Below are positions 1-64,000 of a DNA stretch of 64,000 nucleotides, piece by piece. Made by a program: the position numbers and the translations under genes. The DNA is taken from IMG/VR virus record IMGVR_UViG_3300021978_000001, positions 96,001 through 160,000 of that record; one strand, 5' to 3'. The stretch comes from a virus. Lineage: Duplodnaviria > Caudoviricetes. Each line of letters begins with the position of its first letter. The first letter of the stretch is position 1. The notes below the pieces were generated by a model. The model did not search any database. It saw only the letters and a program-made list of their open reading frames with translations, and was not told the origin of the DNA.

Positions 1-242
1 TCCAGGACACCGACCGCCTCACACCACTGCTCGGGCGTCTCGGGGACTTGTCCATACTCGTTAGCATAGAACGCGCTCGCTTGAGATACGAGGTAAGGCG
101 CGGGTGTCCCGGGACAGAGCTTGAGCATGCGGCGCGCGCAGATCTGGAAATACTCGCGGCAATCCCCCATACCGACGATGGCTGGGTTGTTACGAGGCTC
201 GTGGCGGACGGATTCGAGGAGGGTCTGATAACGGGTAGGCAT
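1..242 (-). CDS. hypothetical protein, runs off window edge
   Basis: ATG at 242 with GGAG RBS and upstream promoter motif; open frame MPTRYQTLLESVRHE... to position 1 (not in ORF track). Confidence 0.55.
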   Translation of the reverse strand, partial: MPTRYQTLLESVRHEPRNNPAIVGMGDCREYFQICARRMLKLCPGTPAPYLVSQASAFYANEYGQVPETPEQWCEAVGVL

Positions 243-272
243 GATGTGGTCTCCCTTGTGTGTTAAACGCTA

Positions 273-298
273 CACGTAAGGTATACCACAAAAGGAGA
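273..298 (-). promoter_or_regulatory. phage promoter motif TTTACG-N17-TATACC with extended TGTGG
   Basis: One of about 13 copies of TTTAC(G/A)-N12-TGTGG-TA upstream of minus-strand genes. Confidence 0.6.
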
Positions 299-392
299 GG
301 GGCGTAAATAAAAAGGCCCCACCTGCACCCACGCAGGTAAGGCCCCTCCAAGTCAGGACGTGCCCGACTCAGGCCATAATCTAAGCACGTGA

Positions 393-710
393 TCAGTTCA
401 AGGAAGGCATCTGGCGCATCATCGAGTCATCTTCGTCGAGCATCTGCGCGAACATTTCATAAGCGTCGTCGATGTGCCCGAGGTTCTCCTCAGAGAGAAA
501 CTTGTGCGTCTTGTGTTTCCCATCAGGTCCGATAGTGAGCAGCTCGTTCTTGTTCGGGAGGCACTGGAGCGCTACACCAGGGGGGACCATCACGAGACGT
601 TCATACTCGGGTCCGAGGTCTTCGAGAGGAATCACGACCAAATCCCTGGAAGTGTTCTCCCACACAGGATGCTCGATGTCCTTGATAAAGCGCCATTGCA
701 CAGGTGTCAT
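393..710 (-). CDS. hypothetical protein
   Basis: ORF track, tight packing with neighbours. Confidence 0.6.
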   Translation of the reverse strand: MTPVQWRFIKDIEHPVWENTSRDLVVIPLEDLGPEYERLVMVPPGVALQCLPNKNELLTIGPDGKHKTHKFLSEENLGHIDDAYEMFAQMLDEDDSMMRQMPSLN

Positions 711-712
711 GG

Positions 713-1465
713 TTACTCCAGGTAAGTGCGCGCCTCCGTGTCTGTCAAGACCTGGAGGCTATACGTGTGTAGCTTGTGGCGTGGTTCGATAACCTCGATC
801 CCCTCATCGGTATGCTCGACCACTGCCAGGTGTGTATCTTCCATCAGGAGATAGCTGCTCAAAGGCACAGCCTCGGGAGGGATACTTCGATCCCCTCGTG
901 TGTACCTCCAATCAGAAAGGATATAAGCCTGTTTTGAGTCTTCCTCGAACGCGCGCACGAGCTTGTATCTCGATTGCCCGATCACCACCGCCTCCGGGTC
1001 CTTCTCAGGGAAGCCCACGCTCGTGGCGCTCAAGGTTACCATACCTTCGTCAAAGAGCGAGTAAAAGGGGCGAGAGTAGAACTTGGGCGGGGGGTGCGGC
1101 AAGGGTTGCTTCCCATCCAGGAGCCTCGCCAGGAGTGATGAATGGTCTGCATCCACGAAGAAGGAGTACCAGGACTTGGGCCACGTGTCCTCTGGGGCAC
1201 GGTCCCGCAAGGCAAACTCATAGGTGCGGCATTCGAGCCAGGAACACACCGCGTTGACAAGCTGACCTGCCTCATCCGGTGTGAAGGGTTCGAGGTCTGC
1301 GAGCCTTTCGATCTCGCCTGCTGCCATCACCTCGCGTGCATGATCCAGCGCATCCATCAATGCCTCGCGTAACTCCTCTTGCGGGGGGAAAGGAGTGAGA
1401 GCATCCATCGCGCTCGCATACATCACTTGTTGCAAGGCTTTCAGGGCGTTACTTGCCTGTCTCAT
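713..1465 (-). CDS. hypothetical protein
   Basis: Long ORF; start moved to the ATG with GAGGA RBS to avoid overlap with the upstream gene. Confidence 0.65.
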   Translation of the reverse strand: MRQASNALKALQQVMYASAMDALTPFPPQEELREALMDALDHAREVMAAGEIERLADLEPFTPDEAGQLVNAVCSWLECRTYEFALRDRAPEDTWPKSWYSFFVDADHSSLLARLLDGKQPLPHPPPKFYSRPFYSLFDEGMVTLSATSVGFPEKDPEAVVIGQSRYKLVRAFEEDSKQAYILSDWRYTRGDRSIPPEAVPLSSYLLMEDTHLAVVEHTDEGIEVIEPRHKLHTYSLQVLTDTEARTYLE

Positions 1466-1496
1466 CGAAGTCCTCATGTCGGTTATGAGTTGGAGG

Positions 1497-2594
1497 TTAT
1501 AGGGTCGCATCCATCGGAATGTATTCGCCTTCGCTTTCCGGGTTGGCGCGCATCTTCGCCAGATACTTTCGGTACGCCTCGACACGTTGCTCGCATCGAG
1601 AAGCAGCCTGCTTTTCGATGTAGTAATCTTGTGTGCTCATGTAGTCGTGGTCTTTCCCATCATCCACAGGGAGGTTGATATGCCAGGGCACCTCTCCCAT
1701 CAACACGAGACGCTCACCAAAACGACCCCACAGGTACGACGCACACTCTCGACACTTGAGCCGGATTGAAGCCTCAGAGCCACGCGTTGCTGCCAGATGC
1801 AATGCCTCCCAGCCCGCAGACAACCAATCATCCTCCACGTCGTCAGGCATCATCCAGATGTTGCACGGCTTGGAGAAGGGGTAGACACGGAGCCAGCCGT
1901 CTGGCAAGGGGAGCGGGCGGGGCTGCGTGTCATACCAGGAACTCAGACCGATCCCATAGTAACGTTCCGAGGTGTCCTTGACGTGTTGGATGAGGGTATC
2001 ATCATCCGGGATGCCCGCGATAGTCGAGGGTCGCCACCACAAACGTTCGAGGTTGCACCAGGTTTCCAAGGTCTTCTCGATCATCGAGGAAACCTTATTT
2101 CCTTCCCTCTCGTCATGCTCTCTCATGGCTGCCTCGTGCCGCACGTACTCCTCTCGAAGCTGGCGCGAACCCTCCACCACATCTTCCATCGCGATCAGGG
2201 AGACGTCTCTGGGGACAAGCTGGCCATCGAGCCACTCGATACCATTGCCCAGGGTAAAGAAGAGGTGGTCGAGGACGCTCCATCGCGTGGGGCTGATTCC
2301 GGGGTATGCGCGAAAGCTGTACTGCATCTTCCACTCGACCGTGAACGGCTTTTTCTGTTGCAATACGATCCAACGTCGCCCAAGCTCGAAGGCTTCTGCT
2401 CTCGTAGAAGCGTACCCCGCCGTATAGTGCTCGACCGAGCCTTGCCCGTAACAATCAGGGGGATCTTCTTTCGACCCCCAATGGTAGGTGTACCCTTTGG
2501 GATAGGACACTTCGATGTAGCAACGATAGTGGTCCTCGCTGTAGTCTTCGGTGTGTATCGTGTAACGCCCGTGCTTTTCTGATTCAGTGGCCAT
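1497..2594 (-). CDS. hypothetical protein
   Basis: 365-aa ORF, GGAG RBS before MATESE. Confidence 0.7.
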   Translation of the reverse strand: MATESEKHGRYTIHTEDYSEDHYRCYIEVSYPKGYTYHWGSKEDPPDCYGQGSVEHYTAGYASTRAEAFELGRRWIVLQQKKPFTVEWKMQYSFRAYPGISPTRWSVLDHLFFTLGNGIEWLDGQLVPRDVSLIAMEDVVEGSRQLREEYVRHEAAMREHDEREGNKVSSMIEKTLETWCNLERLWWRPSTIAGIPDDDTLIQHVKDTSERYYGIGLSSWYDTQPRPLPLPDGWLRVYPFSKPCNIWMMPDDVEDDWLSAGWEALHLAATRGSEASIRLKCRECASYLWGRFGERLVLMGEVPWHINLPVDDGKDHDYMSTQDYYIEKQAASRCEQRVEAYRKYLAKMRANPESEGEYIPMDATL

Positions 2595-2640
2595 GGCTCC
2601 CCCTTGCATAGTCTAGTGAGGCGAGGAAATGGAAAACAGG

Positions 2641-2916
2641 TCAAGACTTGGGCGACAGCGCGAACTGTATGCCGGTCCTGTCTGGGTTCATATCGGTCTG
2701 AACCTCGACATGCCACTCCAAACCTTCGAGGTAAGCCTTGAGCGCGTCTACGTCAGATTGATAGATGCCGGTGAGGTACAGGGGAAACTCTGTACTTGCT
2801 TCGATCACCAGCTCCAACTCGCGCATGTAACGGTCGATGGTCTCTTGCTCTTGTCGTTTGGCTTCCGCACGCTTTTGTGCGTGGACCGCTGCAACGTCAT
2901 CGGGTGTCCAGGGCAT
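2641..2916 (-). CDS. hypothetical protein
   Basis: GAGG RBS and upstream promoter motif at about 2966-2990. Confidence 0.6.
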   Translation of the reverse strand: MPWTPDDVAAVHAQKRAEAKRQEQETIDRYMRELELVIEASTEFPLYLTGIYQSDVDALKAYLEGLEWHVEVQTDMNPDRTGIQFALSPKS

Positions 2917-3012
2917 AAAAAACCTCCTCATGTTGTCGTGTCGTCTTCGAGTGACTGTCCACTCTTGTTACCACAACATAAGGAGGCTGTAAACCTAAAA
3001 ATCAGCGGCCCA

Positions 3013-3708
3013 TCAAGGCGTGCTTTGCGATGCGTCTTGCGCATCTGCATTCGAGGTGTTGTTCGCGTTCGCGAGGCGGTCGGTCTCCTGCTTCACCTCC
3101 TCATCGGAGATGTTGTAGCCGCCACCCTTACGCCACGCACGCACGGCGCTGGAGTTGGCGCTGTAGAGCGCGCGAGCACCATCACTGCTCGCCTCATAGT
3201 TCGCGGAGAAATTGATGTTGAGGTCTTGCGCAGCGGCGTGTGCATCCATGTTCGCAGCAAGGAAGACAAACTTCCAGTTGTACTTGTCCTGCTGGTGCTC
3301 GATCATCTCGCTCACCTGCTGCTGCGTGTATTCCCTGGACGAGTTCTCCGCACCGTCCGTGATGATCACGACCATCACACGACCAGGACGCTCTGCTTCC
3401 TCCATGGCGCGGTAACGCTCTCCCATGGAGTCGATCGCGCCTCCCACCGCATCGTAAAGCGCCGTACCCCCCGAGCAGCGATAAAGCGCTTCGGTCAACG
3501 GCTCAAGCGCCTGCACATCGCTCAAAGGGTACAGCTCGGTTACCTCCGTGTTGAACGTGATCACACCCAGACTACAGTCATCCGCGTCTTCCTCTTGCTG
3601 CTCCGAGAGGAAGCTGTTGAACCCTTCGATGGCATCAATCTTGATGCGGTTCATCGAACCTGAAGCATCGAGCACACACATGATCTCGGTCTTGTTCTCG
3701 TTTGGCAT
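3013..3708 (-). CDS. von Willebrand factor A (vWA) domain protein
   Basis: MIDAS motif VLDASGSM, GGTALYDA, VVIITDGAEN. Confidence 0.9.
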   Translation of the reverse strand: MPNENKTEIMCVLDASGSMNRIKIDAIEGFNSFLSEQQEEDADDCSLGVITFNTEVTELYPLSDVQALEPLTEALYRCSGGTALYDAVGGAIDSMGERYRAMEEAERPGRVMVVIITDGAENSSREYTQQQVSEMIEHQQDKYNWKFVFLAANMDAHAAAQDLNINFSANYEASSDGARALYSANSSAVRAWRKGGGYNISDEEVKQETDRLANANNTSNADAQDASQSTP

Positions 3709-3840
3709 GTAGACTCCTTTGTGGTTGTACAAGTACGATCTGCCATAAAAAAGGGCACCTCCCCTATGGGGGTGCCCATCGGTCAGCTCAGTGTACCCGA
3801 GCCGCGCGCTCACGTCTATATGTGTTTTGTGTTTTGAGAG

Positions 3841-3929
3841 AAGAGGGTAGGGGACTCGAACCCCTGTACCGCACTCAAGCGATGCCTCACCGTTCCAAGG
3901 TGGCCGTTTACCAACTCACGCAACCCTCC
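3841..3929 (-). tRNA. tRNA-Ser(GGA)
   Basis: Cloverleaf with long variable arm, loop TTGGAAC, T-loop TTCGAGT. Confidence 0.8.
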
Positions 3930-3979
3930 GCGTGAGATTGAAAACCCACAACATAGCGGTGATATTCCTGGTGCGAGGC

Positions 3980-4216
3980 TTACTGGCTACGTGACTTGAG
4001 ATCACGATACGCCGCGAGCGCATCACGAAGGCCCATGGTGTGGTTTCCCGACCCAGGTTTCGAGGTATACAACTCGAAGCCATTGCGACACACCGCGTAG
4101 AAGGGCAAGCGTTCCTTGATGTACTCGCACCGCCAGACCTCTTCCCCGTCTTCAAGCGTTTGAATCCGGGTGGCGTAAAGGTCATCGCGCTCATTGATCT
4201 TCCTGGCAACTTGCAT
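3980..4216 (-). CDS. hypothetical protein
   Basis: ORF with RBS and upstream TTGACG promoter. Confidence 0.5.
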   Translation of the reverse strand: MQVARKINERDDLYATRIQTLEDGEEVWRCEYIKERLPFYAVCRNGFELYTSKPGSGNHTMGLRDALAAYRDLKSRSQ

Positions 4217-4293
4217 GGGTTATCCCTCTTGTGATGCTGAGTTGGCGTGCTACATTGAGATACAGCTATAGATACCCCAACACACTGTTACCG

Positions 4294-4668
4294 TCAAGAT
4301 TTATCTTCGAGCGAAGACGCCTCCTGCGCGGCGTTTGCGAGGCGCTGCGCCTGGGAAAGCTCGACGCGCACCTGTTGGTACTGATTGTCTCGACGGCGCC
4401 AGAGCCACGCAGGGATGCCTGTATATTGGAACAGGCGCAGGCACACTTCGTCACTCAACACAGCTTCCCCCGCGAGGATGCGCTTGATGTACGCGAGTTC
4501 GATATGCGTCTTGGTGGCGAACTGCTCCTGGGTGATGTATGTCTTCTGCAAATATTCATGCAGCATGTCACCCGGGCACTGGACATGCTCGTTTTTATAG
4601 GTGCGCTCCCGATCACGATCATCATGATTGGCGAACCCACTTGCATCCACATTCTTTTCGCGTGCCAT
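4294..4668 (-). CDS. HigA-like XRE/HTH antitoxin
   Basis: PGDML.EYL...ITQEQFA...HTH...LRL...TG.PA.LW...NQY pattern of the HigA family. Confidence 0.75.
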   Translation of the reverse strand: MAREKNVDASGFANHDDRDRERTYKNEHVQCPGDMLHEYLQKTYITQEQFATKTHIELAYIKRILAGEAVLSDEVCLRLFQYTGIPAWLWRRRDNQYQQVRVELSQAQRLANAAQEASSLEDKS

Positions 4669-4669
4669 A

Positions 4670-5446
4670 TTACTTCCTCTTGGTCAGGGTAGATAACTCT
4701 TCTGGAGTAAACAACGGAGTGAGCCCGAGGTCTTCGCGAGTCCACATGCAGACAGTGTGGTAGTCTTCACAGATCTCCTCTTCAGGAGCGAGCCACCCCC
4801 ACACGTGACAGGAAGCGTGACTCCACATGACATCGAGACCTGGTGCGTTATGGTAAAACCACTGAAACATCTCGGTCCGGGACTCCGCGCCACAGAACTC
4901 CTGTTCGACCTGCTCGATGACTTCCATAATCGAAACGGTCTCACCCTCGAACTCGATAGAGACGCCATCTGCTGGTTTCTCAGCGAGCAAGAGCACCAGA
5001 CGCAGCTCACCCTCGCCATCCTCTGCGATCGTAAATTCACGTCGGATCGCGAGCACACGCTCACCCAATACCTCGAAGAACCTCGCCGCCAGTTGACGGT
5101 CCGCGCCTTCGTATCCCGAATGAGCCCATTCGATTTGAGCATAACGGAGTTGAGATGAAAGCACCACCAAAGTGTTCATCGACACGCGATGAAAGATGCC
5201 CTGGTCATCCACGATATGAAACCGATTGGTGGTCTCGTCATGCATCCAGACCATACCTTCACTAAGCTCGACATCACGCACAGACAACCTCCTCTTCGGG
5301 CCGGGAATCAACTCGGGCTTGAGCGCCCCCAGGCGACGCATACGATGCTCCTGTAGTGTCGCGTGAGCATAGATCATCGCCAGAAGCAAAAAGATCCCCA
5401 CGCCACCTGTCATCACGCCCATAAGGAAGGCAATATTCACGGCCAA
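4670..5446 (-). CDS. hypothetical protein with N-terminal TM helix
   Basis: Hydrophobic N-terminus, 258 aa. Confidence 0.65.
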   Translation of the reverse strand: MAVNIAFLMGVMTGGVGIFLLLAMIYAHATLQEHRMRRLGALKPELIPGPKRRLSVRDVELSEGMVWMHDETTNRFHIVDDQGIFHRVSMNTLVVLSSQLRYAQIEWAHSGYEGADRQLAARFFEVLGERVLAIRREFTIAEDGEGELRLVLLLAEKPADGVSIEFEGETVSIMEVIEQVEQEFCGAESRTEMFQWFYHNAPGLDVMWSHASCHVWGWLAPEEEICEDYHTVCMWTREDLGLTPLFTPEELSTLTKRK

Positions 5447-5472
5447 ACTCCCACTTCATTCCGGGTTGCTTC

Positions 5473-5745
5473 CTAACTGCGGTTCAGCGGATCATCCACG
5501 ACCGGGATGAACTTCTTGTGCAGGTCACGCTCGATAAGCAAGCGCAACACATCCGTCGCGCAGGACATCGCCGCCCATACATCCTCGGATGTAAGCTGCG
5601 GCATCTCTTCCAGGATTTGTTCGAGTGTCCAACCACTGGAAAGCAGCGACAGGATGAACTCCACGCTAACGCGCGTCCCCTGAATCGTCGGACGGCCATT
5701 CAACACAGCCTTATTCGATACAATACGCTTTCGCCAGTCTTGCAC
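5473..5745 (-). CDS. DUF433 family antitoxin-like protein
   Basis: IVSNKAVLNGRPTIQGTRVSVEFILSLLSSGWTLEQILEEMPQLT.EDV is a typical DUF433 pattern. Confidence 0.9.
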   Translation of the reverse strand: MQDWRKRIVSNKAVLNGRPTIQGTRVSVEFILSLLSSGWTLEQILEEMPQLTSEDVWAAMSCATDVLRLLIERDLHKKFIPVVDDPLNRS

Positions 5746-5823
5746 GTTCCACCTCGCAAATGCAACAGGAGCACACTGTCTCTGGCTAAAGCTAGAATAC
5801 CGTAGACGGGGTAAGTGGTAAAG

Positions 5824-6366
5824 TCAAGAGGTTTCTTTGGGGGGAGAAGGCGCCGTCAAGCCCATCAGATCACGACAAGTGTCACAAGCGACAAACATCC
5901 ACGATCCCCGATGCGCGCGGGAGCCATGCTGTCCGCACCATTCGCACATACAACGCGACGCTTGTTCCGCCATCAGGACGGCCCCATCGAGGCGGTCCGT
6001 GCTGTTCATCGTATAGATGCGCAGTGACCCGAGCTTGCTCTTGATGGTCGTGATCTCGAAGTCCTGCATCGGATTCTCGGGGTACTTCTCGAAGTAGGCG
6101 TTGACCCAGGTGTAGGGGTGCTGTGTCAAGTCATAACCATCTTCGAGCATACCCTCGCGGAGCTTGACGTTCTCTTGCCACCGACCATAAGCGTGATCCG
6201 CGATGGCGAGATAGCTCTCGACAAGCGGGAGCCACCCAAGCGGGGCGTACACACCCGTATCTTCCCCGAGCAGATGCGCATACTTCTCTTCGAGACGCTC
6301 GCGCCACTCCAACGCCTTTGCCTCACATTCCTGTCTAAACGCTTTCCTCTCTTCGGGCTCTTGCAT
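5824..6366 (-). CDS. hypothetical protein with C-terminal Cys motifs
   Basis: KSKLGSLRIY...CEWCG...CDTC. Confidence 0.65.
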   Translation of the reverse strand: MQEPEERKAFRQECEAKALEWRERLEEKYAHLLGEDTGVYAPLGWLPLVESYLAIADHAYGRWQENVKLREGMLEDGYDLTQHPYTWVNAYFEKYPENPMQDFEITTIKSKLGSLRIYTMNSTDRLDGAVLMAEQASRCMCEWCGQHGSRAHRGSWMFVACDTCRDLMGLTAPSPPKETS

Positions 6367-6385
6367 AGCTTATCCTCTGAGTCTG

Positions 6386-6781
6386 TTATAGGTACCAATC
6401 GACGGGAGGTAGGCCGGTCTTCTGATTGAGCGTGCCATCCCTGGGCACCCAGGCCCACTCGGGGTCCACTGTAGCAGCCGACACGCTCAAGATAAAGCCT
6501 GTGGGTGAATCTGTATCCGTTGTGACATCAGAAACAAACGCGAGGCTCTCCAGCATGCGAATGTAGTATTGGAAGTAAGGCTTGTACAGCTCCGATGCCT
6601 GGCTCTCATAGCTTTTCAGGAGATAGAGCGCATCACCATAACGAAGTCGGGGAGGATAGTTGGATGCTTCCTGCACCTGACCGATCACCTTGAGGAGATA
6701 GTCCACCTTGGCGCGCGCTTCCCGTAGCTTCTCCTCTTTGTCATGTTCTTTCTTCCAGGCACGAAAGGTGTTCTCGATCAC
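6386..6781 (-). CDS. hypothetical protein
   Basis: Start overlaps the upstream stop. Confidence 0.6.
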   Translation of the reverse strand: MIENTFRAWKKEHDKEEKLREARAKVDYLLKVIGQVQEASNYPPRLRYGDALYLLKSYESQASELYKPYFQYYIRMLESLAFVSDVTTDTDSPTGFILSVSAATVDPEWAWVPRDGTLNQKTGLPPVDWYL

Positions 6782-7032
6782 GTCTCTATGCTCCTATCTA
6801 TCATCTCATCCCAGGCATCGTCGAGACTTTTGCGATGCTCTTTCGCGCGTCGCAGGCTTCGCCTTGCTTGCTTCTCGCCAAGAAGATCCAGGCGTATGGC
6901 TGCCAGGAAATCAAAATCCGCTGCCGCCCGAAGACGCTCCTCGCGCGCCAACTGCTCTCGCGCCTGCACGGCACGTTTCTCCTGTTCTTCAGGGAGATTG
7001 AAGCGCCACTTCTTGAAGAGGTTGATGATCAT
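6778..7032 (-). CDS. hypothetical coiled-coil protein
   Basis: ATGA overlap with upstream gene. Confidence 0.55.
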   Translation of the reverse strand: MIINLFKKWRFNLPEEQEKRAVQAREQLAREERLRAAADFDFLAAIRLDLLGEKQARRSLRRAKEHRKSLDDAWDEMIDRSIET

Positions 7033-7355
7033 GGCGAGTCCCCAAGGCTCTCTTCGCTCTGTGTCTGCTCGGCATGCGTCAGGATGCGCAACATCTCCTC
7101 TCGTGAGAGCAGGTTCCTGGCGGCGCCCACGAAGTTGTTGGCGTCTTGCCAGGAGGTCTTGAGCTTGCCGTACAAGACCTGGAGATCCTTGTTCACAATG
7201 AGGAGCGAGAAGCGACCCAACCCTATGTCGAGCTGTTTGCCACGCACGTCCACGTAATACCCCACATTGTGCGCACCGAAGCACACCTGCAAGGTCGCGC
7301 CCGCCGTACTCGCATCTGCTGGAGCGGGTTTTGGCTTACCGAAACAACGCCACAT
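7029..7355 (-). CDS. hypothetical protein
   Basis: AGGAGG RBS; TTGACA promoter upstream. Confidence 0.6.
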   Translation of the reverse strand: MWRCFGKPKPAPADASTAGATLQVCFGAHNVGYYVDVRGKQLDIGLGRFSLLIVNKDLQVLYGKLKTSWQDANNFVGAARNLLSREEMLRILTHAEQTQSEESLGDSP

Positions 7356-7441
7356 GATTCCTCCTATGAAAAAACCTCCATGCCCATCATCGAACATGGA
7401 GGTTCCTTTCTACCTCAAAAGAAGTAACCCTGTCAAGTGTA

Positions 7442-8416
7442 TCAGGGTTTGAAGCTCTTGAACTTCTCGTGCACATAGTAAAAGTGCTCTCGCAAGGCTT
7501 CGCTCGGTACCCCTTGTAAGATGCCCATGAGATTCTGGAAGCCTTCATGCGGGAGCATCTCCGCCTGGAAACGCGAGACAGGCGGCGCATAGGTCATCGC
7601 CTGTATACGCGCACGTTCCTGGGCACGCTCGCGCGACGCAGGAGTACGGTGATGGAACGTGCGCACCTCTTCGGCCTCTTTGAGGTAGAACAACCCTCCA
7701 CGCACATTAACCCACCAGGGGAACCGTCTGGTCGTGAAAGAATACCCCCGGCTCGGGGTTTGCCAGGGTCTCACATACACCACACCTCCCAGAGGTGAGA
7801 CGTATGAGATGGTGCTGTCGATCTGTTGAAAGCACACCACTTCGCCCGCTTTCCCCCCTTCTGGACCCTTCGGGGTGTCATCGGGATGGTGGGTCCAGTC
7901 GATGTTCATCTGCATCATATACAGGAGACGGGTGGCGTCTTCCCGCTCAAGCGTCACCCCCTTCGAGGAGGTCACGGCCTTGTAACAGTGGTACGGGTCA
8001 TCCGTTCCATACGCAGGAACCAGGCACACCGCCCACACAAGCTCGGGCTCTTCTGCGGTCGCGAACATCGCCCACTCGCGCTCCATAGCCTTGGCCCACA
8101 GTGACGTGACTGTCCAATCCAGCAACGCATACAGCGGATCACAAGGCGAGGTGTACGCCACAAACAAGGCATCTGTGAGGGACTGGAGCGTCTCTGCGGC
8201 AAGCTCAGGCGATTCACGGCGCAGGGTAGGGTAGTACCAGTCCCAGTGCTCTGTGCGGTCAGGGTGGAGCCAGGGGAGCGCTGTGAGCGCAGAATACGCA
8301 CGAGCATAGCAACTGGGATATTGCTGCTGGGTAGAAGATCGCAGCTCACCGAGCAACGTGGCGTACACCCTGGCCAGGTGCGGATACCCTTCGAGCGTTC
8401 GGTGGTCGAGTTCCAT
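7442..8416 (-). CDS. hypothetical protein
   Basis: 324-aa ORF, TGATG coupling to the radical SAM gene. Confidence 0.7.
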   Translation of the reverse strand: MELDHRTLEGYPHLARVYATLLGELRSSTQQQYPSCYARAYSALTALPWLHPDRTEHWDWYYPTLRRESPELAAETLQSLTDALFVAYTSPCDPLYALLDWTVTSLWAKAMEREWAMFATAEEPELVWAVCLVPAYGTDDPYHCYKAVTSSKGVTLEREDATRLLYMMQMNIDWTHHPDDTPKGPEGGKAGEVVCFQQIDSTISYVSPLGGVVYVRPWQTPSRGYSFTTRRFPWWVNVRGGLFYLKEAEEVRTFHHRTPASRERAQERARIQAMTYAPPVSRFQAEMLPHEGFQNLMGILQGVPSEALREHFYYVHEKFKSFKP

Positions 8417-9891
8417 CACACACACTCCAAATACACAGTCGGTTCATACACGCGCATCTTATCCCATGCCTCTTGCATGCGTTCCTGCACATCGAACCAA
8501 CGTCCGTTCGTGTCTGCGAGGGGCACGCTGTATTCAGCGGGCGCGTAAGATGAGGGGCGAAGCTCCATCTCCATCAAATCGAGGTAACCCGAACGTGACC
8601 CTTCGAGCGTGTAGAAGTAAGTGTCGAGGTTGTTGGCGCGCAGCCCCTCTTCCCACGCCTTGGCGAGCTGGGTGTCGATCCCGAGGTACCTCCAGGGGCC
8701 ACTATCGCGCCACCCTGCGGTCTCGACAGACGTGATGATGCGCTCGTACAAGCCCGTCATATCATGCGTCTCGAAGTCTTTACCAAAGCCCACAGGCTTG
8801 TACCCGAGCAAGAGCACTTCGAGCTTGTGCTCTTGTGCGCGAGCCACGATCTCCACGATGTCATCGAGAGGCATCGTCCCCACCACCACATGCAAACGGA
8901 TCGAAGGTGCTCCAGGGAAGGTAGGCCGCGCTGCTGCGACCTTGAAGACTTCCTCCGGGCTGTGGCAAGAGAACCCCACGGCGCGGATGTGGCAGCCGAT
9001 GTCTGGCCCGAGGGAACGCAACCATGCCAGATTCCGCGTCGTCAAGCTCACGTTGAGGTTGGCCTTGCGCGCTTCATCGATAAACGTGTTGAGCCCTGGA
9101 TGCAACGTCGGCTCTCCCCCTCCCAGGGCCACCTCGAAGACACCCCATCTCGCGAGAGAGCGCGCCCACGAATGACGGAAGAGATCCGCATGTGAGCCAT
9201 CCATCGTCGAGCTTTGAGAACAGAACGCACACCCGAACGGGCAGTATTGGTTGATCTTGATGTCGAGAAGCTCGGGCACGGGCGCGCGCTCTCGCGGCTT
9301 CGGGTTCTTCTCGAAGCTGATCGTGACCTTGTTCCCGAACACAGGATCGAAGGTGACCCACCAGTCCCCCTCCTGACGCGCGTACACCACCCTGCTGAAG
9401 TGTTTCTCCATATCAAAGCGCTGCACGCTCCAATCACTGGTGCTCGTTTCTGCCTGTTCTCGGAGCGGATGGGTACCGCCGTTATCGTTCCCTCCGAGGA
9501 TCACAACATCTTCGCGCCCAAAGTAAGCTGCGACCGCACGCGCGAAGCCTTCATGCACATGCCCCGTGCTCATGTCACGAGGGAGATTCCACATGCTCTG
9601 GTGGTCGATAAAACCATCAGGGTCATAGGGGATACCCGTGATGCCTTCGACGGCTTGCGGCTTGATCCAGGCGGGCACATCCAACGCGTTGGCGAGGATC
9701 TGGTTGAAGTAGCGGAGCTTGTCTTCGGTTTCGGTCAAGGTGAATTGATCCCACCCAAACTGCTGGAGCCCCATATCCGGGGCGACAGGAGAGATACCTT
9801 GCTCTTGCGCGGACCCAGGCAACACGAGGATCGAGTGTGTGGAGGATGAGTTACTGGCGTGTCCCAGCCGGATGTTGTCTACGTGAATCAT
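8416..9891 (-). CDS. radical SAM protein
   Basis: CxxxCxxC (YCPFGCAFCSQ), ALGGGEPTLHP; N-terminal RLGHASNSSSTHS. Confidence 0.9.
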   Translation of the reverse strand: MIHVDNIRLGHASNSSSTHSILVLPGSAQEQGISPVAPDMGLQQFGWDQFTLTETEDKLRYFNQILANALDVPAWIKPQAVEGITGIPYDPDGFIDHQSMWNLPRDMSTGHVHEGFARAVAAYFGREDVVILGGNDNGGTHPLREQAETSTSDWSVQRFDMEKHFSRVVYARQEGDWWVTFDPVFGNKVTISFEKNPKPRERAPVPELLDIKINQYCPFGCAFCSQSSTMDGSHADLFRHSWARSLARWGVFEVALGGGEPTLHPGLNTFIDEARKANLNVSLTTRNLAWLRSLGPDIGCHIRAVGFSCHSPEEVFKVAAARPTFPGAPSIRLHVVVGTMPLDDIVEIVARAQEHKLEVLLLGYKPVGFGKDFETHDMTGLYERIITSVETAGWRDSGPWRYLGIDTQLAKAWEEGLRANNLDTYFYTLEGSRSGYLDLMEMELRPSSYAPAEYSVPLADTNGRWFDVQERMQEAWDKMRVYEPTVYLECV

Positions 9892-10340
9892 GTGTCTTCT
9901 ACCTCTTCTGTTTCTTCGGCTGGCTCTTTGGCTACAGAGCGTCCTATCTTTTCTTTCCACGCCTTCAAGCGCACGAGCATTATCTCGTTTTGCAAGGTAC
10001 GCAGCTCTTTCAAGTGCGTGACCAACTCTTCGAGGCTCATGGGCATCTCGGATGAAGGCGGCCCGCACAACCCACATGTGCTAACCCCATAGCGCAAGCG
10101 GCACATCTGCTGGTAACGCTTGGTCCACCGTTTGGTGTCTTCACCTTCCCACTCAAGACCATGCGCGACCCAGTAGTAGCGCAACGTCAAGAGATACGCA
10201 GCCTCGACCTCTTGAGGCGTGATGCCGTGCATATGGGGGCGTTCTTCCATCGAGTCGAGGTGCGCTTTCATCTCGCGGATGACCGCGAGTAACGCCTCTG
10301 CTGAATCGACGGCGCTAAAGTCCCATGTGAGTATGTCCAT
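9888..10340 (-). CDS. hypothetical protein
   Basis: ORF with TTGACT-N18-TATGCT promoter upstream. Confidence 0.6.
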   Translation of the reverse strand: MDILTWDFSAVDSAEALLAVIREMKAHLDSMEERPHMHGITPQEVEAAYLLTLRYYWVAHGLEWEGEDTKRWTKRYQQMCRLRYGVSTCGLCGPPSSEMPMSLEELVTHLKELRTLQNEIMLVRLKAWKEKIGRSVAKEPAEETEEVEDT

Positions 10341-10409
10341 ACAACGGTCTCCAGGTTCAGGTTATCGAACCCGGAGAGCATACCTTGACGTCATGAGAAG
10401 AGTCAAGCC

Positions 10410-10754
10410 TTACATCCACTGCGGCCCTGTATCGCCACGTAGACGCGAGAGACACGCGCAGGCGAAGTCCCTGGCCTCGGTATCGGCAGAACCGAAGATG
10501 ACGTTCTCTGGAGCGTGGAGCGCGTCGAACAGAATGTTCCGTGCCTCTCCAGGCGTCTCCGCGTTGGCCGCCTCATCCATCGCTTTGGTCAAGCGACAGG
10601 CGACAGCCTCCCAGCCTTCCTTGATGGTGAACAGGGACCAGTATTCGTGCGCGACAAACTCGCGCTTTCCGGTGTGGTCACACAAAACCTCGAACCCTTC
10701 CATCACGCGGTCGCGAAAGAAGGGGTGGGCGATCTCTTGTCGGGTCATGGCCAT
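10410..10754 (-). CDS. hypothetical protein
   Basis: ORF track, packing. Confidence 0.6.
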   Translation of the reverse strand: MAMTRQEIAHPFFRDRVMEGFEVLCDHTGKREFVAHEYWSLFTIKEGWEAVACRLTKAMDEAANAETPGEARNILFDALHAPENVIFGSADTEARDFACACLSRLRGDTGPQWM

Positions 10755-10757
10755 GGT

Positions 10758-11045
10758 TCACTTCTCCTCAAGGCATTGGTCCACGAACTGCTTGCAGCGC
10801 TTGAGGCTTCCGGGGTAGTGCTCGCGGCGCTGTTGAATCATGCGCACTTTCCAGTCCCCGTCTGCGAGGCGGTTGATGCGCTGCTCGCGGTAGTACCAGT
10901 AGGTGGTGCCGTTGGTGTAGGTCACCTTGACCGTGCCTGCGCTCATGCGGAGCGTGACCTGGCCCTGTTCGAGCTGGCGCTCGATGGTGTTCGCGATATG
11001 TTGAGGAAGGTGCTCGGTGTACTTTGGTGCGATTTGGTCCGTCAT
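10758..11045 (-). CDS. hypothetical protein
   Basis: RBS plus own promoter at 11101-11130. Confidence 0.6.
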   Translation of the reverse strand: MTDQIAPKYTEHLPQHIANTIERQLEQGQVTLRMSAGTVKVTYTNGTTYWYYREQRINRLADGDWKVRMIQQRREHYPGSLKRCKQFVDQCLEEK

Positions 11046-11204
11046 GGTGTCCCTCTCTATCGTGTCGTGCTGTTTCGTTGTCGTCTTGTCCGTACACTTA
11101 CTGATACCACAAGGGTAAGGTACCGTAAAAACTTTCTTCAAGATTTCTCGAAGAAAGTCCTTACAGCCCCGTGAGAGAGAGGCTACATGCGGGTGAGAGG
11201 TGCC

Positions 11205-11480
11205 TCACTTTTTGGGGTCGAGGTCATCGGGGCAGGGAAACACCACCTGATGCCAGGGGTAAATCACCGCCTCCACGTCGGGGTCTCCGACTCCGAGCGC
11301 CTTGCCAAGCTCCGAGAGCTTCCCGCGAAGGTGCATGATATTTGGGCTCAGGATGAGGACCGAGATGCCTCGGGTCCAGCCCCCCTCGCGCAAGGGGGAG
11401 TTGGCGGGCAGGTCGATGAACTTCACTGCCTCGCGGGGAGCGTCGATGTAGGTGTCGAGGAGGTCGTCAATGTAGGCCAT
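11205..11480 (-). CDS. hypothetical protein
   Basis: RBS AAGGAAGTGATACCATG. Confidence 0.6.
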   Translation of the reverse strand: MAYIDDLLDTYIDAPREAVKFIDLPANSPLREGGWTRGISVLILSPNIMHLRGKLSELGKALGVGDPDVEAVIYPWHQVVFPCPDDLDPKK

Positions 11481-11484
11481 GGTA

Positions 11485-11655
11485 TCACTTCCTTGCTTTG
11501 CGAGTCATGCAACGTGCGGCAAATTCAGCTTCCTCTCGCGACCTGTAGGTCACGACGCCCCCTTGTGGCATCCTCAAGGGTTGCCCGTTCTTCTCGACCC
11601 AGTGGGTCTCGCGAGTCTTGACGTCAGGGTGCGTTCCGCTCTTGGCTTTATACAT
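11485..11655 (-). CDS. small hypothetical protein (56 aa, MYKAKSGTHPDV...)
   Basis: Below ORF-track cutoff; same AGGAAGTGATACCATG leader as the next gene. Confidence 0.5.
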   Translation of the reverse strand: MYKAKSGTHPDVKTRETHWVEKNGQPLRMPQGGVVTYRSREEAEFAARCMTRKARK

Positions 11656-11702
11656 GGTATCACTTCCTTATCTAAGGTTGGGTTGGTGTGTCCGCGAGGC
11701 TC

Positions 11703-11912
11703 TCAGAGGATCTCCATGTACCACTCGTAAGAGGTCTCGCCGTGGAAGTAGACGTGGGTAACTCCGTTGGGGTCAATCTCGGCAGCTTCGCAGGCTGCCT
11801 TGACGATGGCTCGCGCTTCTGCCCTTGTCGCTTTCGCGTCACACTCGACCGCGATCTTCCAACCTTCGTCATACACTTCGCACTCGATGCCGTTCACTTT
11901 AACTTCCGTCAT
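11703..11912 (-). CDS. hypothetical protein
   Basis: GAGG RBS; own promoter at 11971-12002. Confidence 0.55.
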   Translation of the reverse strand: MTEVKVNGIECEVYDEGWKIAVECDAKATRAEARAIVKAACEAAEIDPNGVTHVYFHGETSYEWYMEIL

Positions 11913-12082
11913 GATGTCCCTCATATCGTTTCGTGCCGTGGTGTGTTGTCGTCTTCCGTTCCGTACATTTACTGATACCACAAGGCATGAGGGGCGTAAA
12001 AACTTTCTCGAAGAAAAAACGAAGAAAGCTCTTACGCCGCCAGGACAGGTAGGCGACATACGGTCGAGAGGGTCTGACGTTT

Positions 12083-12610
12083 TTACACGAGCGAACGGAA
12101 CGTCAGGTTGATACGAGGCTCGGTCACTCTCTTGCGCGCGGGCAAGGAATGCTCCCAGGTGCGCTGCATGCCTCTCGGCATCACGAGCAAGCTCCCGTGA
12201 GTCAAGGTGAGATCGGTCTGCTCGCTGCGGTCCTTACGGCGCAGCTTGAAGTCACGCGCGGCGCCAAAGGACAGGGACGCGATGACGGCATCCTCCCCGA
12301 ACAGCTCCTCATCATCCGCATGCCACCCGATCTTGTCGGAGCCATCACGGTAAAGGTTCGCGAGCACCGTGGGGAGTCGCTCTCCTACGTGCGCCTGGAC
12401 CGCCTCCTGTAGCTCCAGGAGCAAGGGGGGAAGTTCGCGCGCCTCCCAGGTCAGGTTGGAGTACGTGTAGTCTACAGGGCCGTACCACGCGGTCAGGCGA
12501 GGTTGTGGGTAGCGCTTGCCATAGACCGTGACCGAGCGTTGCTCGAAGTCGATGGCGTCTCGGAGCTGGTCGAGGCTCACGTCGGTGAAGTTTTCGATGA
12601 ACTCGTGCAT
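12083..12610 (-). CDS. alkB: AlkB-family 2OG-Fe(II) dioxygenase
   Basis: QPRLTAWYG, NLYRDGSDKIGWHADDE, IASLSFG, WEH, RINLTFR. Confidence 0.92.
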   Translation of the reverse strand: MHEFIENFTDVSLDQLRDAIDFEQRSVTVYGKRYPQPRLTAWYGPVDYTYSNLTWEARELPPLLLELQEAVQAHVGERLPTVLANLYRDGSDKIGWHADDEELFGEDAVIASLSFGAARDFKLRRKDRSEQTDLTLTHGSLLVMPRGMQRTWEHSLPARKRVTEPRINLTFRSLV

Positions 12611-12692
12611 GGGAATACCTCTTGTCGTGTCAGTCTGTGTTTTCATCATCGTGCACTTGCTGATACCACAAGGATTAGGAGGTGTAAAACTC

Positions 12693-12941
12693 TCATCGGG
12701 GTGAAGGGAACACGTACTCATCCCCTGGCGCATGGTGAACGTGCTCATCCTCGGGGAAGTGTTTGTGAGCACCGAGCCAGGGCACGTACTGGAGGGCGCC
12801 TTCGTCGTCTTCGAGTTCGTAATAGAGCTTGCCTGTCACATCAATCATCGGCGCCATGACCTCGCGGGTCTCGGTTTCGACGATCATGTGGGTCCGGTTC
12901 CACGCGTAGCCCCGGACCATGTGGTATTTGGAAAACGTCAT
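12693..12941 (-). CDS. hypothetical protein
   Basis: ORF track. Confidence 0.5.
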   Translation of the reverse strand: MTFSKYHMVRGYAWNRTHMIVETETREVMAPMIDVTGKLYYELEDDEGALQYVPWLGAHKHFPEDEHVHHAPGDEYVFPSPR

Positions 12942-12995
12942 CTCATGCCTCTCCAGGTGTGTAGGCTGTTTGGGGGGTGCCTTTCTGACAACCTT

Positions 12996-13712
12996 TTAGT
13001 TAGTAGGGGCGTAGAACTCCGGCATCCCCTCGACGGTGTACCCGAGCGGGACGTACACGTCTGACAGGAGCGTGTCGAGGGCTTCCTTGAAATAAGACGC
13101 GAGAGGCGGCCCTCCAATCACATTCAAGCCCAACTCTTCTCCCTCCTCATTCAAGGCAGTGAGAGACTCGTGGTGCTCTCGAATCAGGCGCGCGAAGCCT
13201 TCCTGCACCTCATCATACGTCAGAGCCTCTTCGAGCATGCACTCGAAGTCTCGAATAAGCTCTTGCACGACCGTGGCGATACGCGCGCCATGGGCGGCGG
13301 CGTGCGGCTTGAAAGTCTTGGGTTTGCCCTGAAGCTCCGCAGTGAGGATGAGTACCCACAACGGGTTGAGAGACAGCGCCAGCGTGAGCGCGACCATGGC
13401 ATTGGGTGGCGCCAGCGTGTCATGGAACGCATTCAGAATGTCAAAGCCCAGTTCCGTATCCGACAGCTCTACCACGCTCTCGGGGATCTGCATATGCGTC
13501 GCGGTAGGCAAGTTTGGCGCGAGGCTCTGGAGAAGCGCGACCGCGCGCACCCATCCGCAGACAGGTTGAAAATCCAGCTCCATGGTGAGCTTCAGCGCTT
13601 GCCGGTCTGAAATGACCCAGGACTTTTCGGTTTCGAGCTTGCGCCCTGCGAGCAGGCGCGCGGCCTTGATAAGATCTTGTGGCATGATTGACTCCGTTGT
13701 CGTGTGTGCCAT
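12996..13712 (-). CDS. hypothetical protein
   Basis: ORF with upstream promoter motif at 13723-13750. Confidence 0.65.
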   Translation of the reverse strand: MAHTTTESIMPQDLIKAARLLAGRKLETEKSWVISDRQALKLTMELDFQPVCGWVRAVALLQSLAPNLPTATHMQIPESVVELSDTELGFDILNAFHDTLAPPNAMVALTLALSLNPLWVLILTAELQGKPKTFKPHAAAHGARIATVVQELIRDFECMLEEALTYDEVQEGFARLIREHHESLTALNEEGEELGLNVIGGPPLASYFKEALDTLLSDVYVPLGYTVEGMPEFYAPTN

Positions 13713-13760
13713 TGGAGTCTCTTGTTACCACAAGCGCTAGAAGGTGTAAAGACAGAAAGC

Positions 13761-14051
13761 TCAAGACGGATAACGAAACTCACGCACATTATCCCAATAC
13801 GTCTCTTGCGAGTACCGGATCACGCGATGAGAAACCCCGTATTCACTCTGAAGAACCTCGATCACTGCCAACAGCTTCCAGGCACCTATCCCTTCACAGC
13901 TCGCCATGGCATACATATCCCCGCGCCACACCCCACCACTTGCCCTGATGATCTGGAGAAAGTGCAGCGCTTGTGCGTGGATCATGTTCTGAGGCCACTT
14001 GCGTGCCTTGTTTACGGTACGCAGCTCATCATGGAACGCATTAATCAACAT
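13761..14051 (-). CDS. hypothetical protein
   Basis: ORF track; starts MLINAF like two genes at 46-47 kb. Confidence 0.55.
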   Translation of the reverse strand: MLINAFHDELRTVNKARKWPQNMIHAQALHFLQIIRASGGVWRGDMYAMASCEGIGAWKLLAVIEVLQSEYGVSHRVIRYSQETYWDNVREFRYPS

Positions 14052-14062
14052 AGAGCACCTCG

Positions 14063-14143
14063 ATATTCATTATAATGCATATCAAGACCTTTCGAGCTAC
14101 TTTCGAGACCCGAATTGCACAGAATATGCATTATAATGAATAT
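14063..14143. repeat. perfect 20-bp AT-rich inverted repeat with 41-bp spacer
   Basis: ATATTCATTATAATGCATAT (14063-14082) and its reverse complement (14124-14143). Confidence 0.9.
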
Positions 14144-14145
14144 GG

Positions 14146-14400
14146 TCACAGGATAGTGTAGCCCTGCTCGGTGAGCCACGCGCGCAACGCGGTAACGTCC
14201 CGGTCGGGGAAGGGGCTGAGACGCACGGTCCGGCCATCTTCGAGCGTGGCCGTCGCCAGGACGTGACTATACCCTGGAAACAGATCACCGACCGCGTATG
14301 CTCCGAGATCCGGGAGCACGAAGCAACTCTGCTGTCGTGGCGGCGTCGCGTACACGGCATGAACGCGGTTTCCCGCTGTGACTCGCATAAAATGATACAT
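14146..14400 (-). CDS. hypothetical protein directly downstream of the CRISPR array
   Basis: GGAG RBS just after the terminal degenerate repeat; 84 aa. Confidence 0.6.
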   Translation of the reverse strand: MYHFMRVTAGNRVHAVYATPPRQQSCFVLPDLGAYAVGDLFPGYSHVLATATLEDGRTVRLSPFPDRDVTALRAWLTEQGYTIL

Positions 14401-14407
14401 CTCTTTT

Positions 14408-14730
14408 CTCCTAAGCCCCGCATGCGCGGGGAACCTGGTTTGTGCTATCTGGCACGGCGGGCCATCCCCGCATACGCGGGGAACACTCTCTCTTGTCGTC
14501 TCAGTCAACGCCAGGTGTGGGGCCATCCCCGCATACGCGGGGAACACTGCGTGTAGAGTGAGCCCCTCTCTTCCCAAACGGGACCATCCCCGCATGCGCG
14601 GGGAATACGCGAATCAAAATCGAGGTCAAGCCCTTCTTGGCGGACCATCCCCGCATGCGCGGGGAACACTGCGCTTCCTTGTCTTTCTCGTCCTTCGAGC
14701 GCGGACCATCCCCGCATGCGCGGGGAACAC
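14408..14730 (-). CRISPR. orphan type I-E-like mini-array: 5 full repeats plus 1 degenerate, four 33-nt spacers and one 23-nt spacer
   Basis: Repeat GTGTTCCCCGCGCATGCGGGGATGGTCC at 14459, 14520, 14581, 14642, 14703 (61-nt period); leader and TTGACA promoter at 14731-14840; no cas genes in window. Confidence 0.95.
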
Positions 14731-14803
14731 TCTGAGACATCTTGTCACAGTTCAGCACGCCGATGACCTCGAACAACACCCATTCCCGAGTGTCAGAGAC
14801 AGA

Positions 14804-14840
14804 AATACCCTACTTGATGGGTGATGTCAAGTAGGGTATT
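14804..14840. promoter_or_regulatory. palindromic promoter/operator of the CRISPR array
   Basis: 14-bp arms AATACCCTACTTGA / TCAAGTAGGGTATT, 9-bp spacer; contains TTGACA-N17-TATTTC on the minus strand. Confidence 0.75.
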
Positions 14841-14876
14841 GAGGATCAGCGCAGGTATTCTTTACTGAGGTACTCC

Positions 14877-16577
14877 TTACTGAGGACCGCGCAGGACATC
14901 GGTGCCGCCGAAGTTATTGACCGAGAACGTCACAGGGTCACCGACCTTCCATTGCTCATAGGTCTCCAGGGATACCTCGAACTCTCTGGAGTACCCATGT
15001 TCAGGCTTGAACGCCTTCGGGTCCTTATCATACCCGAGGGTGACGTAGTAGCTCCCCTTTGTACGCGTGCGCTCGTGGACACCAGGGGACGCCTCGGGCC
15101 AACGGGGCTCGTTGGTACCGCTCAGGTTGTACGTCCCCGCAGAAGCCCAACGCTGCGTCTTGTACTGGCACCAGGGGCGTGTCACGGAGCGCTCGCACAT
15201 GCGGTCCACCACGTCGTGGTCATGGATAGGCTCCTGGTGCGACTTCGTGCATGTCGAGTCTTCCATGGTGTAGGTGATGTCCGTGCACGTCGTGTTCTCC
15301 CAGGTGCGCACGCGCTTACGGCACGTCGAATCCACCATCTTGGTGCAATAGGTAGTCACGCAAGAGCGCTTGGCCGATCCGTTGGATTTGCGCTTCGTCG
15401 AGCACTTCTCTCCACAGGCCACGCGCTCCGCCTTGCGACAGGACACCATCTTGGTCTCCCAGATCGGCTTCTTGCATGGCTTGACCTTCTCGTGTCGGAC
15501 ACGCTTTTTACACGGCTCCTCGGTGACCACGGTCTTCATGTGGCGGCATGCCACCTCACGCTGGCCACACACATACTGCTCGTTGTGGTGATGCTTGGGC
15601 GCGCATGACACGATATGCACACCCGCGCGCTCACCTGTGCCTTTCGTGGGCGGCACCTCGGGGATCTCTCGGATGTTCTCTTGCCAGTCTTCCTTGTACA
15701 CGTTCTCCCAACGCTCGACGTACAACGTGCGCTCCCAACGCATGGCTTCGACGTTGCCGTCCACCTCGTGTGAGGTACATCCCCACCGCAAGAACAGGAT
15801 GAGCCCCGAGATCATGCCTCCCCAGAAGAGGACGAACATCACCCGGTGAGGGATGTACCGAACCTGTGACGTGGACTTCGGCGCCACGGGTTCGATCCGT
15901 GGGATCTTCATCTCGGGCGGATCTTCGGGTGTCTCGTGCGCTTCTGCCTCCTGCGCTTCTGCCTCCTGCGCGTCAGCATTCTGAGCATCATACTCGACCG
16001 AACTCGGGAGGTCGGTATCTTCCCACTCGGGGCGCGCTTCATGCGTCTCTTCTTTCATCTGCGCCTTGAACGCAGAGCGCCCTTCTTGTGCGCGTTCGAG
16101 CTGACTCGCATGCGCATCGTCCATGTCAAAGGACAGCCCTTGCGCCGCGCGCATTCCGGCATACTCACCAAACTGTTCCACAAGGAACGCAGACACGCCC
16201 TGGTCCCCGTCCATGTAAGCCTGGAAGGTCTCGTAATCGAGCGCGTCTCTCAGGTCATCATCGGAAGCTCCACGGCTCGCATGACAATGATGACACTCGC
16301 GCTCATCGGCGTAGTTATCCGCCTGACAGTTGGTGCAGAACCAGCTCGCCCCGAGGTCCCCGAAGCGCGCTTCCTCTTCAGGCGTGAACGCGCGCTCCTC
16401 GTGGTTCCACTCATCCCAGGACTCATCATCACCCGGGAGATAGGCGTTATCGAACTCGACGAAGGTTCTTGTATGGCCACACTCCGGGCACGAACGGTGG
16501 CGCGGGCTACAGGGTATCCCTTGCAGTCCGCAGTCCGTACAATCCCAGAGCATCCAATAGGAGGTATCTCTACTCAT
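14877..16577 (-). CDS. membrane protein: N-terminal Zn ribbons, one TM helix, Cys-rich C-terminal domain
   Basis: WDCTDC..CPECG, WFCTNC..CHHC; TM VMFVLFWGGMISGLILFL; about 16 Cys in the C-terminal part. Confidence 0.75.
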   Translation of the reverse strand: MSRDTSYWMLWDCTDCGLQGIPCSPRHRSCPECGHTRTFVEFDNAYLPGDDESWDEWNHEERAFTPEEEARFGDLGASWFCTNCQADNYADERECHHCHASRGASDDDLRDALDYETFQAYMDGDQGVSAFLVEQFGEYAGMRAAQGLSFDMDDAHASQLERAQEGRSAFKAQMKEETHEARPEWEDTDLPSSVEYDAQNADAQEAEAQEAEAHETPEDPPEMKIPRIEPVAPKSTSQVRYIPHRVMFVLFWGGMISGLILFLRWGCTSHEVDGNVEAMRWERTLYVERWENVYKEDWQENIREIPEVPPTKGTGERAGVHIVSCAPKHHHNEQYVCGQREVACRHMKTVVTEEPCKKRVRHEKVKPCKKPIWETKMVSCRKAERVACGEKCSTKRKSNGSAKRSCVTTYCTKMVDSTCRKRVRTWENTTCTDITYTMEDSTCTKSHQEPIHDHDVVDRMCERSVTRPWCQYKTQRWASAGTYNLSGTNEPRWPEASPGVHERTRTKGSYYVTLGYDKDPKAFKPEHGYSREFEVSLETYEQWKVGDPVTFSVNNFGGTDVLRGPQ

Positions 16578-16945
16578 GTGTCTTCCTTGTGATAAAGGCA
16601 CTTGCTCAGTGCGTGCGGATGCCTCAACCAATCCTCAGAACCCACCATGCACTGCACATGGTAGTGGTACGCGGTCGAGTCATCTTCCGGGTGCGTGTAC
16701 GTGCCGCTCAGGTGCCACAGGAGCGTGCTGTCCTTCTCGTGGGATACACGCTCAAGGATCTTGTGGTTGGCGATCCCGAGGCTCCCGAGATACCCGAGCG
16801 CGTCGAACACACCATCGAAGGTACCGAGCCACGCGGTAGGCGCTTCAGGCGTCCCGAGATAGAGCTGCCACACCATGGGGGTTTGCTTCAAGTAGCGTTC
16901 CCAGGCGAGCGCCTCTTCACGGGTTCGTTCCGTCTTTTCGCTCAT
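16574..16945 (-). CDS. hypothetical protein
   Basis: Stop/start overlaps on both sides. Confidence 0.6.
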   Translation of the reverse strand: MSEKTERTREEALAWERYLKQTPMVWQLYLGTPEAPTAWLGTFDGVFDALGYLGSLGIANHKILERVSHEKDSTLLWHLSGTYTHPEDDSTAYHYHVQCMVGSEDWLRHPHALSKCLYHKEDT

Positions 16946-17385
16946 CACATCTCCGGCAAGCGTCCGATACGGCACGCGTTGAGGGTCAAGACCCCCTGCG
17001 TATCGTTTCGTTGGATATGGAAGTAAAACGCGGTCGCGAGCAAGCCTTCCTCGACCTGCTCGTACTCCATGTCATACATCGACATGGCGCCGTAGGTCAA
17101 GTAACACGCCTCGACCACATCGAAGAACCCTTCGCTTGCCTTGACGATCTCTCCTGTGGGGTCTCCTGAACCGCCGCGCGCTACCGCCACCCAGAGCCAA
17201 TGCGGGCGTTGCAACCCTGGCTTGGGTTCACGCGGCTCTCCTACATGGTCCTCGAAGAAAGCCTGCACGCTGACGCCCTCGAACTCGTCGAGTTCATCGG
17301 GTTCGAGACCTTGTGTAATGGTCGGGTCCAGCTCCACGATCGGGAGCTGTTCGATTCGGAACTGCTTTTTGGGGTCACGGATCAT
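16945..17385 (-). CDS. hypothetical protein
   Basis: GGAG RBS, upstream promoter motif at 17422-17450. Confidence 0.6.
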   Translation of the reverse strand: MIRDPKKQFRIEQLPIVELDPTITQGLEPDELDEFEGVSVQAFFEDHVGEPREPKPGLQRPHWLWVAVARGGSGDPTGEIVKASEGFFDVVEACYLTYGAMSMYDMEYEQVEEGLLATAFYFHIQRNDTQGVLTLNACRIGRLPEM

Positions 17386-17453
17386 GGTCGATCTCCTGTC
17401 GTGTTGTTTCGTCACCACAAGTATCTACCATATTTGACGGGAGGCGTAAAGAC

Positions 17454-18155
17454 TTATCTCCAGACGCAGTGCTTGTAGGTATCGAACACCAGGTTCCCGG
17501 CGAGGGTGGTATCCTTACGCGGACTCTTGGCGCGCACCACACCCTTGAGCGTGATCTGGTCTACCGCGTAAGGCGCCAGGTCGATCGAACCGTTTACATT
17601 GAGCGCAGTCGTGACTCCAGCCTGGTCGATGTCAGAACCCCAGGCAACACGGTAGTCAGGCAAGCCCTTCTGCGCGATGTCGAGTGTTGCCCAGGAAAGA
17701 AAGGACAGATCACCACCCTCTGCATACAGGATAGCGTGCTTGAGGTGGATGTGATCTGCGTTGCGGAACGCGCGTGGGAGGTAGAACTTGTCCGTAAACT
17801 CGATGGTCGAATACACCCCCTGGAGCTTCACCGATTCGATCTCTTCCGGGTTCACCTTGTGGATGACCTCCTCGTACACACACTGCTCGGTTTTAGGTGC
17901 CGTGCCCATATCAGCATCAAGGCTCATATCAGGAGACGTCAGAACCCATCCAGCGTCACGCTCAGGGTCTTCATGCTCTCGTGGAGGGGGTAGAGTAGGC
18001 GCGTAGGACACGCGACCCGTAGAATCAGGCTCCGTAACCTCTGGAGGTGCGATCGTTTCGGCGTCAGGAGCGCCTTTGTCTGCGCGGGACCATCCACACC
18101 CCACCACAAAGGCCATCAAGATGGCGATCATCGTCAACGGGGCGAGGTGGTTCAT
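17454..18155 (-). CDS. putative lipoprotein
   Basis: Signal peptide with lipobox-like FVVG-C. Confidence 0.65.
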   Translation of the reverse strand: MNHLAPLTMIAILMAFVVGCGWSRADKGAPDAETIAPPEVTEPDSTGRVSYAPTLPPPREHEDPERDAGWVLTSPDMSLDADMGTAPKTEQCVYEEVIHKVNPEEIESVKLQGVYSTIEFTDKFYLPRAFRNADHIHLKHAILYAEGGDLSFLSWATLDIAQKGLPDYRVAWGSDIDQAGVTTALNVNGSIDLAPYAVDQITLKGVVRAKSPRKDTTLAGNLVFDTYKHCVWR

Positions 18156-18202
18156 GGCATCCTCCTTTCGTTATGTGCCACAAAACACGGATCATAAACA
18201 GG

Positions 18203-18937
18203 TTATGTGGCCCAATCATCTTCTGGCAAGGCCATCTCCCACACGAGCGAAGCATCCTCACACAGGGGGTTCACCCGGTAGTGCTCACCACGTACTTCAA
18301 TCACACCCTCATCCACGAGTTCATCGAGACAGGTCCAGGCACCATAGCGTTCAGTGAGGTCGAAGTTGAACGCGAGGCGAAGCTCTTGCAACGGGTAAGG
18401 CTTCCACAGATCACAATCCACGAGCCCCGACGTCAGGAGATCCTGCGCGCCCTTGCCCACCGTGATCGTCCCCCCATCGGTGTGCCATGGGCCGTGATCA
18501 TAGTAGTAGTCATGGATGTTCTGGCGAATGCGCGCGTCCACGTCCTCTTGTGGCACAGGGGTGGGTGGGAGGCGCTCGAAATGCTCTGCCAGGACGAAAG
18601 GTGGCAAGAGCTGCGCCACAGGGTCCAGGGTCTCTTCGAGCTGTGGGGGATGCACCCCTTTACGCGTGATCTCCTCGATCAACACACACGGGGTGAGCTT
18701 GTACCATTCCTTACCGCCGTCACCACGCCAGGGAGTGAGCAGCCTGTGCATACGCTGCTCTTGCTCCCAGGTTCCGGGCCACCACGTCACCACACGCAGC
18801 TTGTCATAGTTGGAACCTTGCATGTCCCGACGCCGGTGTTCTCCCGAGCGCCCCGTGTGCCCCAACTTGTATCGCCAGGTCTCCCCGGCGCGGATAAGAT
18901 ATATCACTTCCAACCTCCTCACCCCTGTTCTACGCAA
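18203..18937 (-). CDS. T5orf172/GIY-YIG-like domain protein
   Basis: VIYLIR..YKLG.T...R..DMQGSN..KL.V...E.RMH.LL...R...EWY. Confidence 0.75.
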   Translation of the reverse strand: MRRTGVRRLEVIYLIRAGETWRYKLGHTGRSGEHRRRDMQGSNYDKLRVVTWWPGTWEQEQRMHRLLTPWRGDGGKEWYKLTPCVLIEEITRKGVHPPQLEETLDPVAQLLPPFVLAEHFERLPPTPVPQEDVDARIRQNIHDYYYDHGPWHTDGGTITVGKGAQDLLTSGLVDCDLWKPYPLQELRLAFNFDLTERYGAWTCLDELVDEGVIEVRGEHYRVNPLCEDASLVWEMALPEDDWAT

Positions 18938-18956
18938 AGAAGGCGGGACGCGTTCG

Positions 18957-19805
18957 TCACCCCTTGTAAAGGCGAAGCCTGCGCGTCAAGGGGTCGAGGT
19001 CTTCTGGATAATGAGGACCGATCGCGAGCGCGGTCACGGTAGGCTCATCGAACACCGTGCGCCCTTCATCCTCGATCAAGGCTACACGCAGCCCTTTCGC
19101 GACCGCTTTCGCATGCAAGTTGCGGAGCGCCTCTTCACTCTTGACGCCCACCACGATCTTGGCATACGAGCCTTCGCGCCATGCGACATCCTCCGCGCGC
19201 ATGTTCATCTGGAGCTGGCCATGCCCCGCGTGCGGTCCTGCGGTGTTCCCGCTCCCCTGGACGGCACCCTGGAGGAACGCTTCGAGAGACGCATGCGCGG
19301 CTTGCGCGGCTGCTTTCCCGGGGGGCATCTCCAGGTCCTTTCGCAAGACGATCACTTGTTTGGGCTCACCTTTGACCTCGCGCGCGGGCTTTGCTTCGGG
19401 CGCGGGGTTACGTCGAGCTTGCGCCATGGCATCAGCAGACACATTTTTCATGCACAGGTGCGAGGTGAGCCCTCCCAGGAGTCTCCCTGCTTCGTTGGTA
19501 TGCGTACACACCGTCCCTACCACCCTGGCGGGCTTGGTCAGGGAAGCGAACTTCTGCCCCTCTACGGGTTCTGTGCAGTCGTTCCACGACCCTTCGAGCG
19601 CGACAAGGTACACCCCCGCGCCCGCCCATGTACCATCGACCATCTTGAGCGCGCCCTTGATGTAAATGAGGTACTGCAAGGCGCTCTCCAACGTGGGCCA
19701 CACCGAACCTCCCACATCTTTATAGAAGGGCGTATGCTTCCATTGCTCGTATTGCGGGAGGTTTCCAATCGTGTAGGCTTGCTTGCCCGGCCATGTGTCT
19801 TCCAT
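18957..19805 (-). CDS. unknown N-terminal domain fused to Pth2-type peptidyl-tRNA hydrolase
   Basis: KQVIVLRKDLEMPPGKAAAQAAHAS...AKIVV...IEDEGRT...TALAIGP. Confidence 0.85.
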   Translation of the reverse strand: MEDTWPGKQAYTIGNLPQYEQWKHTPFYKDVGGSVWPTLESALQYLIYIKGALKMVDGTWAGAGVYLVALEGSWNDCTEPVEGQKFASLTKPARVVGTVCTHTNEAGRLLGGLTSHLCMKNVSADAMAQARRNPAPEAKPAREVKGEPKQVIVLRKDLEMPPGKAAAQAAHASLEAFLQGAVQGSGNTAGPHAGHGQLQMNMRAEDVAWREGSYAKIVVGVKSEEALRNLHAKAVAKGLRVALIEDEGRTVFDEPTVTALAIGPHYPEDLDPLTRRLRLYKG

Positions 19806-19846
19806 TTACTTGTTCTCCTCTATAAAACTCAGACGTTGTGTGCAGT

Positions 19847-20539
19847 TCACGTGCAGGAAGTCCAGGTCCCTCTCTTGACGCGGCGCGCGCGAGATGATGC
19901 CGCGAGATCTCGCAAGACTGTCGAGATCGCGGACCTGGGGTTACTATAGCACGACGCGTAATGAGGCACACGCTCGAACAGCTCCCTGGTCGTGACCTCC
20001 TCGTGGCCCTTCAGTTGGGCCTCGACCCAGGCAAGCAAGAGCTTGTAATGCGTGTGATACTCCTGAGCCCCACTCGGGTACCCCGCGAGAACGTCCCTGT
20101 TCTCATCACACAGCAGGAGCTTCCTGGTGTTTCGATGCAGGTATCTGTCATCGAGGCGCTCCGCTTCGATGTGTGTCGTGAAACCTTCACCATTGAAACT
20201 CATCAGACCTTGCTTGGTCCAGCGACCCCCCTTGTAAGCCTCGTCCCACTTTTTGATGGTCGCTTCGCGCGGTGTCGCGATCGTGGCACCCCAGATCTCA
20301 TCTGCGACGTGGTAGATGTCGAGCTTCCACGCCTGACGTCTCAAGGTTTTATCCGAGCGTCGCTTCATCTCGACCGCCACCACATACTCGGGGCAGTTGC
20401 AGGGACCTGTATGCCCCACGTGGTCGATGAAGATACTCTTCCCAAACATGGCTACCTCGCCATGCACGCACAACCCGCGCGCTCGCAGGTGTGCAATAAC
20501 ATGGGGCGATAGCTCCAACTCTGTTGTCAACTTGGTCAT
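19847..20539 (-). CDS. putative PD-(D/E)XK nuclease-like protein
   Basis: EV...IDHVG...AVEMK pattern; weak. Confidence 0.5.
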   Translation of the reverse strand: MTKLTTELELSPHVIAHLRARGLCVHGEVAMFGKSIFIDHVGHTGPCNCPEYVVAVEMKRRSDKTLRRQAWKLDIYHVADEIWGATIATPREATIKKWDEAYKGGRWTKQGLMSFNGEGFTTHIEAERLDDRYLHRNTRKLLLCDENRDVLAGYPSGAQEYHTHYKLLLAWVEAQLKGHEEVTTRELFERVPHYASCYSNPRSAISTVLRDLAASSRARRVKRGTWTSCT

Positions 20540-20622
20540 GCGCTCTCCTTTCGCGTAAGCCGTTTATACCACATGTTATAAGAGGTGTATAGTGCAGTAC
20601 ACGTTATGTCGCGAGAAAGGAG

Positions 20623-20913
20623 GTGTGCATGTGGCGTACAACGTTGGTTTTGGGAGTCCTGACGTTCTTCTGTGTTGGCGTGATCTGGTGGTGGCTTCCG
20701 ATCAAGGAAGGCTCTGCACCGCAAGAGGAAGAGGTGATCACGTTTAGCCCCGCGCAGCTCGTGCCCAAATACTCCGATGAGTACCTGGAGTATTGCGCGG
20801 ACCCCGCACCGGATGGCGCGCTCATGTCCATGGTCAATGGCACCTGGGTCGAGGGTGATCCCGACTTCTGCATGGGCGAGAAGAGCGAAGCCGAGATCTT
20901 CGGGTACCGCTAA
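20623..20913 (+). CDS. small membrane-anchored protein (rare plus-strand gene)
   Basis: AGGAGG RBS, N-terminal TM helix, divergent from 19847-20539. Confidence 0.65.
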   Translation: MCMWRTTLVLGVLTFFCVGVIWWWLPIKEGSAPQEEEVITFSPAQLVPKYSDEYLEYCADPAPDGALMSMVNGTWVEGDPDFCMGEKSEAEIFGYR

Positions 20914-21375
20914 TCACTCGTCCATAAAGGGGTTACCCAGAACACGGTTAAGGTCTGCTTCCTGTCGCCGTATCATAGTCTTGAGTTCATCCTGGGTGAG
21001 TTGTTCGACCACCTTCGAGTGTAACAACATCAGCACGGCATACAGCCCACACGCCGTTTCCTTCCAATGCGGACATTCAGTCAAGCATCCCTCTGTATAA
21101 GGACCCCGACCGGATGGCACATGATCGAAGCGTACCACAAAAAGGTCGTCTGGACGCTTGATCACGCGGCAGCTATACACCATCGTGTCCGCGAGATCCA
21201 AACTGTCGAGCATGGTCGGAAAGTACCTGCGGCTGCATGGGATACCCCGATGCGCGGGCCAATGCTCATGCCCCCATGCCGCGAGAAAAGCGTGCAGGTT
21301 ATTGACGTAGCGCACCAGGTCTGGGTGCTTCTCCATGGTGAGAAACGCCTGGAAGCTCTCAGACCGGGTTATCAT
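20914..21375 (-). CDS. hypothetical protein
   Basis: ORF track; start inferred. Confidence 0.55.
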   Translation of the reverse strand: MITRSESFQAFLTMEKHPDLVRYVNNLHAFLAAWGHEHWPAHRGIPCSRRYFPTMLDSLDLADTMVYSCRVIKRPDDLFVVRFDHVPSGRGPYTEGCLTECPHWKETACGLYAVLMLLHSKVVEQLTQDELKTMIRRQEADLNRVLGNPFMDE

Positions 21376-22369
21376 CACTGTCCTCCCCGCTCGCGTCTTG
21401 TGCTGTAAGGTTATGCAAGCCCCAGACAGACGATGCCACGACCGCTTCGATGAAGTCTCCCGAGGTGTCCCCAGGTTCTTCCTCTTCTTCCGAGGTGTCC
21501 AACGTGATGCCCATCTCTCGCAGCAGGTGTGCATTCTGACGCAGCAAGTTTATCGCTTGCTCTCGGGTCGCTTCCCTGGCCTCACGCATGCGATCTGGGA
21601 TCACGTAACCCTCGGGGCGCTCTCCATCACTCGCGGGAACTGCTACACCATCACGAATCACAACCCCCGTTGTACTGTAGACCGCAGGGTCGATGTCATC
21701 ACTTGAGTACGTCGTTGGTACAGTCGTTGGCACAGTCCCGAGAGACCCCGCGAAGATCTCACCACAAGGGTTCTGGTCGATGCGTCCGGGGCGGGTGACC
21801 TCCCACCGAGGCCCCTGATCACGTGGACCCCACGCACGCTCATCCTCTGGAAGCTCTGTAGCATTCCTGTCCAGAAAACCATCGCGCATGATGGAAGCAA
21901 GCCAGCGCTGGAATTGGGTATGATTTATGGTAGACGCGTTCGCGTTGGTCTTGAACTCCGCTACCATGGTGGGGGCCGCGTGAACCTCGGAGCGATCATC
22001 GAGCTTCAAACGAGGAGCCTCCCCTTCATTCATGCATAGGTGCAAGAGACGCAGCTCTTCAAGAAGATACGCCCCCACACGTTGCCATGTCGCATGGTTT
22101 CCGAAATAAGTGATGTGGCCGCAATCTCTCCGCGCCACCAGCACAGAGTCGTACATCACCGTCAATACGCGCGCACCTTCGATGCACGCGGGTCTCTCCT
22201 GTGCTTCTCCCATGATGCAAGCACCCAGGGGGTAGATAAGAGGCTGGCCTTCCTCCTGTTCCACAAAGGCCGCCGCTGCCTCGAAGAGATGCATGGTATG
22301 TTGCACTTGAATGGGATGTGCCTGGACATGCGCGAGAGCTTGCCAGGATGCGGAACGTATCAGTGTCAT
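21359..22369 (-). CDS. hypothetical protein
   Basis: 336-aa ORF, ATGA overlap. Confidence 0.65.
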   Translation of the reverse strand: MTLIRSASWQALAHVQAHPIQVQHTMHLFEAAAAFVEQEEGQPLIYPLGACIMGEAQERPACIEGARVLTVMYDSVLVARRDCGHITYFGNHATWQRVGAYLLEELRLLHLCMNEGEAPRLKLDDRSEVHAAPTMVAEFKTNANASTINHTQFQRWLASIMRDGFLDRNATELPEDERAWGPRDQGPRWEVTRPGRIDQNPCGEIFAGSLGTVPTTVPTTYSSDDIDPAVYSTTGVVIRDGVAVPASDGERPEGYVIPDRMREAREATREQAINLLRQNAHLLREMGITLDTSEEEEEPGDTSGDFIEAVVASSVWGLHNLTAQDASGEDSDDNPV

Positions 22370-22887
22370 GCTATCTCCTCACCGTTATCTCGTGTACGCA
22401 AGACCATGGCGGCACGAAACACGGGCTTGTAGTCTCCCTTATTAAACACAGGAGGCTCCTGAGCGCGTGTGGGCGCTTCTGAGCGCTTCGTTTTCGTGAG
22501 CGTGACTCGGAGCTGCGTAGGGCTTAAACGTTCAACAGGGGGGCCACACGGAAACCTGCGGTGGTGTCTCGACAGCTCCGTGAGAAAGTATTGCGCCAAC
22601 TCTTTCCAGTGATACTCGATCCTGCAATAGAACGCGCGGCTTTTCCCGGGAGAAGCATCGAGACCTACAGGCACACCAGCCCTCCACACGATCTTGTGAG
22701 CGTGCTTGAGAAACGAAGGAAGCACCGTCTCGCCCTCTCGTCTCGCCGGATATGTAGGCTCCACACCCTCGGGTAGCTCCACGAACATCATCAAAGCATC
22801 GAACAAGTGCTTGATATGCTTTACATGCTCGGGGTGATTCTCAGCATAGGCCAGGGCAAGCATTTCATCGGAGCGCGTGAGCGTCAT
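22366..22887 (-). CDS. hypothetical protein
   Basis: ATGA overlaps. Confidence 0.65.
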   Translation of the reverse strand: MTLTRSDEMLALAYAENHPEHVKHIKHLFDALMMFVELPEGVEPTYPARREGETVLPSFLKHAHKIVWRAGVPVGLDASPGKSRAFYCRIEYHWKELAQYFLTELSRHHRRFPCGPPVERLSPTQLRVTLTKTKRSEAPTRAQEPPVFNKGDYKPVFRAAMVLRTRDNGEEIA

Positions 22888-23993
22888 TTGGACCCCTTCT
22901 CTTTCATACGCGCGGTCCAGTCCTGATACTTGCGCAGGTTCTTCTGCATGTCTTCGCAGCCTTCGAGCGCCCTGGCGACGATTTGAAGCGTCTCCTCACA
23001 CTTCGCATCGAAATCCTCCGAGGCTTGGATGCGGTATCGAGTTGCCCAGGTGAACGCGTCAGGCCAGTGCAGCATGCAACGCGTCCAACCATCCCAAACC
23101 TGATCACACACTGCAATCGCTTCTGCCTCGGTCTCACGCCGCGCCGCGTTGTTCGCGGTGGTATAGCCCGAAGCGCGCGCGGCGGTGTCGAGATGCAGGA
23201 TCAGATCATATCCCTCCCGCCAGTCCTCACTGCTACGGTACAGGGGGCAGTAATCAGATTCCTCGTAACGAAAAATGTGCTTCCAGAACTGCGGGGCCAC
23301 GTAAGAAAGGATGTCAGGGATCGAGCGGTCCAGGAGAATCACCGTCGGTCCCGGAAACGGCATCCTCGTGGTTTGCTCTTCGAGCGTCGTTTGCATCTTG
23401 AGCAGGGAACGCTCGAACTTGATCAATCCTTCATGCGTCGAAAGCATCTCTCCGATAGGGAACCCGGACTCCACGAGCGCGGTGACCGTCTCCGGGACCA
23501 CGACAGCATGAAAGCCCATATCCTGGATCATCTCGGTAAGGTAAGGGATCAACGTGCTCTTGCCGCTCCCTGGACCCCCCGTCAATGCGATCGTGTACGT
23601 CTGGAACACGTCCTGGCGCCAGCACACGAAATTCGAGAGCTTCTGGTCGAGGTCGAGGCGCACAAGGGGCGTGTCCACATGTGAGACCTCTTCGTAGACT
23701 TCGACGTAAGGCCCACCCTCCTCTTCCCCGACCGCCATGACCCTGAACTCACCGTAACGATTACTCCCGGGATCGTAAGACCCCAGGAGTTTGGGTAAGG
23801 GCGCCTCTCCCCAGGCATAGTCGCTGCCATCTTCCTGGAGGGGCATGTAACGCAAGGTCATCCCGGGTCGCAGCGCCTTCAGTGCTTGCGTGAGGTCATC
23901 TGACAGACGAAAAGGGGCAGGCCACGTGGACTCACGCTCCTGCAAATCAGCAAAGGACACTTCTTTTTGCTCGGGCGTGTCGGACATGTGCAC
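22884..23993 (-). CDS. P-loop NTPase (NadR/Ttd14 AAA_28-like) with extra N-terminal domain
   Basis: IALTGGPGSGKST, VVVPETVT, ILLDRS. Confidence 0.8.
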   Translation of the reverse strand: MHMSDTPEQKEVSFADLQERESTWPAPFRLSDDLTQALKALRPGMTLRYMPLQEDGSDYAWGEAPLPKLLGSYDPGSNRYGEFRVMAVGEEEGGPYVEVYEEVSHVDTPLVRLDLDQKLSNFVCWRQDVFQTYTIALTGGPGSGKSTLIPYLTEMIQDMGFHAVVVPETVTALVESGFPIGEMLSTHEGLIKFERSLLKMQTTLEEQTTRMPFPGPTVILLDRSIPDILSYVAPQFWKHIFRYEESDYCPLYRSSEDWREGYDLILHLDTAARASGYTTANNAARRETEAEAIAVCDQVWDGWTRCMLHWPDAFTWATRYRIQASEDFDAKCEETLQIVARALEGCEDMQKNLRKYQDWTARMKEKGSK

Positions 23994-24038
23994 CTCTTGA
24001 GACTGACACTAAGAATGAATGCGAACCCTGAAGGAAAG

Positions 24039-24110
24039 TGACCGTGGGGGGAATCGAACCCCCAACCATGGCTTTTAGAGAGCCTTGCTCTGCCGTTGAG
24101 CTACACGGTC
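24039..24110 (-). tRNA. amber suppressor tRNA (anticodon CTA)
   Basis: Full cloverleaf GACCGTG/CACGGTC, D-stem GCTC/GAGC, loop CTCTAAA, T-arm GGGGG-TTCGATT-CCCCC. Confidence 0.85.
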
Positions 24111-24213
24111 ATGTGTGATGGAAGGTGTCTTCTAGTGTTTGCCGGACCAGAAGCAAGCGTATAAGCCAAAGCAAAGTACGATTCACCTTCCACCACAAAG
24201 GTGGAGACAGATA

Positions 24214-24241
24214 GGTACATCCCCGCAGGTGCGGGGAGCCT
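24214..24241 (-). CRISPR. solitary, diverged I-E-like repeat
   Basis: AGGCTCCCCGCACCTGCGGGGATGTACC; CCCCGC-N4-GCGGGG hairpin in the same register as the array repeat. Confidence 0.6.
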
Positions 24242-24459
24242 CCAACCTGATTCCTGTCCCGGCATCTCCGGCTTCCCTGGACAGGATGAACGTACCTTAC
24301 CCCAATGTTGGGAGCGTTGTCAAGCTGACCTACGCATTTTACTGTACCAACCCGAGTTTTTTCAGTTGGTGGCCTTGTGTCGCGGCCAACGCGTCTCGTT
24401 CCTCGGGGGTCATGCGCGCCCAAAAGCCTCGACCCTGATCCTTGAACTCGTGCATGGGG

Positions 24460-24936
24460 TCATGCACTTCCTCTCAATGCAATGGCGAGCTTCTCAAGCT
24501 CTTCCTTGTCTATACTGTATCCTCGACCCGTGTACTTGATGAGCGTCTTGAGTGCGCCTACCGGACTCCACACCTCACCTGCTATCACGAGTCGCTTCTC
24601 TCTTCGGTCTCGCACCGCATCGACACACGACGCGACCAGGTTCCCTTCACGGTCCCGGGCCACCTGCATACACCGAAACAACGTCTTCGCGAACCAGGCA
24701 TCGAGTGCCATGGGTGCGATGACATCGACCGCGAGCGCGTTCTCTTTCTGGTAAGTCGCGCGCCAACGTTTGCTGTTGGCGAGCACATACCCTTCATGCT
24801 CCAGGAGTCTCGCGAGGTGATTCAAGGCGGTCTCCGAGGTCGGTAACACGTCAATGTCCCGGGCATCCTCGAAATCCAGATAGCTCCCCACGACCACGCA
24901 CCCCACAGGGAGCACGAACGGTACTGTATTCTCCAT
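24460..24936 (-). CDS. putative nucleotidyltransferase-fold protein
   Basis: VVGS...DID motif near the N-terminus. Confidence 0.55.
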   Translation of the reverse strand: MENTVPFVLPVGCVVVGSYLDFEDARDIDVLPTSETALNHLARLLEHEGYVLANSKRWRATYQKENALAVDVIAPMALDAWFAKTLFRCMQVARDREGNLVASCVDAVRDRREKRLVIAGEVWSPVGALKTLIKYTGRGYSIDKEELEKLAIALRGSA

Positions 24937-24959
24937 CGAGAACCTCTCACTACAAAAAA

Positions 24960-24998
24960 GGGTACCTTACTTGATGTCTCCTGTCAAGTAAGGTACCC
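24960..24998. promoter_or_regulatory. palindromic promoter/operator, second copy
   Basis: 15-bp arms GGGTACCTTACTTGA / TCAAGTAAGGTACCC, 9-bp spacer; TTGACA on the minus strand. Confidence 0.75.
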
Positions 24999-25048
24999 GC
25001 ATCCCCATGATTGCTTTCACAGGGAGTTACATATAGACAGGGTAGCGA

Positions 25049-25693
25049 TCACACACCCACCTCGATCTTCTCGGGCACTTCCGCAGCCTCAGTCTCCGCC
25101 TGGAGCTTCTCCGCCTGAGCCTTTGCGGCTTCGCGCTCACGGCGCGCCTTGTAGCGTGCGTCGCGAGCATCGACGCGCTCGCGATGGATCTTGGGGAACG
25201 TCGCGACGGTCGCCTTGGCGTCCTCGACCCACGCTTCCCAGTCCGCCTCGATGCGCGCCTTCTCCGCCTCCAGGATCTCAAGGCGCTGCTTCCAGAACAC
25301 ATGGTGCGTCCCCGGACCCCAAGGTGAGGGCTTGTAGGCGTCGATGTAGTGCTTGACGCGCGCCATCACGATCCCGAACCCCACCTCATGGGTGATGTCC
25401 TGCCCGGGGTGAGCGTAAGCGATCATATCCGAGAACTTACGACCGCGCAAGAACCCGTAAGCCAGGTACATGTGGCGCAAGCGCTCGCGGATGTTCCCCA
25501 CCTCCTTGAAGGACGCACCACATCCGTAGCGACGCTTGTGCTCGCGCTGGAAGGCTGCCCAGCATGCGATCTCGCTCTGGAAGGCGCGCATGTTCACGAA
25601 GTAGTAGCGACCCTTCAGGGTACACGCTTCTGCGCGCAAGGTCTTGTTGTCGAGGTAGTTCGAGGTTTCGGTCTGTTCGGTTTCTTTCGTCAT
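25049..25693 (-). CDS. hypothetical protein (YLAYGFLRGR motif)
   Basis: 214-aa ORF downstream of the Pth2-like gene. Confidence 0.7.
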   Translation of the reverse strand: MTKETEQTETSNYLDNKTLRAEACTLKGRYYFVNMRAFQSEIACWAAFQREHKRRYGCGASFKEVGNIRERLRHMYLAYGFLRGRKFSDMIAYAHPGQDITHEVGFGIVMARVKHYIDAYKPSPWGPGTHHVFWKQRLEILEAEKARIEADWEAWVEDAKATVATFPKIHRERVDARDARYKARREREAAKAQAEKLQAETEAAEVPEKIEVGV

Positions 25694-25760
25694 GGTATCT
25701 GTATCCTTTGGTGTGTTCTTCACGTTCTCTCTTCACTTCTCCTGTACGCTCGGGTCAGGA

Positions 25761-26123
25761 TCACGAAGGGGGAGGGCGCGAAGACAGCGCCAAGGGCAGC
25801 TCACGTACCAGATCACGCACGACCTCATCACACGGTTCTCCGCAAAGAGGGCGCAAGGCTACAGCCGTCAGCGCTCCCTCATAGAAGGGCTCGTGGAATG
25901 CTTTGTGCGGGATGTCTTCGGTACGGAGCGTTTGGACCGCATCTGCGAGGGTCGCAGGGTCCGCAGCAAGCAACACAATACGATTCGAGATCTCGTGCCA
26001 ACACTGAACATGCTCTGGATAGTCGAGCGTGAACTCGATCGCAGCATGCAGCGCTTGAGAGGCTTGCTGTCCCGGAGACAGGTCGTCCCGGGTGATGACG
26101 TAGAATTTAGCGTTCTACAACAT
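25761..26123 (-). CDS. Pth2-like peptidyl-tRNA hydrolase with in-frame TAG at codon 3
   Basis: AGGAG-N7-ATG TTG TAG AAC GCT AAA TTC TAC GTC ATC ACC CGG GAC GAC CTG = ML*NAKFYVITRDDLSPGQQASQALHAAIEF, in frame with track ORF 25761-25976. Confidence 0.75.
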
Positions 26124-26192
26124 GTCAAAGCTCCTGTGTGGGTAAGAGCAACACACCATGCGTTGCTTCATGTGAAAGACTATGCACACAAA

Positions 26193-26218
26193 AAAAGGAG
26201 CCGTCAAGCTCCTTTTTA
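26193..26218. terminator. intrinsic terminator overlapping a TTGACG promoter
   Basis: AAAAAGGAGC-cgtcaa-GCTCCTTTTT. Confidence 0.7.
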
Positions 26219-26236
26219 CGTTCGAGGTGTTTTTTA

Positions 26237-26515
26237 TCACCTCATGTTCGAGATGTCCACAACCTTGCCGCGAGGTTCAGGGTCATCACCAGGGGTCAAG
26301 CGCTCGACCATGAAGCCCGCCATCGCACCACCACCGAGGCGAATCTCATCTCCTCGATTCTTGAGGTTCTTGAAGTCCTCTCGGGTCATGTCCTCATTGG
26401 CGTCGATCAATTCATCGAGTCCGCCGCGCCAGACCATCTCCATCTGGACGTTGCCCCAGTTGTCCTCGAAGATGTCGAAAACTTGCACTTCAAAGTTCGT
26501 CGTTGCGTCCGTCAT
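26237..26515 (-). CDS. hypothetical protein
   Basis: Own promoter motif at 26570-26600. Confidence 0.6.
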   Translation of the reverse strand: MTDATTNFEVQVFDIFEDNWGNVQMEMVWRGGLDELIDANEDMTREDFKNLKNRGDEIRLGGGAMAGFMVERLTPGDDPEPRGKVVDISNMR

Positions 26516-26600
26516 GGTATCCCTCTCTTATCGTGATCATTCAGTGTTGGTGTCTTGTCCGTACACTTCCTGATACCACAAGGGTTAGGGCGCGTAAAAG

Positions 26601-27308
26601 TCAGTTCGATAAAAACTGATCTTTTTGTCGAACGATCTCGCGCGCGATATGCACCGCGAACGCCACCGGCTTGATCACCTTGCACCCATAACGGGGCGAT
26701 TCGGAGAGCATCTCAGGGTCGTACTCATTGAGGCACTCATAGAACTTGTCCTCGCTGTCGATCGCGTGCCACAGCTCGAACCAATCAGGCTCGGAAAGCT
26801 CCTCCTCTTCGTCCAACTCCTCGCCCTCTTCGAGATCATCGAGCAGTTCCTTGTGTGCGGCAACCTCGTGATCCCACCAATCCAGGATGTCATGCGCGGC
26901 GAGCTGTCCGTCATATGCATAGGGAGAGCGCACGGGGTTGTTCCCACAGTGATACTTCTCTTCGAGGTAGCGACCCCATGCATGCTGGTCGATGAAGCGC
27001 GCGGCATCCCAGACATCCGTGCCGCGATACCGGAAACGCATGCAGCCAAACGACCAGGTATCGACGTAGATGTAGCCGTTCTTGATGTAGAACTCGCTTC
27101 CGGTCGAGAGAGATCCCTGTGAGAGCGTGATCACGGTCCCGTATGGGCCTTCCTTGACCTTGGTGATGGGGTACTCGCCTTGAAAGGTCGGGAGCACTTC
27201 AGCGTCCGCGTGCGAGCGCAGGCGGGTGAGGTATTCATTCTCGGACATACATAACTCCTGAACGCAGATGAAACGTAAAAACGGCGTGTCGAACAAGGGG
27301 TGGGTCAT
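26601..27308 (-). CDS. hypothetical protein
   Basis: 235-aa ORF with GGAGG RBS. Confidence 0.65.
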   Translation of the reverse strand: MTHPLFDTPFLRFICVQELCMSENEYLTRLRSHADAEVLPTFQGEYPITKVKEGPYGTVITLSQGSLSTGSEFYIKNGYIYVDTWSFGCMRFRYRGTDVWDAARFIDQHAWGRYLEEKYHCGNNPVRSPYAYDGQLAAHDILDWWDHEVAAHKELLDDLEEGEELDEEEELSEPDWFELWHAIDSEDKFYECLNEYDPEMLSESPRYGCKVIKPVAFAVHIAREIVRQKDQFLSN

Positions 27309-27374
27309 GGATAAAGCCTCCAGGAATTTCTGCCTGGCTTCGCCTTACACGCAGAGTGGCTACGTGTAAGGTAT

Positions 27375-27485
27375 AGGAGGTTGCACGGGATTGAACCGTG
27401 CTATCGCTCATGTCAGCCCGAAGGCACCACGCGCGAATTATCCGAGAACCATAAACCCGGCATTTCGACACGCCGTTTGGTCTCC
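27375..27485 (-). ncRNA. tRNA-like structured RNA of unknown class
   Basis: Ends in T-arm CACGG-TTCAATC-CCGTG then ACCTCC; several hairpins including GCC-TTCG-GGC; no standard cloverleaf. Confidence 0.4.
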
Positions 27486-27514
27486 TGAATGTCGATGTGG
27501 TTGCATGCGAGGCG

Positions 27515-27542
27515 GGACCATCCCCTCATACGAGGGGAACAT
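27515..27542 (-). CRISPR. solitary I-E-like repeat with compensatory stem change
   Basis: ATGTTCCCCTCGTATGAGGGGATGGTCC (CCCCTC/GAGGGG stem). Confidence 0.8.
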
Positions 27543-27578
27543 ATTTCTCGCACCATTCGCAATGGAGACCGTTCTCAG

Positions 27579-27650
27579 TGGAGCTTGAGAGACTCGAACT
27601 CTCAATTCAACCTTGCAAAAGTCGTGTGATCCCAGTTTCACCAAAGCCCC
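27579..27650 (-). tRNA. tRNA-Ala(TGC)
   Basis: Cloverleaf, G3:U70. Confidence 0.9.
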
Positions 27651-27654
27651 AAAA

Positions 27655-27737
27655 GAAGTGAGGGTGGTCAAGGTGGTGCATATGGGGGTCCTTGTTTGCT
27701 ATAAGATAACCCATGTGCGGCATACCACCCCCACTTC
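27655..27737 (-). ncRNA. hairpin cassette copy 1, near-empty
   Basis: GGTATGCCGCACATGGGTTATC-about 15 nt-ACCCCCATATGCACCACCTTG within an outer stem. Confidence 0.6.
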
Positions 27738-27762
27738 TGACATCTTCCTGGGAAGAAGATAG

Positions 27763-27835
27763 TGGAGCCAGGGGGTCTCGAACCCCCGACCTCGACGCTG
27801 CCAGCGTCGCGCTCTCCCAACTGAGCTATGGCCCC
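27763..27835 (-). tRNA. tRNA-Ala(GGC)
   Basis: Canonical cloverleaf. Confidence 0.95.
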
Positions 27836-27855
27836 GTTCGTACTATGAACGCCCC

Positions 27856-28218
27856 TCAACCGAGGGTCATTTCCCCATCACAGAGTTCGTCGATCAGCGC
27901 ATCGAGTTCCAGGGGGACTTTGCCCTCATAGAACTCGATGCGCCTTTCCTGACCGACAGCATCTCTCCACACCACCTGGTATCTCATACCATCACAGATA
28001 GAGAAACCAGGTGGAATCGGAATCTTGGGGTCGATAGGTGGAGGAAGGGTGAGAGTTTCGAGGCCCTCACCCTGGTCCAATATACCTTCCAACCGTTCAA
28101 GCATCTGGAGAGATGCAGGAGAGAGGTTCGTCTTGAGCGAAGAAAAGGTCTGCTTCAAGAGAGGAAACAACCCGCCTTCGCGGATGTACTGCACTTGAAG
28201 ATGCTTGTCTTTGCTCAT
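27856..28218 (-). CDS. hypothetical protein
   Basis: ORF between RNA genes. Confidence 0.5.
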   Translation of the reverse strand: MSKDKHLQVQYIREGGLFPLLKQTFSSLKTNLSPASLQMLERLEGILDQGEGLETLTLPPPIDPKIPIPPGFSICDGMRYQVVWRDAVGQERRIEFYEGKVPLELDALIDELCDGEMTLG

Positions 28219-28240
28219 CAGTTGAACCTCGCTATGTAAA

Positions 28241-28379
28241 TCTGAGCCGAACAAGGTGTGGATCTGGGGGTTTAGCGTGCTACCATTACACTACCCTGGG
28301 GGTTAACCCAGGGCCGGGACTCGAACCCGGACCGCCTGATTTGCATTCAGATAACCCATCTCCGGCATCTCGGCTCAGA
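28241..28379 (-). tRNA. circularly permuted tRNA-Cys(GCA) (28275-28350) inside hairpin cassette
   Basis: Order: anticodon arm, T arm, CCCTGGG, TTAACC, CCCAGGG, D arm; U73; joining restores C27-G43. Confidence 0.8.
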
Positions 28380-28407
28380 ACTGTGCTCTCTCTTGTTACG
28401 AGAGAAG

Positions 28408-28736
28408 ATCAAAGGTGTGTCCACCAAGGCTGCACCCGAGTAAGGGTATATAGGTGGCATCGTTGTGTGGCCGCCGTCTACGCGCCAACTCGTGGCCTAT
28501 CGCCGTGGAGAAGGTTCGCGCACCGGGCTGGCGGGCGCCCTCATGATCGAGATTGCTCTCGACCTTAGCCTTGAGCCTTCGTGGGGAAGGGACTCTCAAG
28601 GGAGGGTGAGCTTGGCCTGACAGGTGTAACCTCGATAGGAGACTACCCCGTTTCGCTAGACCCCTCACGGGGATTCACTACCTTCGGACCGTTATTGGGA
28701 TAACCCACCTACGGCAGCTCAGGCACAGCTCTTGAT
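28408..28736 (-). ncRNA. hairpin cassette enclosing an about 249-nt structured RNA (28451-28699)
   Basis: GCTGCCGTAGGTGGGTTATC 5' arm, TATACCC 3' arm; GNRA hairpins inside. Confidence 0.6.
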
Positions 28737-28825
28737 GAACACACCTTTGGAGACCTCGGAGCTTCCGAGCGCGCACCACCCCGCTAAAGATAAAGCGGCT
28801 CGGTGCTCCGAGATCCCAAAGAAAA

Positions 28826-28891
28826 GTCACGGTCAAAGTGATGTATATGGAATATTCTATCTCCGATAATCCATACACGGCATACCGTAAC
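28826..28891 (-). ncRNA. hairpin cassette, near-empty copy
   Basis: GTTACGGT-ATGCCG-TGTATGGATTATC-short loop-TATTCCATATACA-TCACTTTG-ACCGTGAC. Confidence 0.55.
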
Positions 28892-28892
28892 A

Positions 28893-28973
28893 AGCGAGCG
28901 ACGGGACTCGAACCCGCATGCGTTAAAGCGACAGCTTGGAAGGCTGTTGTCCGACCAGTTGGACCTCACTCGC
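28893..28973 (-). tRNA. tRNA-Gly(TCC) with unusually long variable region
   Basis: ACAGC-CTTCCAA-GCTGT, U73, 13-nt variable region. Confidence 0.8.
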
Positions 28974-29172
28974 GCATACTCGTCTCTCCGAGCTGTCACC
29001 CGGTCTGTCCCAGGTTCGTCATGCGTCACACTCTCGGGCCGCATCGCCGCACGAGGGGATCTTCAGATCGCGTGACCCCTCGTGAATCACATGCGACCTC
29101 CGGCGTCTGGTCTCGCCGGGCCACGGGATTGTGCACGCGCATCTGCGCGGATGGAATCCTCGGGCGTCAGGT

Positions 29173-29315
29173 ATTGCGTGGTCAAACGGAGCGTAACAGG
29201 AGTGTTGACTCGTGCTCTGCCGGTTGAGCTAGAAGTGCCACTCGTCATGACACAACCCGGGACTCGAACCCGGAACCACAAGTTTGGATAACCCTATCAC
29301 TGCATACCACGCAAT
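29173..29315 (-). tRNA. degenerate circularly permuted tRNA (Gly/His-like) in hairpin cassette
   Basis: T arm precedes D arm; acceptor has 2 mismatches; anticodon loop would be non-standard. Confidence 0.55.
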
Positions 29316-29437
29316 CATGGTCCTTCTCCCTAAGATCTCCCTGAGAAGAAGGTTTGGGTTGGATGAACCTCTCACTGACACCTTGATCGACCGAAATTGA
29401 CGACAACGACAGACAAGAGGATGAGAGGTTCATCCAG

Positions 29438-29512
29438 CGACTCCTACGGGATTTGAACCCGTGGTCTCCTGCGTGACAGGCAGGCGTCCACTCCAGACTG
29501 GACCGAGGAGCC
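29438..29512 (-). tRNA. tRNA-Asp(GTC)
   Basis: Canonical cloverleaf, G73. Confidence 0.93.
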
Positions 29513-29589
29513 GAAAGTGCTCTATCCGAGCGCTTTTGTATGATACCATGGAAACCTTATCCTGGAAACCAAGGTAGCGTCAAGTACCA

Positions 29590-29661
29590 ATCCGGGAGCA
29601 GGGCTCGAACCTGCATTGCGAGGATCAAAACCTCGTGTCCTGCCAATTAGACGATCCCGGA
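29590..29661 (-). tRNA. tRNA-Gln(TTG)
   Basis: Canonical cloverleaf. Confidence 0.93.
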
Positions 29662-29720
29662 GTAATCGTGGCCCAAGCACTGCTTCGTGCAGTGAACATC
29701 CCGAGTGCTTGAGCCACGAT

Positions 29721-29924
29721 TCACGCATGTTCGGTGCCCGTGGCTTCCTCGATAAACGAGGAAATCACATGACGTTGAACCACCGCGTGGGGTGTCGCTT
29801 GTGACTGTGACCACACCTCGATAGTGCTCATCGAAACCTCGAAACGATCGGCAAGCTCTCTGCTGCTATGCAATTCTCGCAAGTAATGCAAGGCGAACAG
29901 GAAGAGTTTATGCGTCTCATTCAT
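29721..29924 (-). CDS. small HTH protein
   Basis: SSRELADRFEVSMSTIEVW helix-turn-helix pattern. Confidence 0.6.
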   Translation of the reverse strand: MNETHKLFLFALHYLRELHSSRELADRFEVSMSTIEVWSQSQATPHAVVQRHVISSFIEEATGTEHA

Positions 29925-30007
29925 CGAAACCTCGATCAGTGTCGTGTCGAGTGCAGGGTCCGAAGTCAGCGAACACCGCTTCTCCCTGCACGAGCAGGGA
30001 AGATAGA

Positions 30008-30152
30008 GTACACCGGATAAGGGATGAGAGTGGATGTTTTTGGCGCTTTACCACTAAGCTACACAGCCGTAAACGATGGCTGTGGGTTGGAATCGAACCA
30101 ACCGATCTCCCCGTTAAGAGCGGATAACCCACGGCTCTTCAGCCCGATGTAC
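30008..30152 (-). tRNA. circularly permuted tRNA-Lys(CTT) (30042-30123) inside hairpin cassette
   Basis: CCG-CTCTTAA-CGGGG, T arm, CACAGCC-A-TCGTTTAC-GGCTGTG, D arm, GCC; joining gives a perfect 5-bp anticodon stem. Confidence 0.85.
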
Positions 30153-30154
30153 AG

Positions 30155-30227
30155 TACCACAGGTGGGGGTCGAACCCACAACATCCTGGTTTTGAACCAA
30201 GCGCCTCTTCCATTGGGCCACTGTGGC
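30155..30227 (-). tRNA. tRNA-Leu(CAA), short variable loop
   Basis: CTTGG-TTCAAAA-CCAGG; 5-nt variable region. Confidence 0.75.
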
Positions 30228-30421
30228 AGGCGGAGTTGCATACGTCAAGGGTTTTCTGCTGGGCAGGATCGCCACCGTCGTGGATGGATCTGCCTGACCT
30301 TTACACCTATGCAACAACCCTGGAGTTCCCATCTCTCCGGTCTCTACGCGTCGTCACGCACCCTGTAGGAGCTACCCCACAAGATACAGCCTCGTGACGT
30401 GTGAGGCTACGCGCTGGGAAA

Positions 30422-30494
30422 TCGACATGCCAGGACTCGAACCTGGACCACCTCTTTCGTAGAGAGGCACTCTATCCAATTAAGTTACACGTCG
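30422..30494 (-). tRNA. tRNA-Arg(ACG)
   Basis: Canonical cloverleaf. Confidence 0.92.
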
Positions 30495-30609
30495 AGAATG
30501 CCTCCCAGTGTACGGTGTCGAGCACACCGAGAGGACTTTTCACTGTGGTCGTCGAGCGATCTCAGTGAGAGCGTTATGCCACACCTTACGAGAAGGTGTC
30601 AAGACAATT

Positions 30610-30825
30610 TCATTTTTTCTTGAGGTCAGCGTCGGTGAGGCTCTTTTTCTGCCAAGCCGCCTCTTCCTCTTTAGCGCATCGCTTGCTGTACCGCCACGCG
30701 ATGGCATGGTCAATACGATCAAGCTCCTCACGCTCCTCGACGGTCAAGGTGCCTTGTGCTTCGAGCGCACGTTGTTGAGCTTTGAGCCTTTCGATGTGTT
30801 TCCGATCTGCATCTTCATCAGTCAT
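30610..30825 (-). CDS. hypothetical protein
   Basis: GAGG RBS, helical composition. Confidence 0.5.
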   Translation of the reverse strand: MTDEDADRKHIERLKAQQRALEAQGTLTVEEREELDRIDHAIAWRYSKRCAKEEEAAWQKKSLTDADLKKK

Positions 30826-30944
30826 GCTTACCTCGTCTGAAAAGTACCCTGCCGTAAGTTCGCTTCTCATGCGCCCTCGTCTTAAAGGCGCACAGAATAC
30901 CCCTCCCCAGAGGTAAAGTTTAGAATGATGAACCCGACAGGGTA

Positions 30945-31017
30945 TAGCGGGTGAGGGAATCGAACCCCCAACTGTAGGTCATGAGCCTACCGAGATATAC
31001 CGTTTCTCCAACCCGCA
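30945..31017 (-). tRNA. tRNA-Met(CAT), 1:72 mismatch (initiator-like)
   Basis: GTAGG-CTCATGA-CCTAC. Confidence 0.88.
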
Positions 31018-31051
31018 ACAAATGAGTGTGCTGTTCCTGTGCCCCGGCGCC

Positions 31052-31195
31052 GGACCATCCCCGCATACGCGGGGAACACGCTCCACAACACACTCGGGCG
31101 CCTGGGTATACCCACGACGCAGATCCGCTTGACGGTGGAGCGACAGGCGGAAGTGGTACGGCAAGGCGAACCATCCCCGCGCACGCGGGGAACAT
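31052..31195 (-). CRISPR. two I-E-like repeats (31052-31079, 31168-31195) separated by 88 nt, between tRNA-Ile and tRNA-Met
   Basis: Near-identical to the array repeat. Confidence 0.85.
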
Positions 31196-31235
31196 GGACC
31201 TCACGGATGCATCGACGCGAGATCTCACCATACCA

Positions 31236-31309
31236 TAGCTGGACGCGGACTCGAACCGCGAACCTCAGCCTTATCAAGACTGCGCTCTAACCTGTTGAGC
31301 TATCCAGCT
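31236..31309 (-). tRNA. tRNA-Ile(GAT)
   Basis: Canonical cloverleaf. Confidence 0.93.
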
Positions 31310-31313
31310 TCAA

Positions 31314-31387
31314 GTGCTTGCCCCTGGACTCGCACCAGGATCTCTCGCGTGATGGCGAGCAGGTTACATACGGCTACCATGGATACC
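31314..31387 (-). pseudogene. degenerate tRNA-like sequence
   Basis: CCTGG-TGCGAGT-CCAGG T-arm, 6-nt anticodon loop, poor acceptor pairing. Confidence 0.45.
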
Positions 31388-31406
31388 TTGACCCCAGACA
31401 AGCAAG

Positions 31407-31555
31407 TGTACATGAATCGAACAAGGTAGTGAGCAAGGGGTTTTTACGAGTGCTACCGTTACACCACATGTCCGGGTGGACATGCTGGGACTCGAACCCA
31501 GACCACGCGCTCCGCTGGCGATAACCCTTATCTCGGTCATCTCGATTCATGTACA
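31407..31555 (-). tRNA. circularly permuted tRNA-Arg(GCG) (31447-31520) inside hairpin cassette
   Basis: CGC-CAGCGGA-GCGCG, T arm, CATGTCC-ACCC-GGACATG, D arm, TCG; joining gives a perfect CGCGC/GCGCG stem. Confidence 0.8.
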
Positions 31556-31556
31556 G

Positions 31557-31630
31557 TAGGGCTGACAGGAGTCGAACCTGCGACCATCTCCGTGTAAGGA
31601 AGCTGCTCTGACCAACTGAGCTACAGCCCT
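31557..31630 (-). tRNA. tRNA-Val(TAC)
   Basis: Canonical cloverleaf. Confidence 0.9.
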
Positions 31631-31666
31631 GTGATGTGCTTGCTCGGATAAGGGAAGTGGCGAGCG

Positions 31667-31757
31667 GCGCCATCCCCGCATGCGCGGGGAACACTAAATC
31701 TGAACAAACACAAGCAGAGCGCCCGAGATGAACCATCCCAGCATATGCAGGGAAATC
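31667..31757 (-). CRISPR. repeat-spacer-repeat unit (31667-31694 and degenerate 31730-31757, 35-nt spacer) upstream of tRNA-Val
   Basis: GTGTTCCCCGCGCATGCGGGGATGGCGC plus a degenerate copy. Confidence 0.75.
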
Positions 31758-31839
31758 AACGTATGCCTTTCGCGCTCTGTGGTGAAAGGTAGCTGGGTAC
31801 CGTTGACTCTCCCGTAGGAGCGGCCCCTGCTTGCCTCTC

Positions 31840-31960
31840 ACGCTTTGTTATGCGTGCGTTCCTATTCACTTGTCAAAGATCTTGAGTCGTTGGCGTTGTG
31901 CGTTGCACCGTCGCCGTGACATCAACCGTTATGCCTTGTTCAAATCATGCTGTCAAGCAT
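31840..31960 (-). promoter_or_regulatory. tandem TTGACA...CATAAC promoters heading the tRNA/ncRNA cluster
   Basis: TTGACA-N17-CATAAC near 31928-31956 and TTGACA-N18-CATAAC near 31846-31875. Confidence 0.6.
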
Positions 31961-32009
31961 TTTCTTCCTGAACCGGGCAAAAAGTTCGATCGGAGTGCAT
32001 CCGATCCAG

Positions 32010-32086
32010 AGCAGCCAGTGGGAATCGAACCCACAACCTCCTCGGGACCATCACCACAGATGTGGTGAAAATTGAGCCATGGCTGC
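32010..32086 (-). ncRNA. tRNA-CRISPR repeat chimera
   Basis: Acceptor GCAGCCA/TGGCTGC and intact T arm; the D/anticodon region is a 28-nt repeat variant at 32045-32072. Confidence 0.75.
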
Positions 32087-32165
32087 TTGCTCGTGAAGGG
32101 CGTTGCCGTTCACGAGAGACACAACTAGGTGACGTGGAGAGTTATTCCACACCACCACGCGCGTG

Positions 32166-32771
32166 TCAAACGTTCTGTGGGAATTGAGCCAGGAGATCCT
32201 GATCCTGACCTGCAACACGCTGAACAGGGATGGCCGTAAACGTGGACCGCAGGCTCGCCGCGTAAGGCGTCTCGACCAGGAATTGGTATGCAGGCGCACA
32301 CTTGATCGACTTCTGATCGCCCACACGTTGGCATTCGATCACGATGTCCTTTCCGACGCGGTTGGTGACCGAGGCGACACGCTCGACCTTCCCGACCTGC
32401 AACCCCGCACCCATCACGCGATCATCCGTCACGACCTTGCGCGCGATCTTGGTGACGTAGAACAACCCTTCAGCGTCGAGGAAGAGCGCCGCCATGCGGT
32501 CCTCGAAAGCGCTCTTACAGGAACTCTTGCGGTGATGGGAAAACGCACATTCGAGCTTGCGCAAACCATACACCACACCAAAGCCATCACCTTGGTGCGC
32601 GTACTTGACGAGGATGGCGCACGCTTCCTGAATAGCCTTGCGGGTCTCTCCCGCCGAAGAGGAGACCCACGCGTCTACTTGCGTGGCAAGGGTATGTGCC
32701 TGGAGAAAGTAGGAGAGCGCGGTTTGGGGAACGATGATCGCGGACATGATAGACACCTCGTGGTCAGTCAA
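32166..32771 (-). CDS. hypothetical protein
   Basis: Promoter motif at 32808-32836. Confidence 0.6.
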   Translation of the reverse strand: MTDHEVSIMSAIIVPQTALSYFLQAHTLATQVDAWVSSSAGETRKAIQEACAILVKYAHQGDGFGVVYGLRKLECAFSHHRKSSCKSAFEDRMAALFLDAEGLFYVTKIARKVVTDDRVMGAGLQVGKVERVASVTNRVGKDIVIECQRVGDQKSIKCAPAYQFLVETPYAASLRSTFTAIPVQRVAGQDQDLLAQFPQNV

Positions 32772-32841
32772 AGATTGAGTGCGCGTTGCTCGCGCCGACA
32801 GATCTGTATACCACGAAGTAGGGTAGGCGTAAAAGGGAAAA

Positions 32842-33342
32842 TCAATTCAAGTGCGCAGATACCGCAAAAAGGTCCACGTGGAAAAACGAACGAAGATTTT
32901 CCGTGAACGCTTCGAGTTCGGCCTCGACCCCCGCCAGGGTCGCCTCGCTCGGTGTCATGATCGGAATGCGCAAGTGGATGTGCACATGCGGCATCTCACG
33001 CAGCTCGTCCCACACCAGGCTCTCGATGTAGGGTAGACCACGCCCGAGGAAATCCCCGTGAGCCTGGCAAAACGAGCGCAAGGTTTGCTCCAGCTCCAAC
33101 ACCGAGATGTCCGGCTCCCAACACACAGGGCGCGTTGAAGGTTCGTCGAGGGAATGGTAAGGTGTGCCCTCGTAAGTCGTGCGTTTGACGCGAGGCTTGG
33201 AAGGGGCAGGAAGGTTTTCGTAATACTCTGGAGGGAAGGGAATCGGCTGCGGGAGCATGGGCGTGAAGGCTTCGTCAGCTTCCTCAAGCGCGTCGCTCTC
33301 CTCCGTTGAGAGAATAGGGGGCTGGTGATCATGCTCGGACAT
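32842..33342 (-). CDS. hypothetical protein
   Basis: ORF track. Confidence 0.6.
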   Translation of the reverse strand: MSEHDHQPPILSTEESDALEEADEAFTPMLPQPIPFPPEYYENLPAPSKPRVKRTTYEGTPYHSLDEPSTRPVCWEPDISVLELEQTLRSFCQAHGDFLGRGLPYIESLVWDELREMPHVHIHLRIPIMTPSEATLAGVEAELEAFTENLRSFFHVDLFAVSAHLN

Positions 33343-33357
33343 GAGGAAGCTCTATAG

Positions 33358-33654
33358 TCAATGCTCCTCAAGGAACTCCACGACATGCTCAAGGAGCTTT
33401 TCGCGACCACCAGGGGAGAGGTTCACATGATCGAGACGCCAGAGCCTTAGACGTTCCGTAGGCGTCAACAGCTCCTTGAGCGTCTCTTCCTGAAGGACAT
33501 GCTCCAGGGCAGCATCAAAGACTTTGGAGAGCCCACGGATGTCTTCATCATAGAGAGGCAACGTGCTCTCCCCGAAGAACTCCTTGAGCGTCTCTTTGTG
33601 GGCACACTGGAGCCGCTCACGCCACTGCTGATACAAACGCTCTCGATGACTCAT
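33358..33654 (-). CDS. hypothetical protein
   Basis: ORF with RBS. Confidence 0.6.
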   Translation of the reverse strand: MSHRERLYQQWRERLQCAHKETLKEFFGESTLPLYDEDIRGLSKVFDAALEHVLQEETLKELLTPTERLRLWRLDHVNLSPGGREKLLEHVVEFLEEH

Positions 33655-33687
33655 CTTACTTCCTTGCCTTAGCGTCTTGCCTTGTCA

Positions 33688-34671
33688 TCAAGGCGTGACG
33701 GGATCTCCGAGGTCTGTTGCCCAGGGATGCAGGTAGCCCCGCAAAATGAACGTGAACACCTCTTCTGGCGCGCCTCCGAGGAACCGCCTACCATAAGGCG
33801 TCAGGAGGTTTGGCCACTCGCGCATGAACCGTTGATCGAAGTTGATGAACTGCCCATAGTCTGGTCCATCCTGTGGGATGACAATCGCAAGAGGCATCCT
33901 ACGCGAGCTGTAATCCCCTGCAATAGGGAAATGCGCATCATCAATGCCTGTGATCGCTCCGAAGAACCCGGGATACTGCTCGCCCTGGTAAGGACCATCC
34001 AGTTTCTCGGGAGCAAAGACCCACTGGTACGTCCTGCTCGCAGAAGGCACCCCGCTCGTGATCACGCCAGGATCGAACGCCGCGACACCTTGTGTTTGCC
34101 AGGTAAACTCGGGCGTCACCGCGAGCGGAGTCCTGGTCAAATCGAAGCAGTTCTCCGAGAACGCCCACATGCTCGGATAAACCGTACCTGAAGAGACCAT
34201 GAAGATCAACTCGGGGTAGTCATCATTCTCGATCAGATACAGGTTCAAGGTACCCGCGCCTGTATCGTAATCGTCGATGGTCTTCATGGGCGTCGAATCG
34301 GTCGGAAAGAACGCGGCATCAGCAGAGGGATCGAGCCCCCCGACAAACGAAGCAGCATATCCTCCGCCGTTGGCGTACCCGAAGCTAAGAGCGCCGTTCC
34401 CTTCGGTGTCATTGGTCACCCGAGCGCTCACCTCGATCTGGTCCGCGTAGCTTTGCTGGTAACCATTCGGAATCGCCACGAGGATCTCGTGAGCCCCTTG
34501 CGTCAACACGAAGTAGTTGTTCTCCGTGTTGCCTGTACCAAACGACTCCAGCGCGGAGACCGTCCATGTGGTGAGGTTCGTTGCAAAGAAGTTTTGCATG
34601 AACGTCCCCTCACCATTGGTGGTACCTGCGCCATACGGATCTCGCGTTGTCGTGTATCCAATACGTGGCAT
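33688..34671 (-). CDS. putative virion structural protein
   Basis: Beta-rich G/T/P/D composition, coupled to downstream-facing structural ORFs. Confidence 0.6.
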   Translation of the reverse strand: MPRIGYTTTRDPYGAGTTNGEGTFMQNFFATNLTTWTVSALESFGTGNTENNYFVLTQGAHEILVAIPNGYQQSYADQIEVSARVTNDTEGNGALSFGYANGGGYAASFVGGLDPSADAAFFPTDSTPMKTIDDYDTGAGTLNLYLIENDDYPELIFMVSSGTVYPSMWAFSENCFDLTRTPLAVTPEFTWQTQGVAAFDPGVITSGVPSASRTYQWVFAPEKLDGPYQGEQYPGFFGAITGIDDAHFPIAGDYSSRRMPLAIVIPQDGPDYGQFINFDQRFMREWPNLLTPYGRRFLGGAPEEVFTFILRGYLHPWATDLGDPVTP

Positions 34672-35753
34672 CAGGGGAGTCCTGTAGGATCAGGGTAAGG
34701 GAACGACGGTTGATTGAGCGCATAGGGGAAGCAGAGCTGATCGTGGAGCTTGATGAACAAGCCACCATCGAACTGGGTATAGAGCTGACGCTCCGTCGCA
34801 CCCATCACGCGCACCACATCCGAATCCAGGTAACCCTTGTAGTACGTCGCGGAAGCGAGCGTCACGACATCCCAGGGGTAGCGTCCGTCCTCGAAGGGCA
34901 CGTTGAATTGCGTGAAATCCTGGTCGAAGTTGTCTTCCATGAGAAGCACCACACCGCCGTCATCCATCACGTAGTGCGTATCCGCGATAAGAGCAGCCGA
35001 AGTATTAAACCCGATACCAAACGACCCTGTGGTGAAGGTGTCTCCAGCACGATAAGGCACGACCACCTCACCGAGACCCATGATCCCACCGATCACATTC
35101 ACCTCTCCGAGCGACATGTAGGCAACCACGAAAGGCTTCACATCATCGAAGATGTACACCATACGTGAGCCCAAAACCTGGTTCGATGTACCCCCATATG
35201 CACCATCCGCGACGTAGCCATACACCGACCCTGCCGAGATAAACGCTGCGATGCCCGAAACCCATGGGTTTACCGCAGGCGTATCGAGGTCCCCACCAGG
35301 GAGCGAGCCATCAGCGTTCAAGCCTGCGCCATAAGGACTGACCGTGCCCCCTGTGGGGTGATAATGGATCGACACACCACCATCGGTGCCGAAGGTCGTA
35401 CCTCCGTCGATGTTGCGGTAGAAATCAGAGATCGTACCCGAGAACATATCCTCGTGCTCGGTCTCCGAGGTGCTGATCGCATACCCAGGGTAGGTGAACA
35501 ACCAGGCTGGACCCACGCGTGACGAAGGCGCGCCCCCATCCATCAGGAACACGATGAAGCCATATCCCTTATAGTTGGAACGACCCGGCCAACGGAACAC
35601 ATCCGAGACTTGCCAGTTGGTCTGGTTGGTATCAGGATCGAGCACATCACGGAAACGATCACGAATACGCACGACCTCGACGTCTGCGTCCGCATCACTC
35701 GAACAACGGCTGTTCGGGTCCCAAAGTCCAATGTCCACAAGATAACGCGCCAT
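34671..35753 (-). CDS. putative virion structural protein
   Basis: Beta-rich, TGATG coupling. Confidence 0.6.
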   Translation of the reverse strand: MARYLVDIGLWDPNSRCSSDADADVEVVRIRDRFRDVLDPDTNQTNWQVSDVFRWPGRSNYKGYGFIVFLMDGGAPSSRVGPAWLFTYPGYAISTSETEHEDMFSGTISDFYRNIDGGTTFGTDGGVSIHYHPTGGTVSPYGAGLNADGSLPGGDLDTPAVNPWVSGIAAFISAGSVYGYVADGAYGGTSNQVLGSRMVYIFDDVKPFVVAYMSLGEVNVIGGIMGLGEVVVPYRAGDTFTTGSFGIGFNTSAALIADTHYVMDDGGVVLLMEDNFDQDFTQFNVPFEDGRYPWDVVTLASATYYKGYLDSDVVRVMGATERQLYTQFDGGLFIKLHDQLCFPYALNQPSFPYPDPTGLP

Positions 35754-35809
35754 GGTATCCTCATCTTTGATGTGACAACGTTTGCCAAAGACACCAGGCT
35801 ACAAACAGA

Positions 35810-36325
35810 TTACGGGATCAACGTTACCGTAAGCTCATCCCGAAGCTCGAACGCGTTCGAGTCTGGAGAACCATCAGGCGTTACCTCCTCCACAGGTGTC
35901 AACACCACCGTATCGCGAGGCGAAAAGAACCTCGGATGGGACAGCGTATCGGTGTTCGCAGGGGTGCTCTCCAGGTACACGATCGGGAGGGAGTTGAACC
36001 CATAAAGCACGTTCAGATCTCCCTGAATCGTGATCGGGCCATCAGGGGAGTTATCCGCGAACAGGTTGAAGTTATCCGCCTTGTTGTCGAGCACCAGAAA
36101 CGAAGCCTCACCATTGACCAGGGTCTTCTGGTTGTCGATCAAGGTAAACGTCCCATCCTCGTCCGCGTCGAACAGGAGATCGAGATCTGCGCTGGTCAGC
36201 TCGACCACGGTCGTGTTGTCATCCGTGATCACGTTCCCGAGCGCATCGAGCGCGCGCACGATCACCGTGAAGGTCTCTCCTACTTGCACCGAGGAGGGCA
36301 CCAGGACTTGAAAGCTGTCAATCAT
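35810..36325 (-). CDS. Ig-like structural protein
   Basis: Paralogous to the C-terminus of 36670-40494 plus 36337-36660. Confidence 0.7.
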   Translation of the reverse strand: MIDSFQVLVPSSVQVGETFTVIVRALDALGNVITDDNTTVVELTSADLDLLFDADEDGTFTLIDNQKTLVNGEASFLVLDNKADNFNLFADNSPDGPITIQGDLNVLYGFNSLPIVYLESTPANTDTLSHPRFFSPRDTVVLTPVEEVTPDGSPDSNAFELRDELTVTLIP

Positions 36326-36336
36326 GGTCGTGTCTC

Positions 36337-36660
36337 TTAGATGATGGTCACGGTGAGTTCATCCCGAAGCTCGAACGCGTTCGAGTCCGGGGAACCATCA
36401 GGCGTCGCTTCATCGACAGGCGTGAACACCACCGTATCTCTCGCCTCGAAGAACCTTGGGTGGTCGAGCGTCTCGGTGTCGATCGGCGTACTGTCCTCAT
36501 ACCGCAACGCGGCCCCTGCGACTCGCTGGAAGGTCCTGGAGTCTGTGGAGGGGGTACCCCCGGGGGCAACCGCTGCGGTGACCACCAGGTTGCCGTTGGA
36601 GGCATCACGCGCGCGAATCGTTACCTCCCCCTGAACCAATGTCTTTACATTATCAGGCAT
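36337..36660 (-). CDS. structural protein paralogous to the C-terminal half of 35810-36325
   Basis: Shared HPRFF..RDTVV.TPV.E.TPDGSPDSNAFELRDELTVT; about 110-bp DNA repeat. Confidence 0.7.
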   Translation of the reverse strand: MPDNVKTLVQGEVTIRARDASNGNLVVTAAVAPGGTPSTDSRTFQRVAGAALRYEDSTPIDTETLDHPRFFEARDTVVFTPVDEATPDGSPDSNAFELRDELTVTII

Positions 36661-36669
36661 AACTACCTC

Positions 36670-39600
36670 TCAAGGTTCATCGAAGATGCCGTCATTGTCC
36701 CCATCGAACTCGATGTCATCATCCGAGGTCAGGAGCACCTGCGTCGTATTATCCGTCTTGACCGTCTTCCCGGTCACATCACGCGCCTGCACGCGGACAT
36801 CAAACTCATCCCCCGCCTGAATCCCCTCGGGGGCTGAAAGCTCGAAGTAAGAGACCGGCCCGAGCGCTTCGAGATAATGAGATTGAATCGTCACGGGGTC
36901 GAGCGCGCGGTCATAAATCGCGAGGTTCGCCACCGCGCCCTGCATCCCCTGCCCCACGCCGATCGAGAAGGGAAGCTGGACATCACCTGTGTAGGGCGTC
37001 GAAGCCACGACCTCACTGTCAATGTAAGCGCGCATCCAGGAGCCGTCATACGTGAGCACGATGTGGTAGAACTCTCCGATCTCACGATCAGGCAAGAGCA
37101 AGGTCTTCTGTCCCGTGCCCGTGGTCAAGGTCCACTGATACACCGTCGCATTGTTTGCTACCGTGAGGATGTCCGGGATGATCGCGGTCGCGGTATCAAA
37201 CCTCACGCGCGCCCACAGCTCAAGGGTAAATCCATTTGTGATCAAACCCGCGAGCGCATTGGTCGGTACGCGGACGTACCCCGCATCCACGTTAGCAGCA
37301 TTCTCCAGGTCCTTGGCGAGCGGTCCCAGGATATTGCGTGGTGCGTTCCCGAGGTAGGTGCCGTTGATCTGGAGCGGTCGCACATCATACGCCACCACAC
37401 CGCTCGCCTCGTTGAGCGGGTAGTACACCAACGGGGTATCATCGTAGACAAGCGCGGGATAGAACTGCCCGAAGACGCTCACGGTCACTTGTGAGGTGTC
37501 AGGGTTCGCGAAGGTATCCTCGATCGTATAATCGAACGTCGAGACTCCCAGGAAGGAAGTCGCGGGGGTAAACTGCAAGACGTTGTTTGGCCCTGCCCCC
37601 ACGATCGTGACCGCGCCTTCTGTGGGATTCGGCGCCACGAAACTCACCACCGTGAGGTCATCACCCTCGGGGTCTGTCGCATCTGCCAGGACATCGACCA
37701 CGGTCGCGCGCTCGAAGACGGTAGGCTGAAACACCGCCGCCGCTTGAGGAGGCTGGTTTGCCTCGATCGTCACTGTGACCGTGGCGGTGTCCTTGAGACC
37801 AAACTCATCCGAGATCTCATAGTCGAACGTGTCCACGAAAGGCGTGGGCAACAAGGGGTGCACGTAGGTGATGAAATCGTCGTAGACATCACCCGGGGTA
37901 CCCGCGTTGTTGATCGCGACCGTGCCCCCAAACTGACTCGTAGCATCCGCGTCCGAGATGAAGATCTGATCCCCATCCGGGTCACTGTCATTGACCCTCG
38001 GGTCCACGTTCAAGACCTGACCTTCTGCGACCGTCGCGGCGAAGTTATTCGCCACAGGGCGTTGGTTGGCGCCTACCTGGACACTGACTTGCGCGGACTC
38101 CACCTGGCCATACGAATCACGCGTGGTGCATGTCACGAGGAATGTCCCCACCCCTGTGAATTGATATACTCCAGACGCCGCCGTCGAGGTACCATCACCG
38201 CCAAAGTCCCAGAAGTATTCGTAGGACTTGTCAAAGCCGCTCTGCGCCGTGACCGTCGCAGAATACGAGATCTGCTCCGTGACGGGCAACACGAGGGGCG
38301 TCACCGAGATCGCCAGCTCGTAGCTCACCGCGACCTGAATCGTGTAGTCCCGTTGATTGCCGAAGGTGTCCTCGATCGTATACGAGAACGATGCAATGCC
38401 CACAAAGCCCGGCGAAGGCGTGAAGAGCAACGTATCATCCGTGAGATCACCAGGCGTGCCATTCTCGACGCGCGTAACCGTTCCGCCCGATGCGGGTTGA
38501 GTAAACGACACCAGCGAGATGGCCTCGCCTTCGGGATCACTCGCGAGTGCCAGCGGGTCCACCTCACGCGGTGTATCGAGCGGGGTCGAGACACGAAGGT
38601 TCGCGGCGCTCGGGCCAAAGTTGTTCACCGTGACGGTCACGGTACCTGTGTCAGTGCGCGTCCCGTCTTCGAGCGTGTACGTGAACGAAGTCGTCCCGGC
38701 AAAGCCTACATCCGCCGTGTACGTGATCGTGTTGTCTGCTTCGAGCACGACCGTCCCTTCTCCCACGGGCGGTTGTGTCACCGCTGTCACATCAAGGGGA
38801 TCAGGAAACGGCGTGGTGTCATTGGCGAGGACATTGATGTTGGTTGTCCCCTCGAACGGACATACCGCGTTGTCTGCGATGGCCGCGAACGCTTCCTGTT
38901 GCACGAGGATCGAGATCGACGCAGACGCGAAGAGACCATCCTCATCCTGGACCTGGTAAACGAACGTATCGGTCCCCAGGAAATCCGTGGGAGGAGTATA
39001 CTGCACCTGATTTGCGATAATAACCGCAGAGCCTCCCTGGTCCGTAGGCGTCTGCACATCGGTCAAGGTGAGCAGTTGGCTTGGGGGATCGGGGCGGTCA
39101 TTGGCTTGCGGAGAAAACGTCAGTGGCGTATTCGGCTCTGTCGTTCTGAAATCATTGACGGCCTGGATAGGCTGCTTGGGCGCGACCACCACCGTGACCA
39201 GAGCTTCATCCGTGGCTCCCGCGCCGTTGGTGATCTCGTAGGTGAAGGTGTCTTCGGCATCCTGAAAGTCATCGTCAGGCGTGTAGAGAAACGTCGCTGC
39301 CTCTCCTGCACCCTGAATCACCACAGTACCATTCGCAGGCTGCGTGAACGCACTGATCGACCCTGAGCCCCCAGGAGGGAAGCTGTCGTTGGCCAGCACT
39401 GTCAACGTTCGTGGGGTCTGGTAGGTCGTGGTATACAGATCATTGAACGCCACGAGATCCGGCACAGGGTCCACATTCACCGTCGCGAACGGCGTCGAGC
39501 GATTCGCAGTTCCATCAGTCACGAAGCCCACCGGCTGGAAGATGCCAACCTCGGTGTACTGATAGGTCGTACTGTTCGCGAGCTGCGGGCCAATCGAGGG

Positions 39601-40494
39601 GATGAACCCATCCGGGCTGAACGAATACTGGAGCGTGTCGTTATCGGGATCGGTGGCCGTGATCTCGAAGGTCACCGTCTCACCCTCGAAGATATTCAGG
39701 GTGCTCGACGGGCCGATGCCATTGGCGGTCGCGTTCTGAATCTCGGGGGGACGATTGTTGTTGGTGTTGAACGTCGAGCGCTGCTCACCATCAACCTCCA
39801 CGCCGTCCCCATACAATGCCACCTCGTCGATCAAACCATCGAAGCGCTGTGCGTTGTTGTACGCACCAACCTGAACATTCTCTGTACCGAGCGCGGGCGC
39901 AGGTGCGTTCGCGACCACAACCCCTTGCTCCCCGTTCAAGAAGACCGCGTTGGTCGTACCATCCCAGTTCCCCAGGACGTAGTAGTACGTGTTGGGCGTG
40001 ATCACCGAGGGACTGAAGGCGAGCTTGGCAGCAGCGGAGTCATTGTACCAGAATTTGATGCGACCATCAGGCAACAGGGAGAGCTGGAAGTTGTTAGCGC
40101 CCACGTTGTCTCCGCGCGACACCAACGTCTCCTCAGAGACGGGGAGCGCATCGACCTTGATCCAACATTCGACCGCGAATTGACTGAATGCCTGGTTGAG
40201 TGCGGCATTCGCGGTCACGTTAACAAAGCCATCGACACCATCGAGTTCGATCGCCGTGTCGAGCTGATCATTGGTCAGCGGGCTCTCGGCTTCGAGCGTG
40301 ATCCCTTGAGCAGTGAAGGTTCCGTTCGTTCCGTTCGGGGAGGAATCGAACGCCGTCAGCCCCTCAGTTTCCTGGAAACGAAGGTACATCAACGGATTGT
40401 CCCGCAACACAAAGGACGAGTAACGCAACCCACCCGGAACGAGTCGGTTGAAGTCAAACACCAGGTTGGGGTTCAGGTTGTTGAAATCGGCCAT
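36670..40494 (-). CDS. large tail-fibre/adhesin-like protein: LamG, multiple Ig/cadherin-like and PKD repeats, LamG
   Basis: LamG motifs (YLRFQET, FAVECW, FDGLIDEVALY; YYPLNE, FTLELW, FYHIVLTYDG) flanking repeated A.ND...NVLAND...F.Y.I.D units. Confidence 0.85.
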   Translation of the reverse strand: MADFNNLNPNLVFDFNRLVPGGLRYSSFVLRDNPLMYLRFQETEGLTAFDSSPNGTNGTFTAQGITLEAESPLTNDQLDTAIELDGVDGFVNVTANAALNQAFSQFAVECWIKVDALPVSEETLVSRGDNVGANNFQLSLLPDGRIKFWYNDSAAAKLAFSPSVITPNTYYYVLGNWDGTTNAVFLNGEQGVVVANAPAPALGTENVQVGAYNNAQRFDGLIDEVALYGDGVEVDGEQRSTFNTNNNRPPEIQNATANGIGPSSTLNIFEGETVTFEITATDPDNDTLQYSFSPDGFIPSIGPQLANSTTYQYTEVGIFQPVGFVTDGTANRSTPFATVNVDPVPDLVAFNDLYTTTYQTPRTLTVLANDSFPPGGSGSISAFTQPANGTVVIQGAGEAATFLYTPDDDFQDAEDTFTYEITNGAGATDEALVTVVVAPKQPIQAVNDFRTTEPNTPLTFSPQANDRPDPPSQLLTLTDVQTPTDQGGSAVIIANQVQYTPPTDFLGTDTFVYQVQDEDGLFASASISILVQQEAFAAIADNAVCPFEGTTNINVLANDTTPFPDPLDVTAVTQPPVGEGTVVLEADNTITYTADVGFAGTTSFTYTLEDGTRTDTGTVTVTVNNFGPSAANLRVSTPLDTPREVDPLALASDPEGEAISLVSFTQPASGGTVTRVENGTPGDLTDDTLLFTPSPGFVGIASFSYTIEDTFGNQRDYTIQVAVSYELAISVTPLVLPVTEQISYSATVTAQSGFDKSYEYFWDFGGDGTSTAASGVYQFTGVGTFLVTCTTRDSYGQVESAQVSVQVGANQRPVANNFAATVAEGQVLNVDPRVNDSDPDGDQIFISDADATSQFGGTVAINNAGTPGDVYDDFITYVHPLLPTPFVDTFDYEISDEFGLKDTATVTVTIEANQPPQAAAVFQPTVFERATVVDVLADATDPEGDDLTVVSFVAPNPTEGAVTIVGAGPNNVLQFTPATSFLGVSTFDYTIEDTFANPDTSQVTVSVFGQFYPALVYDDTPLVYYPLNEASGVVAYDVRPLQINGTYLGNAPRNILGPLAKDLENAANVDAGYVRVPTNALAGLITNGFTLELWARVRFDTATAIIPDILTVANNATVYQWTLTTGTGQKTLLLPDREIGEFYHIVLTYDGSWMRAYIDSEVVASTPYTGDVQLPFSIGVGQGMQGAVANLAIYDRALDPVTIQSHYLEALGPVSYFELSAPEGIQAGDEFDVRVQARDVTGKTVKTDNTTQVLLTSDDDIEFDGDNDGIFDEP

Positions 40495-40519
40495 GGCACC
40501 ATCTCGGGTGGAAAGGGTC

Positions 40520-41029
40520 TCACGCCCCTGTGAATATAGATGCACTATGGAGCGCGAGCACTACCGAAGCGAGGACAATCGAGAAGCCCATGAGCCGGAA
40601 CCACCACACTGACCAACCAAGCGTCTCCGAGGCTCGCATGAGGTCTGACCGAGGGGTGATAGCAATAGAGTTCGTGATCATATCCACCACACCACCCCCC
40701 ATAAGCACGAGCCACAACAAGAGCAGGTAACCCTGCAACCCGAGCACAACACCCACCGGCAAGAGCACACAAGCAAGGAGGCTCGGAAGGCGTGGTGCGC
40801 ACAGGATCGCGACGCGTTGCCACTTCGTGGGTGGGCGGATCATGTAGTAGCGCGTATGCGCCCACTGGAACCCGCCAGGGATACGGCGAGGGCGCAAGTC
40901 AATCGTGTAATGCACCACACCGACCAGACGGTCTGCGGTCCACACATGCGAATACTCGTGCACGAAAGCCCACAACAAGTAGACCAACGGTGCGAGATAG
41001 AAAAGATGCAAGAGAAGCCAGGGGGACAT
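40520..41029 (-). CDS. membrane protein, possible HExxH peptidase
   Basis: FVHEYSH plus several TM segments. Confidence 0.6.
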   Translation of the reverse strand: MSPWLLLHLFYLAPLVYLLWAFVHEYSHVWTADRLVGVVHYTIDLRPRRIPGGFQWAHTRYYMIRPPTKWQRVAILCAPRLPSLLACVLLPVGVVLGLQGYLLLLWLVLMGGGVVDMITNSIAITPRSDLMRASETLGWSVWWFRLMGFSIVLASVVLALHSASIFTGA

Positions 41030-41087
41030 ACGCGCCTCCTTGTAAGGTCGTCCATAGGACAAGGTTTACAAGGAGGCTATGCGAGAG

Positions 41088-41312
41088 TCACTGGAGCGTG
41101 ACCTCATCGACCAGCGTGATTTGCATGGTCAGACGGTAGGGGATCGTGAGCGCGATATGGCAATGGGCACACAAGCAGTAAAACTCGTTGGTCTCGTTGA
41201 TCTCGGGGTACGAAAGATGTTGCTCGCTGAAATCAATCTCGAAGTCTTGTTTGCACACAGGACACGTCACTGTGCGCTGCTCATCGAGGTATACGCGTTT
41301 GCCAAGTTCCAT
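41088..41312 (-). CDS. small Zn-ribbon protein
   Basis: CPVC...CAHC. Confidence 0.6.
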   Translation of the reverse strand: MELGKRVYLDEQRTVTCPVCKQDFEIDFSEQHLSYPEINETNEFYCLCAHCHIALTIPYRLTMQITLVDEVTLQ

Positions 41313-41389
41313 GAGGTTCTCCTTGTGATACAGGTGAAGTGAACGAACCATTCACACTTCCTATACCACAAGAAAGACTTGACGTAAAC

Positions 41390-41908
41390 TCAAAGTCGGC
41401 ATACCTGCCAGTGCAAGGGAGATGCCTCGAACAAACGCGCGGCGCCTTCCTCATCGTAAACAGGGTCCCGCTCCCAACCCAACCCACCGAGACCACACCC
41501 TACAGGGACCGTCACGTAATGATCGTATTCGAGACCATCCTTGACCAGGAGGCGCTGGAGCTGCAAGAGCGCCTTTTCGATCGCCTCATACGACGCATGC
41601 TGTGTCCCTGGCATACTAGCACGTGTCGCGTAGCGGTGTTGCGTGATCGCATTGACCACCGTGAGCTGTGGTGTCACTGGCACGAGTTGCACATCCCCGA
41701 CAAACATCTCGCGGAGCTTTTGGTTGGTGACCCCATCGAAGAGCTGTTGGTAGACGCGAAAGGCTTTCGGCCAGCGCTGCTTGACGATCTTTGCCACGCC
41801 CGCGCCCATAACACCTTGGGCGTTGCAGCCATGCATGAAGAGGATGTTCCCCTCCAATCCATTCATGTACTCGAAGACATCGGTGTTCTCGTGCAGCGTA
41901 AAAGGCAT
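41390..41908 (-). CDS. macrodomain (ADP-ribose processing) protein
   Basis: HGCNAQGVMGAGVAK...VVNAITQ...VPVGCGLGGLGW. Confidence 0.88.
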   Translation of the reverse strand: MPFTLHENTDVFEYMNGLEGNILFMHGCNAQGVMGAGVAKIVKQRWPKAFRVYQQLFDGVTNQKLREMFVGDVQLVPVTPQLTVVNAITQHRYATRASMPGTQHASYEAIEKALLQLQRLLVKDGLEYDHYVTVPVGCGLGGLGWERDPVYDEEGAARLFEASPLHWQVCRL

Positions 41909-42109
41909 GGCCTCTCCTCTCCGTATGTAAGCCGGGGCTTTCTGTGTAGTAAGACAGCTCAAAGCAAAATATCCTATCCTATATCAGTGATGACAAGGGA
42001 TAGGATATTTTGTTGTGTACGATGGAAGTTGTGTACCACACGAACCTCGCAACGCCCATATATCGTGCACAGATTACAGTTGTGATGCATAGGTTGTCAA
42101 GAAGAAAAA

Positions 42110-42185
42110 TCGTGGTGGTGGGGGTCGAACCCACGACGGACCGGCTTTATGAGAGCCGCGCTCTAGCCATCTGAGCTACACCACG
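42110..42185 (-). tRNA. tRNA with CAT anticodon (Met or Ile2)
   Basis: CGGCT-CTCATAA-AGCCG. Confidence 0.9.
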
Positions 42186-42199
42186 TCGGGAACTGGGGT

Positions 42200-42751
42200 T
42201 CAAGAAGAGAGCTTCCTGAGTCGTCTTACGAACGACCCCCAGGGTGCCCATAATTCCCTCGGTGCCACATAAAAATCAGTCGTGAACCCGCGCAAGCGAT
42301 CATGTCGCTTCTCGATACCCCAATGCTCCTGGGTCCCGCTGGACAAAACCATGACCTGGTGTGTGAACTGACTGACGCAGATCACAGCAGCAGGGCGCGG
42401 GTTCTTCGCATCCCAACCGGACACTGTATCGACGAAGATATGCTCGTAGGGAAAGTCACGAGGCGTGCGGAACATCACCTTGCGTGATTTGACCTCGAAG
42501 CTCAATTCGCGCTCCCAGGGATTCCCCTGATCATCCACGCTAGGGAGCTTCACGATCACATCCGAGTCTTCGAGGTATTCAGGAGCTTCGCTGACATGCT
42601 CGCGGAGCGTTTGCTTGGGCGTGTCCGCGTCAAAGCCCTCACGCCGCAAAAGCCCTGCAATGTAGCGCTCCCAGCGATGCCCCTCCGCGCATTCACGCAA
42701 GAACAGCTCATCGTTCTCGAACCAATCAGGTTGTTCCGCTGAATCCGACAT
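42200..42751 (-). CDS. putative PD-(D/E)XK nuclease-like protein
   Basis: E...DSDVIV...FEVKSR. Confidence 0.6.
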   Translation of the reverse strand: MSDSAEQPDWFENDELFLRECAEGHRWERYIAGLLRREGFDADTPKQTLREHVSEAPEYLEDSDVIVKLPSVDDQGNPWERELSFEVKSRKVMFRTPRDFPYEHIFVDTVSGWDAKNPRPAAVICVSQFTHQVMVLSSGTQEHWGIEKRHDRLRGFTTDFYVAPRELWAPWGSFVRRLRKLSS

Positions 42752-43140
42752 CAGGACTCCCCGTCCTGTTGGCCCGATTGACCAGAGGACGCGCGACGAC
42801 CGAGGAGATCACGCTCGCGAATCAAGAGGTACTTGGCGCCCTCAAGTTCGATTTCGGTGCCGGAGCGCGGGCGGAACAGCACCACATCCCCAGCCTTGGT
42901 CATGAGCGGATCGTACTTGGGACCACAAGGCACCTCGATGACCGTCGAAGCGGACTCTTCGTAACGGATCTTCTGGCCTTCACGCTGGTGACCAGGACCC
43001 ACGGCGAGCACTTCCCCGAAGTACGCGGCGTTGGGGTCTTCCGTGATATTCACGACGAGACCTGAAGCAGTAGAGGTCTCGGGATCAGGGCGTTCGACCA
43101 GGACGTAATCGTGCATCGGCTCGAAGTTCAACTCAGACAT
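42751..43140 (-). CDS. groES: co-chaperonin GroES
   Basis: FEPMHDYVLV...TASGLVV...GEVLAVGPG...GDVVLF...GTEIELEG.KYLLIRE.DLLG. Confidence 0.92.
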   Translation of the reverse strand: MSELNFEPMHDYVLVERPDPETSTASGLVVNITEDPNAAYFGEVLAVGPGHQREGQKIRYEESASTVIEVPCGPKYDPLMTKAGDVVLFRPRSGTEIELEGAKYLLIRERDLLGRRASSGQSGQQDGES

Positions 43141-43155
43141 CTCTTCCTTCCTTTG

Positions 43156-43467
43156 TTAGTTCTGTTGGTTCTTGCGAGCGAGCGCGCTAGACAGGGCGCA
43201 CGCCGTTTCAGGGTAAGTCCCACCAAGCGTTTCCTGCATCACAAACAGGTCCTCGCGTCGGATACCAACACCGTTGTCCTGTCCTGCACAGGTGTCACGA
43301 GCGCGAGCCTTTTCCAACTCGACCTGGAGAGCTTTCGCATGATCACGAATACCAGGACTGATCGCGTCCCCGAGCATGAAAAACACATCCTCGAACGCGT
43401 TGGGATCATCGACGATGATATTGACAAGCGTCTGGAGCTGATTGTGCGTTTTGGAATCCATCATCAA
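43156..43467 (-). CDS. hypothetical protein
   Basis: ORF track. Confidence 0.55.
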   Translation of the reverse strand: MMMDSKTHNQLQTLVNIIVDDPNAFEDVFFMLGDAISPGIRDHAKALQVELEKARARDTCAGQDNGVGIRREDLFVMQETLGGTYPETACALSSALARKNQQN

Positions 43468-43488
43468 AGCCTCTTGGTGGGTGTCGGA

Positions 43489-43743
43489 CTATAACAGCTC
43501 GACCTCTTCAGGTAAACACATCGAAGCGGTACCTGTCAAGTCAAAGCGTATGGTAGGCAAGATCGCACCATCATGGTAGTGCCCCACGTATACCACCGTA
43601 CCCGTATCCCCGGCCAACGCATGTACCCACCCCGACTCTCCAGGGGAGGCCAGGGGGTCAATAGGCACATCCTGCTCTACAATCGCACAGACAGCACGCA
43701 CACGCTGTCCCTCTTCCCACGCTCGCATATTCGTCTCTCTCAT
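43489..43743 (-). CDS. hypothetical protein (SH3-like)
   Basis: GQRVRA...GDTGTVVYV. Confidence 0.55.
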   Translation of the reverse strand: MRETNMRAWEEGQRVRAVCAIVEQDVPIDPLASPGESGWVHALAGDTGTVVYVGHYHDGAILPTIRFDLTGTASMCLPEEVELL

Positions 43744-43806
43744 CCGTTGGGTAAATCTATAAGACCAGGATAAGAATAATGCGAAAAGCCGTCAAGAAAG
43801 AAGTGG

Positions 43807-44283
43807 TCATACCAGGCGCCATTTCTGAAGAAACAGAAGATCGTCTTGCCTCATCAAGACCACAAACGGGTCCCGCATATAGCACATCATAACATGCGTC
43901 TCCCAGCACTGCACCTCGTGACCACAGTGCAGCTCCATGGATTGCCCATGGGTATCCATCCAGGTATTCACCACGTAGGGCATAAACGAGTTGATGATGG
44001 ACTGGGACTCCGCGTAAGGGCACAGGATATGCGTGACCGCGAGATCCTCAAGCATCTTCACCGTGTCAGGAGCATACGTGAGGAAATCACCCATGCAAGG
44101 CGCCTCGCCTTGTGTCCGGTATAGAGCATCGACAACTTGAGACAGGGGCGAGATCTCGGGGTCCAACCCATGTTGCATCTTGAGACGACACTCGAAGGTC
44201 CCGAAGTAATTCTCGATGGCCACTACAAGGCCCTCCAACGTAGCAAGAACTGAGGCTCCTCTTTCGTACCCGTGCGCTGGCAA
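43807..44283 (-). CDS. hypothetical protein (true start probably GTG near 44222)
   Basis: ORF track; overlaps next gene. Confidence 0.5.
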   Translation of the reverse strand: MPAHGYERGASVLATLEGLVVAIENYFGTFECRLKMQHGLDPEISPLSQVVDALYRTQGEAPCMGDFLTYAPDTVKMLEDLAVTHILCPYAESQSIINSFMPYVVNTWMDTHGQSMELHCGHEVQCWETHVMMCYMRDPFVVLMRQDDLLFLQKWRLV

Positions 44284-44732
44284 TAGCTGCGCCAGACCTT
44301 TTCTTTCCAGGAAGCGATCTCGATGTCATCGAGGTCGCCCTCATGCTGTCCCACGCACCCGATGGCGGTTCCGAAGAAGACAGTGTTCTCATCGTCGGGA
44401 TACAAGAAGCGGAGCTTCATACCAGGAAAGAGTTCTTCATCCTGTGCATTATCAAGGAAGTTGTCCTTGTACACCCTGCCATCAGGAACTCCGAGGTTTT
44501 CACGCAGGCTTGTCTGTAGGAGGGAGGGGAAAGGAGCCAGATCGAGGTAGATCTTGACCTTGGCGATCGACATTCCACAGAAGGAACAGAAACGTTCGGC
44601 GTCAGTGGGTGTCCGCTCGGGGAGCACACAGACGGCCTTACCACATCGCTTGATGTGGTGGTGTACTTCCTCACACCAGTGCAGTTTCAGGGGGATGCCT
44701 GCATAGACCAGGGCGCTGTATCGGGTACTCAT
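44223..44732 (-). CDS. hypothetical protein with Zn-ribbon
   Basis: CGK...CSFCG. Confidence 0.6.
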   Translation of the reverse strand: MSTRYSALVYAGIPLKLHWCEEVHHHIKRCGKAVCVLPERTPTDAERFCSFCGMSIAKVKIYLDLAPFPSLLQTSLRENLGVPDGRVYKDNFLDNAQDEELFPGMKLRFLYPDDENTVFFGTAIGCVGQHEGDLDDIEIASWKEKVWRSYCQRTGTKEEPQFLLRWRAL

Positions 44733-44750
44733 GATCGACTCTACGGGAAG

Positions 44751-44823
44751 CCGGGGCGACAGGACTCGAACCTGCGACCTCTTGATTCGGAATCAAGTGC
44801 TCATCCAACTGAGCTACGCCCCG
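44751..44823 (-). tRNA. tRNA-Arg(CCG)
   Basis: Canonical cloverleaf. Confidence 0.93.
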
Positions 44824-44826
44824 AAG

Positions 44827-44900
44827 CGAGGGTGGCAGGACTCGAACCCGCACCGCCGTGGTTAGAAGCCACGCATCCTATCCGGTTGGACCACACCCTC
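44827..44900 (-). tRNA. tRNA-Arg(TCT)
   Basis: Canonical cloverleaf. Confidence 0.93.
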
Positions 44901-44925
44901 GGGATAGAAACGCGGCGCGATTGCT

Positions 44926-45657
44926 TTACATTTCCCCGCTGCCACCACACGCGCGACAGGGGCTTACTTCGACGAGACCAACATACTTGCCACTGCCCTT
45001 GCAATCCCCACATCGCTGGTAAGTGGAGGGGATGAGTTCGGAAGTCTCCGGGAGAGAGGGAAACACCACCTTATTCACCAACCCATAAGGGTCAACCGCC
45101 AAAGCGTAGCGTCCCGTTCTACCTAGCGCGTGAGAGGCATACATCCAACCCATAGCCCTGGAGCCTAGATCATTGCCAAAAGGTGTACCGTTGAGATGCA
45201 CCACATACGCTACATTGTGAGGACACTCGATGGCCAGATGTCGTTCCACATCGAGCGAGATGCCCTGAGCTTCCAATTCAGAGCGCAACCCTTCGGACAA
45301 GATGATCGCATGGTCAGCATGAGCCGTCAGGTGTGCGAGGATATTGTCAGGTTCCCACTCCCATGCATCTCGTCCACGTTGGTTAGCCACCACTTGAAAG
45401 CACCCTTCCATCACTCCCTCAGAGAGAAGCGACTTCAGCATATGCGGTCTTTCTCTAAATGGGCGGTCACGGTCCGGCGCCAGGTAGGGCGCGTCACGCA
45501 AGGTCAACTGCAACTCCTGGATACCATTACAATCCATGTGAAGGTGGCAACCATTGGCATCACATGTCACCAACGCCTCGGGATAAGGCGACTTCACAGA
45601 AACGATGATGTCAGCGGACAGAGTGAAACACGTTTTTCCGTTAAGCAAAGAACCCAT
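44926..45657 (-). CDS. hypothetical protein with C-terminal DnaJ-like Zn finger
   Basis: CGDCKGSGKYVGLVEVSPCRACGGSG. Confidence 0.65.
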   Translation of the reverse strand: MGSLLNGKTCFTLSADIIVSVKSPYPEALVTCDANGCHLHMDCNGIQELQLTLRDAPYLAPDRDRPFRERPHMLKSLLSEGVMEGCFQVVANQRGRDAWEWEPDNILAHLTAHADHAIILSEGLRSELEAQGISLDVERHLAIECPHNVAYVVHLNGTPFGNDLGSRAMGWMYASHALGRTGRYALAVDPYGLVNKVVFPSLPETSELIPSTYQRCGDCKGSGKYVGLVEVSPCRACGGSGEM

Positions 45658-45716
45658 ACCAGAACCTCTCGTGTGGTTTGTTCATGAGACACAAGAGGCT
45701 ATAACACTAGGTAGGA

Positions 45717-46235
45717 TCATTCGTCAAGTAAATAAAGGATAGAAGACTGCTGCGGCGCGGTGAGGTCTCGGTTTTTTGTACAGACAAGAGCAAACCCACG
45801 AAGAGGTGTGGGGAGGTCCACCTTGACCAGCCACAAGGCGGCGCCCCACCATGTACCCTCGGTATATCGAGAAGCAGGCGCTTGGGAGGCGTGGAGGCTC
45901 TCAAGACAGGGAGCGGCAGCGCCTATGTGCACACCAATCGTGCTCTCCTCACACCAGGAACAGCTCATAATGACATGAGTAACGCGCTGGTCATGTTGCT
46001 CCACATCGGAAAAGAGGTCCGCCAGCATGCCCAGACCGGCTGTATAACGGAAGCGGTCTGCTGAACGAATATGAGAAGGAAGGTTAGGAGTGAAAGAGAA
46101 GGGACGCGCGCGCGTCTCCCGGGTCTGGTTGAGCGCATGCACACAGTCTGTCAGCACAGAAGGGAGCCAGGTGTCCAAGGCTTGTCCGAGGCGAATGATC
46201 TTCGCCTCCTCTTCGGTCACCCAATACAAGGGCAT
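45717..46235 (-). CDS. hypothetical protein
   Basis: ORF with GGAG RBS. Confidence 0.55.
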   Translation of the reverse strand: MPLYWVTEEEAKIIRLGQALDTWLPSVLTDCVHALNQTRETRARPFSFTPNLPSHIRSADRFRYTAGLGMLADLFSDVEQHDQRVTHVIMSCSWCEESTIGVHIGAAAPCLESLHASQAPASRYTEGTWWGAALWLVKVDLPTPLRGFALVCTKNRDLTAPQQSSILYLLDE

Positions 46236-46266
46236 AACTCTACTCCTGTACGTTACTCAGGAAAAG

Positions 46267-46341
46267 GGTGACTGACGGGGATCGAACCCGCGACCTCTGG
46301 TACCACAAACCAGCGCTCTAACCAACTGAGCTACAGCCACC
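46267..46341 (-). tRNA. tRNA-His(GTG)
   Basis: G-1:C73, loop TTGTGGT. Confidence 0.93.
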
Positions 46342-46372
46342 ATGTGATCAGACAATACCGACCATCGAGACT

Positions 46373-46828
46373 TTATGCCTCATCTTCGAGAGCCGGACCT
46401 TCGAGAAGTTGAACAAAAGCGTCCCAATCATTCACGTCGCGCTTGTGCTTCTGGATAAGCGTGGCGGTCCTGGCCCGCTCACGCGGCGACACAAGAGACG
46501 CAGGGTGAGCACCTCTCCATTTCCTCACGACCAGATGCATGGGGATCGTGAACCACAGATACTCTTCCGAGTCCTGCGAGAATTGAACAGAGAATCCAAT
46601 TCTGTTCCAACCAGGGTGATCAGCCGACAGGAGGATATAAGGTGCAGTCGGATGACAAGTGTAGATACCCTCGAATAGCTCTAATACCGAAGTGCATAAC
46701 ACCTCATGAGCGTCCATGAACGGAAGACCCAGGCCCGGATCAATGGACAACCCTTCCCTGGCCGCCCGACACCGTACCTGCACGTCAGATGCATCTGCAT
46801 CCCAATAGCGAAACGCGTTGATAAGCAT
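46373..46828 (-). CDS. hypothetical protein, paralogue pair member
   Basis: MLINAFR...ELF.G.YTC...RIGF.VQ.S. Confidence 0.65.
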   Translation of the reverse strand: MLINAFRYWDADASDVQVRCRAAREGLSIDPGLGLPFMDAHEVLCTSVLELFEGIYTCHPTAPYILLSADHPGWNRIGFSVQFSQDSEEYLWFTIPMHLVVRKWRGAHPASLVSPRERARTATLIQKHKRDVNDWDAFVQLLEGPALEDEA

Positions 46829-47271
46829 CAGGTAGTCTCCTCTGGGTTCTCCAACCCCAACATCCTCGCGAACAGCACCCAGGAGTTGTGATTCTTCTTA
46901 TGCTCCAAGATCATCTGCGCAAACTGTTGACGTCCATCTGCCGTGCGAAACTGCACCGCGCGTCCATGACCCCAAGCCTTGAGCACGGTGAGAGGCACCT
47001 GAAACGTCATCTCGTGATCTTGTGTATGAGAGAGCTGTACGTGAAAACCGATGCGACGTGCGCGCGGATCATCACGCGACTCGACACTCACAAAGTGCCC
47101 ATCCTGGCACGTATAGACGCCCTGGAACAACTCGTGCATCGCCTGACAAACGATAGTGACGCCTGATCCTTCACGATTCAGGGCAAAGTAATCCGGGTGC
47201 CAGCGATGCGGAGTGTTTTCGTGAGCATACTCTTCGGGGTAGCCCCACCGACGAAACGCGTTGATAAGCAT
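46828..47271 (-). CDS. hypothetical protein, paralogue pair member
   Basis: MLINAFR...ELF.G.YTC...RIGF.VQ.S. Confidence 0.65.
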   Translation of the reverse strand: MLINAFRRWGYPEEYAHENTPHRWHPDYFALNREGSGVTIVCQAMHELFQGVYTCQDGHFVSVESRDDPRARRIGFHVQLSHTQDHEMTFQVPLTVLKAWGHGRAVQFRTADGRQQFAQMILEHKKNHNSWVLFARMLGLENPEETT

Positions 47272-47330
47272 GCAGGAACCCTGTGCTATTGGACCTTGTA
47301 ATACTGGACCGTGTGATCTGTGATTTAGAG

Positions 47331-47404
47331 AGGTGAAGGTGGGAGTCGAACCCACAACAAACCAGGGTTGCAATCTGGCGCCCCGCCACCGGGACATCTT
47401 CACC
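47331..47404 (-). tRNA. tRNA-Cys(GCA)
   Basis: Loop TTGCAAC, U73; atypical D arm. Confidence 0.75.
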
Positions 47405-47437
47405 TCAGCATGGCGTGATCAGGAAAACCAGCCAAAG

Positions 47438-47510
47438 TATCGCCACGGGGACTCGAACCCCGACCTTGAACGTGAAAGGCTCATGTCCTGACCAGTTAGA
47501 CGATGGCGAC
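47438..47510 (-). tRNA. tRNA-Glu(TTC)
   Basis: Canonical cloverleaf. Confidence 0.9.
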
Positions 47511-47541
47511 GTCGAGGTCTACAACACGAGCAAAGCCACCC

Positions 47542-47949
47542 TCATTCCCCCGCGTCGGGGGATGTGCCCTTGATCTTGACGGGGCGAAGCTCCAAGGTCG
47601 TATGCACATAGGGTCTGTAATCGAAAGGCGCAAGGCTCGTGTTCGGAGTCTGCACCATGAGACGCAGGGTAGGTGTCTTTCCAGGGTCCGATAAAGCATG
47701 ATCACACAGCTCGCGCAACTTCCTTGCATCAAACCCTACCTCATCCCAGGCAGAAGAGTCTGTCCTGGATACAAACGCGTTCGCGGTAAAGAACACCCGC
47801 ACGTCTTTCCCTTCCATTTCAGGAATCGCACAACGATCTCGGAGTCGATTGAGATACGCTTCGAGCGCCTCGAACGCAGACCACCACACCTCACAGGGAT
47901 ATGCAGGGTGTTTGGGTTGAATAAACGCTTCGACGAGCCAGGCCATCAT
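47542..47949 (-). CDS. hypothetical protein
   Basis: ATGA overlap. Confidence 0.55.
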   Translation of the reverse strand: MMAWLVEAFIQPKHPAYPCEVWWSAFEALEAYLNRLRDRCAIPEMEGKDVRVFFTANAFVSRTDSSAWDEVGFDARKLRELCDHALSDPGKTPTLRLMVQTPNTSLAPFDYRPYVHTTLELRPVKIKGTSPDAGE

Positions 47950-48257
47950 GCTTTTCCCCGATCGTCTGTGTCTTCTGTATGGAGCGTGCGACTCGTGCGG
48001 CCCTGGTACCAATCCTCAAGGATCATGTATGTGAACCCACCGACCAGCATGGGCATCGTCAAGGTGACCGCACATGCCGTAGCAACGCTCTCGCCCGCAT
48101 CGAGACACTTGGCCTTGATATGAGGGCGCAAGGGCTTGGGAGAAATCGCTGCGGCGCCTATGGCCATGAGCTTCGAGGTCTCCTGGATGAGGTAGGGGAC
48201 CGTGGTGTAGAACTTCTCCGAGAAGGCCGTATCATCGAAGGGTGACCTGAACTTCAT
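47946..48257 (-). CDS. small hydrophobic hypothetical protein
   Basis: Overlapping chain of three small membrane-like ORFs. Confidence 0.55.
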   Translation of the reverse strand: MKFRSPFDDTAFSEKFYTTVPYLIQETSKLMAIGAAAISPKPLRPHIKAKCLDAGESVATACAVTLTMPMLVGGFTYMILEDWYQGRTSRTLHTEDTDDRGKA

Positions 48258-48616
48258 AATTCTTCCTGATTTGCAGGGTTAGGGTTGCGAGGGCTTCGGA
48301 TACGATCACGCTCGCGTCTATGACGGTTGCCGATCTTGTCAAGCACTGTAGCATACCCGTACATCCCGACCCCCACAGGGATCATCGTGGCACAGTACAC
48401 CGACAAGGCCAGTCCCGTCCCTAGACCGAGCGCCGCGAAATCCACGACATACCCGAACTCATCTTTGGTGGCCTTGTTGAAACCATAAGCGGCCATCGCA
48501 AAACCGCGTTGGATGCAGAAGGGTACAAACGAAGTGACCGCATCGAGCGGTCCGTTCGCCTCTTTGGGAGAAGGAAAGAAGACAAGCATGAACACCTCTC
48601 GTGATGAACAGTTCAA
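48254..48616 (-). CDS. small membrane protein
   Basis: Hydrophobic segment; overlap coupling. Confidence 0.55.
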   Translation of the reverse strand: MNCSSREVFMLVFFPSPKEANGPLDAVTSFVPFCIQRGFAMAAYGFNKATKDEFGYVVDFAALGLGTGLALSVYCATMIPVGVGMYGYATVLDKIGNRHRRERDRIRSPRNPNPANQEEL

Positions 48617-48867
48617 TCACGTACTGCGTCATACACCATCACTGCGGTCATCGCAGGAAAGGCACAGACACCGTATGCTATCACAGAGAGGGTACCTCCC
48701 ACAAACGAAACCGTAAAGCCCAGTGCCTCTCCTACGATAGGCACTGGGTCGAGCTGTTTGGCAGCGGCCTTGCTCACGCTCCCGATCACCCAGGAAGGCG
48801 CAGGTGCAATGTGATCGAGATAGAAACGCAGACCTGCATCCACGCAATCGTCCAACTTCTCTGCCAT
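48613..48867 (-). CDS. small membrane protein
   Basis: Hydrophobic C-terminus; GGAG RBS. Confidence 0.55.
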   Translation of the reverse strand: MAEKLDDCVDAGLRFYLDHIAPAPSWVIGSVSKAAAKQLDPVPIVGEALGFTVSFVGGTLSVIAYGVCAFPAMTAVMVYDAVRD

Positions 48868-48895
48868 AGCTCTTTACTCCTCATGGATATGCTGC

Positions 48896-50431
48896 TTACG
48901 CGCCCGCATCACGAGTGATGGTCGCGCCACCAAGCGAGTTATCTACCGTGCCACCATACACCGTACCACCCAGGACGTTGACCGTCGCGGCGCCGTTGAC
49001 GATGAGCCCTCCCATGATCTCACAACCACGGAAGTTTACGGTGCCATCGGTATCCAGGGTCACCGATCCCACAAAGACGACCCCGTTGAAGTCCGCGTTC
49101 CCATCTGTGATGACTGTATCACCGCGCACGGTGCCCCCGTTCACAGTAAGGGTCGTCCCTTCCTTGGTGAGATCATTACACTGCAAGGTATCGACAACGA
49201 AGCGGTTACCCCCAAAGATCGTGAGGTTGCCCCCAACGTTCAAGTGCTGGAAGCGCACGGGATAGTTGGGGCTATCCATCTTGAAGTAACGGAAGAACGC
49301 ATCACGATGAACATCAAGTCGCTGCGGGCTGAACAACGCAGTGCTGTTCCCCGCGTGCCCATCAAAAGCAAGGGTACCTGGAATCACACGAGGGCCTGAA
49401 TCCAGCAACCCCCAACCCGAATTTGACGATGCAGGTCCGAGAGTTGCGTCGTTTTTATTTGCAATCACCCAAACATCACGATCGCTGGCATCTACCGTCG
49501 AAGCGATCTGGCACTCAGCATCCCAATCCACACGAGACTCTGCAAAGGCAAAGCCCTTGGCCTGAGGAATCACCGTCACATCCTTCCCAAAGTAAGCGGA
49601 ATCCACGCTCTGGAACCAGACGTTACGCAAGAGGCACGCATCGATCTCCAGATCTTCTACATCCTCCCCGAGCACGCCAAAGGCATACAGCTCGTTCGGG
49701 TAAAGGTTGCGCAGATAAACCTCTTCTACTGGAGACAGCGAATCATCGGTGAACACCGTGAAGTCTTCTCCCGTGTACGTGTAAACGCCATCTCCATCCA
49801 CATCCCAAGTAGGCCCGCCTGCGGTATACCAGGCAAAGGCTTCTGCCTGTGTTGCGTTGGTGATCAGTATCGCCGTAAACAGGTTGAAGGTGCTCTTGTG
49901 TACGGGAAGCTCGGCACCGATCACGCGGGTATTGGAGCGGTTTACCACCAAAACCGAATCCTCCAGCGTATCTCCGTAAACAGGTGACCACCCATTGTTC
50001 ACACTGAGAGGGGGACCCACATCGACGACCTGCTTACCAATCACCACTTCAAGCGTGATCACAGGGTCGAGCACCTCTCTACCCCAGTCGATTGCAGCTT
50101 GCGGGTGAGCAAACAGGGTATTCAAGGGGTCGAGGACCGCAGCTTCGTTATCCCCCAACATCTTGTCCACGTTCACGCGGACCACATTGTACATGTTGGA
50201 GTCTTGCTCCTGGACGGTCAGGAAGCCCGCTTCGAGGAAGCCACGCAGGGTACCCTGAGAGTAGGAGTAGTACACCACAGGATCGTTGAGGTCGAACGCG
50301 ACGCTCTCACCAGGTGCAATATAACGCGGCGTCTCAGGGTTCGCGTCCTTTTGCTCGTCATCGCGATCGAGATCATTGACATAGAGAGTAGAATCAACCG
50401 TGGACGTGTGCTTTACAAGAATCATCGACAT
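48896..50431 (-). CDS. putative virion protein with C-terminal beta-helix-like repeats
   Basis: 511 aa; G/V/T/N-rich periodic C-terminus. Confidence 0.65.
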   Translation of the reverse strand: MSMILVKHTSTVDSTLYVNDLDRDDEQKDANPETPRYIAPGESVAFDLNDPVVYYSYSQGTLRGFLEAGFLTVQEQDSNMYNVVRVNVDKMLGDNEAAVLDPLNTLFAHPQAAIDWGREVLDPVITLEVVIGKQVVDVGPPLSVNNGWSPVYGDTLEDSVLVVNRSNTRVIGAELPVHKSTFNLFTAILITNATQAEAFAWYTAGGPTWDVDGDGVYTYTGEDFTVFTDDSLSPVEEVYLRNLYPNELYAFGVLGEDVEDLEIDACLLRNVWFQSVDSAYFGKDVTVIPQAKGFAFAESRVDWDAECQIASTVDASDRDVWVIANKNDATLGPASSNSGWGLLDSGPRVIPGTLAFDGHAGNSTALFSPQRLDVHRDAFFRYFKMDSPNYPVRFQHLNVGGNLTIFGGNRFVVDTLQCNDLTKEGTTLTVNGGTVRGDTVITDGNADFNGVVFVGSVTLDTDGTVNFRGCEIMGGLIVNGAATVNVLGGTVYGGTVDNSLGGATITRDAGA

Positions 50432-50571
50432 GATGGTGCCTCATTTGGGAAGTAGGAAGGACATCAACTCCCACCTTTACACCACTGCGACTATATAAAT
50501 AAAAAAAGCCCGGCGAAGCGTGTAGCTTCAGTGCAAGACCAAAACCAAACGCATCACCGGGCGGGTTAGAA

Positions 50572-50643
50572 TCTGGATGGCAGGAATCGAACCTGCGTGG
50601 ACGTGCTCCCAAAGCACGTGGACAACCATTATCCCACATCCAG
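50572..50643 (-). tRNA. tRNA-Pro(TGG)
   Basis: Canonical cloverleaf. Confidence 0.9.
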
Positions 50644-50801
50644 TTATGTGGTCGCGGACACTGCCTGTTGATTCAGGTGCTCGACCAGGTTCGATCGCAG
50701 TGAGGTTAGAAGCCTGTGCGCGTCGTCTTTGCCAAGAGTTGAAGAGTGATGAAGTCCTCAACGTGGCCCCGGTCATCACTCCGGGACTCCAGATCCGCGA
50801 G

Positions 50802-50875
50802 TCGGGATAACAGGATTTGAACCTGCGACCTCTGGTCCCCCAGACCAGCGCGCTGCCAAGCTGCGCCATATCCCG
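50802..50875 (-). tRNA. tRNA-Pro(GGG)
   Basis: Canonical cloverleaf. Confidence 0.92.
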
Positions 50876-50906
50876 ATCGAGAGGTACAACCACCTCTCAT
50901 AGTCGT

Positions 50907-51584
50907 CTATTCCGCGTCCGCCGCAAGAAGTCCCAGCACGCGCGATAGCATGACAGCTTCAGGTATACGCACCTGATTGAACATCCTGAGCCAGAGGTGC
51001 ATGTATCCTTCGGCATGCAACGCGATAAGAAGTGCTGCCAGTGCCGCTTGCTTCGGGAGCTGATAACCTTCCTCATGCTCCACGAAGACTTCACGCAACC
51101 AGATCTCAGCGTCATGCATCGTCAAGTCACCTGATTGCAAGGCTTGACGAAGCTCAGACACATACTCAGAACGCTGGAGCGCCACCAGGATGCCGCGCGG
51201 CGAAGAAAGGTAGATGAAGGTGCTCGTGAGATCGTTGAGGCTCTCACAAGCCGCGTCAAGACGTTGCAAGCACTTTGGGGTCTCATAGCCGAGACGCCTT
51301 CGGTGCTGTGTGTTGATGGGAAAAGGCGTAAGCTCTTCCAAGGCTACGGAACGTCCGAGCCTCTCCTCGAAACATCCCAGGCAAATGATACCTCCCAGAC
51401 GGTCCGCAGGTTGCATGACTTCGAGCCACAGGTCATTGCGGACCATGAACTCGTCTTCGATCTCGGTATCTCGCTGACACACCTGACAACAGAACACATA
51501 CTCGTCATCCTCACCTGCATCACGTCGCCAAACACCAGGTCGGACGCGCTCCCAACCCTGAGCTTCTCTTTCTTCTGCACGCAT
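50907..51584 (-). CDS. hypothetical protein with N-terminal Zn-finger-like motif
   Basis: CQVC..FMV...LW...G.ICLGCFEERLGR. Confidence 0.65.
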   Translation of the reverse strand: MRAEEREAQGWERVRPGVWRRDAGEDDEYVFCCQVCQRDTEIEDEFMVRNDLWLEVMQPADRLGGIICLGCFEERLGRSVALEELTPFPINTQHRRRLGYETPKCLQRLDAACESLNDLTSTFIYLSSPRGILVALQRSEYVSELRQALQSGDLTMHDAEIWLREVFVEHEEGYQLPKQAALAALLIALHAEGYMHLWLRMFNQVRIPEAVMLSRVLGLLAADAE

Positions 51585-51658
51585 CGCTTACCTCCGAGCG
51601 TCGGTTCCCTCATGTTATAGAGGATGCATACCACAAAAGCAAGACCGTGTAAAAGGAG

Positions 51659-52102
51659 TTATTCGGTATCGAGATCTGGATTGAGATCAGTCTCGGGGAG
51701 GGACTCGACCGTGAAGAGGCGACGCCCGATAGAGTGATAGTCCATGCGCCTACGAAGGGGCTCGACCATGCGCTCTGCAATATGCTCACGTCCATGGTGA
51801 TTCGCGATCATGCGACTTAACCAGCTCTGCCATTCATGATCGCGACGCTCTGCTTGAGGCAATGTGCCGATGCCTTGCGCGAGCGCGTCTCCGAGCACGG
51901 TGCGCACGTACACATCCCGAACGTAATGCCTATGCCGTGACATCGCAGGAGAGTCGAAAGGCTCATCGCTGTCGAGCCAGATCGCCTCATCCAAAATACC
52001 CGCAAGCGTCAGAGCTTGATCCCACAAGCCTCGGTTCATCATCGAACGCAGATCCCCGAAAGTCAGCGCACGCACGTCTTCGGCTGACCAGAGGTCACTC
52101 AT
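51659..52102 (-). CDS. hypothetical protein
   Basis: ORF track, adjusted start. Confidence 0.6.
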   Translation of the reverse strand: MSDLWSAEDVRALTFGDLRSMMNRGLWDQALTLAGILDEAIWLDSDEPFDSPAMSRHRHYVRDVYVRTVLGDALAQGIGTLPQAERRDHEWQSWLSRMIANHHGREHIAERMVEPLRRRMDYHSIGRRLFTVESLPETDLNPDLDTE

Positions 52103-52775
52103 CGCTTCCGTCGCTTTCCGTAATCTCGAAGAGAGGAGCAAAGACGCGATGAAACTTAACTGGTTGCTCTTGTAGGGACTGCTTCGTGACTTGGCGTAGA
52201 CGATCGGCCTCCCTCATTTCAGCGTTGGCGCGAATGCGTTGCTGCACGGTGAGCACTTCTGAGGGAGCAGGGATGCAAACCGCGTCGGGATACCTCTCGG
52301 AGCGCCAACGTGCGAGCGCCTCGCGCAACCCAGTGACGTAATCCTCCATATCCTCGGGAGAAACGTTCGTCACGCAAGAGGTGCTTGGGATACGCGAAGT
52401 CGTCACGTTCTTACACGTCACGTTCTCAGCAAGCCAACACTTGCGCGCTTTCTGTTGCCTTTCCACGTAGGAAAGCTCCTTGCTTGCTTTCTCGCTGGTC
52501 TCATCGTTGACTTCCGCACACGTATCCGAGAGCTTCGCAGAGAAAGCCTTTGTGGCCTCGGTCGCACCCGAAAACGAAAAACCCCAGCATTCCATGGCAC
52601 GTGTTGCGATCTCTAGCGATAAACGCCTGACCGCTTCAGGGTTTGAGACCTTGCCCTCACCTTCGCAACCCGTGCAAGGATTCTCGACGGTCACCAAGCC
52701 CACATACTTACCCTGACCATCGCAACGGTCACAACGTTTATACAGATCCTCAAGCTCCCAACTACCCTTACCCAT
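52095..52775 (-). CDS. hypothetical protein with N-terminal DnaJ-like Zn finger
   Basis: CDRCDGQGKYVGLVTVENPCTGCEGEG. Confidence 0.65.
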   Translation of the reverse strand: MGKGSWELEDLYKRCDRCDGQGKYVGLVTVENPCTGCEGEGKVSNPEAVRRLSLEIATRAMECWGFSFSGATEATKAFSAKLSDTCAEVNDETSEKASKELSYVERQQKARKCWLAENVTCKNVTTSRIPSTSCVTNVSPEDMEDYVTGLREALARWRSERYPDAVCIPAPSEVLTVQQRIRANAEMREADRLRQVTKQSLQEQPVKFHRVFAPLFEITESDGSDE

Positions 52776-52805
52776 AACTATCCTCCGCGTTTCATGTGAT
52801 CAAAA

Positions 52806-52896
52806 AGAGCCGGGTGGGACTCGAACCCACGACATACCGCTTAAAAGGCGGATAGGACCATCCCCGCATGTGCGAGGAACAATAGCCCCACCCGGC
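52806..52896 (-). ncRNA. tRNA-Lys(TTT)-CRISPR repeat chimera
   Basis: Repeat TTGTTCCTCGCACATGCGGGGATGGTCC (52855-52882) in place of the D arm, followed by CCGC-CTTTTAA-GCGG, T arm and acceptor 3' strand. Confidence 0.75.
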
Positions 52897-52922
52897 AGCG
52901 TGCCTCACAAAGAGGCACCACC

Positions 52923-53315
52923 TTAGATGCTCGTTTCTGTGCTTCGCTCAAGGCGCCAGGGGTGATTGTCCCTGCGCAACAGAGGATACCCTGTCCCCGC
53001 TTCATCCTGCAACCAGAAGTGAGCATAAGGCACAGACACCATGTCGAACGTCAACCAAAGCGGACCCGACACAGGTTCTTCGCCCGTTGCCTCGTGGCGT
53101 GAAATCCCGCATTCGAGATCCCGTCGCGCCTTGATGCCCATACGCCCGAGGTCTGTCGAGGCTGTGCGGGCCAGCCAGATCACTGCAAGATCCTGTGCGT
53201 CTTCGAGTGTGGCACATTCTCCCAGCGCGTGAACAGGACGATGCCGCTTGCGCTCGGAGCGCTTGGCGCCCTCGGTCGTGTCACGGCGGGAGAGATCGAC
53301 GATGTGATACTTCAT
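52923..53315 (-). CDS. hypothetical protein
   Basis: ORF track. Confidence 0.55.
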   Translation of the reverse strand: MKYHIVDLSRRDTTEGAKRSERKRHRPVHALGECATLEDAQDLAVIWLARTASTDLGRMGIKARRDLECGISRHEATGEEPVSGPLWLTFDMVSVPYAHFWLQDEAGTGYPLLRRDNHPWRLERSTETSI

Positions 53316-53582
53316 GGTGATGTTGTGCTAGAAGGTGAGAAAAGTGAGCGCGCTCCTCGCCGCAATTTCAAGGTGCATACACACCAGGAAACCTGTAGAC
53401 CGCTTCAAGGTCGTCGGAAGCCACACCGGCGTACTGTCGATCAAACAAGTAACGCAGGCTATCTAGGAGAACCAGGTTACTCACCTGGGGGCTTTCCCGA
53501 CGAGGAGCAAACGCTCGGTGTCTCCTGATCAATGGAGACACTACCTGTATACCAGAAGAGGCGCAGACCGTAAAAGGAAAGT

Positions 53583-53909
53583 TCAACCTTTCTTGAAAAA
53601 ACCTGCGAACATGCTCGCGTGTGCCAGGTTCTTCCCCACGAGCGTCACCTCGCGTGGATCTCCCCCACGGTCCACATCGCGATCATCGTAGAGACAGATC
53701 AGGGCCTCTTCCATGCTCTCGATCACACCGAGCTGGTCGAGCGTCTCGCGATCCTTGCCCGTGCGATACGCGAAGCTCACGAACATGCCGTCATCCTCGA
53801 ACTCACACGAGACCACAGCGGCGGGCCAGAGCGTGCGCACGAAGGCGACCCACTCGCGGACCGTGTAGTCTCTCGGGTCTGAGATGACGTAATCGAAGCC
53901 TCCGATCAT
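53583..53909 (-). CDS. hypothetical protein
   Basis: ATGA overlap. Confidence 0.6.
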   Translation of the reverse strand: MIGGFDYVISDPRDYTVREWVAFVRTLWPAAVVSCEFEDDGMFVSFAYRTGKDRETLDQLGVIESMEEALICLYDDRDVDRGGDPREVTLVGKNLAHASMFAGFFKKG

Positions 53910-54475
53910 TCCTCTTCTCCGTGTAACTCATCCCATAACTCGGGGAGCTGTCGATTCAGTTCGTAATGCATGAGCGCCTCGCGCCCCGCCAGGGTGATGT
54001 ACTGGAAGTTGTCGTTTCGGATCTCACTCAACCCCGCCTGGAGCAGCTCACCCACCACATGGTGGATAGGCTTGAGCGGGAACCCCGCCGCCGCGTTGTA
54101 GAACGCCCACTGCCCATCCTCATAGACATGAACATGCTGCTTGTGCTCCGTCTCCTCGACGAGGGCACACAGCGTCTCGCTATCCAAGCCTCCATGCTGA
54201 TAAAGGAAGCCAAGGACCTTGTAATGTACAGGGAGAGGATCACGAAGCCCGTCTTGTCCCTCGGGTTTGGACTCGTCTTGAGGCTCGATCAAGGTCATAT
54301 CTCCCGCGTCCGCAGGAGGATCGTCATTGGGATCGAGCAGCGTGAGCTTACCCTTGTCCCAGTTGAGCTGGCGGACACGCTTCACGAAGCGCTGGCGCGT
54401 CCTGGGCATGTAAATCCCCATCCCCACCGCGACAAGGAAGATCAGCAATACGGCACATGCCAGGATAGGCGTCAC
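53906..54475 (-). CDS. hypothetical membrane-anchored protein
   Basis: N-terminal TM helix. Confidence 0.6.
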   Translation of the reverse strand: MTPILACAVLLIFLVAVGMGIYMPRTRQRFVKRVRQLNWDKGKLTLLDPNDDPPADAGDMTLIEPQDESKPEGQDGLRDPLPVHYKVLGFLYQHGGLDSETLCALVEETEHKQHVHVYEDGQWAFYNAAAGFPLKPIHHVVGELLQAGLSEIRNDNFQYITLAGREALMHYELNRQLPELWDELHGEEE

Positions 54476-54490
54476 GATCGCACCTCTAAA

Positions 54491-54946
54491 TCAGAACGAG
54501 CACTCAAAGCGATAATGCTTGACCTCACCCTCATGACTGACAAAGGTACAGAACGTACCTGACGCTGCTTCAGCTCCGAAATACGCGAGGTATACCTCCG
54601 CATCACCGTAACCATCCTCCTCATAAAAGCGGTTCTTCAGTTCCACATAAGGGTCTCCGCTTTTGCGATCTGGGTCCGATGAGGGCACCAGGATCAAGGT
54701 GTTGCGCCCCAAACGCCTTATCCAAGCGTATTGCGCGACCGAAACCAGAATCAGATAAGGAGGACAGCTTCGGATTTCTTCGAGAAACCCAGAGAGCGTC
54801 ACCAACTCAGGAAGCGCCTCGGGATTTTCGGCAGTCATCAAAAGACGAGCAAACTCCAGATCGGAGTACACCCTCCCTTGCGCGTTCTCTACGTTGGACT
54901 TGTGTAGCTGAAAATGGTTCATATTGAACTCCTGTAATATGCCCAC
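54491..54946 (-). CDS. hypothetical protein
   Basis: ORF track. Confidence 0.6.
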   Translation of the reverse strand: MGILQEFNMNHFQLHKSNVENAQGRVYSDLEFARLLMTAENPEALPELVTLSGFLEEIRSCPPYLILVSVAQYAWIRRLGRNTLILVPSSDPDRKSGDPYVELKNRFYEEDGYGDAEVYLAYFGAEAASGTFCTFVSHEGEVKHYRFECSF

Positions 54947-54965
54947 CCTTCCGAGGGGCGATGTA

Positions 54966-55040
54966 TGGGCTAGGTGGGAATCGAACCCACAACCTTCGGA
55001 TTAAGAATCCGCTGCTCTGACCTAATTGAGCTACCAGCCC
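54966..55040 (-). tRNA. tRNA-Lys(CTT)
   Basis: Canonical cloverleaf. Confidence 0.93.
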
Positions 55041-55141
55041 TCGGGGAAATGTACCATACCAATCGGCATGGCGTCAAGCGGTATCGAACTTATAAGCAAC
55101 CTCATTAACCAGCAAGGTTAACTCATAGTAAGAGGTTCGAG

Positions 55142-55762
55142 ATGCCAAGCAAAAACAATACACAACATGTCGCTGAATGGCGCCGTCGCACAAAAGAGAA
55201 AGCAACCATCTACAAAGGAGGCGCTTGTATCGTGTGCAACTACAATCGTTGCCCCGCAGCAATGGATTTTCACCATCTGGATGAGGCTCAAAAATCCTTT
55301 TCGATAAGTCGCTCCGGCTTGTGCCGGGCCTGGCTCACCACAAAGGCCGAACTCGACAAGTGCGTCTTGCTTTGTAACCGCTGTCACGCCGAACATCACC
55401 ATGGTGATTTAGACTTGAGCGAACACCTCCACAAATCACCAACCATCGAAGAGGGAGATCAGGCGCTCCGTGACGCAGGGTATGACCCTTATTATGCCCT
55501 TGGCATGAAAGTCAGCTTCCACGAAGGGACTCTTCATGTGGCCCCAAAAGGGCCGAACACCTGTGTGGACTGCTCGGTGAGCATCACGAAGGGTTCTACC
55601 CGATGTCGAACATGCGCAAGCTACAAGCAACCCACAAAGATCACCTGGCCTTCCATCAGCGAATTGAAAAGCCGCCTCGCTTCTACCTCTTACAGCGCGC
55701 TCGCGCGTGAGTTGGGAGTGAGTGACAATGCTATACGCAAGCGTCTCAAGAATCATCAGTAG
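55142..55762 (+). CDS. free-standing HNH homing endonuclease with C-terminal HTH
   Basis: GGACIVCNY...MDFHH...ELDKCVLLCNRCHAEHH; SYSALARELGVSDNAIRKRL; antisense between two tRNA genes. Confidence 0.88.
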   Translation: MPSKNNTQHVAEWRRRTKEKATIYKGGACIVCNYNRCPAAMDFHHLDEAQKSFSISRSGLCRAWLTTKAELDKCVLLCNRCHAEHHHGDLDLSEHLHKSPTIEEGDQALRDAGYDPYYALGMKVSFHEGTLHVAPKGPNTCVDCSVSITKGSTRCRTCASYKQPTKITWPSISELKSRLASTSYSALARELGVSDNAIRKRLKNHQ

Positions 55763-55835
55763 CTCTGGGAGCAGGACTCGAACCTGCAACCTCTGTGTTA
55801 ACGGCACAGCACTCTACCAGTTGAGTTATCCCAGA
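55763..55835 (-). tRNA. tRNA-Asn(GTT)
   Basis: CTGTG-CCGTTAA-CACAG. Confidence 0.9.
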
Positions 55836-55843
55836 ATAAAACA

Positions 55844-55926
55844 TGCGCCGGGCAGGACTCGAACCTGCACGCTCCTAAGAGACCTGATTTACAGTCAGGG
55901 GGGCCAGCCGATTGCCCAACCGACGC
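55844..55926 (-). tRNA. tRNA-Tyr(GTA)
   Basis: Long variable arm, loop CTGTAAA. Confidence 0.92.
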
Positions 55927-56478
55927 TCAAGCGCTAACCACGTTGCTCGCGACGTTACCCGCGACCTCGCTCTCTTCCTGAGCAGGCGCCACATGTTGCC
56001 GAATGACCTCGATCAATCGAACCTGTGATGCCGTCAGGATGCGGTTGTCCTCCAGGTACTTGAGGATGACCCGCGTCGATTCCTTGTAGGACTCGGTGGG
56101 CGCATCCATCACATTGGAGAGACGATCTGCGAGCTTGATGGTTAACGCATACTTGCTCATCGCGGCCATCTTCTTGCAGAGATACGGCGTCTTGCCAATC
56201 TCCTTGATCTCCTCCGGGTCACTCGTCAACTCCGCCACGAGTTGCGCCACGAGGGGTGTAAACTCCCTCGCGAGTTCCTCGATCGTCGTATCCGTGTCCT
56301 CGACCGTATCGTGGAGCAGGCACGCGGCCATCAGCTCCTCGATGCGTTTCGAGGTCTTGTGCTCCTGGAGAAGAAACGCCACGGTGGTGGGATGCACGAC
56401 ATAGGGCAAGCCTGTGACCTTGCGTACCTGGCCATCGTGACGTTCTGCTGCGAATTGAAGCGCTTTGAGCAAGAGCAT
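55927..56478 (-). CDS. stand-alone HD-domain (SpoT/Mesh1-like) hydrolase
   Basis: AAERHDGQVRK...PYVVHP...LLHDTVEDT...LT...KLADRLSN. Confidence 0.88.
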   Translation of the reverse strand: MLLLKALQFAAERHDGQVRKVTGLPYVVHPTTVAFLLQEHKTSKRIEELMAACLLHDTVEDTDTTIEELAREFTPLVAQLVAELTSDPEEIKEIGKTPYLCKKMAAMSKYALTIKLADRLSNVMDAPTESYKESTRVILKYLEDNRILTASQVRLIEVIRQHVAPAQEESEVAGNVASNVVSA

Positions 56479-56596
56479 GTCTTATCCTCCGTTGAAAGGG
56501 TTCAAGACCTGCTCTCGATGCGTCAGGTCCACCTACATTCATAGGTGTACCGTATTACTATTAACTTGTCAAAGAACATTCTTACAAAGAATGCAG

Positions 56597-56668
56597 TGCC
56601 CTCTCGGGGAGTCGAACCCCGTCCTCAAGCTCTTCAGGCAAGCGCTCTTCCAGTTAAGCTAAGAGGGC
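56597..56668 (-). tRNA. tRNA-Phe(GAA), weak anticodon stem
   Basis: Loop CTGAAGA; two stem mismatches. Confidence 0.75.
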
Positions 56669-56905
56669 ATGAAAAAACCCGGGCCACCTTGTTCCTCTTC
56701 TGTAGAGAGGTTGGGGTGGCCCGGGTCTAAACACGCTGTGCAACATCGTACAACAAGGCGTCAGGAGATCGGGCCTCCCGTAAAGTATACCTTATTGTAT
56801 TTATAGCTGCGCATGACTTGTGTTCCTTCCTTTGCAGGATACGTTCGTGAATCGAAAGGTATAACGCGCCCTACCCAGGGTCTATTCCGTGGACTCGAAC
56901 TTTTT

Positions 56906-57640
56906 TCAGTCTGTCGAATCTTCAGACGTATCTTCGGGCGTGTCTTCGGGTAAGGGCATGTCCGCGACCGCGTTGCAGTGCATGACGTAACCAAGCTCCC
57001 AACGCGCGGCATCTGCCGTGGCCCCGTGGCCCGACAACCAACCAGACTTCGCGACGTAGCACTGGTCTTCCTCGCTCCACCCGCACTCATGGTCGCCCAG
57101 CATCTCGATGTACTCGGGGCGGACCGAGGTTTTGGGGAAGCATTGCGAGTCACCACAGAAGTCGCAGGATTCCATCAGCTCGAACCACGCCACACGACGA
57201 CGCACCTCCCAGGCATCCGGTCCTGTGAGCGAGATGAGGCTTGCAGGGAAATTCTCCGCCTGCGCGCGGAACGCGATCTCTTCGCCGGGCACCTCAGAGA
57301 CATCGACACCGATCTCATCCGCCAGCGCGTCGAGGTAGTCATCGGAGACCATCTCACGGGTGAGCTGCGGACCGAGATACGTGAAGCGCCATCCCGTATA
57401 CAGCTCGCCGTTCTCCAGCTCCTTGTCTTCCAGGTGCTCGTACCACATGTGAACAGGGCGGACCCACAGCGTGTCCAGCTCATCGAAAGGGCGGTAAGCC
57501 ACCAGGGGCGTCTGGTCTTCGCTGTGCTTGCCTACCCCCTCGCTCCAGTAGAGCTGCCCCTTGAAGTGGCGGTAGTAACCGCGTGGGATATTCTCGGGAC
57601 ATTGCGGGGTCAACTCATCAAGTGCCTTGTACTCGGTCAT
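56906..57640 (-). CDS. DUF1653-like N-terminal domain protein
   Basis: YYRHFKG.LY...HSE...LVAYRP...WVRP..MW.E. Confidence 0.75.
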   Translation of the reverse strand: MTEYKALDELTPQCPENIPRGYYRHFKGQLYWSEGVGKHSEDQTPLVAYRPFDELDTLWVRPVHMWYEHLEDKELENGELYTGWRFTYLGPQLTREMVSDDYLDALADEIGVDVSEVPGEEIAFRAQAENFPASLISLTGPDAWEVRRRVAWFELMESCDFCGDSQCFPKTSVRPEYIEMLGDHECGWSEEDQCYVAKSGWLSGHGATADAARWELGYVMHCNAVADMPLPEDTPEDTSEDSTD

Positions 57641-57669
57641 GATCTTCCTCTTTTCCTCTGTCAGGGTCG

Positions 57670-58092
57670 TCACTCTTTCCAATCGTCGTAGAACTCGAAC
57701 GTGTAGTACATGTTCCCTTCGGGGTCGTAGACGGGCGCCGGGTCGAAGATCACGCGATACAAGCCCGCGAGCTGTACCAGATCCTCCAGGGTGTTGATCT
57801 CCACGTAATGCGTCCCATGTGACTCGGGCCACTCGTGCAGTCTGCGTGGGTTTCCCGTGGCAGGATCAGGTGTCTCCTCGACATCACCCTTTTTGGCCCA
57901 CTGTTTGTAGTAGGTGCTGTTCGGCCTGTAGGGTCTGAAGTCCCCGAACTTGGAAACGCCATACACATCATAGTAGTAACACCCCGCAGGGAGCGCGTGA
58001 CGCTCCAGGGGCAGGCTGTCCAGATGCTCGAACGACGCTGCGGTGGGCGTGCCAGAGAGAATGAGACGGACGGGGGGCTTGGATGCAGACAT
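57670..58092 (-). CDS. hypothetical protein
   Basis: GAGG RBS. Confidence 0.6.
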   Translation of the reverse strand: MSASKPPVRLILSGTPTAASFEHLDSLPLERHALPAGCYYYDVYGVSKFGDFRPYRPNSTYYKQWAKKGDVEETPDPATGNPRRLHEWPESHGTHYVEINTLEDLVQLAGLYRVIFDPAPVYDPEGNMYYTFEFYDDWKE

Positions 58093-58101
58093 GGGGCCAC
58101 C

Positions 58102-58527
58102 TCACGTAAAGGGCGCAGAGAATGAAACAGGGTGGTAGACCTCTCCGTCTGGCCCATAAAGGCGCACGAACCAGAAGTCCACCGAAGTGTAAGGGGGCAT
58201 ATTGGACATGAAGGTCTCGAAGTCTTCGACCTTGCTATACAAAAAGCTATGCCGAGAGGAGGGTGAGGCAATCACATAAGGAATCCCCCACTGCTCACAG
58301 ATCTCGATCTTGCGACCTTCCTTTTCCGCCTCTTCAACCCAACGACGGTAAAGGCGTACCGACTTCGCATCGGCATCTTCGCGATAACCCGAACCCGCAT
58401 GATAGTCCTTGCGGGTCAGCGTCGAAAGGTCCAGCTTCTCGACCGGGAACGGCCAGGGCACATCCCCTGCATAGTCCTTCCAATATTCGGGTCCTTCCTC
58501 GGAATCAAAGTACACGTAAAACATCAC
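58102..58527 (-). CDS. hypothetical protein
   Basis: GAGG RBS. Confidence 0.6.
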   Translation of the reverse strand: MMFYVYFDSEEGPEYWKDYAGDVPWPFPVEKLDLSTLTRKDYHAGSGYREDADAKSVRLYRRWVEEAEKEGRKIEICEQWGIPYVIASPSSRHSFLYSKVEDFETFMSNMPPYTSVDFWFVRLYGPDGEVYHPVSFSAPFT

Positions 58528-58569
58528 TGCCTCTTGTTCGTTATGCGGATTCGTTATGCGGGGTGCGGC

Positions 58570-59073
58570 TTATTCACCGGGTTCCTTGACCCTACCGAGG
58601 GGGCGATCGACAACGCGTCGGATTGCACGTGTCTCCTCATTCTCGGCTTTGTTCGCCTGGATCTCAGGGCTGAAATCCAGGGCACGGTTCCCGCCCGCGA
58701 GGAACGCCTCCAGAGGGTCCCATCCCAGGACCTCGATCGAGTAGGGTCCTCCCGGTTCACCCTTGGTCACATCGAAGACGTGCAAATCAGGGTCTTGTTG
58801 AGGGGTCACCTGAACCTCGGTCCCGTCCTCATCAGAGGTCCAGATGTGCGTCCCTGGCGTGGGTCCAGGCGCCCATGTCGCGCCCGGGAAACCGAAGTCG
58901 ATCTCGGGAGGAAGGGGCTTGCACTGGTCGATCGCGCGCATCAAGGATACGAACTTGGCATCATCCCAGTCAATGTCAGGGTTGGTGAATGCCACGAAGC
59001 GTTTGAAGTGATCGAACTGCTCGGGCGTGGGGAGCTTGGCTTGTTTGGTCATGATGTACCTCTTTGGGGTCAA
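58570..59073 (-). CDS. hypothetical protein
   Basis: TTGACA promoter upstream. Confidence 0.6.
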   Translation of the reverse strand: MTPKRYIMTKQAKLPTPEQFDHFKRFVAFTNPDIDWDDAKFVSLMRAIDQCKPLPPEIDFGFPGATWAPGPTPGTHIWTSDEDGTEVQVTPQQDPDLHVFDVTKGEPGGPYSIEVLGWDPLEAFLAGGNRALDFSPEIQANKAENEETRAIRRVVDRPLGRVKEPGE

Positions 59074-59114
59074 TGTAGGTCACAGGGGACCCTACCCCAA
59101 AGAGGTACAAGGTG

Positions 59115-59423
59115 TCAAGTGAGCGGGAAGTATTTTGCCGAGTCGCGAAGTGTCCCCAGCAAATCCAGGAAGCAAGCGAACAGCGTCACCTGAAACACAC
59201 AGGTCTGCATCGCCTTCCCCGCCTCCGTCTCCAGGTCTTCGCGCTCGAACGTGACACCATAGAGAAGATGCGTGACCTCGGTGGCACCCGAATCGAAGGC
59301 TTCCTCGGGGCTGCTGTAGAGACCATTCTCGCACAGATAGTAACGATGCAAGCCGTGGCTCGTCCCCGTAAGAAGGAACACTTGCTGGGGGGTGTAGCGA
59401 TCGAGGTTTGCTTGCTTGAACAT
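59115..59423 (-). CDS. hypothetical protein
   Basis: GGAG RBS, promoter motif at 59465-59493. Confidence 0.6.
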   Translation of the reverse strand: MFKQANLDRYTPQQVFLLTGTSHGLHRYYLCENGLYSSPEEAFDSGATEVTHLLYGVTFEREDLETEAGKAMQTCVFQVTLFACFLDLLGTLRDSAKYFPLT

Positions 59424-59507
59424 GAGACTCTCCTTCCCATAGGGGGTTTAAAGGTTGCCTCTTTGTCTACCACAAGCCTGGTGGGGTGTAAAAGGAAAGT
59501 GCGTTTT

Positions 59508-59843
59508 TTACTCGAAAAGATCAGGATCGAACGACGGGACATCACGCTCTACGGGGCCGATCCTGCGCCAGCCCAGGCCCGCGCGCGAGGTAGGAGGGAG
59601 GCGTTGATCACCGGGTTCCATGGTTACTTGACGGTAGGGCATCGAAGCGAACCCATCCGAGGTGACTTCGGCGTACTCACCAGGAAGGCGCGGGACTTCA
59701 CCAGGCTTTTGCACGAGCCATACATTCTCTTCAGTCATGATCGCTTCGAGCGCATCATTCTCCATATGTTCGAGCCATGCCCAACGCGCGACATAGACGC
59801 ACACGAGCGCGAGAATCATCAACAAAAAGATCAAGCCTGTCAT
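59508..59843 (-). CDS. small membrane-anchored protein
   Basis: N-terminal TM helix; ATGA overlap. Confidence 0.6.
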   Translation of the reverse strand: MTGLIFLLMILALVCVYVARWAWLEHMENDALEAIMTEENVWLVQKPGEVPRLPGEYAEVTSDGFASMPYRQVTMEPGDQRLPPTSRAGLGWRRIGPVERDVPSFDPDLFE

Positions 59844-60925
59844 GAGAGCACCTCGTGCGCCTCGGAGATTTGACGAAAGGCTTGCGCTTCGAGCTTGTCT
59901 TGCGATACTGCTTCCAGCTCATACGCGCATGCCAGCAACTCCTCACTCCCAATACCCTGCTCATCGGTCAACAATTCCAGAACCTTGAGAGGCATTTGAG
60001 CGCTCCCATTGTGGATACCGCTCAGGGCACCTGCAAGCGCCGCGATGGAATCCACATCACCCCCAGGCAGGAGCGCGCACTGAATCGTTGCCCAGAAGTT
60101 GTACGGCGTCTTCAGGAAAGCATACAATGCCCACAAGGTACTCGATACACAGTACGGACTGATACCAGGCCAACCCTCTGTATCCGATTGGACCTCTTCC
60201 AGGAGATACTGCATGCACCTGTGATCACTGTCGAGCATCTCCCTGACGTCCTTGCGAAGATACCCTGCCACTTTACGCAAATGTGCAGCCATCTCCTCGT
60301 CCTCATCCTCGATGTGCACCGAGAGACGCTGCATAAATTGATACGCGCTCATGTCCACGTCGAGCAGCACACGCGAAGCGTAAAAGCTCGCAAGCCCCAC
60401 GACCACAGAGCATATTTGAGACACATGGGAAGCATGCGTAATCACCGATTGCAGCTTCGACGCCGCAGCAACCTCTTCACTCGACCCGTACACGAGGCCC
60501 ATCCAGGTCGCGCGTGTACATGCGCCGTTCCCTGCCGAGTACAGATCTCCCGAGTCTCGCCACGAGCTACCCGCAGAGAGACGACCCAACGCAGTATGCG
60601 TGGTACCACCCATGCCCGAAAGCTGATCACGTCGGTACAAGTCCAGGAGACGGTCGGCATAGTCCTGTACGTCGAAATGAGCACCCGTCGAAACCAGAGA
60701 CAGCGCGAGCTGGTACATGAACTGTGTGTCGTCCGTGTAATGCCCAAAAGGTCTCTCACCGTAGAAGGTAGGTGGTGCGTCATCGAACTCCAGTGGACGC
60801 ACATAAGCCTCGACATATGCGCGCGCAACATGGGCAGGTTGCTTCTCGACAGGAGCACCTACAGCGTCTCCCACCGCACAACCCAACATGCACCCCTGGT
60901 AAGTGCCTGGTTTCTTGTCGGTCAT
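59840..60925 (-). CDS. ADP-ribosylglycohydrolase (DraG/ARH family)
   Basis: GCAVGDAVG, YTDDTQ, GNGA, GGDVDSIAALAGALSG. Confidence 0.92.
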   Translation of the reverse strand: MTDKKPGTYQGCMLGCAVGDAVGAPVEKQPAHVARAYVEAYVRPLEFDDAPPTFYGERPFGHYTDDTQFMYQLALSLVSTGAHFDVQDYADRLLDLYRRDQLSGMGGTTHTALGRLSAGSSWRDSGDLYSAGNGACTRATWMGLVYGSSEEVAAASKLQSVITHASHVSQICSVVVGLASFYASRVLLDVDMSAYQFMQRLSVHIEDEDEEMAAHLRKVAGYLRKDVREMLDSDHRCMQYLLEEVQSDTEGWPGISPYCVSSTLWALYAFLKTPYNFWATIQCALLPGGDVDSIAALAGALSGIHNGSAQMPLKVLELLTDEQGIGSEELLACAYELEAVSQDKLEAQAFRQISEAHEVLS

Positions 60926-61254
60926 GAACATGACTCTTTGTCCGAAAGAAGTGCAGCCAGAGACATGCGCATGACCTCCTGGAGAGCTTTCTCGAAGGCG
61001 CGCCAATCATAGGTGATGTCAAGCTCCCCGTCCGAATCTTCCGACACCTCCACGACGATCTCAGGGAAGTACGGGATCATGGTCAAGGCGAGGTGGTGCG
61101 CCCACTCGACACCTCCAACACGATCGGGCAAGCGCTTCGCACCCAGGCCCGCGCCAAAAATCTGGATAAGCCACTCCTGTGCAGAAGCAGGCAACCCCTC
61201 GTCCTCGAAGGATGCCCGAAGCCAGGCATGGATCTGTTCTTTTCGAGAAGACAT
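60922..61254 (-). CDS. hypothetical protein
   Basis: ATGA overlap. Confidence 0.6.
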   Translation of the reverse strand: MSSRKEQIHAWLRASFEDEGLPASAQEWLIQIFGAGLGAKRLPDRVGGVEWAHHLALTMIPYFPEIVVEVSEDSDGELDITYDWRAFEKALQEVMRMSLAALLSDKESCS

Positions 61255-61264
61255 GGTTTTGACC

Positions 61265-61594
61265 TCAAGGTTGGAGCTGTTGTACGAGGACCACGGCGCC
61301 ACGCGTTGCATTCGACCAACGCATCATCGGAGACGCGTGATCAGACAACAGATGTTCTCCGTGTTGAAAGGACCACGCGTACACCTGGTGCCCTTCTACA
61401 CGCAACATAAGTCCATATGCACGCAAGTAGTTTTCCAACTCCCGACGCGTTCGCCACACAAACCTCGAATCCTCGGGCCAGGCAAGATCTCTCAAGCGCC
61501 AATGCCTCTCGCGGCCCCACGCTCCCATACGCCAAAACATCCACGATGTCACATAATACAACAACCGCCATGACCAGAGTTTCACGCATTGCAT
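61265..61594 (-). CDS. hypothetical protein
   Basis: GGAGG RBS. Confidence 0.5.
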   Translation of the reverse strand: MQCVKLWSWRLLYYVTSWMFWRMGAWGRERHWRLRDLAWPEDSRFVWRTRRELENYLRAYGLMLRVEGHQVYAWSFQHGEHLLSDHASPMMRWSNATRGAVVLVQQLQP

Positions 61595-61644
61595 GACCTC
61601 CCCCTGGGCACCTAGACACTCTGTCTGCTATATCAATGAAGTAT

Positions 61645-62382
61645 TCAAGGAGCGAGCAAGTTCAAGGGCTCCCCTGGTGATTCGATGTCGTAAGCGTCGG
61701 TATCAATGATGTGACAAAGGAGATCCTGGTACCCCCCGAGAGCATGCTCTTTCGTGAGGCCCATCCTGCGCAGGGTTGCCCAGACGTGCTTCTCCTCCCT
61801 CGAATAGGGATTCACGCTGCCTCGCGTGATGAGACCTTGCTCGGCATAGTGGCGCGCCGCTAACAGCGTCAGATACACGTAGATCACGAGGTCCTGCGGG
61901 CTTAGATGCTCACTGAAGGTGTCCGAGTAATAGTCCGTATACGCATAACCAACGAGCGTCGCACGGGTGCGTTGATACTCATCTATCATGCGTGGGTTGA
62001 AGTGGAAGTAAGTGTCGATAGCCTCGCGAATCTCCTCCTCGGTTAATGCCATACGCTGCTTGTGAGACATGTTCAAGAACCGAGGAAAGTACCTGTAGAC
62101 CTGGTGGAAGATCTCGACCTCGCTCATCTCGCTCGGGTCAGTGACGCACCACCCACGCGTGGCTTTGTAGTGCAAGACCGTCGAATTGTACCGCTCCCAT
62201 GACTCCTCAGTCACGAAGCTCATTTTGAGCTTGTAGCGCATGGTGGAGGGAGAGCCATCGTAGCGAGTACCCCTGTGCATGTACAACGTCTCAGTCTGGT
62301 AGCCCTTGTTCCAACCCAGGGAATCGACCCCCACAGGGTCCCAGCAGAAGACATGATCACGAGGCGCTTCGATAAGCATCAA
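61645..62382 (-). CDS. hypothetical protein
   Basis: 245-aa ORF. Confidence 0.65.
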   Translation of the reverse strand: MMLIEAPRDHVFCWDPVGVDSLGWNKGYQTETLYMHRGTRYDGSPSTMRYKLKMSFVTEESWERYNSTVLHYKATRGWCVTDPSEMSEVEIFHQVYRYFPRFLNMSHKQRMALTEEEIREAIDTYFHFNPRMIDEYQRTRATLVGYAYTDYYSDTFSEHLSPQDLVIYVYLTLLAARHYAEQGLITRGSVNPYSREEKHVWATLRRMGLTKEHALGGYQDLLCHIIDTDAYDIESPGEPLNLLAP

Positions 62383-62861
62383 GAGTCCCCCTGAGAGTTG
62401 AGAGTCCAGGACACCTGTATATCACGCTGCACCCACTCCCCTGAAGGGTCCTCGAACTCCACCAGCCCGACCCGACGCCCCTGCGCGCAATCGGGGTCCT
62501 CATGCGCCTCCTCCCTGATCCAGTTGTTCACGATATGCGCGCCCTCTTTCCAGCAAGGGAAAGACTTTCCGGGGAAATACGCGAAGAACCACCACCCGCC
62601 CGCCAACTTGCGAAAGGGTGCGCTCAATGCGAGGATTTCCGCGAGGCACTCAAACACCACCGACAGCATAAACAAAGGGAGTACGACAATCAACCCCACC
62701 AACACCCCCAGTGCATACCGAATAACCTGTGGCAGCACGCGCGAATCGGTCATCCAATCCATGAGCGCAGACGCTAGGTTTACTGGGATGTACTCCATAT
62801 ACCTCAAACCATGATACAGCTTGAGATACATGTTCCGGGATTCTTTCTTCTCCTCTGCCAT
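62379..62861 (-). CDS. hypothetical membrane protein
   Basis: Central hydrophobic segment. Confidence 0.6.
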   Translation of the reverse strand: MAEEKKESRNMYLKLYHGLRYMEYIPVNLASALMDWMTDSRVLPQVIRYALGVLVGLIVVLPLFMLSVVFECLAEILALSAPFRKLAGGWWFFAYFPGKSFPCWKEGAHIVNNWIREEAHEDPDCAQGRRVGLVEFEDPSGEWVQRDIQVSWTLNSQGDS

Positions 62862-62863
62862 GC

Positions 62864-63136
62864 TTATTCGTGCTCCCGGGCTGTTTTGTGTTGGAGGCGT
62901 ACTTGCGACAACAACACGCGCTTGCGTTGTGACACCACATGCGTTCGGACCATGTAGTGTCCCTCACGCATGCGCTGCTGCGCGCGTAAGAAGCGCTGGT
63001 AAACATCCTCGGGAGCTTGAGACTCTTGGTCGGGCGCCGGTACTATCGTCGTGTTCATTAGACTTCCTCGTATTCGTTCGTACCACGTTCGGTTGTGCAG
63101 GCTACCACAGGGAAAGGGTTGCGTCCAGAAGGTCAT
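62864..63136 (-). CDS. hypothetical protein
   Basis: ATGA overlap with orn. Confidence 0.45.
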   Translation of the reverse strand: MTFWTQPFPCGSLHNRTWYERIRGSLMNTTIVPAPDQESQAPEDVYQRFLRAQQRMREGHYMVRTHVVSQRKRVLLSQVRLQHKTAREHE

Positions 63137-63687
63137 ACCTTGAAATAGTGATCTCGGAAAAAAGACAGCTCTCGTATGGTGTTACGCAAGTCCCCCAACA
63201 CCCTGTGATCTGGGTCTTTCTCGTGTTCGAGGATAGGCAGTCCCCACACCTTGCACGTCTCTCGCATCGAAGAGACGTCGATGTTCCTGAAATGGAAGAG
63301 GCTGTTGAGCCTGGGCATCTTCTCCTGGATGAACTGGCGATCGAAATGCACCGAGGACCCTCCCATGCAATACAACCCTAGCCTCGCCTCGGGGTCAGGC
63401 TTGAGCAAGGGTTGGTAGAGCGTACAGATCTCTTCCTCCACTTCCGCCATCGTCTGCGTCGCTTCGAGGCTTGCCTGAGTCAAGCCGCTCTCTGCATGCA
63501 CCCGGATACACCATTCATCCATGGCGTCCAGCACCTCTTTCGGGTGGTGAATCACCCAGGAACGCGCGGATTGCTCCTGGAGATCATCGTCTGTGATCAC
63601 GATCCCAATCTCCAGGATCGGGATCTCATGAATGGGGCGGTTGGTCGGGAGATCCCCCGTCTCAATATCCACGAAGACAAACATCAC
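63133..63687 (-). CDS. orn: oligoribonuclease (DEDDh)
   Basis: VDIETG, ILEIG.VITD, MDEWC..H..SGL, FDRQF, RNIDVSS, HR.LGD. Confidence 0.92.
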   Translation of the reverse strand: MMFVFVDIETGDLPTNRPIHEIPILEIGIVITDDDLQEQSARSWVIHHPKEVLDAMDEWCIRVHAESGLTQASLEATQTMAEVEEEICTLYQPLLKPDPEARLGLYCMGGSSVHFDRQFIQEKMPRLNSLFHFRNIDVSSMRETCKVWGLPILEHEKDPDHRVLGDLRNTIRELSFFRDHYFKV

Positions 63688-64000
63688 GCCTCCTCTTCAG
63701 GTAGAGCGGAAACGTAAGCCATCTCCTCCAGCTTGTGATCGACCAGAGAGATGAGCTGCGCGCGCGCGTGATCCAGATTGTCGTTGACAATGATGGCGTC
63801 GAAAGCGTCCCACGTCGAATACATCTCCTCCTGCGCAGTCTCGATGCGCTTGAGCGCTTCCTCCTGTGTACGGTCTTTGAGCAAGCGATCCTGGAGCGTC
63901 TGCTTATTGGGGGGCAACAAGAGCACCGCGAAGATCTCGACCCCTGCATACTTCCCTCGTGGGAAGCTGCGTGTGGTAGGGAAACGATACTTGCGAAACT
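63684..64000 (-). CDS. gmk: guanylate kinase, C-terminal part (runs off window)
   Basis: IFAVLLLPP...L.DRL...E...KRIETA.EE...FDAIIVNDNLD.A. Confidence 0.8.
   Translation of the reverse strand, partial: FRKYRFPTTRSFPRGKYAGVEIFAVLLLPPNKQTLQDRLLKDRTQEEALKRIETAQEEMYSTWDAFDAIIVNDNLDHARAQLISLVDHKLEEMAYVSALPEEEA

What the first reader, a model, noticed from the sequence alone, without database searches (positions are those of the whole stretch)
28241..28379. Permuted tRNA-Cys(GCA), junction at position 27/28
Minus strand: GGGTTAT / CTGA ATGCAAA TCAGG CGGT CCGGG TTCGAGT CCCGG CCCTGGG TTAACC CCCAGGG TA GTGT AATGGTA GCAC G C / TAAACCCCC. The GCA anticodon and U73 discriminator agree, both being CysRS identity elements (established), which suggests selection for a chargeable tRNA. 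A32 is atypical and a linear tRNA-Cys exists at 47331.
Basis: seen in the sequence. Interest (0 to 1): 0.8.

Follow-up and report, generated by a model that had tools for sequence, protein, structure and literature searches.

The report
Phage Y RNA mimicking a tRNA
The "back-to-front tRNA-Cys" is really in the sequence, but it is a YrlA-type Y RNA, a small RNA whose paired ends dock the phage's own Ro60 protein while its middle imitates a whole tRNA; this class is already known from Ro60-encoding phages and bacteria.

Summary
On the minus strand of 28241-28379 the order is anticodon-like hairpin, T arm, closed 7-bp acceptor-like hairpin, D arm. Re-joined in silico, ARAGORN calls it tRNA-Cys(GCA).

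The interpretation, a permuted gene ligated into a chargeable tRNA, is not supported.
- The element is a full-length match to Rfam YrlA (Y RNA-like). It scores like the YrlA-model hits beside the Ro genes of phages Cali and Cashline.
- A model built from it alone recovers those YrlAs.
- Its flanks form a Y-RNA-type (Ro60-binding-like) stem.
- The 437-kb phage encodes Ro60 (TROVE plus vWA_Ro60).
- 16 of 19 viral records with homologues also encode Ro60, including all 7 that are at least 90% complete.
- The "anticodon" triplet varies freely among homologues.
- There is no bulge-helix-bulge motif at the junction.
- I found no RtcB, Rnl1, Rnl2 or splicing endonuclease in the phage.

The window holds four such tRNA-like Y RNAs and at least four simpler ones, interleaved with tRNA genes about 171 kb from the Ro60 gene.

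One nuance may be new. The hairpin that the literature calls the "V arm" carries a strict anticodon-loop signature (U33, R37, A38) across phage YrlAs.

This scan has met the class many times, including a sibling copy in this window. New member of a known kind.

The parts
28241..28379 (-). Whole element B: a YrlA-type Y RNA of 139 nt, the finding itself.
   Evidence: It is a full-length match to Rfam YrlA RF02553 (positions 1-114, 32.3 bits, E 2e-5). It scores 136 bits against the family model R2.
28370..28379 (-). Basal stem, 5' strand UCUGAGCCGA. It contains GAGCCGA, the Ro60-contact-type motif (compare GNCGAA in YrlA and GGUCCGA in animal Y RNA).
   Evidence: All 10 pairs of this helix show compensatory changes in 33 homologues. 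The motif is described in PMC4201824.
28241..28250 (-). Basal stem, 3' strand UCGGCUCAGA.
28358..28369 (-). 5' arm of the conserved internal loop, GAUGCCGGAGAU. An AUGCCG-type block is shared with paralogues A, D, G and H (with a substitution in D); F has AUGACCG.
   Evidence: It aligns to positions 8-15 of the YrlA model, AUGCuugg.
28251..28267 (-). 3' arm of the internal loop, ending in CACACCUUGU. This is the CUUG motif found opposite the Ro60 site in Y RNAs.
   Evidence: It aligns to positions 98-104 of the YrlA model, AaAcUuG. It is conserved in paralogues and homologues.
28351..28357 (-). GGGUUAU. GGGUU pairs with AACCC at 28268-28272. UUAU is the conserved YUAY of YrlA that precedes the V arm.
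   Evidence: The YUAY motif is described in PMC4201824.
28336..28350 (-). Anticodon-arm-like hairpin CUGA-AUGCAAA-UCAG. It corresponds to the 'V arm' of published YrlA. G28335 pairs in trans with C28275 to complete a 5-bp stem.
   Evidence: The trans pair covaries in homologues (GC 19, CG 5, AU 4). The loop signature is U33 in 32/36, R37 in 34/36 and A38 in 32/36.
28314..28330 (-). T arm CCGGG-UUCGAGU-CCCGG.
28294..28313 (-). Acceptor-like stem of 7 bp (CCCUGGG/CCCAGGG), closed by the loop UUAACC. There is no free CCA end.
   Evidence: All 7 pairs covary and 97.7% of cells are paired.
28277..28293 (-). The U8-A9 linker followed by the D arm GUGU-AAUGGUA-GCAC, with G18 and G19 in the loop.
29173..29315 (-). 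Paralogue D: a tRNA-like Y RNA with a 6-nt loop in its V hairpin. It is not called a tRNA when re-permuted in silico.
   Evidence: R2 gives 53.9 bits.
30008..30152 (-). Paralogue E: a tRNA-like Y RNA with loop CUCUUAA (CUU). It starts 2 nt after tRNA-Leu.
   Evidence: R2 gives 92.9 bits.
31408..31554 (-). Paralogue F: a tRNA-like Y RNA with loop CAGCGGA (GCG, with A at position 33). It starts 2 nt after tRNA-Val.
   Evidence: Rfam YrlA gives 24.8 bits. R2 gives 99.3 bits.
27661..27733 (-). Paralogue A: a minimal Y RNA with the same basal module and only a small hairpin as cargo.
   Evidence: It scores 28.9 bits against Rfam RF01656 (nematode sRNA ceN72-3/ceN74-2; from memory, sbRNAs are Y-RNA homologues), and 33 bits against R1.
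28826..28892 (-). Paralogue G: a minimal Y RNA that directly follows tRNA-Gly.
   Evidence: It scores 34.2 bits against Rfam RF01656 (gathering score 38).
27283..27474 (-). Paralogue H: a 192-nt Y-like RNA. Its basal stem is GGCGUGUCGAA/UUCGACACGCC, followed by AUGCCGG, and it has an internal T-arm-like hairpin.
   Evidence: R1 gives 22.8 bits.
28413..28745 (-). Paralogue C: a structured RNA of about 330 nt closed by a long stem. It has the same 5' arm (UGCCG-N5-GGGUUAUC) and a large cargo that is not tRNA-like.
   Evidence: Fold energy is -152.9 kcal/mol with z -5.9. No Rfam family matched at E<1.

Best explanation
The element is one of at least eight Y RNA genes of a 437-kb phage that carries its own Ro60 (Rsr) protein.

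Proposed mechanism:
1. It is transcribed on the minus strand together with the surrounding tRNA genes.
2. It is probably released by the tRNA-processing nucleases. Several paralogues abut tRNA ends.
3. Its 5' and 3' ends pair into a long basal stem. The internal loop of that stem (5' GAGCCGA/AUGCCG, 3' CACCUUG) is the docking site for the Ro60 ring.
4. The distal part folds into an L-shaped tRNA mimic. It has a T-loop/D-loop elbow, a closed 7-bp acceptor-like stem, and a hairpin that imitates the anticodon arm.
5. As in known Ro60-Y RNA particles, the mimic would act as the effector-binding or gating module. It would tether Ro60 to a tRNA-binding partner or an exoribonuclease such as host PNPase.

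Shown here: the sequence and structure, homology to YrlA, conservation and covariation of the helices, and co-occurrence with Ro60.
Inferred: transcription and processing, Ro60 binding, the partner, and the role in infection.
For: 1. Rfam. The best hit is YrlA, covering the model end to end including both flanks (32.3 bits, E 2e-5). The YrlA-model hits beside the Ro genes of Mycobacterium phage Cali and Gordonia phage Cashline score about the same (36.1 and 42.2 bits). The sub-threshold score is therefore normal for phage members.

2. Homology. Covariance model R1 was built from this one sequence. It finds the Cali and Cashline YrlAs full-length (51.1, 50.5 and 40.8 bits). It also finds further full-length copies within about 4 kb of the Ro genes in five other cultured actinophages.

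3. Ro60 in the same genome. G000:C1 about 295265-296911 (+) encodes a protein with TROVE (143 bits) and vWA_Ro60 (203 bits) domains. It is 43-45% identical to annotated phage Ro-like proteins.

4. Co-occurrence. 16 of 19 viral records holding homologues encode TROVE, including 7 of 7 records that are at least 90% complete. Only 371 of 50,697 phage records do so overall. In about ten of these records the RNA lies within roughly 5 kb of the gene, by coordinate comparison.

5. Shared basal module. Seven other RNAs in the window carry the same basal module with unrelated cargo. Two of them hit RF01656, the nematode sRNA ceN72-3/ceN74-2 model; from memory, not checked here, nematode sbRNAs are regarded as Y-RNA homologues.

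6. Covariation. It supports every helix, including the trans pair that completes the anticodon-like stem.

7. Published YrlA anatomy matches: a GNCGAA-like 5' motif, YUAY before a V hairpin, a T arm, a closed acceptor stem, UA, then a D arm (PMC4201824; 10.1101/312249).
Against: - The Rfam score is below the family's gathering score (32.3 against 69).
- The 5' motif reads GCCGAG rather than the published GNCGAA.
- In this phage the RNAs lie about 171 kb from the Ro60 gene and on the other strand. Chen et al. found YrlA within 4 kb of the gene and on the same strand.
- Nothing shows expression, ends or binding.
- The function of the tRNA-like domain is unknown even in the model organisms.
Confidence: 0.88

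Rival explanations
1. It is a true permuted tRNA-Cys gene. The precursor is cut at the leader and trailer, the ends at 27/28 are ligated, the acceptor loop is opened by RNase P and 3' processing, CCA is added, and the product is charged with cysteine.
For: - The in-silico re-joined sequence is a canonical cloverleaf tRNA-Cys(GCA) with U73.
- Two paralogues likewise give tRNA-Lys(CUU) and tRNA-Arg(GCG).
- The anticodon-loop signature is conserved in the family.
- The phage's other tRNA-Cys is atypical, with a tRNA-Sec-like shape.
Against: - The flanks form a 5-bp helix with a 2x2 internal loop. They do not form a helix/3-nt bulge/4-bp helix/3-nt bulge motif.
- The flanks match the flank positions of the Rfam YrlA model and are shared with RNAs that are not tRNA-like.
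- No RtcB, tRNA-splicing endonuclease or Rnl2 was found in the complete phage genome. The Rnl1 search also found nothing, but its control rang nowhere, so it is uninformative.
- The triplet changes freely between close homologues. L071 has GCA and L040 has UGA on the same CUUU/AAAG stem.
- The discriminator is not coupled to the triplet.
- The acceptor stem is 5-10 bp in homologues, by a parse that allows one mismatch.
- Paralogue F has A33 and paralogue D has a 6-nt loop.
- Homologues track Ro60 genes.
Confidence: 0.03
2. It is a Y RNA that is additionally processed like M. smegmatis YrlA. RNase P cuts in the acceptor loop and CCA is added. This gives a two-piece RNA held together by the basal stem, which might even be aminoacylated while bound to Ro60.
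For: - The acceptor-like stem is exactly 7 bp. That is the feature Chen et al. link to RNase P cleavage and in-vivo CCA addition of M. smegmatis YrlA (PMC4201824).
- All tRNA core nucleotides are present: U8, A14, G18, G19, U54-U55-C56, A58 and A15:U48.
- Paralogue F has ACCC closing its stem.
Against: - Stem length is not held at 7 bp in the family.
- The B loop, UUAACC, encodes no CCA.
- S. Typhimurium YrlA and D. radiodurans Yrn1 are not cleaved (PMC4201824).
- There are no RNA data.
Confidence: 0.07
3. It is a decaying remnant of a tandem tRNA duplication in the array and has no function of its own.
For: - It sits in a tRNA array.
- The model that YrlA arose from dimeric tRNA transcripts is discussed in 10.1101/312249.
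- Dimeric tRNAs score weakly with the YrlA-type models, for example window 44766-44890.
Against: - All helices are kept by compensatory change across distant phages.
- The flanks are conserved and shared among paralogues.
- The re-joined B is not especially similar to the phage's own tRNA-Cys or to any other of its tRNAs.
Confidence: 0.02

Closest known systems
YrlA (Y RNA-like A, Rfam RF02553) of Ro60-encoding phages, e.g. cluster C mycobacteriophages (ET08 in Chen et al. 2014; Cali examined here) and Gordonia phage Cashline
   Same: - The same order of modules: a basal stem with a GNCGAA-type motif, YUAY, a hairpin, a T arm, a closed acceptor stem, UA, a D arm and a CUUG-type 3' arm.
- They are found reciprocally by models.
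- The Cali copy also has a composite 5-bp stem and the 7-nt loop AUUGCAA.
- In both cases Ro60 is encoded in the same genome.
   Different: - Here there are four tRNA-like and at least four other Y RNAs, instead of one or two.
- They are interleaved with tRNA genes and lie about 171 kb from the Ro60 gene on the other strand, rather than within 4 kb on the same strand.
- The D stem is GUGU/GCAC rather than GCUC/GAGC.
- The 5' motif is GCCGAG.
M. smegmatis YrlA and S. Typhimurium YrlA (Chen et al. 2014, PMC4201824; structure PDB 6CU1, Wang et al. 2018, 10.1101/312249)
   Same: - An L-shaped tRNA mimic tethered to a Ro60-binding stem.
- A 7-bp acceptor-like stem, as in M. smegmatis YrlA, which is cut by RNase P and receives CCA.
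- The conserved tertiary-interaction nucleotides.
   Different: - The S. Typhimurium RNA has no hairpin at this place and is described as lacking an anticodon loop. Here the hairpin has a full anticodon-loop signature.
- Binding, modification and processing are shown for those RNAs and not for this one.
Thermus phage phiLo phiRo60 with Yrl1/Yrl2 (PMC12135203)
   Same: It is a phage-encoded Ro60 with several phage-encoded Y-like RNAs. A proposed Ro60-Y RNA-host PNPase complex was demonstrated in vitro.
   Different: As described in the text read here, Yrl1 and Yrl2 are stem-bulge-stem RNAs found next to the gene. No tRNA-like domain is mentioned.
Circularly permuted tRNA genes of Cyanidioschyzon merolae, some green algae and Thermofilum (recalled from memory, not read here)
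   Same: The 3' half lies upstream of the 5' half, the acceptor stem is closed by a loop, and re-joining gives a complete cloverleaf.
   Different: Those precursors carry a bulge-helix-bulge motif that is cut by the splicing endonuclease and then ligated through a circular intermediate. Here there is no such motif and no such enzymes in the phage, the triplet is not conserved, and the flanks resemble a Ro60-binding (Y RNA) stem.

Membership tests
YrlA-type Y RNA (Rfam RF02553; Chen et al. 2014) | The 5' and 3' ends pair into a stem that carries a Ro60-contact motif (GNCGAA(N)G near the 5' end). | tested here: met
   The 10-bp basal stem contains GAGCCGA followed by GAUGCCGG. It aligns to model positions 1-15 and 98-114, and all 10 pairs covary. 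One deviation: the motif reads GCCGAG rather than GNCGAA.
YrlA-type Y RNA (Rfam RF02553; Chen et al. 2014) | A conserved T arm lies upstream of a conserved D arm, with a closed 'acceptor' stem-loop between them and UA before the D arm. | tested here: met
YrlA-type Y RNA (Rfam RF02553; Chen et al. 2014) | A conserved YUAY precedes a less conserved hairpin (V) upstream of the T arm. | tested here: met
   UUAU at 28351-28354 is followed by the hairpin at 28336-28350. The description is in PMC4201824.
YrlA-type Y RNA (Rfam RF02553; Chen et al. 2014) | The nucleotides for tRNA tertiary interactions are present, including a 15:48 Levitt pair. | tested here: met
   By inspection: U8, A14, A15:U48, G18, G19, U54, U55, C56 and A58.
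YrlA-type Y RNA (Rfam RF02553; Chen et al. 2014) | The score reaches Rfam's gathering threshold (69 bits). | tested here: not met
   The score is 32.3 bits. The YrlA-model hits beside the Ro genes of phages Cali and Cashline also score only 36.1 and 42.2 bits, so phage members in general appear to fail this threshold.
YrlA-type Y RNA (Rfam RF02553; Chen et al. 2014) | A Ro60/Rsr (TROVE) protein is encoded in the same genome. | tested here: met
   Among relatives it is present in 16 of 19 records, and in 7 of 7 that are at least 90% complete.
YrlA-type Y RNA (Rfam RF02553; Chen et al. 2014) | The RNA is encoded within about 4 kb of the Ro60 gene and on the same strand. | tested here: not met
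   Here it is about 171 kb away and on the opposite strand. The feature is met in many smaller relatives.
YrlA-type Y RNA (Rfam RF02553; Chen et al. 2014) | The RNA is physically bound by Ro60. | not testable with these tools
   This needs RNA immunoprecipitation or a gel-shift assay.
Circularly permuted tRNA gene (spliced and ligated) | The 3' half lies upstream of the 5' half, and re-joining gives a full cloverleaf. | tested here: met
   ARAGORN calls the re-joined sequence tRNA-Cys(GCA).
Circularly permuted tRNA gene (spliced and ligated) | A bulge-helix-bulge (or relaxed) motif is formed by the leader and trailer at the junction. | tested here: not met
   The GGGUU/AACCC helix has a symmetric 2x2 loop (AU/UA) next to the nick. 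There are no 3-nt bulges spaced by 4 bp.
Circularly permuted tRNA gene (spliced and ligated) | A splicing endonuclease and an RNA ligase are available. | tested here: inconclusive
   PF01974, PF01139 and PF09414 were not found in the complete phage genome. The PF09511 search also found nothing, but its control rang nowhere. The host is unknown and may have RtcB.
Circularly permuted tRNA gene (spliced and ligated) | The anticodon and identity elements are conserved among orthologues. | tested here: not met
   The triplet is nearly random across 36 homologues. U73 is not coupled to GCA.
Circularly permuted tRNA gene (spliced and ligated) | A ligated or circular RNA product exists. | not testable with these tools
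   No run on record as RNA was listed as holding the stretch.

The most novel reading that the evidence does not exclude
In phage YrlA RNAs the hairpin that the literature calls the 'V arm' is a selected mimic of the anticodon arm. It has a composite 5-bp stem completed in trans, a 7-nt loop with U33, R37 and A38, and a free triplet. These Y RNAs would then be whole-tRNA mimics with different 'anticodons' in different paralogues.

A phage carrying four of them, plus four other Y RNAs, may use them in one of two ways:
- as decoys or sensors for anticodon-directed host nucleases or anticodon-loop enzymes;
Probability: 0.15. Interest if true: 0.6.

Novelty: new member of a known kind. Interest (0 to 1): 0.33.

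Why it matters
- **Annotation.** It removes a tempting false lead, permuted tRNA splicing in a bacteriophage, and names the element correctly. tRNA finders call these RNAs as tRNAs. ARAGORN does so here at 28306-28380. Annotated 'tRNA-Arg(tct)', 'tRNA-Leu(gag)', 'tRNA-Ser(cga)' and 'tRNA-OTHER' features in four cultured phages overlap YrlA-type hits. Phage tRNA inventories are therefore inflated in Ro60-encoding phages.
- **Biology.** A single phage with at least eight Y RNAs built on one docking stem, with different distal modules, is a rich natural set. It could be used to ask what the tRNA-like domain of Y RNAs recruits, which is still unknown.
- **Possible handle.** The anticodon-loop signature of the so-called V arm, if it holds, gives that question a concrete starting point.

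Tried and rejected
- **Expression data.** Two look-ups of public runs listed no holder on record as RNA. The junction test therefore could not be made from public data.
- **Close relatives among cultured phages.** Megablast of 27500-32500 against the phage collection gave no match.
- **Splice motif or ribozyme.** The CUGAUGAG just downstream at about 28218 is the ribosome-binding region and start codon of the next ORF, not a hammerhead core. No ribozyme family appeared in the Rfam E-value scans.
- **Recent descent from the phage's own tRNAs.** The re-joined B is not especially similar to the phage's tRNA-Cys, nor E to its tRNA-Lys.
- **Further tRNA-like copies.** A descriptor scan and models R1 and R2 found no further tRNA-like copies elsewhere in the 437-kb genome. 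The next-best R2 hit is the adjacent tRNA-Arg pair at 44766-44890, the known dimeric-tRNA false-positive type.
- **Candidate at 24164-24273.** It has a Y-like 5' arm but contains a CRISPR-repeat-like hairpin, so I left it out of the count.
- **Small ORFs in the array.** PHROG searches gave nothing informative.
- **Promoters and terminators.** The scan did not exceed shuffles in a useful way.
- **Alignment and model building.** Three build calls failed on a typing slip.
- **Reviews.** Two Wolin-lab reviews (PMC10870794, PMC6047535) are not held.
Full report
**What is there.**

The window is bases 96001-160000 of a 437,490-bp IMG/VR virus record with direct terminal repeats, estimated complete. 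Its minus strand carries a long array of tRNA genes.

- a 10-bp basal stem (UCUGAGCCGA ... UCGGCUCAGA);
- a leader ending in GGGUUAU;
- a hairpin CUGA-AUGCAAA-UCAG;
- a 4-nt linker;
- a T arm;
- a 7-bp acceptor-like stem closed by UUAACC;
- UA;
- a D arm;
- G-C;
- a trailer beginning UAAACCC.

RNAfold recovers these helices. If the two halves are joined at position 27/28 in silico, ARAGORN calls a canonical tRNA-Cys(GCA).

**It is not alone.**

A BLAST of the element against its own genome found a 69%-identical copy at 31408-31554. A descriptor scan for 'T arm, closed acceptor hairpin, D arm' found four such elements in the whole genome, all in this window and all on the minus strand. These are B 28241-28379, D 29173-29315, E 30008-30152 and F 31408-31554. 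A family covariance model scores them at 136, 54, 93 and 99 bits respectively, and the next hit is a pair of adjacent tRNA-Arg genes. Re-joined E and F are called tRNA-Lys(CUU) and tRNA-Arg(GCG). D is not called.

**What the flanks are.**

An Rfam E-value scan gave YrlA (RF02553, 'Y RNA-like') as the best match. It covers the model end to end, leader and trailer included, at 32.3 bits and E 2e-5. That is below the family's gathering score of 69. However, the YrlA-model hits just upstream of the Ro genes of Mycobacterium phage Cali and Gordonia phage Cashline score only 36.1 and 42.2 bits.

The published anatomy of YrlA (Chen et al. 2014, PMC4201824) is this:
- a 5' GNCGAA-type motif thought to contact Ro60;
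- a conserved YUAY;
- a less conserved hairpin called V;
- a nearly invariant T arm;
- a closed 'acceptor' stem;
- UA;
- a nearly invariant D arm.

B has each of these in that order: GAGCCGA/GAUGCCGG, UUAU, the hairpin, and so on.

The same basal module (5' AUGCCG-type block ... GGRUUAU; 3' ... CACCUUG) closes at least four further RNAs in the window that carry other cargo:
- A, 27661-27733, and G, 28826-28892, are minimal hairpins. They hit Rfam RF01656, a nematode sRNA model; from memory, not checked here, nematode sbRNAs are regarded as Y-RNA homologues.
- H, 27283-27474, has a T-arm-like hairpin.
- C, about 28413-28745, is a 330-nt structured RNA.

One docking stem with variable distal modules is the Y RNA design.

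**The protein partner.**

The phage encodes a 548-aa protein at about G000:C1:295265-296911 (+). It has TROVE (143 bits) and Ro60-type vWA (203 bits) domains. It is 43-45% identical to annotated Ro-like proteins of Gordonia and cluster C mycobacteriophages.

**Homologues.**

A pattern scan of IMG/VR, followed by a search with a covariance model built from B alone, found dozens of full-length homologues. Two or three often sit in tandem. The same model finds the Cali and Cashline YrlAs (51, 50 and 41 bits). It also finds copies within about 4 kb of the Ro genes of Rhodococcus phage Trina, Microbacterium phages Magritte and Big4, Gordonia phage Mareelih and Streptomyces phage Faust.

Of 19 viral records holding homologues, 16 encode TROVE, including all 7 that are at least 90% complete. 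The three without it are fragments. Only 371 of 50,697 phage records have a TROVE match.

Comparing coordinates, the RNA lies within about 5 kb of the gene in roughly ten of these records, which is the published arrangement. In the huge phages, this one included, the RNAs sit far from the Ro60 gene; in this phage they lie in the tRNA array.

On 33 homologues every helix is supported. 94% of cells are paired, against 63% in shuffles and about 45% in slid controls, and 31 of 36 pairs show compensatory change. That alignment was fitted to the model, so it leans towards the structure.

**Why it is not a spliced permuted tRNA.**

1. The leader and trailer form a 5-bp helix with a symmetric 2x2 loop beside the nick. 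This is not a bulge-helix-bulge motif.
2. The complete phage genome has no match to RtcB, tRNA-splicing endonuclease or Rnl2. The Rnl1 search also found nothing, but its control rang nowhere. The host is unknown, so this is weak evidence.
3. The 'anticodon' is not conserved. Homologues carry GCA, UGA, GUU, GAU, GUG, UUU, CUU, GUC, UGG, UCG, GCU and others. L071 (GCA) and L040 (UGA) differ only in the triplet on the same CUUU/AAAG stem.
4. U73 does not travel with GCA; L030 has G there. Acceptor-like stems range from 5 to 10 bp, by a parse that allows one mismatch in stems of 7 bp or more.
5. Paralogue F has A33 and paralogue D has a 6-nt loop.
6. The elements track Ro60.

But kept pairing is equally expected of YrlA.

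**A nuance that may be new.**

I anchored on the T arm and asked only for a 5-bp stem, with cis pairs plus up to 3 trans pairs contributed by the nucleotides after the D arm, and a 7-nt loop. Among 47 candidate tRNA-like elements in the metagenomic loci, 35 gave a 7-nt-loop parse and 28 of those had all 5 pairs. I then parsed 10 full-length R1 hits from cultured phages, most of them within a few kb of the Ro gene, and 8 gave the same architecture.

In these 36 loops:
- position 33 is U in 32;
- position 37 is a purine in 34;
- position 38 is A in 32;
- position 32 is almost never G (1 of 36);
- positions 34-36 are close to random.

The loop letters played no part in the parse. The nominal binomial P values overstate significance because the sequences are related, and a few of the 28 parses look spurious.

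The single trans pair in B (G28335-C28275) covaries in the family (GC 19, CG 5, AU 4). The hairpin that Chen et al. call the variable arm therefore behaves as an anticodon-arm mimic in phage YrlAs. Wang et al. describe S. Typhimurium YrlA as lacking an anticodon loop. None of the abstracts of the eight held papers that mention both YrlA and anticodon states this signature, and I read the text of only two of them.

This fits the idea that YrlA arose from tandem tRNA transcripts (10.1101/312249). It also leaves open that the loop is recognised by something. It explains why tRNA finders call these RNAs as tRNAs. ARAGORN does so here, and annotated tRNA features in Magritte, Mareelih, Big4 and Trina overlap YrlA-type hits.

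**How it most likely works.**

- Shown: the fold, the homology to YrlA, and the Ro60 co-occurrence.
- Inferred: the RNA is co-transcribed with the tRNA array. Its ends may be set partly by tRNA processing, since E, F and G start within 0-2 nt of an upstream tRNA's end and A ends 10 nt before the next tRNA. The basal stem binds the phage Ro60. The tRNA-like module gates Ro60 or tethers it to a partner.
- Known precedents are the Ro60-Y RNA-PNPase particles of Deinococcus and Salmonella, and of Thermus phage phiLo in vitro (PMC4201824; PMC12135203).

**Standing.**

Phage-encoded Ro60 and YrlA are known. Chen et al. list 22 phages, and a later paper names mycobacteriophages, CcrColossus and Bacillus phage G. 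A subset of jumbo phages is noted to carry TROVE proteins (PMC7824862).

This scan has also met the class many times. An independent follow-up of sibling copy E in this window reached the same reading (e1-5379110). I reached mine before seeing it.

The case is a new member of a known kind. It is notable for the number of paralogues (at least eight), their interleaving with tRNA genes, and their distance from the Ro60 gene.

Noticed in passing
window 47330-47406 (-): The phage's 'linear tRNA-Cys(GCA)' has a tRNA-Sec-like shape, with a 9-bp acceptor stem and a 6-bp D stem with a 4-nt loop. It scores 36.8 bits against the Rfam tRNA-Sec model and did not reach the gathering score of the ordinary tRNA model. 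It looks like the Sec-shaped tRNAs with a Cys anticodon described in the literature (recalled from memory, not checked).
   Followed up: partly
window 52806-52870 (-): A weak tRNA hit (30.5 bits) has a Lys-like anticodon arm (CUUUUAA) and a T arm. Its 5' part is a hairpin, GUUCCUCGCACAUGCGGGGAUG, that looks like a type I-E CRISPR repeat. This resembles the CRISPR-repeat tRNA already noted at 32010-32086.
   Followed up: partly
window 24164-24273 (-): Just upstream of the amber-suppressor tRNA there is a Y-like 5' arm (AGCCGGAGAUGCCGGG) followed by a CRISPR-repeat-like hairpin (CUCCCCGCACCUGCGGGGAUG). It is unclear whether this is a ninth Y RNA.
   Followed up: partly
window 28413-28745 (-): A structured RNA of about 330 nt (fold z -5.9) is closed by a 27-bp stem and has the same 5' arm as the Y RNAs. 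No Rfam family matched at E<1. It contains GGUCCGAAGGUAGUGA, which as far as I recall is identical to the Ro60-binding 5' strand of human Y1 RNA (from memory, not checked).
   Followed up: partly
L129:3437-3513, L124:6655-6743, L127:1071-1138, L126:3655-3863: Annotated tRNA features in four cultured phages overlap full-length YrlA-type hits. They are tRNA-Arg(tct) in Magritte, tRNA-Leu(gag) in Mareelih, tRNA-Ser(cga) in Big4 and a pseudo 'tRNA-OTHER' in Trina. They are probably mis-called Y RNAs.
   Followed up: partly
L124-L130 (cultured actinophages): In these large actinophages the Ro-like gene sits inside the tRNA (and, in Mareelih, tmRNA) gene cluster, so linkage of Ro60, Y RNA and the tRNA array is common. 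In this 437-kb phage the protein gene has moved away while the RNAs stayed in the array.
   Followed up: no
window 28306-28380 (-): ARAGORN's 'tRNA-Cys, anticodon at position 37' is a false call. It is made from the Y RNA's hairpin and T arm with a spurious acceptor stem.
   Followed up: yes

Follow-up and report, generated by a model that had tools for sequence, protein, structure and literature searches.

Genomic setting

The window analysed here, 64,000 nt of DNA, covers bases 96001-160000 of a phage record that is complete, carries terminal repeats and measures 437,490 bp. It contains 26 tRNA genes, all on the minus strand. The element described below lies at 124.4 kb of the phage record, within the densest stretch of this minus-strand tRNA array, and was therefore read on the minus strand. 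The phage encodes a complete Ro60 as a 583-aa ORF at record positions 295160-296911 (TROVE E 3e-41; Ro60 vWA E 3e-60), about 170 kb from the element. In the published cases, YrlA genes are no more than about 4 kb from the Ro60 gene and share its strand, having been searched for by that criterion (PMC4201824); the positions here are 124.4 kb for the element versus 295 kb for Ro60.

Conserved flanks recur on one strand of the array, in seven elements listed by a first-pass annotation of the sequence and in an eighth at 27277-27478. The first-pass annotation had interpreted this frame as a circularisation or splicing cassette shared by permuted tRNAs. In a permissive Rfam scan, the YrlA-like neighbour of the element (28242-28375) aligned across the entire Rfam YrlA model at 32.3 bits. 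A near-empty small Y-like copy (28826-28892) spanned the whole model of the nematode stem-bulge RNA (sbRNA), a Y RNA homologue, at 34.2 bits against a cut-off of 38. According to these alignments, the flanks are the closing stem of the YrlA and sbRNA families. The frame is thus common to the element and its neighbours, as had been proposed, but it is a Y RNA-type stem and not a cassette. The "permuted tRNAs" of the array are YrlA-type Y RNAs, as indicated by the flank matches to the YrlA and sbRNA models, the UGGGUUAUC box with its YUAY motif, the Ro60 gene of the phage and the same handles in other giant phages.

Several further features of the array were recorded. The eighth Y-type element (27277-27478, minus strand) has a 14-bp outer stem, GUCGAAAUGCC in its 5' arm and UUCUC replacing UUAUC. 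Its body of about 150 nt contains a T-arm-like hairpin and extra hairpins; Rfam yielded a weak RAGATH-36 match alone (29 bits), and a 13/13 identity to 16S rRNA 1022-1034 corresponds to a UUCG hairpin and is probably due to chance. A CRISPR type I-E-like repeat hairpin (GUUCCCCGCG...CGCGGGGAUGG) is scattered among the tRNA and Y RNA genes, with minus-strand copies at 27518-27545, 31060-31085, 31175-31200 and 31670-31700. The small hairpin AUCCCCGUGAGGGGU within the element showed a weak likeness to a CRISPR repeat model (E 1.9).

Three strain-level relatives (L188, L192 and L193) were compared with window positions 27578-27650 and 28826-28973 and with the spacers, and single array genes were found to be replaced by unrelated sequence. 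The replaced genes were tRNA-Gly, tRNA-Ala(UGC) and the small Y-like element at 28826. They showed about 60-70% apparent identity, and their neighbours 97-100%. Since single genes are replaced amid near-identical neighbours, the array is a mosaic between strains.

A conserved structured RNA gene

The minus strand of 28390-28760 folded with a dG of -162.7 kcal/mol, compared to -128.8 +/- 5.7 kcal/mol for shuffled sequences (z -6.0; none of 100 shuffles equal). For the body alone (28458-28704), the minus strand gave a z of -2.36 and the plus strand one of +0.77. The strong fold and the lack of a tRNA match agree with the first-pass description of a structured RNA other than tRNA in the repeated frame. 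The extent given there, 28408-28736, was revised to about 28410-28749, where a stem of 19 and 12 bp closes the element (28749-28718 with 28440-28410). Features of the element are listed in Table 1.

Table 1. Features of the element, in positions of the window.
Feature	Position	Strand	Basis
Whole RNA, about 340 nt, handle and body	28410..28749	(-)	Fold z -6.0, predicted helices, conservation in relatives
Long lower stem, 5' strand; 19 + 12 bp, one bulged A	28718..28749	(-)	Pairs with 28440-28410, mean pair probability 0.99-1.0
Long lower stem, 3' strand	28410..28440	(-)	Predicted helix list
5' handle arm: CUGAG-CUGCC, upper stem GUAGGUGG, GUUAUC (UGGGUUAUC box, YUAY motif)	28699..28722	(-)	Identity to YrlA-like neighbour, descriptor
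3' handle arm: upper stem CCACCUAU and internal loop AUACCCUUA	28441..28457	(-)	Layout as in the 3' arms (...ACCUUG...) of the seven further elements
Small hairpin GUUAU-CCCA-AUAAC, directly past upper stem	28691..28704	(-)	P 0.81; analogue in sister phage G001
Block like 23S rRNA 1914-1937 (21/24), holding 16-mer GGUCCGAAGGUAGUGA	28674..28697	(-)	blastn-short, local alignment, 23S profile
Arm b: long irregular hairpin, opening with bulged helix GGUC-C-GA	28614..28690	(-)	Predicted helices; two changes in a relative (28628, 28644) keep pairs
Arm c: three-way element, CCUUGAG/CUCAAGG helix and GCAA-capped hairpin	28535..28611	(-)	P 0.96-1.0
Arm d: helix 68-like	28469..28533	(-)	Chain alignment to 23S, fold of base
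Block like 23S rRNA 1830-1843 (13/14)	28533-28520	(-)	Chain alignment
Block like 23S rRNA 1897-1909 (12/13)	28481-28469	(-)	Chain alignment

Identity of the element was 97.7-100% both at three loci reached via the neighbouring gene and in contigs drawn from four metagenome runs, each belonging to a different study. The spacer just upstream (28751-28825) was only 73-76% identical in two of the three strain-level relatives, and some nearby tRNA genes were replaced. The conserved block in these relatives stops where the lower stem stops. At predicted paired sites, five of the six changes kept the pair, among them an A>G at 28420 in the lower stem of one relative; because the relatives found are strain-level only (97.7-100% identical), such changes are no real test of covariation. 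In one relative, a 1-nt deletion at 28563 and a U>C at 28546 rebuild the GCAA hairpin with a G-C closing pair.

The first-pass annotation had noted that translation of the region would speak against its RNA. The three ORFs overlapping the element matched no Pfam family, and the deletion at 28563 would frameshift every ORF spanning the site. A coding reading was dropped on these grounds and because the fold is strand-specific. Fold strength, conservation compared to the spacer, pair-keeping changes, the ORF-breaking deletion and the lack of Pfam families together identify the element as a conserved structured RNA gene, neither coding sequence nor spacer.

Searches beyond the strain level returned no relatives. 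No more distant homologue was found by blastn against 50,697 phage records, and none of the element among 16 Ro60-encoding phage records. Scanning IMG/VR with a 16-mer gave two chance coding matches and no homologue, and a handle-pattern scan of IMG/VR gave about 110 matches, essentially all chance. A 20-mer scan of metagenome contigs returned three copies of one unrelated coding sequence. The neighbouring 120-aa protein likewise had no relatives past strain level.

The handle

The ends of the element pair with an internal loop, as in Y RNAs. The lower stem is followed by the loop CUGCC/AUACCCUUA and by an upper stem in which CCACCUAU (28457-28450) pairs with GUAGGUGG (28712-28705) at P 0.86. 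The first-pass annotation had predicted a ligation junction, joining CCUA to CCC, that would pair with an internal GGGUAG; no such junction is needed, as these strands pair as the upper handle stem. The 5' arm was identical to that of the YrlA-like neighbour (28373-28350) at 20 of 24 positions, and it was the closest 24-mer to the neighbour's arm on both strands of the 437-kb genome. A strict descriptor (perfect 7-bp lower stem, perfect 6-bp upper stem, GGNUUAUC box and YUUR in the 3' loop) found the element and four of the other seven, with no matches in five shuffled windows. A handle covariance model built from 10 small handles recovered the small copies and the YrlA-like neighbour (20.4 bits) and was unable to span the 236-nt insert. 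The YUAY motif that follows the stem of YrlA lies within UGGGUUAUC (Chen et al. 2014, PMC4201824), and UGGGUUAUC is present in the human RNY4 primer sequence (PMC13382184).

The Ro60-contact motif was sought on the 5' strand as GNCGAAN0-1G (bacteria) or GGUCCGA (vertebrates). It is degenerate in the outer handle, which reads CUGAGCUG; the YrlA-like neighbour has CCGAGAUG. An exact GGUCCGA is present inside the body at 28690-28684.

None of the Y RNA models of Rfam reported the element, and neither ARAGORN nor Rfam (E up to 10) found a tRNA or YrlA match, with the T and D arms of YrlA (RF02553), in 28451-28699. Membership of YrlA in the strict sense was rejected: there is no T/D arm, no Rfam match, and the Ro60 gene is 170 kb away. 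By their sequence and pairing, the flanks appear to be the Ro60-binding type of stem of Y RNAs, an assignment that we regard as fairly secure. It is also fairly secure that the element, part of the phage tRNA/Y RNA array, is an oversized kind of Y RNA, and it is most likely linear.

The body

The body of about 240 nt is three-armed and unlike a tRNA. Three motifs emphasised in the first-pass annotation are all present on the minus strand: CCCC-GUGA-GGGG (28672-28661), GUCGAGA-GCAA-UCUCGAU (28563-28546) and CCUUGAG/CUCAAGG (28601-28595 and 28575-28569). The GCAA hairpin and the CCUUGAG/CUCAAGG helix were predicted at P 0.99-1.0, whereas the CCCC-GUGA-GGGG hairpin fell outside the minimum-energy fold, in which AGGGG pairs with CUCCU. 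In arm b, the GGUCCGA of the body opens a bulged helix, with GGUC paired to GGCC (28690-28687 with 28617-28614 in the minimum-energy fold), a bulged C, and GA paired to UC.

No Rfam family matched the body at gathering or permissive thresholds (E up to 10), the weak matches being short CRISPR-repeat hairpins alone (E 1.9). This is consistent with the earlier statement that it is not tmRNA, RNase P, SRP or 6S RNA. None of the Rfam Y RNA models matched arm b. Antisense targets and paralogues of the body were sought in the phage genome, and none were found.

Similarity to 23S rRNA helices 67-71

A search of the E. coli rRNA operon by blastn-short matched 28695-28678 to 23S 1916-1933 at 17 of 18 positions (E 0.006). 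The extended match was 20/22, with a local score of 34 compared to 21.7 +/- 2.2 for shuffled sequences (0/300 equal). When the body was joined across the handle, placing its 3' part before its 5' part, a chaining alignment to E. coli 23S recovered three blocks in 23S order (Table 1). The chain score was 40.7, compared to 21.0 +/- 2.3 for dinucleotide shuffles (0/200) and 21.2 +/- 2.3 for 400 natural segments of the same phage, whose maximum was 31.7. The body scored 18 against 16S rRNA and 18 against reverse-complement 23S. For arm d alone, the best chain in the whole of 23S was 1830-1909, ending 5 nt before the 1914 anchor (score p about 0.03). When 115 bacterial 23S sequences were aligned, all three blocks fell on columns with a conservation of 90% or higher. 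A profile of this 23S region from 116 species, run against the whole phage genome, gave the element as its sole notable match (E 0.015; next best 4.6).

The 23S order of the blocks appears only after the body is joined across the handle. Because this order requires the 3' part first, the body reads as a known fold in permuted form, and the point of permutation is where the handle sits. The first-pass annotation had suspected a permutation from a junction placed within a helix, and that intuition fits the alignment; the circle derived from it is unsupported.

Structural correspondence was observed at the base of arm d, which has the layout of the E. coli helix 68 base, where a 3x3 internal loop separates a helix of 3 bp from one of 6 bp. 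In the 6-bp helix two pairs are changed on both sides, from UGCCGG/CCGGUA to UGCGCG/CGCGUA. Forcing a helix 69-like base (GGUC 28690-28687 with GGCC 28472-28469) cost 4.8 kcal/mol over the optimum. The forced fold has the 23S topology: arm b stands in for helices 70/71, arm c caps a short stem resembling helix 67, and arm d is the helix 68-like arm. In this picture, the handle would occupy the place of the helix 69 loop, as the YrlA handle occupies that of the tRNA anticodon stem.

The 23S likeness consists of three short blocks, and the remaining body showed no significant similarity to 23S. No significant rRNA similarity was seen in arm c. The Rfam LSU model RF02541 gave nothing in the whole phage genome (E up to 10) and nothing in the element, even in searches of 91 to 126 nt. 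A genuine 23S gene or fragment was rejected, given the lack of an RF02541 match and the limitation of the similarity to three blocks. None of 185,579 species genomes contains the 20-mer that surrounds the core, and the body is therefore not a recent copy of a known rRNA gene. Mimicry of 5S rRNA was rejected as well: the local alignment to E. coli 5S was not significant, with 16 of 500 shuffles equal.

The core 16-mer GGUCCGAAGGUAGUGA, which includes GGUCCGA, matches the 5' end region of RNY1 from human and mouse without a mismatch, and part of the 23S match may for this reason be a mere Y handle motif. The RNY1 sequences are those of published primers (PMC13382184). As a separate observation, the human RNY1 5' end (GGUCCGAAGGUAGUGA) and E. 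coli 23S 1921-1936 of the helix 69-70 strand (GGUCCUAAGGUAGCGA) themselves agree at 14 of 16 positions. By a rough estimate this agreement is borderline unusual (about 0.06). Ro60 has been implicated in rRNA maturation and decay, which makes it a curious one. Weighing these comparisons, we put the chances about even that the body represents a circularly permuted mimic of the rRNA junction at the bases of helices 68 and 69.

Related RNAs in other Ro60-encoding phages

In other giant phages encoding Ro60, which were found via the Ro60 protein, the tRNA genes are likewise interspersed with arrays of this handle type. Their handles are often nearer the vertebrate form, GGGCCGAWRG...GGGUUAUC ... 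ACUUGCCC. The tRNA array of one sister phage (G004, 462 kb, with Ro60) includes an RNA of about 185 nt (L178:3968-4170, minus strand; contig about 188967-189169), closed by a 9-bp stem and just upstream of a YrlA-like gene. The first hairpins of this RNA matched positions 1095-1146 of the Rfam bacterial LSU model, which form the L11-binding GTPase centre (18.2 bits, E 8e-4), and 24 of 26 positions agreed with E. coli 23S 1054-1079. The RNA may represent another type of rRNA-domain mimic, and its match to the LSU model indicates that rRNA-like RNAs in such arrays are not unique to the phage studied here.

The same G004 array contains a class II tRNA whose variable arm (L178:5286-5304, minus strand) is identical to E. 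coli 16S 758-776 over 19 of 19 positions (E 0.004, with 230 kb searched). Either the identity is a rare coincidence or it adds one more small likeness to rRNA. Because the match is the variable arm of a phage tRNA, it illustrates that short striking matches can arise without mimicry.

A large non-tRNA body of 223 nt on a Y-type handle was also observed in sister phage G001 (359 kb, with Ro60; L134:6506-6765, minus strand). It opens with a GUUAU-CUUA-AUAGC hairpin, analogous to the GUUAU-CCCA-AUAAC of the element. This body had no Rfam match and showed a weak 15/17 likeness to 23S 642-658 (z about 2). Two further sister phages carry orthologous YrlA-like RNAs (L183:12735-12944 and L177:9959-10080, both minus strand) with bodies of 204 and 116 nt. 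The difference is an insertion of about 90 nt in the loop closing the acceptor-like stem, and Y RNA bodies in these phages therefore grow by insertion.

Ro60 docking and alternative explanations

The outer motif is degenerate and the exact GGUCCGA lies in the body, so that Ro60 may dock on the outer handle, on the inner GGUCCGA or on both. GGUCCGA is the strand contacted by Xenopus Ro60 (PMC4201824). The 16-mer shared with human and mouse RNY1, the opening of arm b by GGUC/GGCC, a bulged C and GA/UC, and sister-phage handles that read GGGCCGAAG... all resemble a vertebrate-type site. The Ro60 of a Thermus phage forms dimeric particles on its Y-like RNA (PMC12135203). These observations speak for an alternative in which a Y-type RNA offers Ro60 two docking sites and does not mimic rRNA: GGUCCGAAGGUAGUGA and the bulged helix of arm b would form a nested site, and the 23S likeness would be a by-product of the motif plus chance. 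Such an RNA would not explain the additional AUAAC match upstream of the 16-mer, nor would it explain why the best match of arm d adjoins the anchor (1830-1909, 5 nt before 1914). Arm b, moreover, matched no Rfam Y RNA model. We regard this explanation as unlikely.

Less probable still, and in our judgement doubtful, is a structured RNA unrelated to Ro60. It would be a processing stalk or a regulatory or decoy RNA of the tRNA operon, with arms inherited by duplication of a Y-like neighbour and a body that may be a functionless, decayed rDNA relic. The degenerate canonical motif of the outer handle and the mosaic nature of the array are compatible with this origin, and binding of the handle by Ro60 is deduced from its sequence. 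However, all 340 nt stayed 97.7-100% identical although adjacent spacers and some tRNA genes had been replaced, the changes observed preserve pairing, and the handle features are intact.

A circular product is unlikely, and the first-pass proposal of a natural circular noncoding RNA, in which the flanks would excise a 249-nt cargo and ligate its ends, is very improbable: it could draw on flanks conserved around varied cargos and on a body that behaves as a permuted version of a known fold, but the flanks match Y RNA/sbRNA models and form a closing stem of the ordinary sort, YrlA RNAs with this frame are known to be linear (PMC4201824), no Rfam ribozyme family matched the flanks, and the complete phage genome has no RtcB (PF01139), tRNA-intron endonuclease (PF01974) or Rnl2-type ligase (PF09414) that would support circularisation.

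Proposed function

The explanation that we consider best, and likely to hold, is a linear Y-type noncoding RNA of about 340 nt in which a Ro60 handle carries, as bait, a body partly reproducing a permuted 23S junction. From the computed structure, handle homology, Ro60 gene and 23S similarity, we infer the following course. The element would be transcribed from the minus strand as part of the phage tRNA and Y RNA array. The long stem is a probable RNase III-type double-strand processing stalk that would free the RNA from the array transcript, since 31 bp is long enough for double-strand-specific cleavage. The ends would form the handle, with its 31-bp lower stem, conserved internal loop, 8-bp upper stem and UGGGUUAUC box, as in the seven smaller Y-like RNAs. 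The phage Ro60 ring protein would then dock on this handle.

The three-armed body of about 240 nt would replace the tRNA-shaped body of the YrlA-type neighbours. In permuted form, part of it would reproduce a junction of 23S domain IV, namely the base of helix 68, that of helix 69 and the strand 1914-1937. Arm c would cap a possible helix 67-like closing helix. The YrlA body is a tRNA mimic recognised by tRNA enzymes (PMC4201824), and Y RNAs tether Ro60 to PNPase, also in a Thermus phage (PMC12135203). By analogy with these RNAs, the Ro60 particle would most likely display an rRNA-shaped bait. The bait could recruit or titrate a factor or enzyme, or the small (30S) subunit, that recognises this region of the 50S interface. 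Besides the 30S subunit, candidate partners with affinity for this part of 23S include RlmG (G1835), RluD and RlmH (helix 69) and ribosome recycling factor.

A stronger version of this proposal is that the body is a deliberate permuted mimic of the 23S helix 67-71 junction on a Ro60 handle. Together with the L11-like RNA of the sister phage, it would mean that giant Ro60 phages deploy rRNA-domain mimics beside tRNA mimics, as a means to hijack or decoy host factors that interact with the ribosome. We advance this version tentatively and lean slightly against it.

Comparison with known systems

To our knowledge, known bacterial and phage Y RNAs are small, and their bodies, where understood, imitate tRNA. 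The Y RNA frame of the element is already known. No description was found, in the literature searched, of its size, non-tRNA body, nested RNY1-type helix or 23S-like junction.

The closest parallel in organisation is YrlA (RF02553; Chen et al. 2014, PMC4201824). Similar to YrlA, the element has paired ends that form a handle, followed by YUAY, and a body that resembles a permuted imitation of another cellular RNA. It also belongs to a Ro60-encoding genome, and its neighbours are tRNA genes and bona fide YrlA-like copies. Unlike YrlA, it has no T/D arm and no RF02553 match, its body is about 240 nt rather than about 70 nt, its lower stem is 31 bp, it is 170 kb from Ro60, and its body resembles 23S rRNA and not tRNA. 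If the proposal is true, Y RNAs would be a general display scaffold for RNA mimics.

Metazoan RNY1 and RNY4 and the nematode stem-bulge RNAs (RF01656) share with the element the exact GGUCCGAAGGUAGUGA (RNY1), UGGGUUAUC (RNY4) and a bulged-helix architecture. In the element, however, the two strings lie in two nested stems; it is three times longer and matched no Rfam model of these RNAs. Sixteen bases held exactly in common with human RNY1 indicate strong conservation of the Ro60-binding strand from phages to vertebrates.

The Yrl1 and Yrl2 RNAs and Ro60 of Thermus phage phiLo (PMC12135203), and the Deinococcus Rsr-Yrn1-PNPase complex, provide a functional parallel. In phiLo, as here, Ro60 and Y-like RNAs are phage-encoded. 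In both systems a Y RNA tethers Ro60 to a second partner, and the same role may be suggested for the element. The phiLo and Deinococcus RNAs differ in being small and in adjoining the Ro60 gene. If true, the proposal offers a testable entry into the role of giant-phage Ro60 systems.

Compared with 23S domain IV helices 67-71 (E. coli 1830-1975), the element is permuted at the helix 69 loop and has substitutes for that loop, for helix 71 and for most of helix 68. The LSU covariance model gave no match, and the 20-mer is absent from 185,579 genomes. What the two have in common is three conserved blocks in order, a helix 68-like base and a possible four-way topology. Should this likeness prove true mimicry, it would link phage Ro60 particles to the ribosome.

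Follow-up and report, generated by a model that had tools for sequence, protein, structure and literature searches.

Between genes for tRNA-Gln(ttg) (29590-29661) and tRNA-Leu(caa) (30154-30227) in a large marine phage lies a 145-nt interval, here called element C, in which the two halves of a tRNA can be recognized in reversed order. The locus raises the question of whether this interval is a circularly permuted tRNA gene, as a preliminary description had proposed for tRNA-Lys(CUU), or encodes another kind of RNA with a tRNA-like interior. The window analyzed, a stretch of 64,000 nucleotides, is taken from a virus record that is complete, has terminal repeats, and is 437,490 bp long; the window covers its positions 96001-160000. 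Element C occupies positions 126008-126152 of that record on the minus strand, amid 26 consecutive tRNA calls on the same strand, and no tRNA is reported at 30008-30152 by ARAGORN or by Rfam at its curated threshold. From sequence comparison we conclude that element C is probably the gene for a Y RNA of the YrlA class, one of seven placed amid the tRNA genes of this 437-kb phage. Its parts, in window coordinates, are the following.

30008..30152, minus strand: element C, a probable YrlA-type Y RNA gene, complete, 145 nt, with paired ends and a tRNA-like interior
30144..30152, minus strand: 5' strand of the closing helix, GUACAUCGG, forming 9 bp with 30008-30016 in both the MFE and the centroid fold
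30124..30130, minus strand: GGGUUAU box, the counterpart of the conserved YUAY of YrlA, directly 5' of the proposed cut
30111..30123, minus strand: anticodon-like hairpin CCG CUCUUAA CGG, in the place of the YrlA "V" stem-loop
30085..30103, minus strand: T arm GGUUGG UUCGAUU CCAACC, with a 6-bp stem
30062..30084, minus strand: acceptor stem of 7 bp, closed by the discriminator A plus UCGUUUAC
30044..30061, minus strand: U8 A9, the D arm GCUU AGUGGUA AAGC, and G26
30008..30016, minus strand: 3' strand of the closing helix, CCGGUGUAC, with CCCUUAU just before it (compare CUUG in the family)

Much of the earlier account of the interval holds. Every listed segment is found on the minus strand with the letters and layout reported, and the 3' tRNA half does precede the 5' half. 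When the 27-nt 5' half (30068-30042) and the 47-nt 3' half (30123-30077) are joined into a 74-nt construct, ARAGORN calls tRNA-Lys(ctt), and a 5-bp anticodon stem is completed by CC/GG across the junction: GG (30110-30109) pairs with CC (30043-30042), leaving a 7-nt loop with U33 and A37. The acceptor stem (GGCUGUG/CACAGCC) has 7 bp and a 9-nt closing loop, A plus UCGUUUAC. Further tRNA invariants are the UA, the GUUCGAUU T loop, and a D loop containing GG; G15 and C48 might also pair. ARAGORN's call on the joined halves requires that one additional nucleotide be placed between the T and acceptor stems. Put differently, the T stem (GGUUGG/CCAACC) is 6 bp long rather than 5, and the acceptor/T stack reaches 13 bp compared with the canonical 12. 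A normal tRNA-Lys(ctt) is indeed present at 54966-55040, with which the copy in element C would be redundant; a role as decoy or backup, as the earlier account suggested, is conceivable. The permuted topology thus stands, in that the order of the halves, the closed acceptor stem, and the anticodon arm split near 28/29 are all there; the idea of a gene whose product is cut and joined does not, given conserved, covarying flanks and the lack of a bulge-helix-bulge (BHB) motif.

The pairing of the interval's own two ends (GUACAUCGG with CCGGUGUAC) was left unused by the earlier model, and the homologue of this closing helix covaries across the viral family described below. Within element C, UUAU inside GGGUUAUC lies 5' of the hairpin and the T arm, where YrlA has its YUAY, and between the T and D arms stands a loop-closed stem resembling an acceptor stem, also as in YrlA. 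A possible additional pairing joins GUGGGU (30132-30127) to AUCCAC (30035-30030). The putative Ro site of element C is the most divergent among the seven cassettes (AUCGGGCUG plus CUUAU, compared with GNGC(C)GA plus CUUG in the family); a bulged C can be drawn in AUCGGGCUG/CUUAU, although the MFE fold is a different one, and the site is predicted to form a local hairpin, GGCU/AGCC, as an alternative. In YrlA, the stem made by the two ends carries a Ro-binding motif, GNCGAAN0-1G or a bulged helix. The fold z-score of element C is -2.46. A model with the full cloverleaf and the Y stem is predicted at -40 to -44 kcal/mol compared with an MFE of -50.1, that is, 6-10 kcal/mol above the MFE, so folding energy by itself does not favor the full cloverleaf.

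The layout recurs within the window. A brute-force scan of both strands also finds it at acceptor strands 28313/28300 and 31484/31473, along with one artifact at two neighboring tRNAs. Because it is repeated at 28242-28378 and 31411-31551 and in 49 well-formed elements of other viral contigs, the layout is not due to chance. Together with element C, six minus-strand neighbors make up a set of seven cassettes between 27.66 and 31.55 kb that have one common Y RNA scaffold and are interleaved with tRNA genes. The six neighbors are as follows.

27660-27732, minus strand: m1, a mini Y RNA without a tRNA body but with the same scaffold (RF01656, 28.9 bits)
28242-28378, minus strand: A, a sister tRNA-like Y RNA with loop AUGCAAA (full-length YrlA alignment, 32.3 bits)
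28615-28724, minus strand: X, with the same scaffold and a different module of ~80 nt
28827-28890, minus strand: m2, a mini Y RNA with box GGAUUAUC (RF01656, 34.2 bits, via UGGGUUAUC and CUUGACC)
29174-29314, minus strand: B, a sister Y RNA that has T and D arms; its acceptor stem is longer and irregular, and its hairpin has a 6-nt loop (YrlA, 25.3 bits)
31411-31551, minus strand: D, a sister tRNA-like Y RNA with loop CAGCGGA and no U33 (YrlA, 24.8 bits, model positions 1-114)

The scaffold consists of a closing helix, which carries a bulged nucleotide in family members, the GGGUUAUC box, and a variable module. In all seven cassettes, a 5' AUGC-type motif stands opposite a 3' C(A/C)CUUG-type motif, with a second helix in addition, and GG(G/A)UUAUC is followed by the variable module and then by a C-rich stretch. 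The sequence of the closing helix is different in every one of the seven, and its pairing is always kept. The conserved GGGUUAUC/AAAACAUCC region in the flanks of element C is common to the six neighbors, two of which (m1 and m2) are without any tRNA body. Over the whole 437-kb genome, GGGUUAU is found 24 times on the minus strand, compared with 26.7 expected. Six of these copies lie within 27.7-31.6 kb, each followed by C and four of the six then by a T loop; these six, plus one GGAUUAU copy, define the seven cassettes.

Several other features of this region deserve mention. Element X (28615-28724) has the closing helix GCCUGA/UCAGGC, CUGC, and GGGUUAUC, and its ~80-nt module is not tRNA-like. 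ARAGORN places a "tRNA-Cys(gca)" at 28306-28380 on the minus strand, overlapping the 5' part of element A, where the Rfam tRNA score is only 20.7 bits; this call is very likely a false one that the tRNA-like character of the Y RNA produces; a tRNA-Cys(gca) of normal form lies at 47330-47404. At 24038-24110 (minus strand), ARAGORN reports a Pyl tRNA with anticodon CUA, of the amber-suppressor type, with an Rfam tRNA score of 67.6 bits. Just downstream of the Y RNA/tRNA array, 27318-27403 (minus strand) matches RAGATH-36 weakly over the full length (29.4 bits, compared with a gathering score of 70). Among the flanking open reading frames, Pfam finds no informative domains, one frame ~4 kb away having only a generic AAA/NTPase domain, and a search by way of a flanking 235-aa frame found no relatives. 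A megablast search of the array against cultured phages gave no match. No RNA data sets covering 27600-31600 were found, and the metatranscriptome of the likely source sample contains next to none of the array's words.

Matches to Rfam models point in the direction of YrlA but need care. The scores listed above come from a permissive scan in which all cassette matches are below threshold (gathering scores, 69 for RF02553 and 38 for RF01656); in the same scan, element C reaches 23.6 bits with YrlA (RF02553), following A, B, and D. Sister A aligns to the whole YrlA model, including the AUGC and CUUG of the Ro-binding stem, and its anticodon-like hairpin is a 13-nt insertion relative to that model. 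Chen et al. 2014 (PMC4201824) described an artifact of YrlA searches at tandem tRNAs, and here the junction of two adjacent ordinary tRNAs at 44799-44852 scores 26 bits on the YrlA model. Because such a junction scores equally high, we rejected the weak YrlA hits as proof. At the gathering threshold, Rfam reports nothing but tRNAs, whether in the window or in the 15 family loci scanned. The threshold does not discriminate among phage members, however, since the YrlA of the mycobacteriophage Cali scores 36.1 bits and none of the 15 family loci pass, just as element C stays below 69.

To place element C among relatives, viral contigs were searched for GGGTTATC, a gap of 14-26 nt, and GGTTCGANTCC (box and T loop); the box is required by this collecting pattern. 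The search matched 105 viral stretches, many in contigs of 280-490 kb and several with more than one copy, among which there are 49 distinct well-formed elements having a T arm, a closed 7-bp acceptor stem, and a D arm. The flanks of 45 of these form 6 bp, a bulged nucleotide (C in 41), and two more pairs (G.U and then usually A-U), whereas with shuffled tails the same bulged-helix geometry arose in 2.9 cases on average and 7 at most. The geometry is that of the vertebrate Ro site, GGUC(C)GA/UUGACC. Independently of our parser, RNAalifold applied to a MAFFT alignment of 45 sequences gave back all four helices (closing helix, T arm, acceptor stem, and D arm); of their 24 pairs, 22 show compensatory changes. 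A looser scaffold scan was noisy, with 264 hits compared with 68 in reversed controls.

The hairpin before the T arm resembles part of an anticodon arm in most of this family. Together with 0 to 4 trans pairs, it makes exactly 5 bp and a 7-nt loop in 32 of the 49 elements; in 200 shuffles, such a split arm was found in a mean of 2.6 and a maximum of 7. U33 is present in 29 of these 32 arms and a purine (R37) in 31, neither being demanded by the parser. The "anticodons" are diverse, with 22 different triplets, and differ among members with the same backbone. Four elements (L020, L021, L042, and L105) have nearly identical backbones (acceptor ACCCCGC/GCGGGGT, D arm GUCUAGUGGUUAGGAC) and the triplets GUC, AUC, AUC, and UCU. 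The triplet apparently can change, with U33 and R37 retained. CCA follows directly after the discriminator in the acceptor loops of 13 of the 49 elements, with 0.8 expected by chance. In mini Y RNAs, the looser scan showed that the hairpin following the box does not look like an anticodon arm (35 hits compared with a shuffle mean of 20, and no preference for U33). A split anticodon-like arm as a family-wide property goes beyond the descriptions of YrlA cited here.

The phage also encodes the expected protein partner of a Y RNA. A 583-aa open reading frame on the plus strand (record positions 295160-296911) contains TROVE (E = 2.8e-41) and vWA_Ro60 (E = 3.4e-60) domains, and it is the one TROVE protein in the genome. 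This Ro60 gene is ~169 kb from element C and on the opposite strand, outside the limits within which Chen et al. 2014 reported YrlAs (no more than 4 kb from Ro60 and on the same strand; PMC4201824). The association is visible at the level of genomes: TROVE was found in 28 of 35 viral records with scaffold elements, compared with 1 of 20 control records that match the DNA pattern without the scaffold, and in 15 of the 16 scaffold records that are at least 90% complete. A 360-kb phage (G001) has a Ro60 that is 47% identical to the one described here; it was rejected as a carrier of the scaffold, its YrlA-like hits all being tandem tRNA pairs with no scaffold. A query of cellular genomes with a single protein found nothing. 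With an alignment as the query, we retrieved loci from bacterial metagenome-assembled genomes (MAGs) that have relatives of Ro60 and, on the Ro60 strand, RNAs of the same class (Armatimonadota, Chloroflexota, and Myxococcota). Some loci from Myxococcota and other MAGs (L137, L138, L145, L154, and L159) contain tandem tRNA-like genes less than ~4 kb from Ro60 on the same strand, and the runs at these loci have identical acceptor stems (GCCGCCG ... CGGCGGC) and different anticodon loops.

The closest described relatives are the YrlA RNAs (RF02553), for which the YUAY, the V stem-loop, processing by RNase P and CCA addition, and occurrence in phages have been reported (PMC4201824). Element C resembles them in its 5'/3' stem with the putative Ro-binding region, YUAY, and hairpin before the T arm and, further inward, in the T arm, the acceptor-like stem closed by a loop, the UA and D arm, and the tertiary signatures of tRNA. 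The 7-bp acceptor stem is matched in the YrlA of Mycobacterium smegmatis, and, like other genomes with YrlA, this one includes a Ro60 gene. YrlAs in the group of mycobacteriophages to which Cali belongs (the Bxz1 group) were reported by Chen et al. 2014 (PMC4201824). In Cali, the best YrlA hit (36 bits) is ~190 nt upstream of the Ro-like gene and is built like element C. Its box is the variant GGUUAC, and the hairpin that follows has 3 bp and the loop AUUGCAA, with two further trans pairs. Next come a T arm, an acceptor stem closed by a loop, and a D arm, and the closing helix has a bulged C. The anticodon-like arm is split into 3 + 2 bp, exactly as in element C. A mini Y RNA follows the Cali YrlA. 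Element C differs from YrlA in its location ~169 kb from Ro60 on the other strand as one of seven copies among tRNA genes, in its score below the Rfam gathering score (as is true of Cali), and in the diverged sequence of its Ro site. In published YrlA descriptions the hairpin is called a variable arm, or "V" stem-loop (PMC4201824), and the YrlA of Salmonella Typhimurium is said to lack an anticodon loop.

Other systems resemble element C in part. Metazoan Y RNAs and nematode sbRNAs (RF01656) have a bulged Ro-binding helix of the GGUC(C)GA/UUGACC type and the UGGGUUAUC motif, and m1 and m2, 64-73 nt in length, are similar to the sbRNAs and to vertebrate Y RNAs in UGGGUUAUC and CUUGACC and match this family at 29 to 34 bits, below its gathering score of 38; these RNAs differ in being eukaryotic and in having no tRNA-like module. 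In the Thermus phage phiLo, the phage Ro60 binds phage Y RNAs and host PNPase (PMC12135203). By description, its Yrl1 and Yrl2 are similar to the present case, being Y RNA-like RNAs of a phage that has Ro60, with a proposed recruitment of host PNPase (PMC12135203). They differ in lying directly upstream of Ro60, and a tRNA-like module does not figure in the sections of that report cited here (PMC12135203). The cultured Sinorhizobium phage Phosso (469 kb) has mini Y RNAs among its tRNAs, ~130 kb from the Ro gene. In the Phosso record, these RNAs lie at ~420430-420760, the Ro-like gene lies at 290.3 kb, and one of the RNAs has a 4-bp hairpin with the loop CUCUUAA, which is the loop of element C.

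Element C is strongly conserved where its DNA is found again. Four independent metagenome contigs have one substitution in its 145 nt, at 30074 in the acceptor loop, compared with eight in the adjacent 158 nt (Fisher's P = 0.038). DNA nearly identical to the array is present in runs X1 to X17, from hydrothermal-vent, seawater, marine, and aquatic metagenomes of seven studies. One of these runs is labeled rhizosphere; because its size and share are identical to those of a seawater run, it may be the same data filed twice.

These observations bear on what else element C might be. A genuine permuted tRNA gene, whose transcript would lose its leader and trailer, be circularized by ligation at 28/29, and then be opened in the acceptor loop by RNase P and a 3' nuclease to give a decoding tRNA-Lys(CUU), would explain why ARAGORN calls the joined halves tRNA-Lys(ctt), why the 7-bp acceptor stem, A73, U33, A37, G18G19, and T loop are all tRNA-like, and why a genomic CCA follows the discriminator in 13 of the 49 family members. 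Its ligated junction would read ...AAGCGCC|CCGCUCUUAA..., and no joints across 28/29 were present in the DNA contigs. The known permuted tRNA genes, 34 in six algae and one archaeon (PMC3978253), are similar to element C in that the 3' half comes first, the acceptor stem is closed by a short sequence between the halves, and a cloverleaf results from joining the parts, as in Cyanidioschyzon merolae, green algae, and Thermofilum pendens. However, theirs have BHB termini and are processed by a splicing endonuclease and a ligase through a circular intermediate to aminoacylated tRNAs, whereas the termini of element C form a conserved helix that is a putative protein-binding site. There is no BHB in element C: allowing a shift of up to 2 nt to either side of the proposed cuts, the best candidate for a 4-bp central helix reaches 3 pairs of the 4, and the Y stem makes the junction a three-way one. 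Those enzymes have no counterpart in the phage genome, which gave no match to PF01974 (splicing endonuclease), PF01139 (RtcB), or PF09414 (Rnl2 ligase); it also gave no match to the CCA-adding enzyme PF01743. Such genes are, moreover, known only from algae and one archaeon (PMC3978253). The flanks that would have to be discarded are conserved, covary, track Ro60, and are shared with the known YrlA of Cali, all of which this explanation leaves unaccounted for. Furthermore, the position of the junction varies with 0 to 4 trans pairs, the "anticodon" differs among members with the same backbone, the acceptor/T geometry is 7/6 and not 7/5, and the product would duplicate the tRNA-Lys(CUU) at 54966-55040. 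We therefore regard a permuted tRNA gene as extremely unlikely.

An RNA that is tRNA-shaped but independent of Ro60, acting as a decoy for host nucleases or modification enzymes that target tRNAs or as RNase P/Z punctuation in a tRNA polycistron, would fit the position of element C among 26 same-strand tRNA genes, the retention of U33 and R37 across a family with 22 different triplets, and the lack of a separate promoter or terminator that stands out, a scan for both having found nothing above shuffles. We nonetheless consider it unlikely, because the bulged closing helix, the scaffold held in common with the mini Y RNAs, and the strong co-occurrence with Ro60 are left unexplained; a decoy role could coexist with Ro60 binding. 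A relic without function, left by the tandem duplication of a tRNA, or an artifact of two adjacent tRNAs is a very unlikely explanation for element C: although tandem tRNAs do yield YrlA-like hits (at 44799-44852 and in all the hits of G001) and a dimeric-tRNA origin has been proposed for YrlA, the acceptor strands of element C form 7 bp with no mismatch, a second T arm and a first D arm are both missing, the element is far more conserved than the spacer beside it, and the architecture is maintained with covariation across many phages and bacteria. The assignment to the Y RNAs draws on the scaffold of the seven cassettes, the covariation of the family, the co-occurrence with Ro60, the anatomy of the Cali YrlA, the bacterial loci, and sequence conservation.

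Architecture, family membership, covariation, and the linkage to Ro60 were observed directly; how such a Y RNA might work can be suggested by analogy. By comparison with YrlA and Y RNA work in Deinococcus, Salmonella, M. smegmatis, and phiLo, the closing helix would be the docking site for the phage Ro60, the protein with the TROVE and vWA_Ro60 domains. The L-shaped tRNA mimic may serve as an effector-binding module that tethers Ro60 to a tRNA-binding or RNA decay factor such as host PNPase; Y RNA is reported to link Ro60 to PNPase in Deinococcus, in Salmonella, and, in the account of phiLo cited above, in that Thermus phage (PMC4201824, PMC12135203). The YrlA of M. smegmatis is cut by RNase P, after which both halves stay bound to Ro60 and the 5' half gains CCA (PMC4201824). 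In element C, host RNase P may likewise open the loop that closes the acceptor stem, cutting 5' of G1, because that stem has 7 bp. The product would be a two-piece RNA with a 3' end capable of receiving CCA, whose ends would not be joined.

The permuted order most likely goes back to two tRNAs in tandem. In the published model, YrlA arose from dimeric tRNA transcripts, and our family data fit and sharpen this model, with tRNAs permuted by tandem duplication and a complete anticodon arm kept; it is the anticodon-arm mimic (5 bp, a 7-nt loop, U33, and R37) together with the frequent genomic CCA that supports an origin from tandem tRNAs. A more far-reaching idea, which we consider doubtful, is that the "variable arm" of the YrlA class is in general an anticodon arm that has been preserved, in which case the RNAs of this class would be whole tRNAs in circularly permuted form, held on Ro60 through a stem inserted in the 5' strand of the anticodon stem, and, once RNase P had opened the loop that often encodes CCA, two-piece mimics ending in CCA. 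In large phages, they might act as baits or sensors tethered to Ro60 for tRNA-directed enzymes, such as host anticodon nucleases, modification enzymes, and synthetases.

The YrlA-type class of Y RNAs, with its mimicry of tRNA, is known from phages and bacteria that encode Ro60, and element C adds a member to it. Moderately new are the presence of Y RNA arrays in the tRNA islands of huge phages, the blindness of the Rfam YrlA threshold to this phage group, and the anticodon-arm mimic with frequent CCA in the acceptor loop. The assignment removes a tempting false positive, since a bacterial virus with a permuted tRNA gene would have been without precedent. The calling of a Y RNA as tRNA-Cys by ARAGORN means that tRNA counts in such phages can be inflated. 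In huge phages of marine and other habitats, arrays of up to ~seven Y RNAs are located inside tRNA islands, far from Ro60, and are missed by searches confined to the Ro60 neighborhood or to the Rfam threshold.
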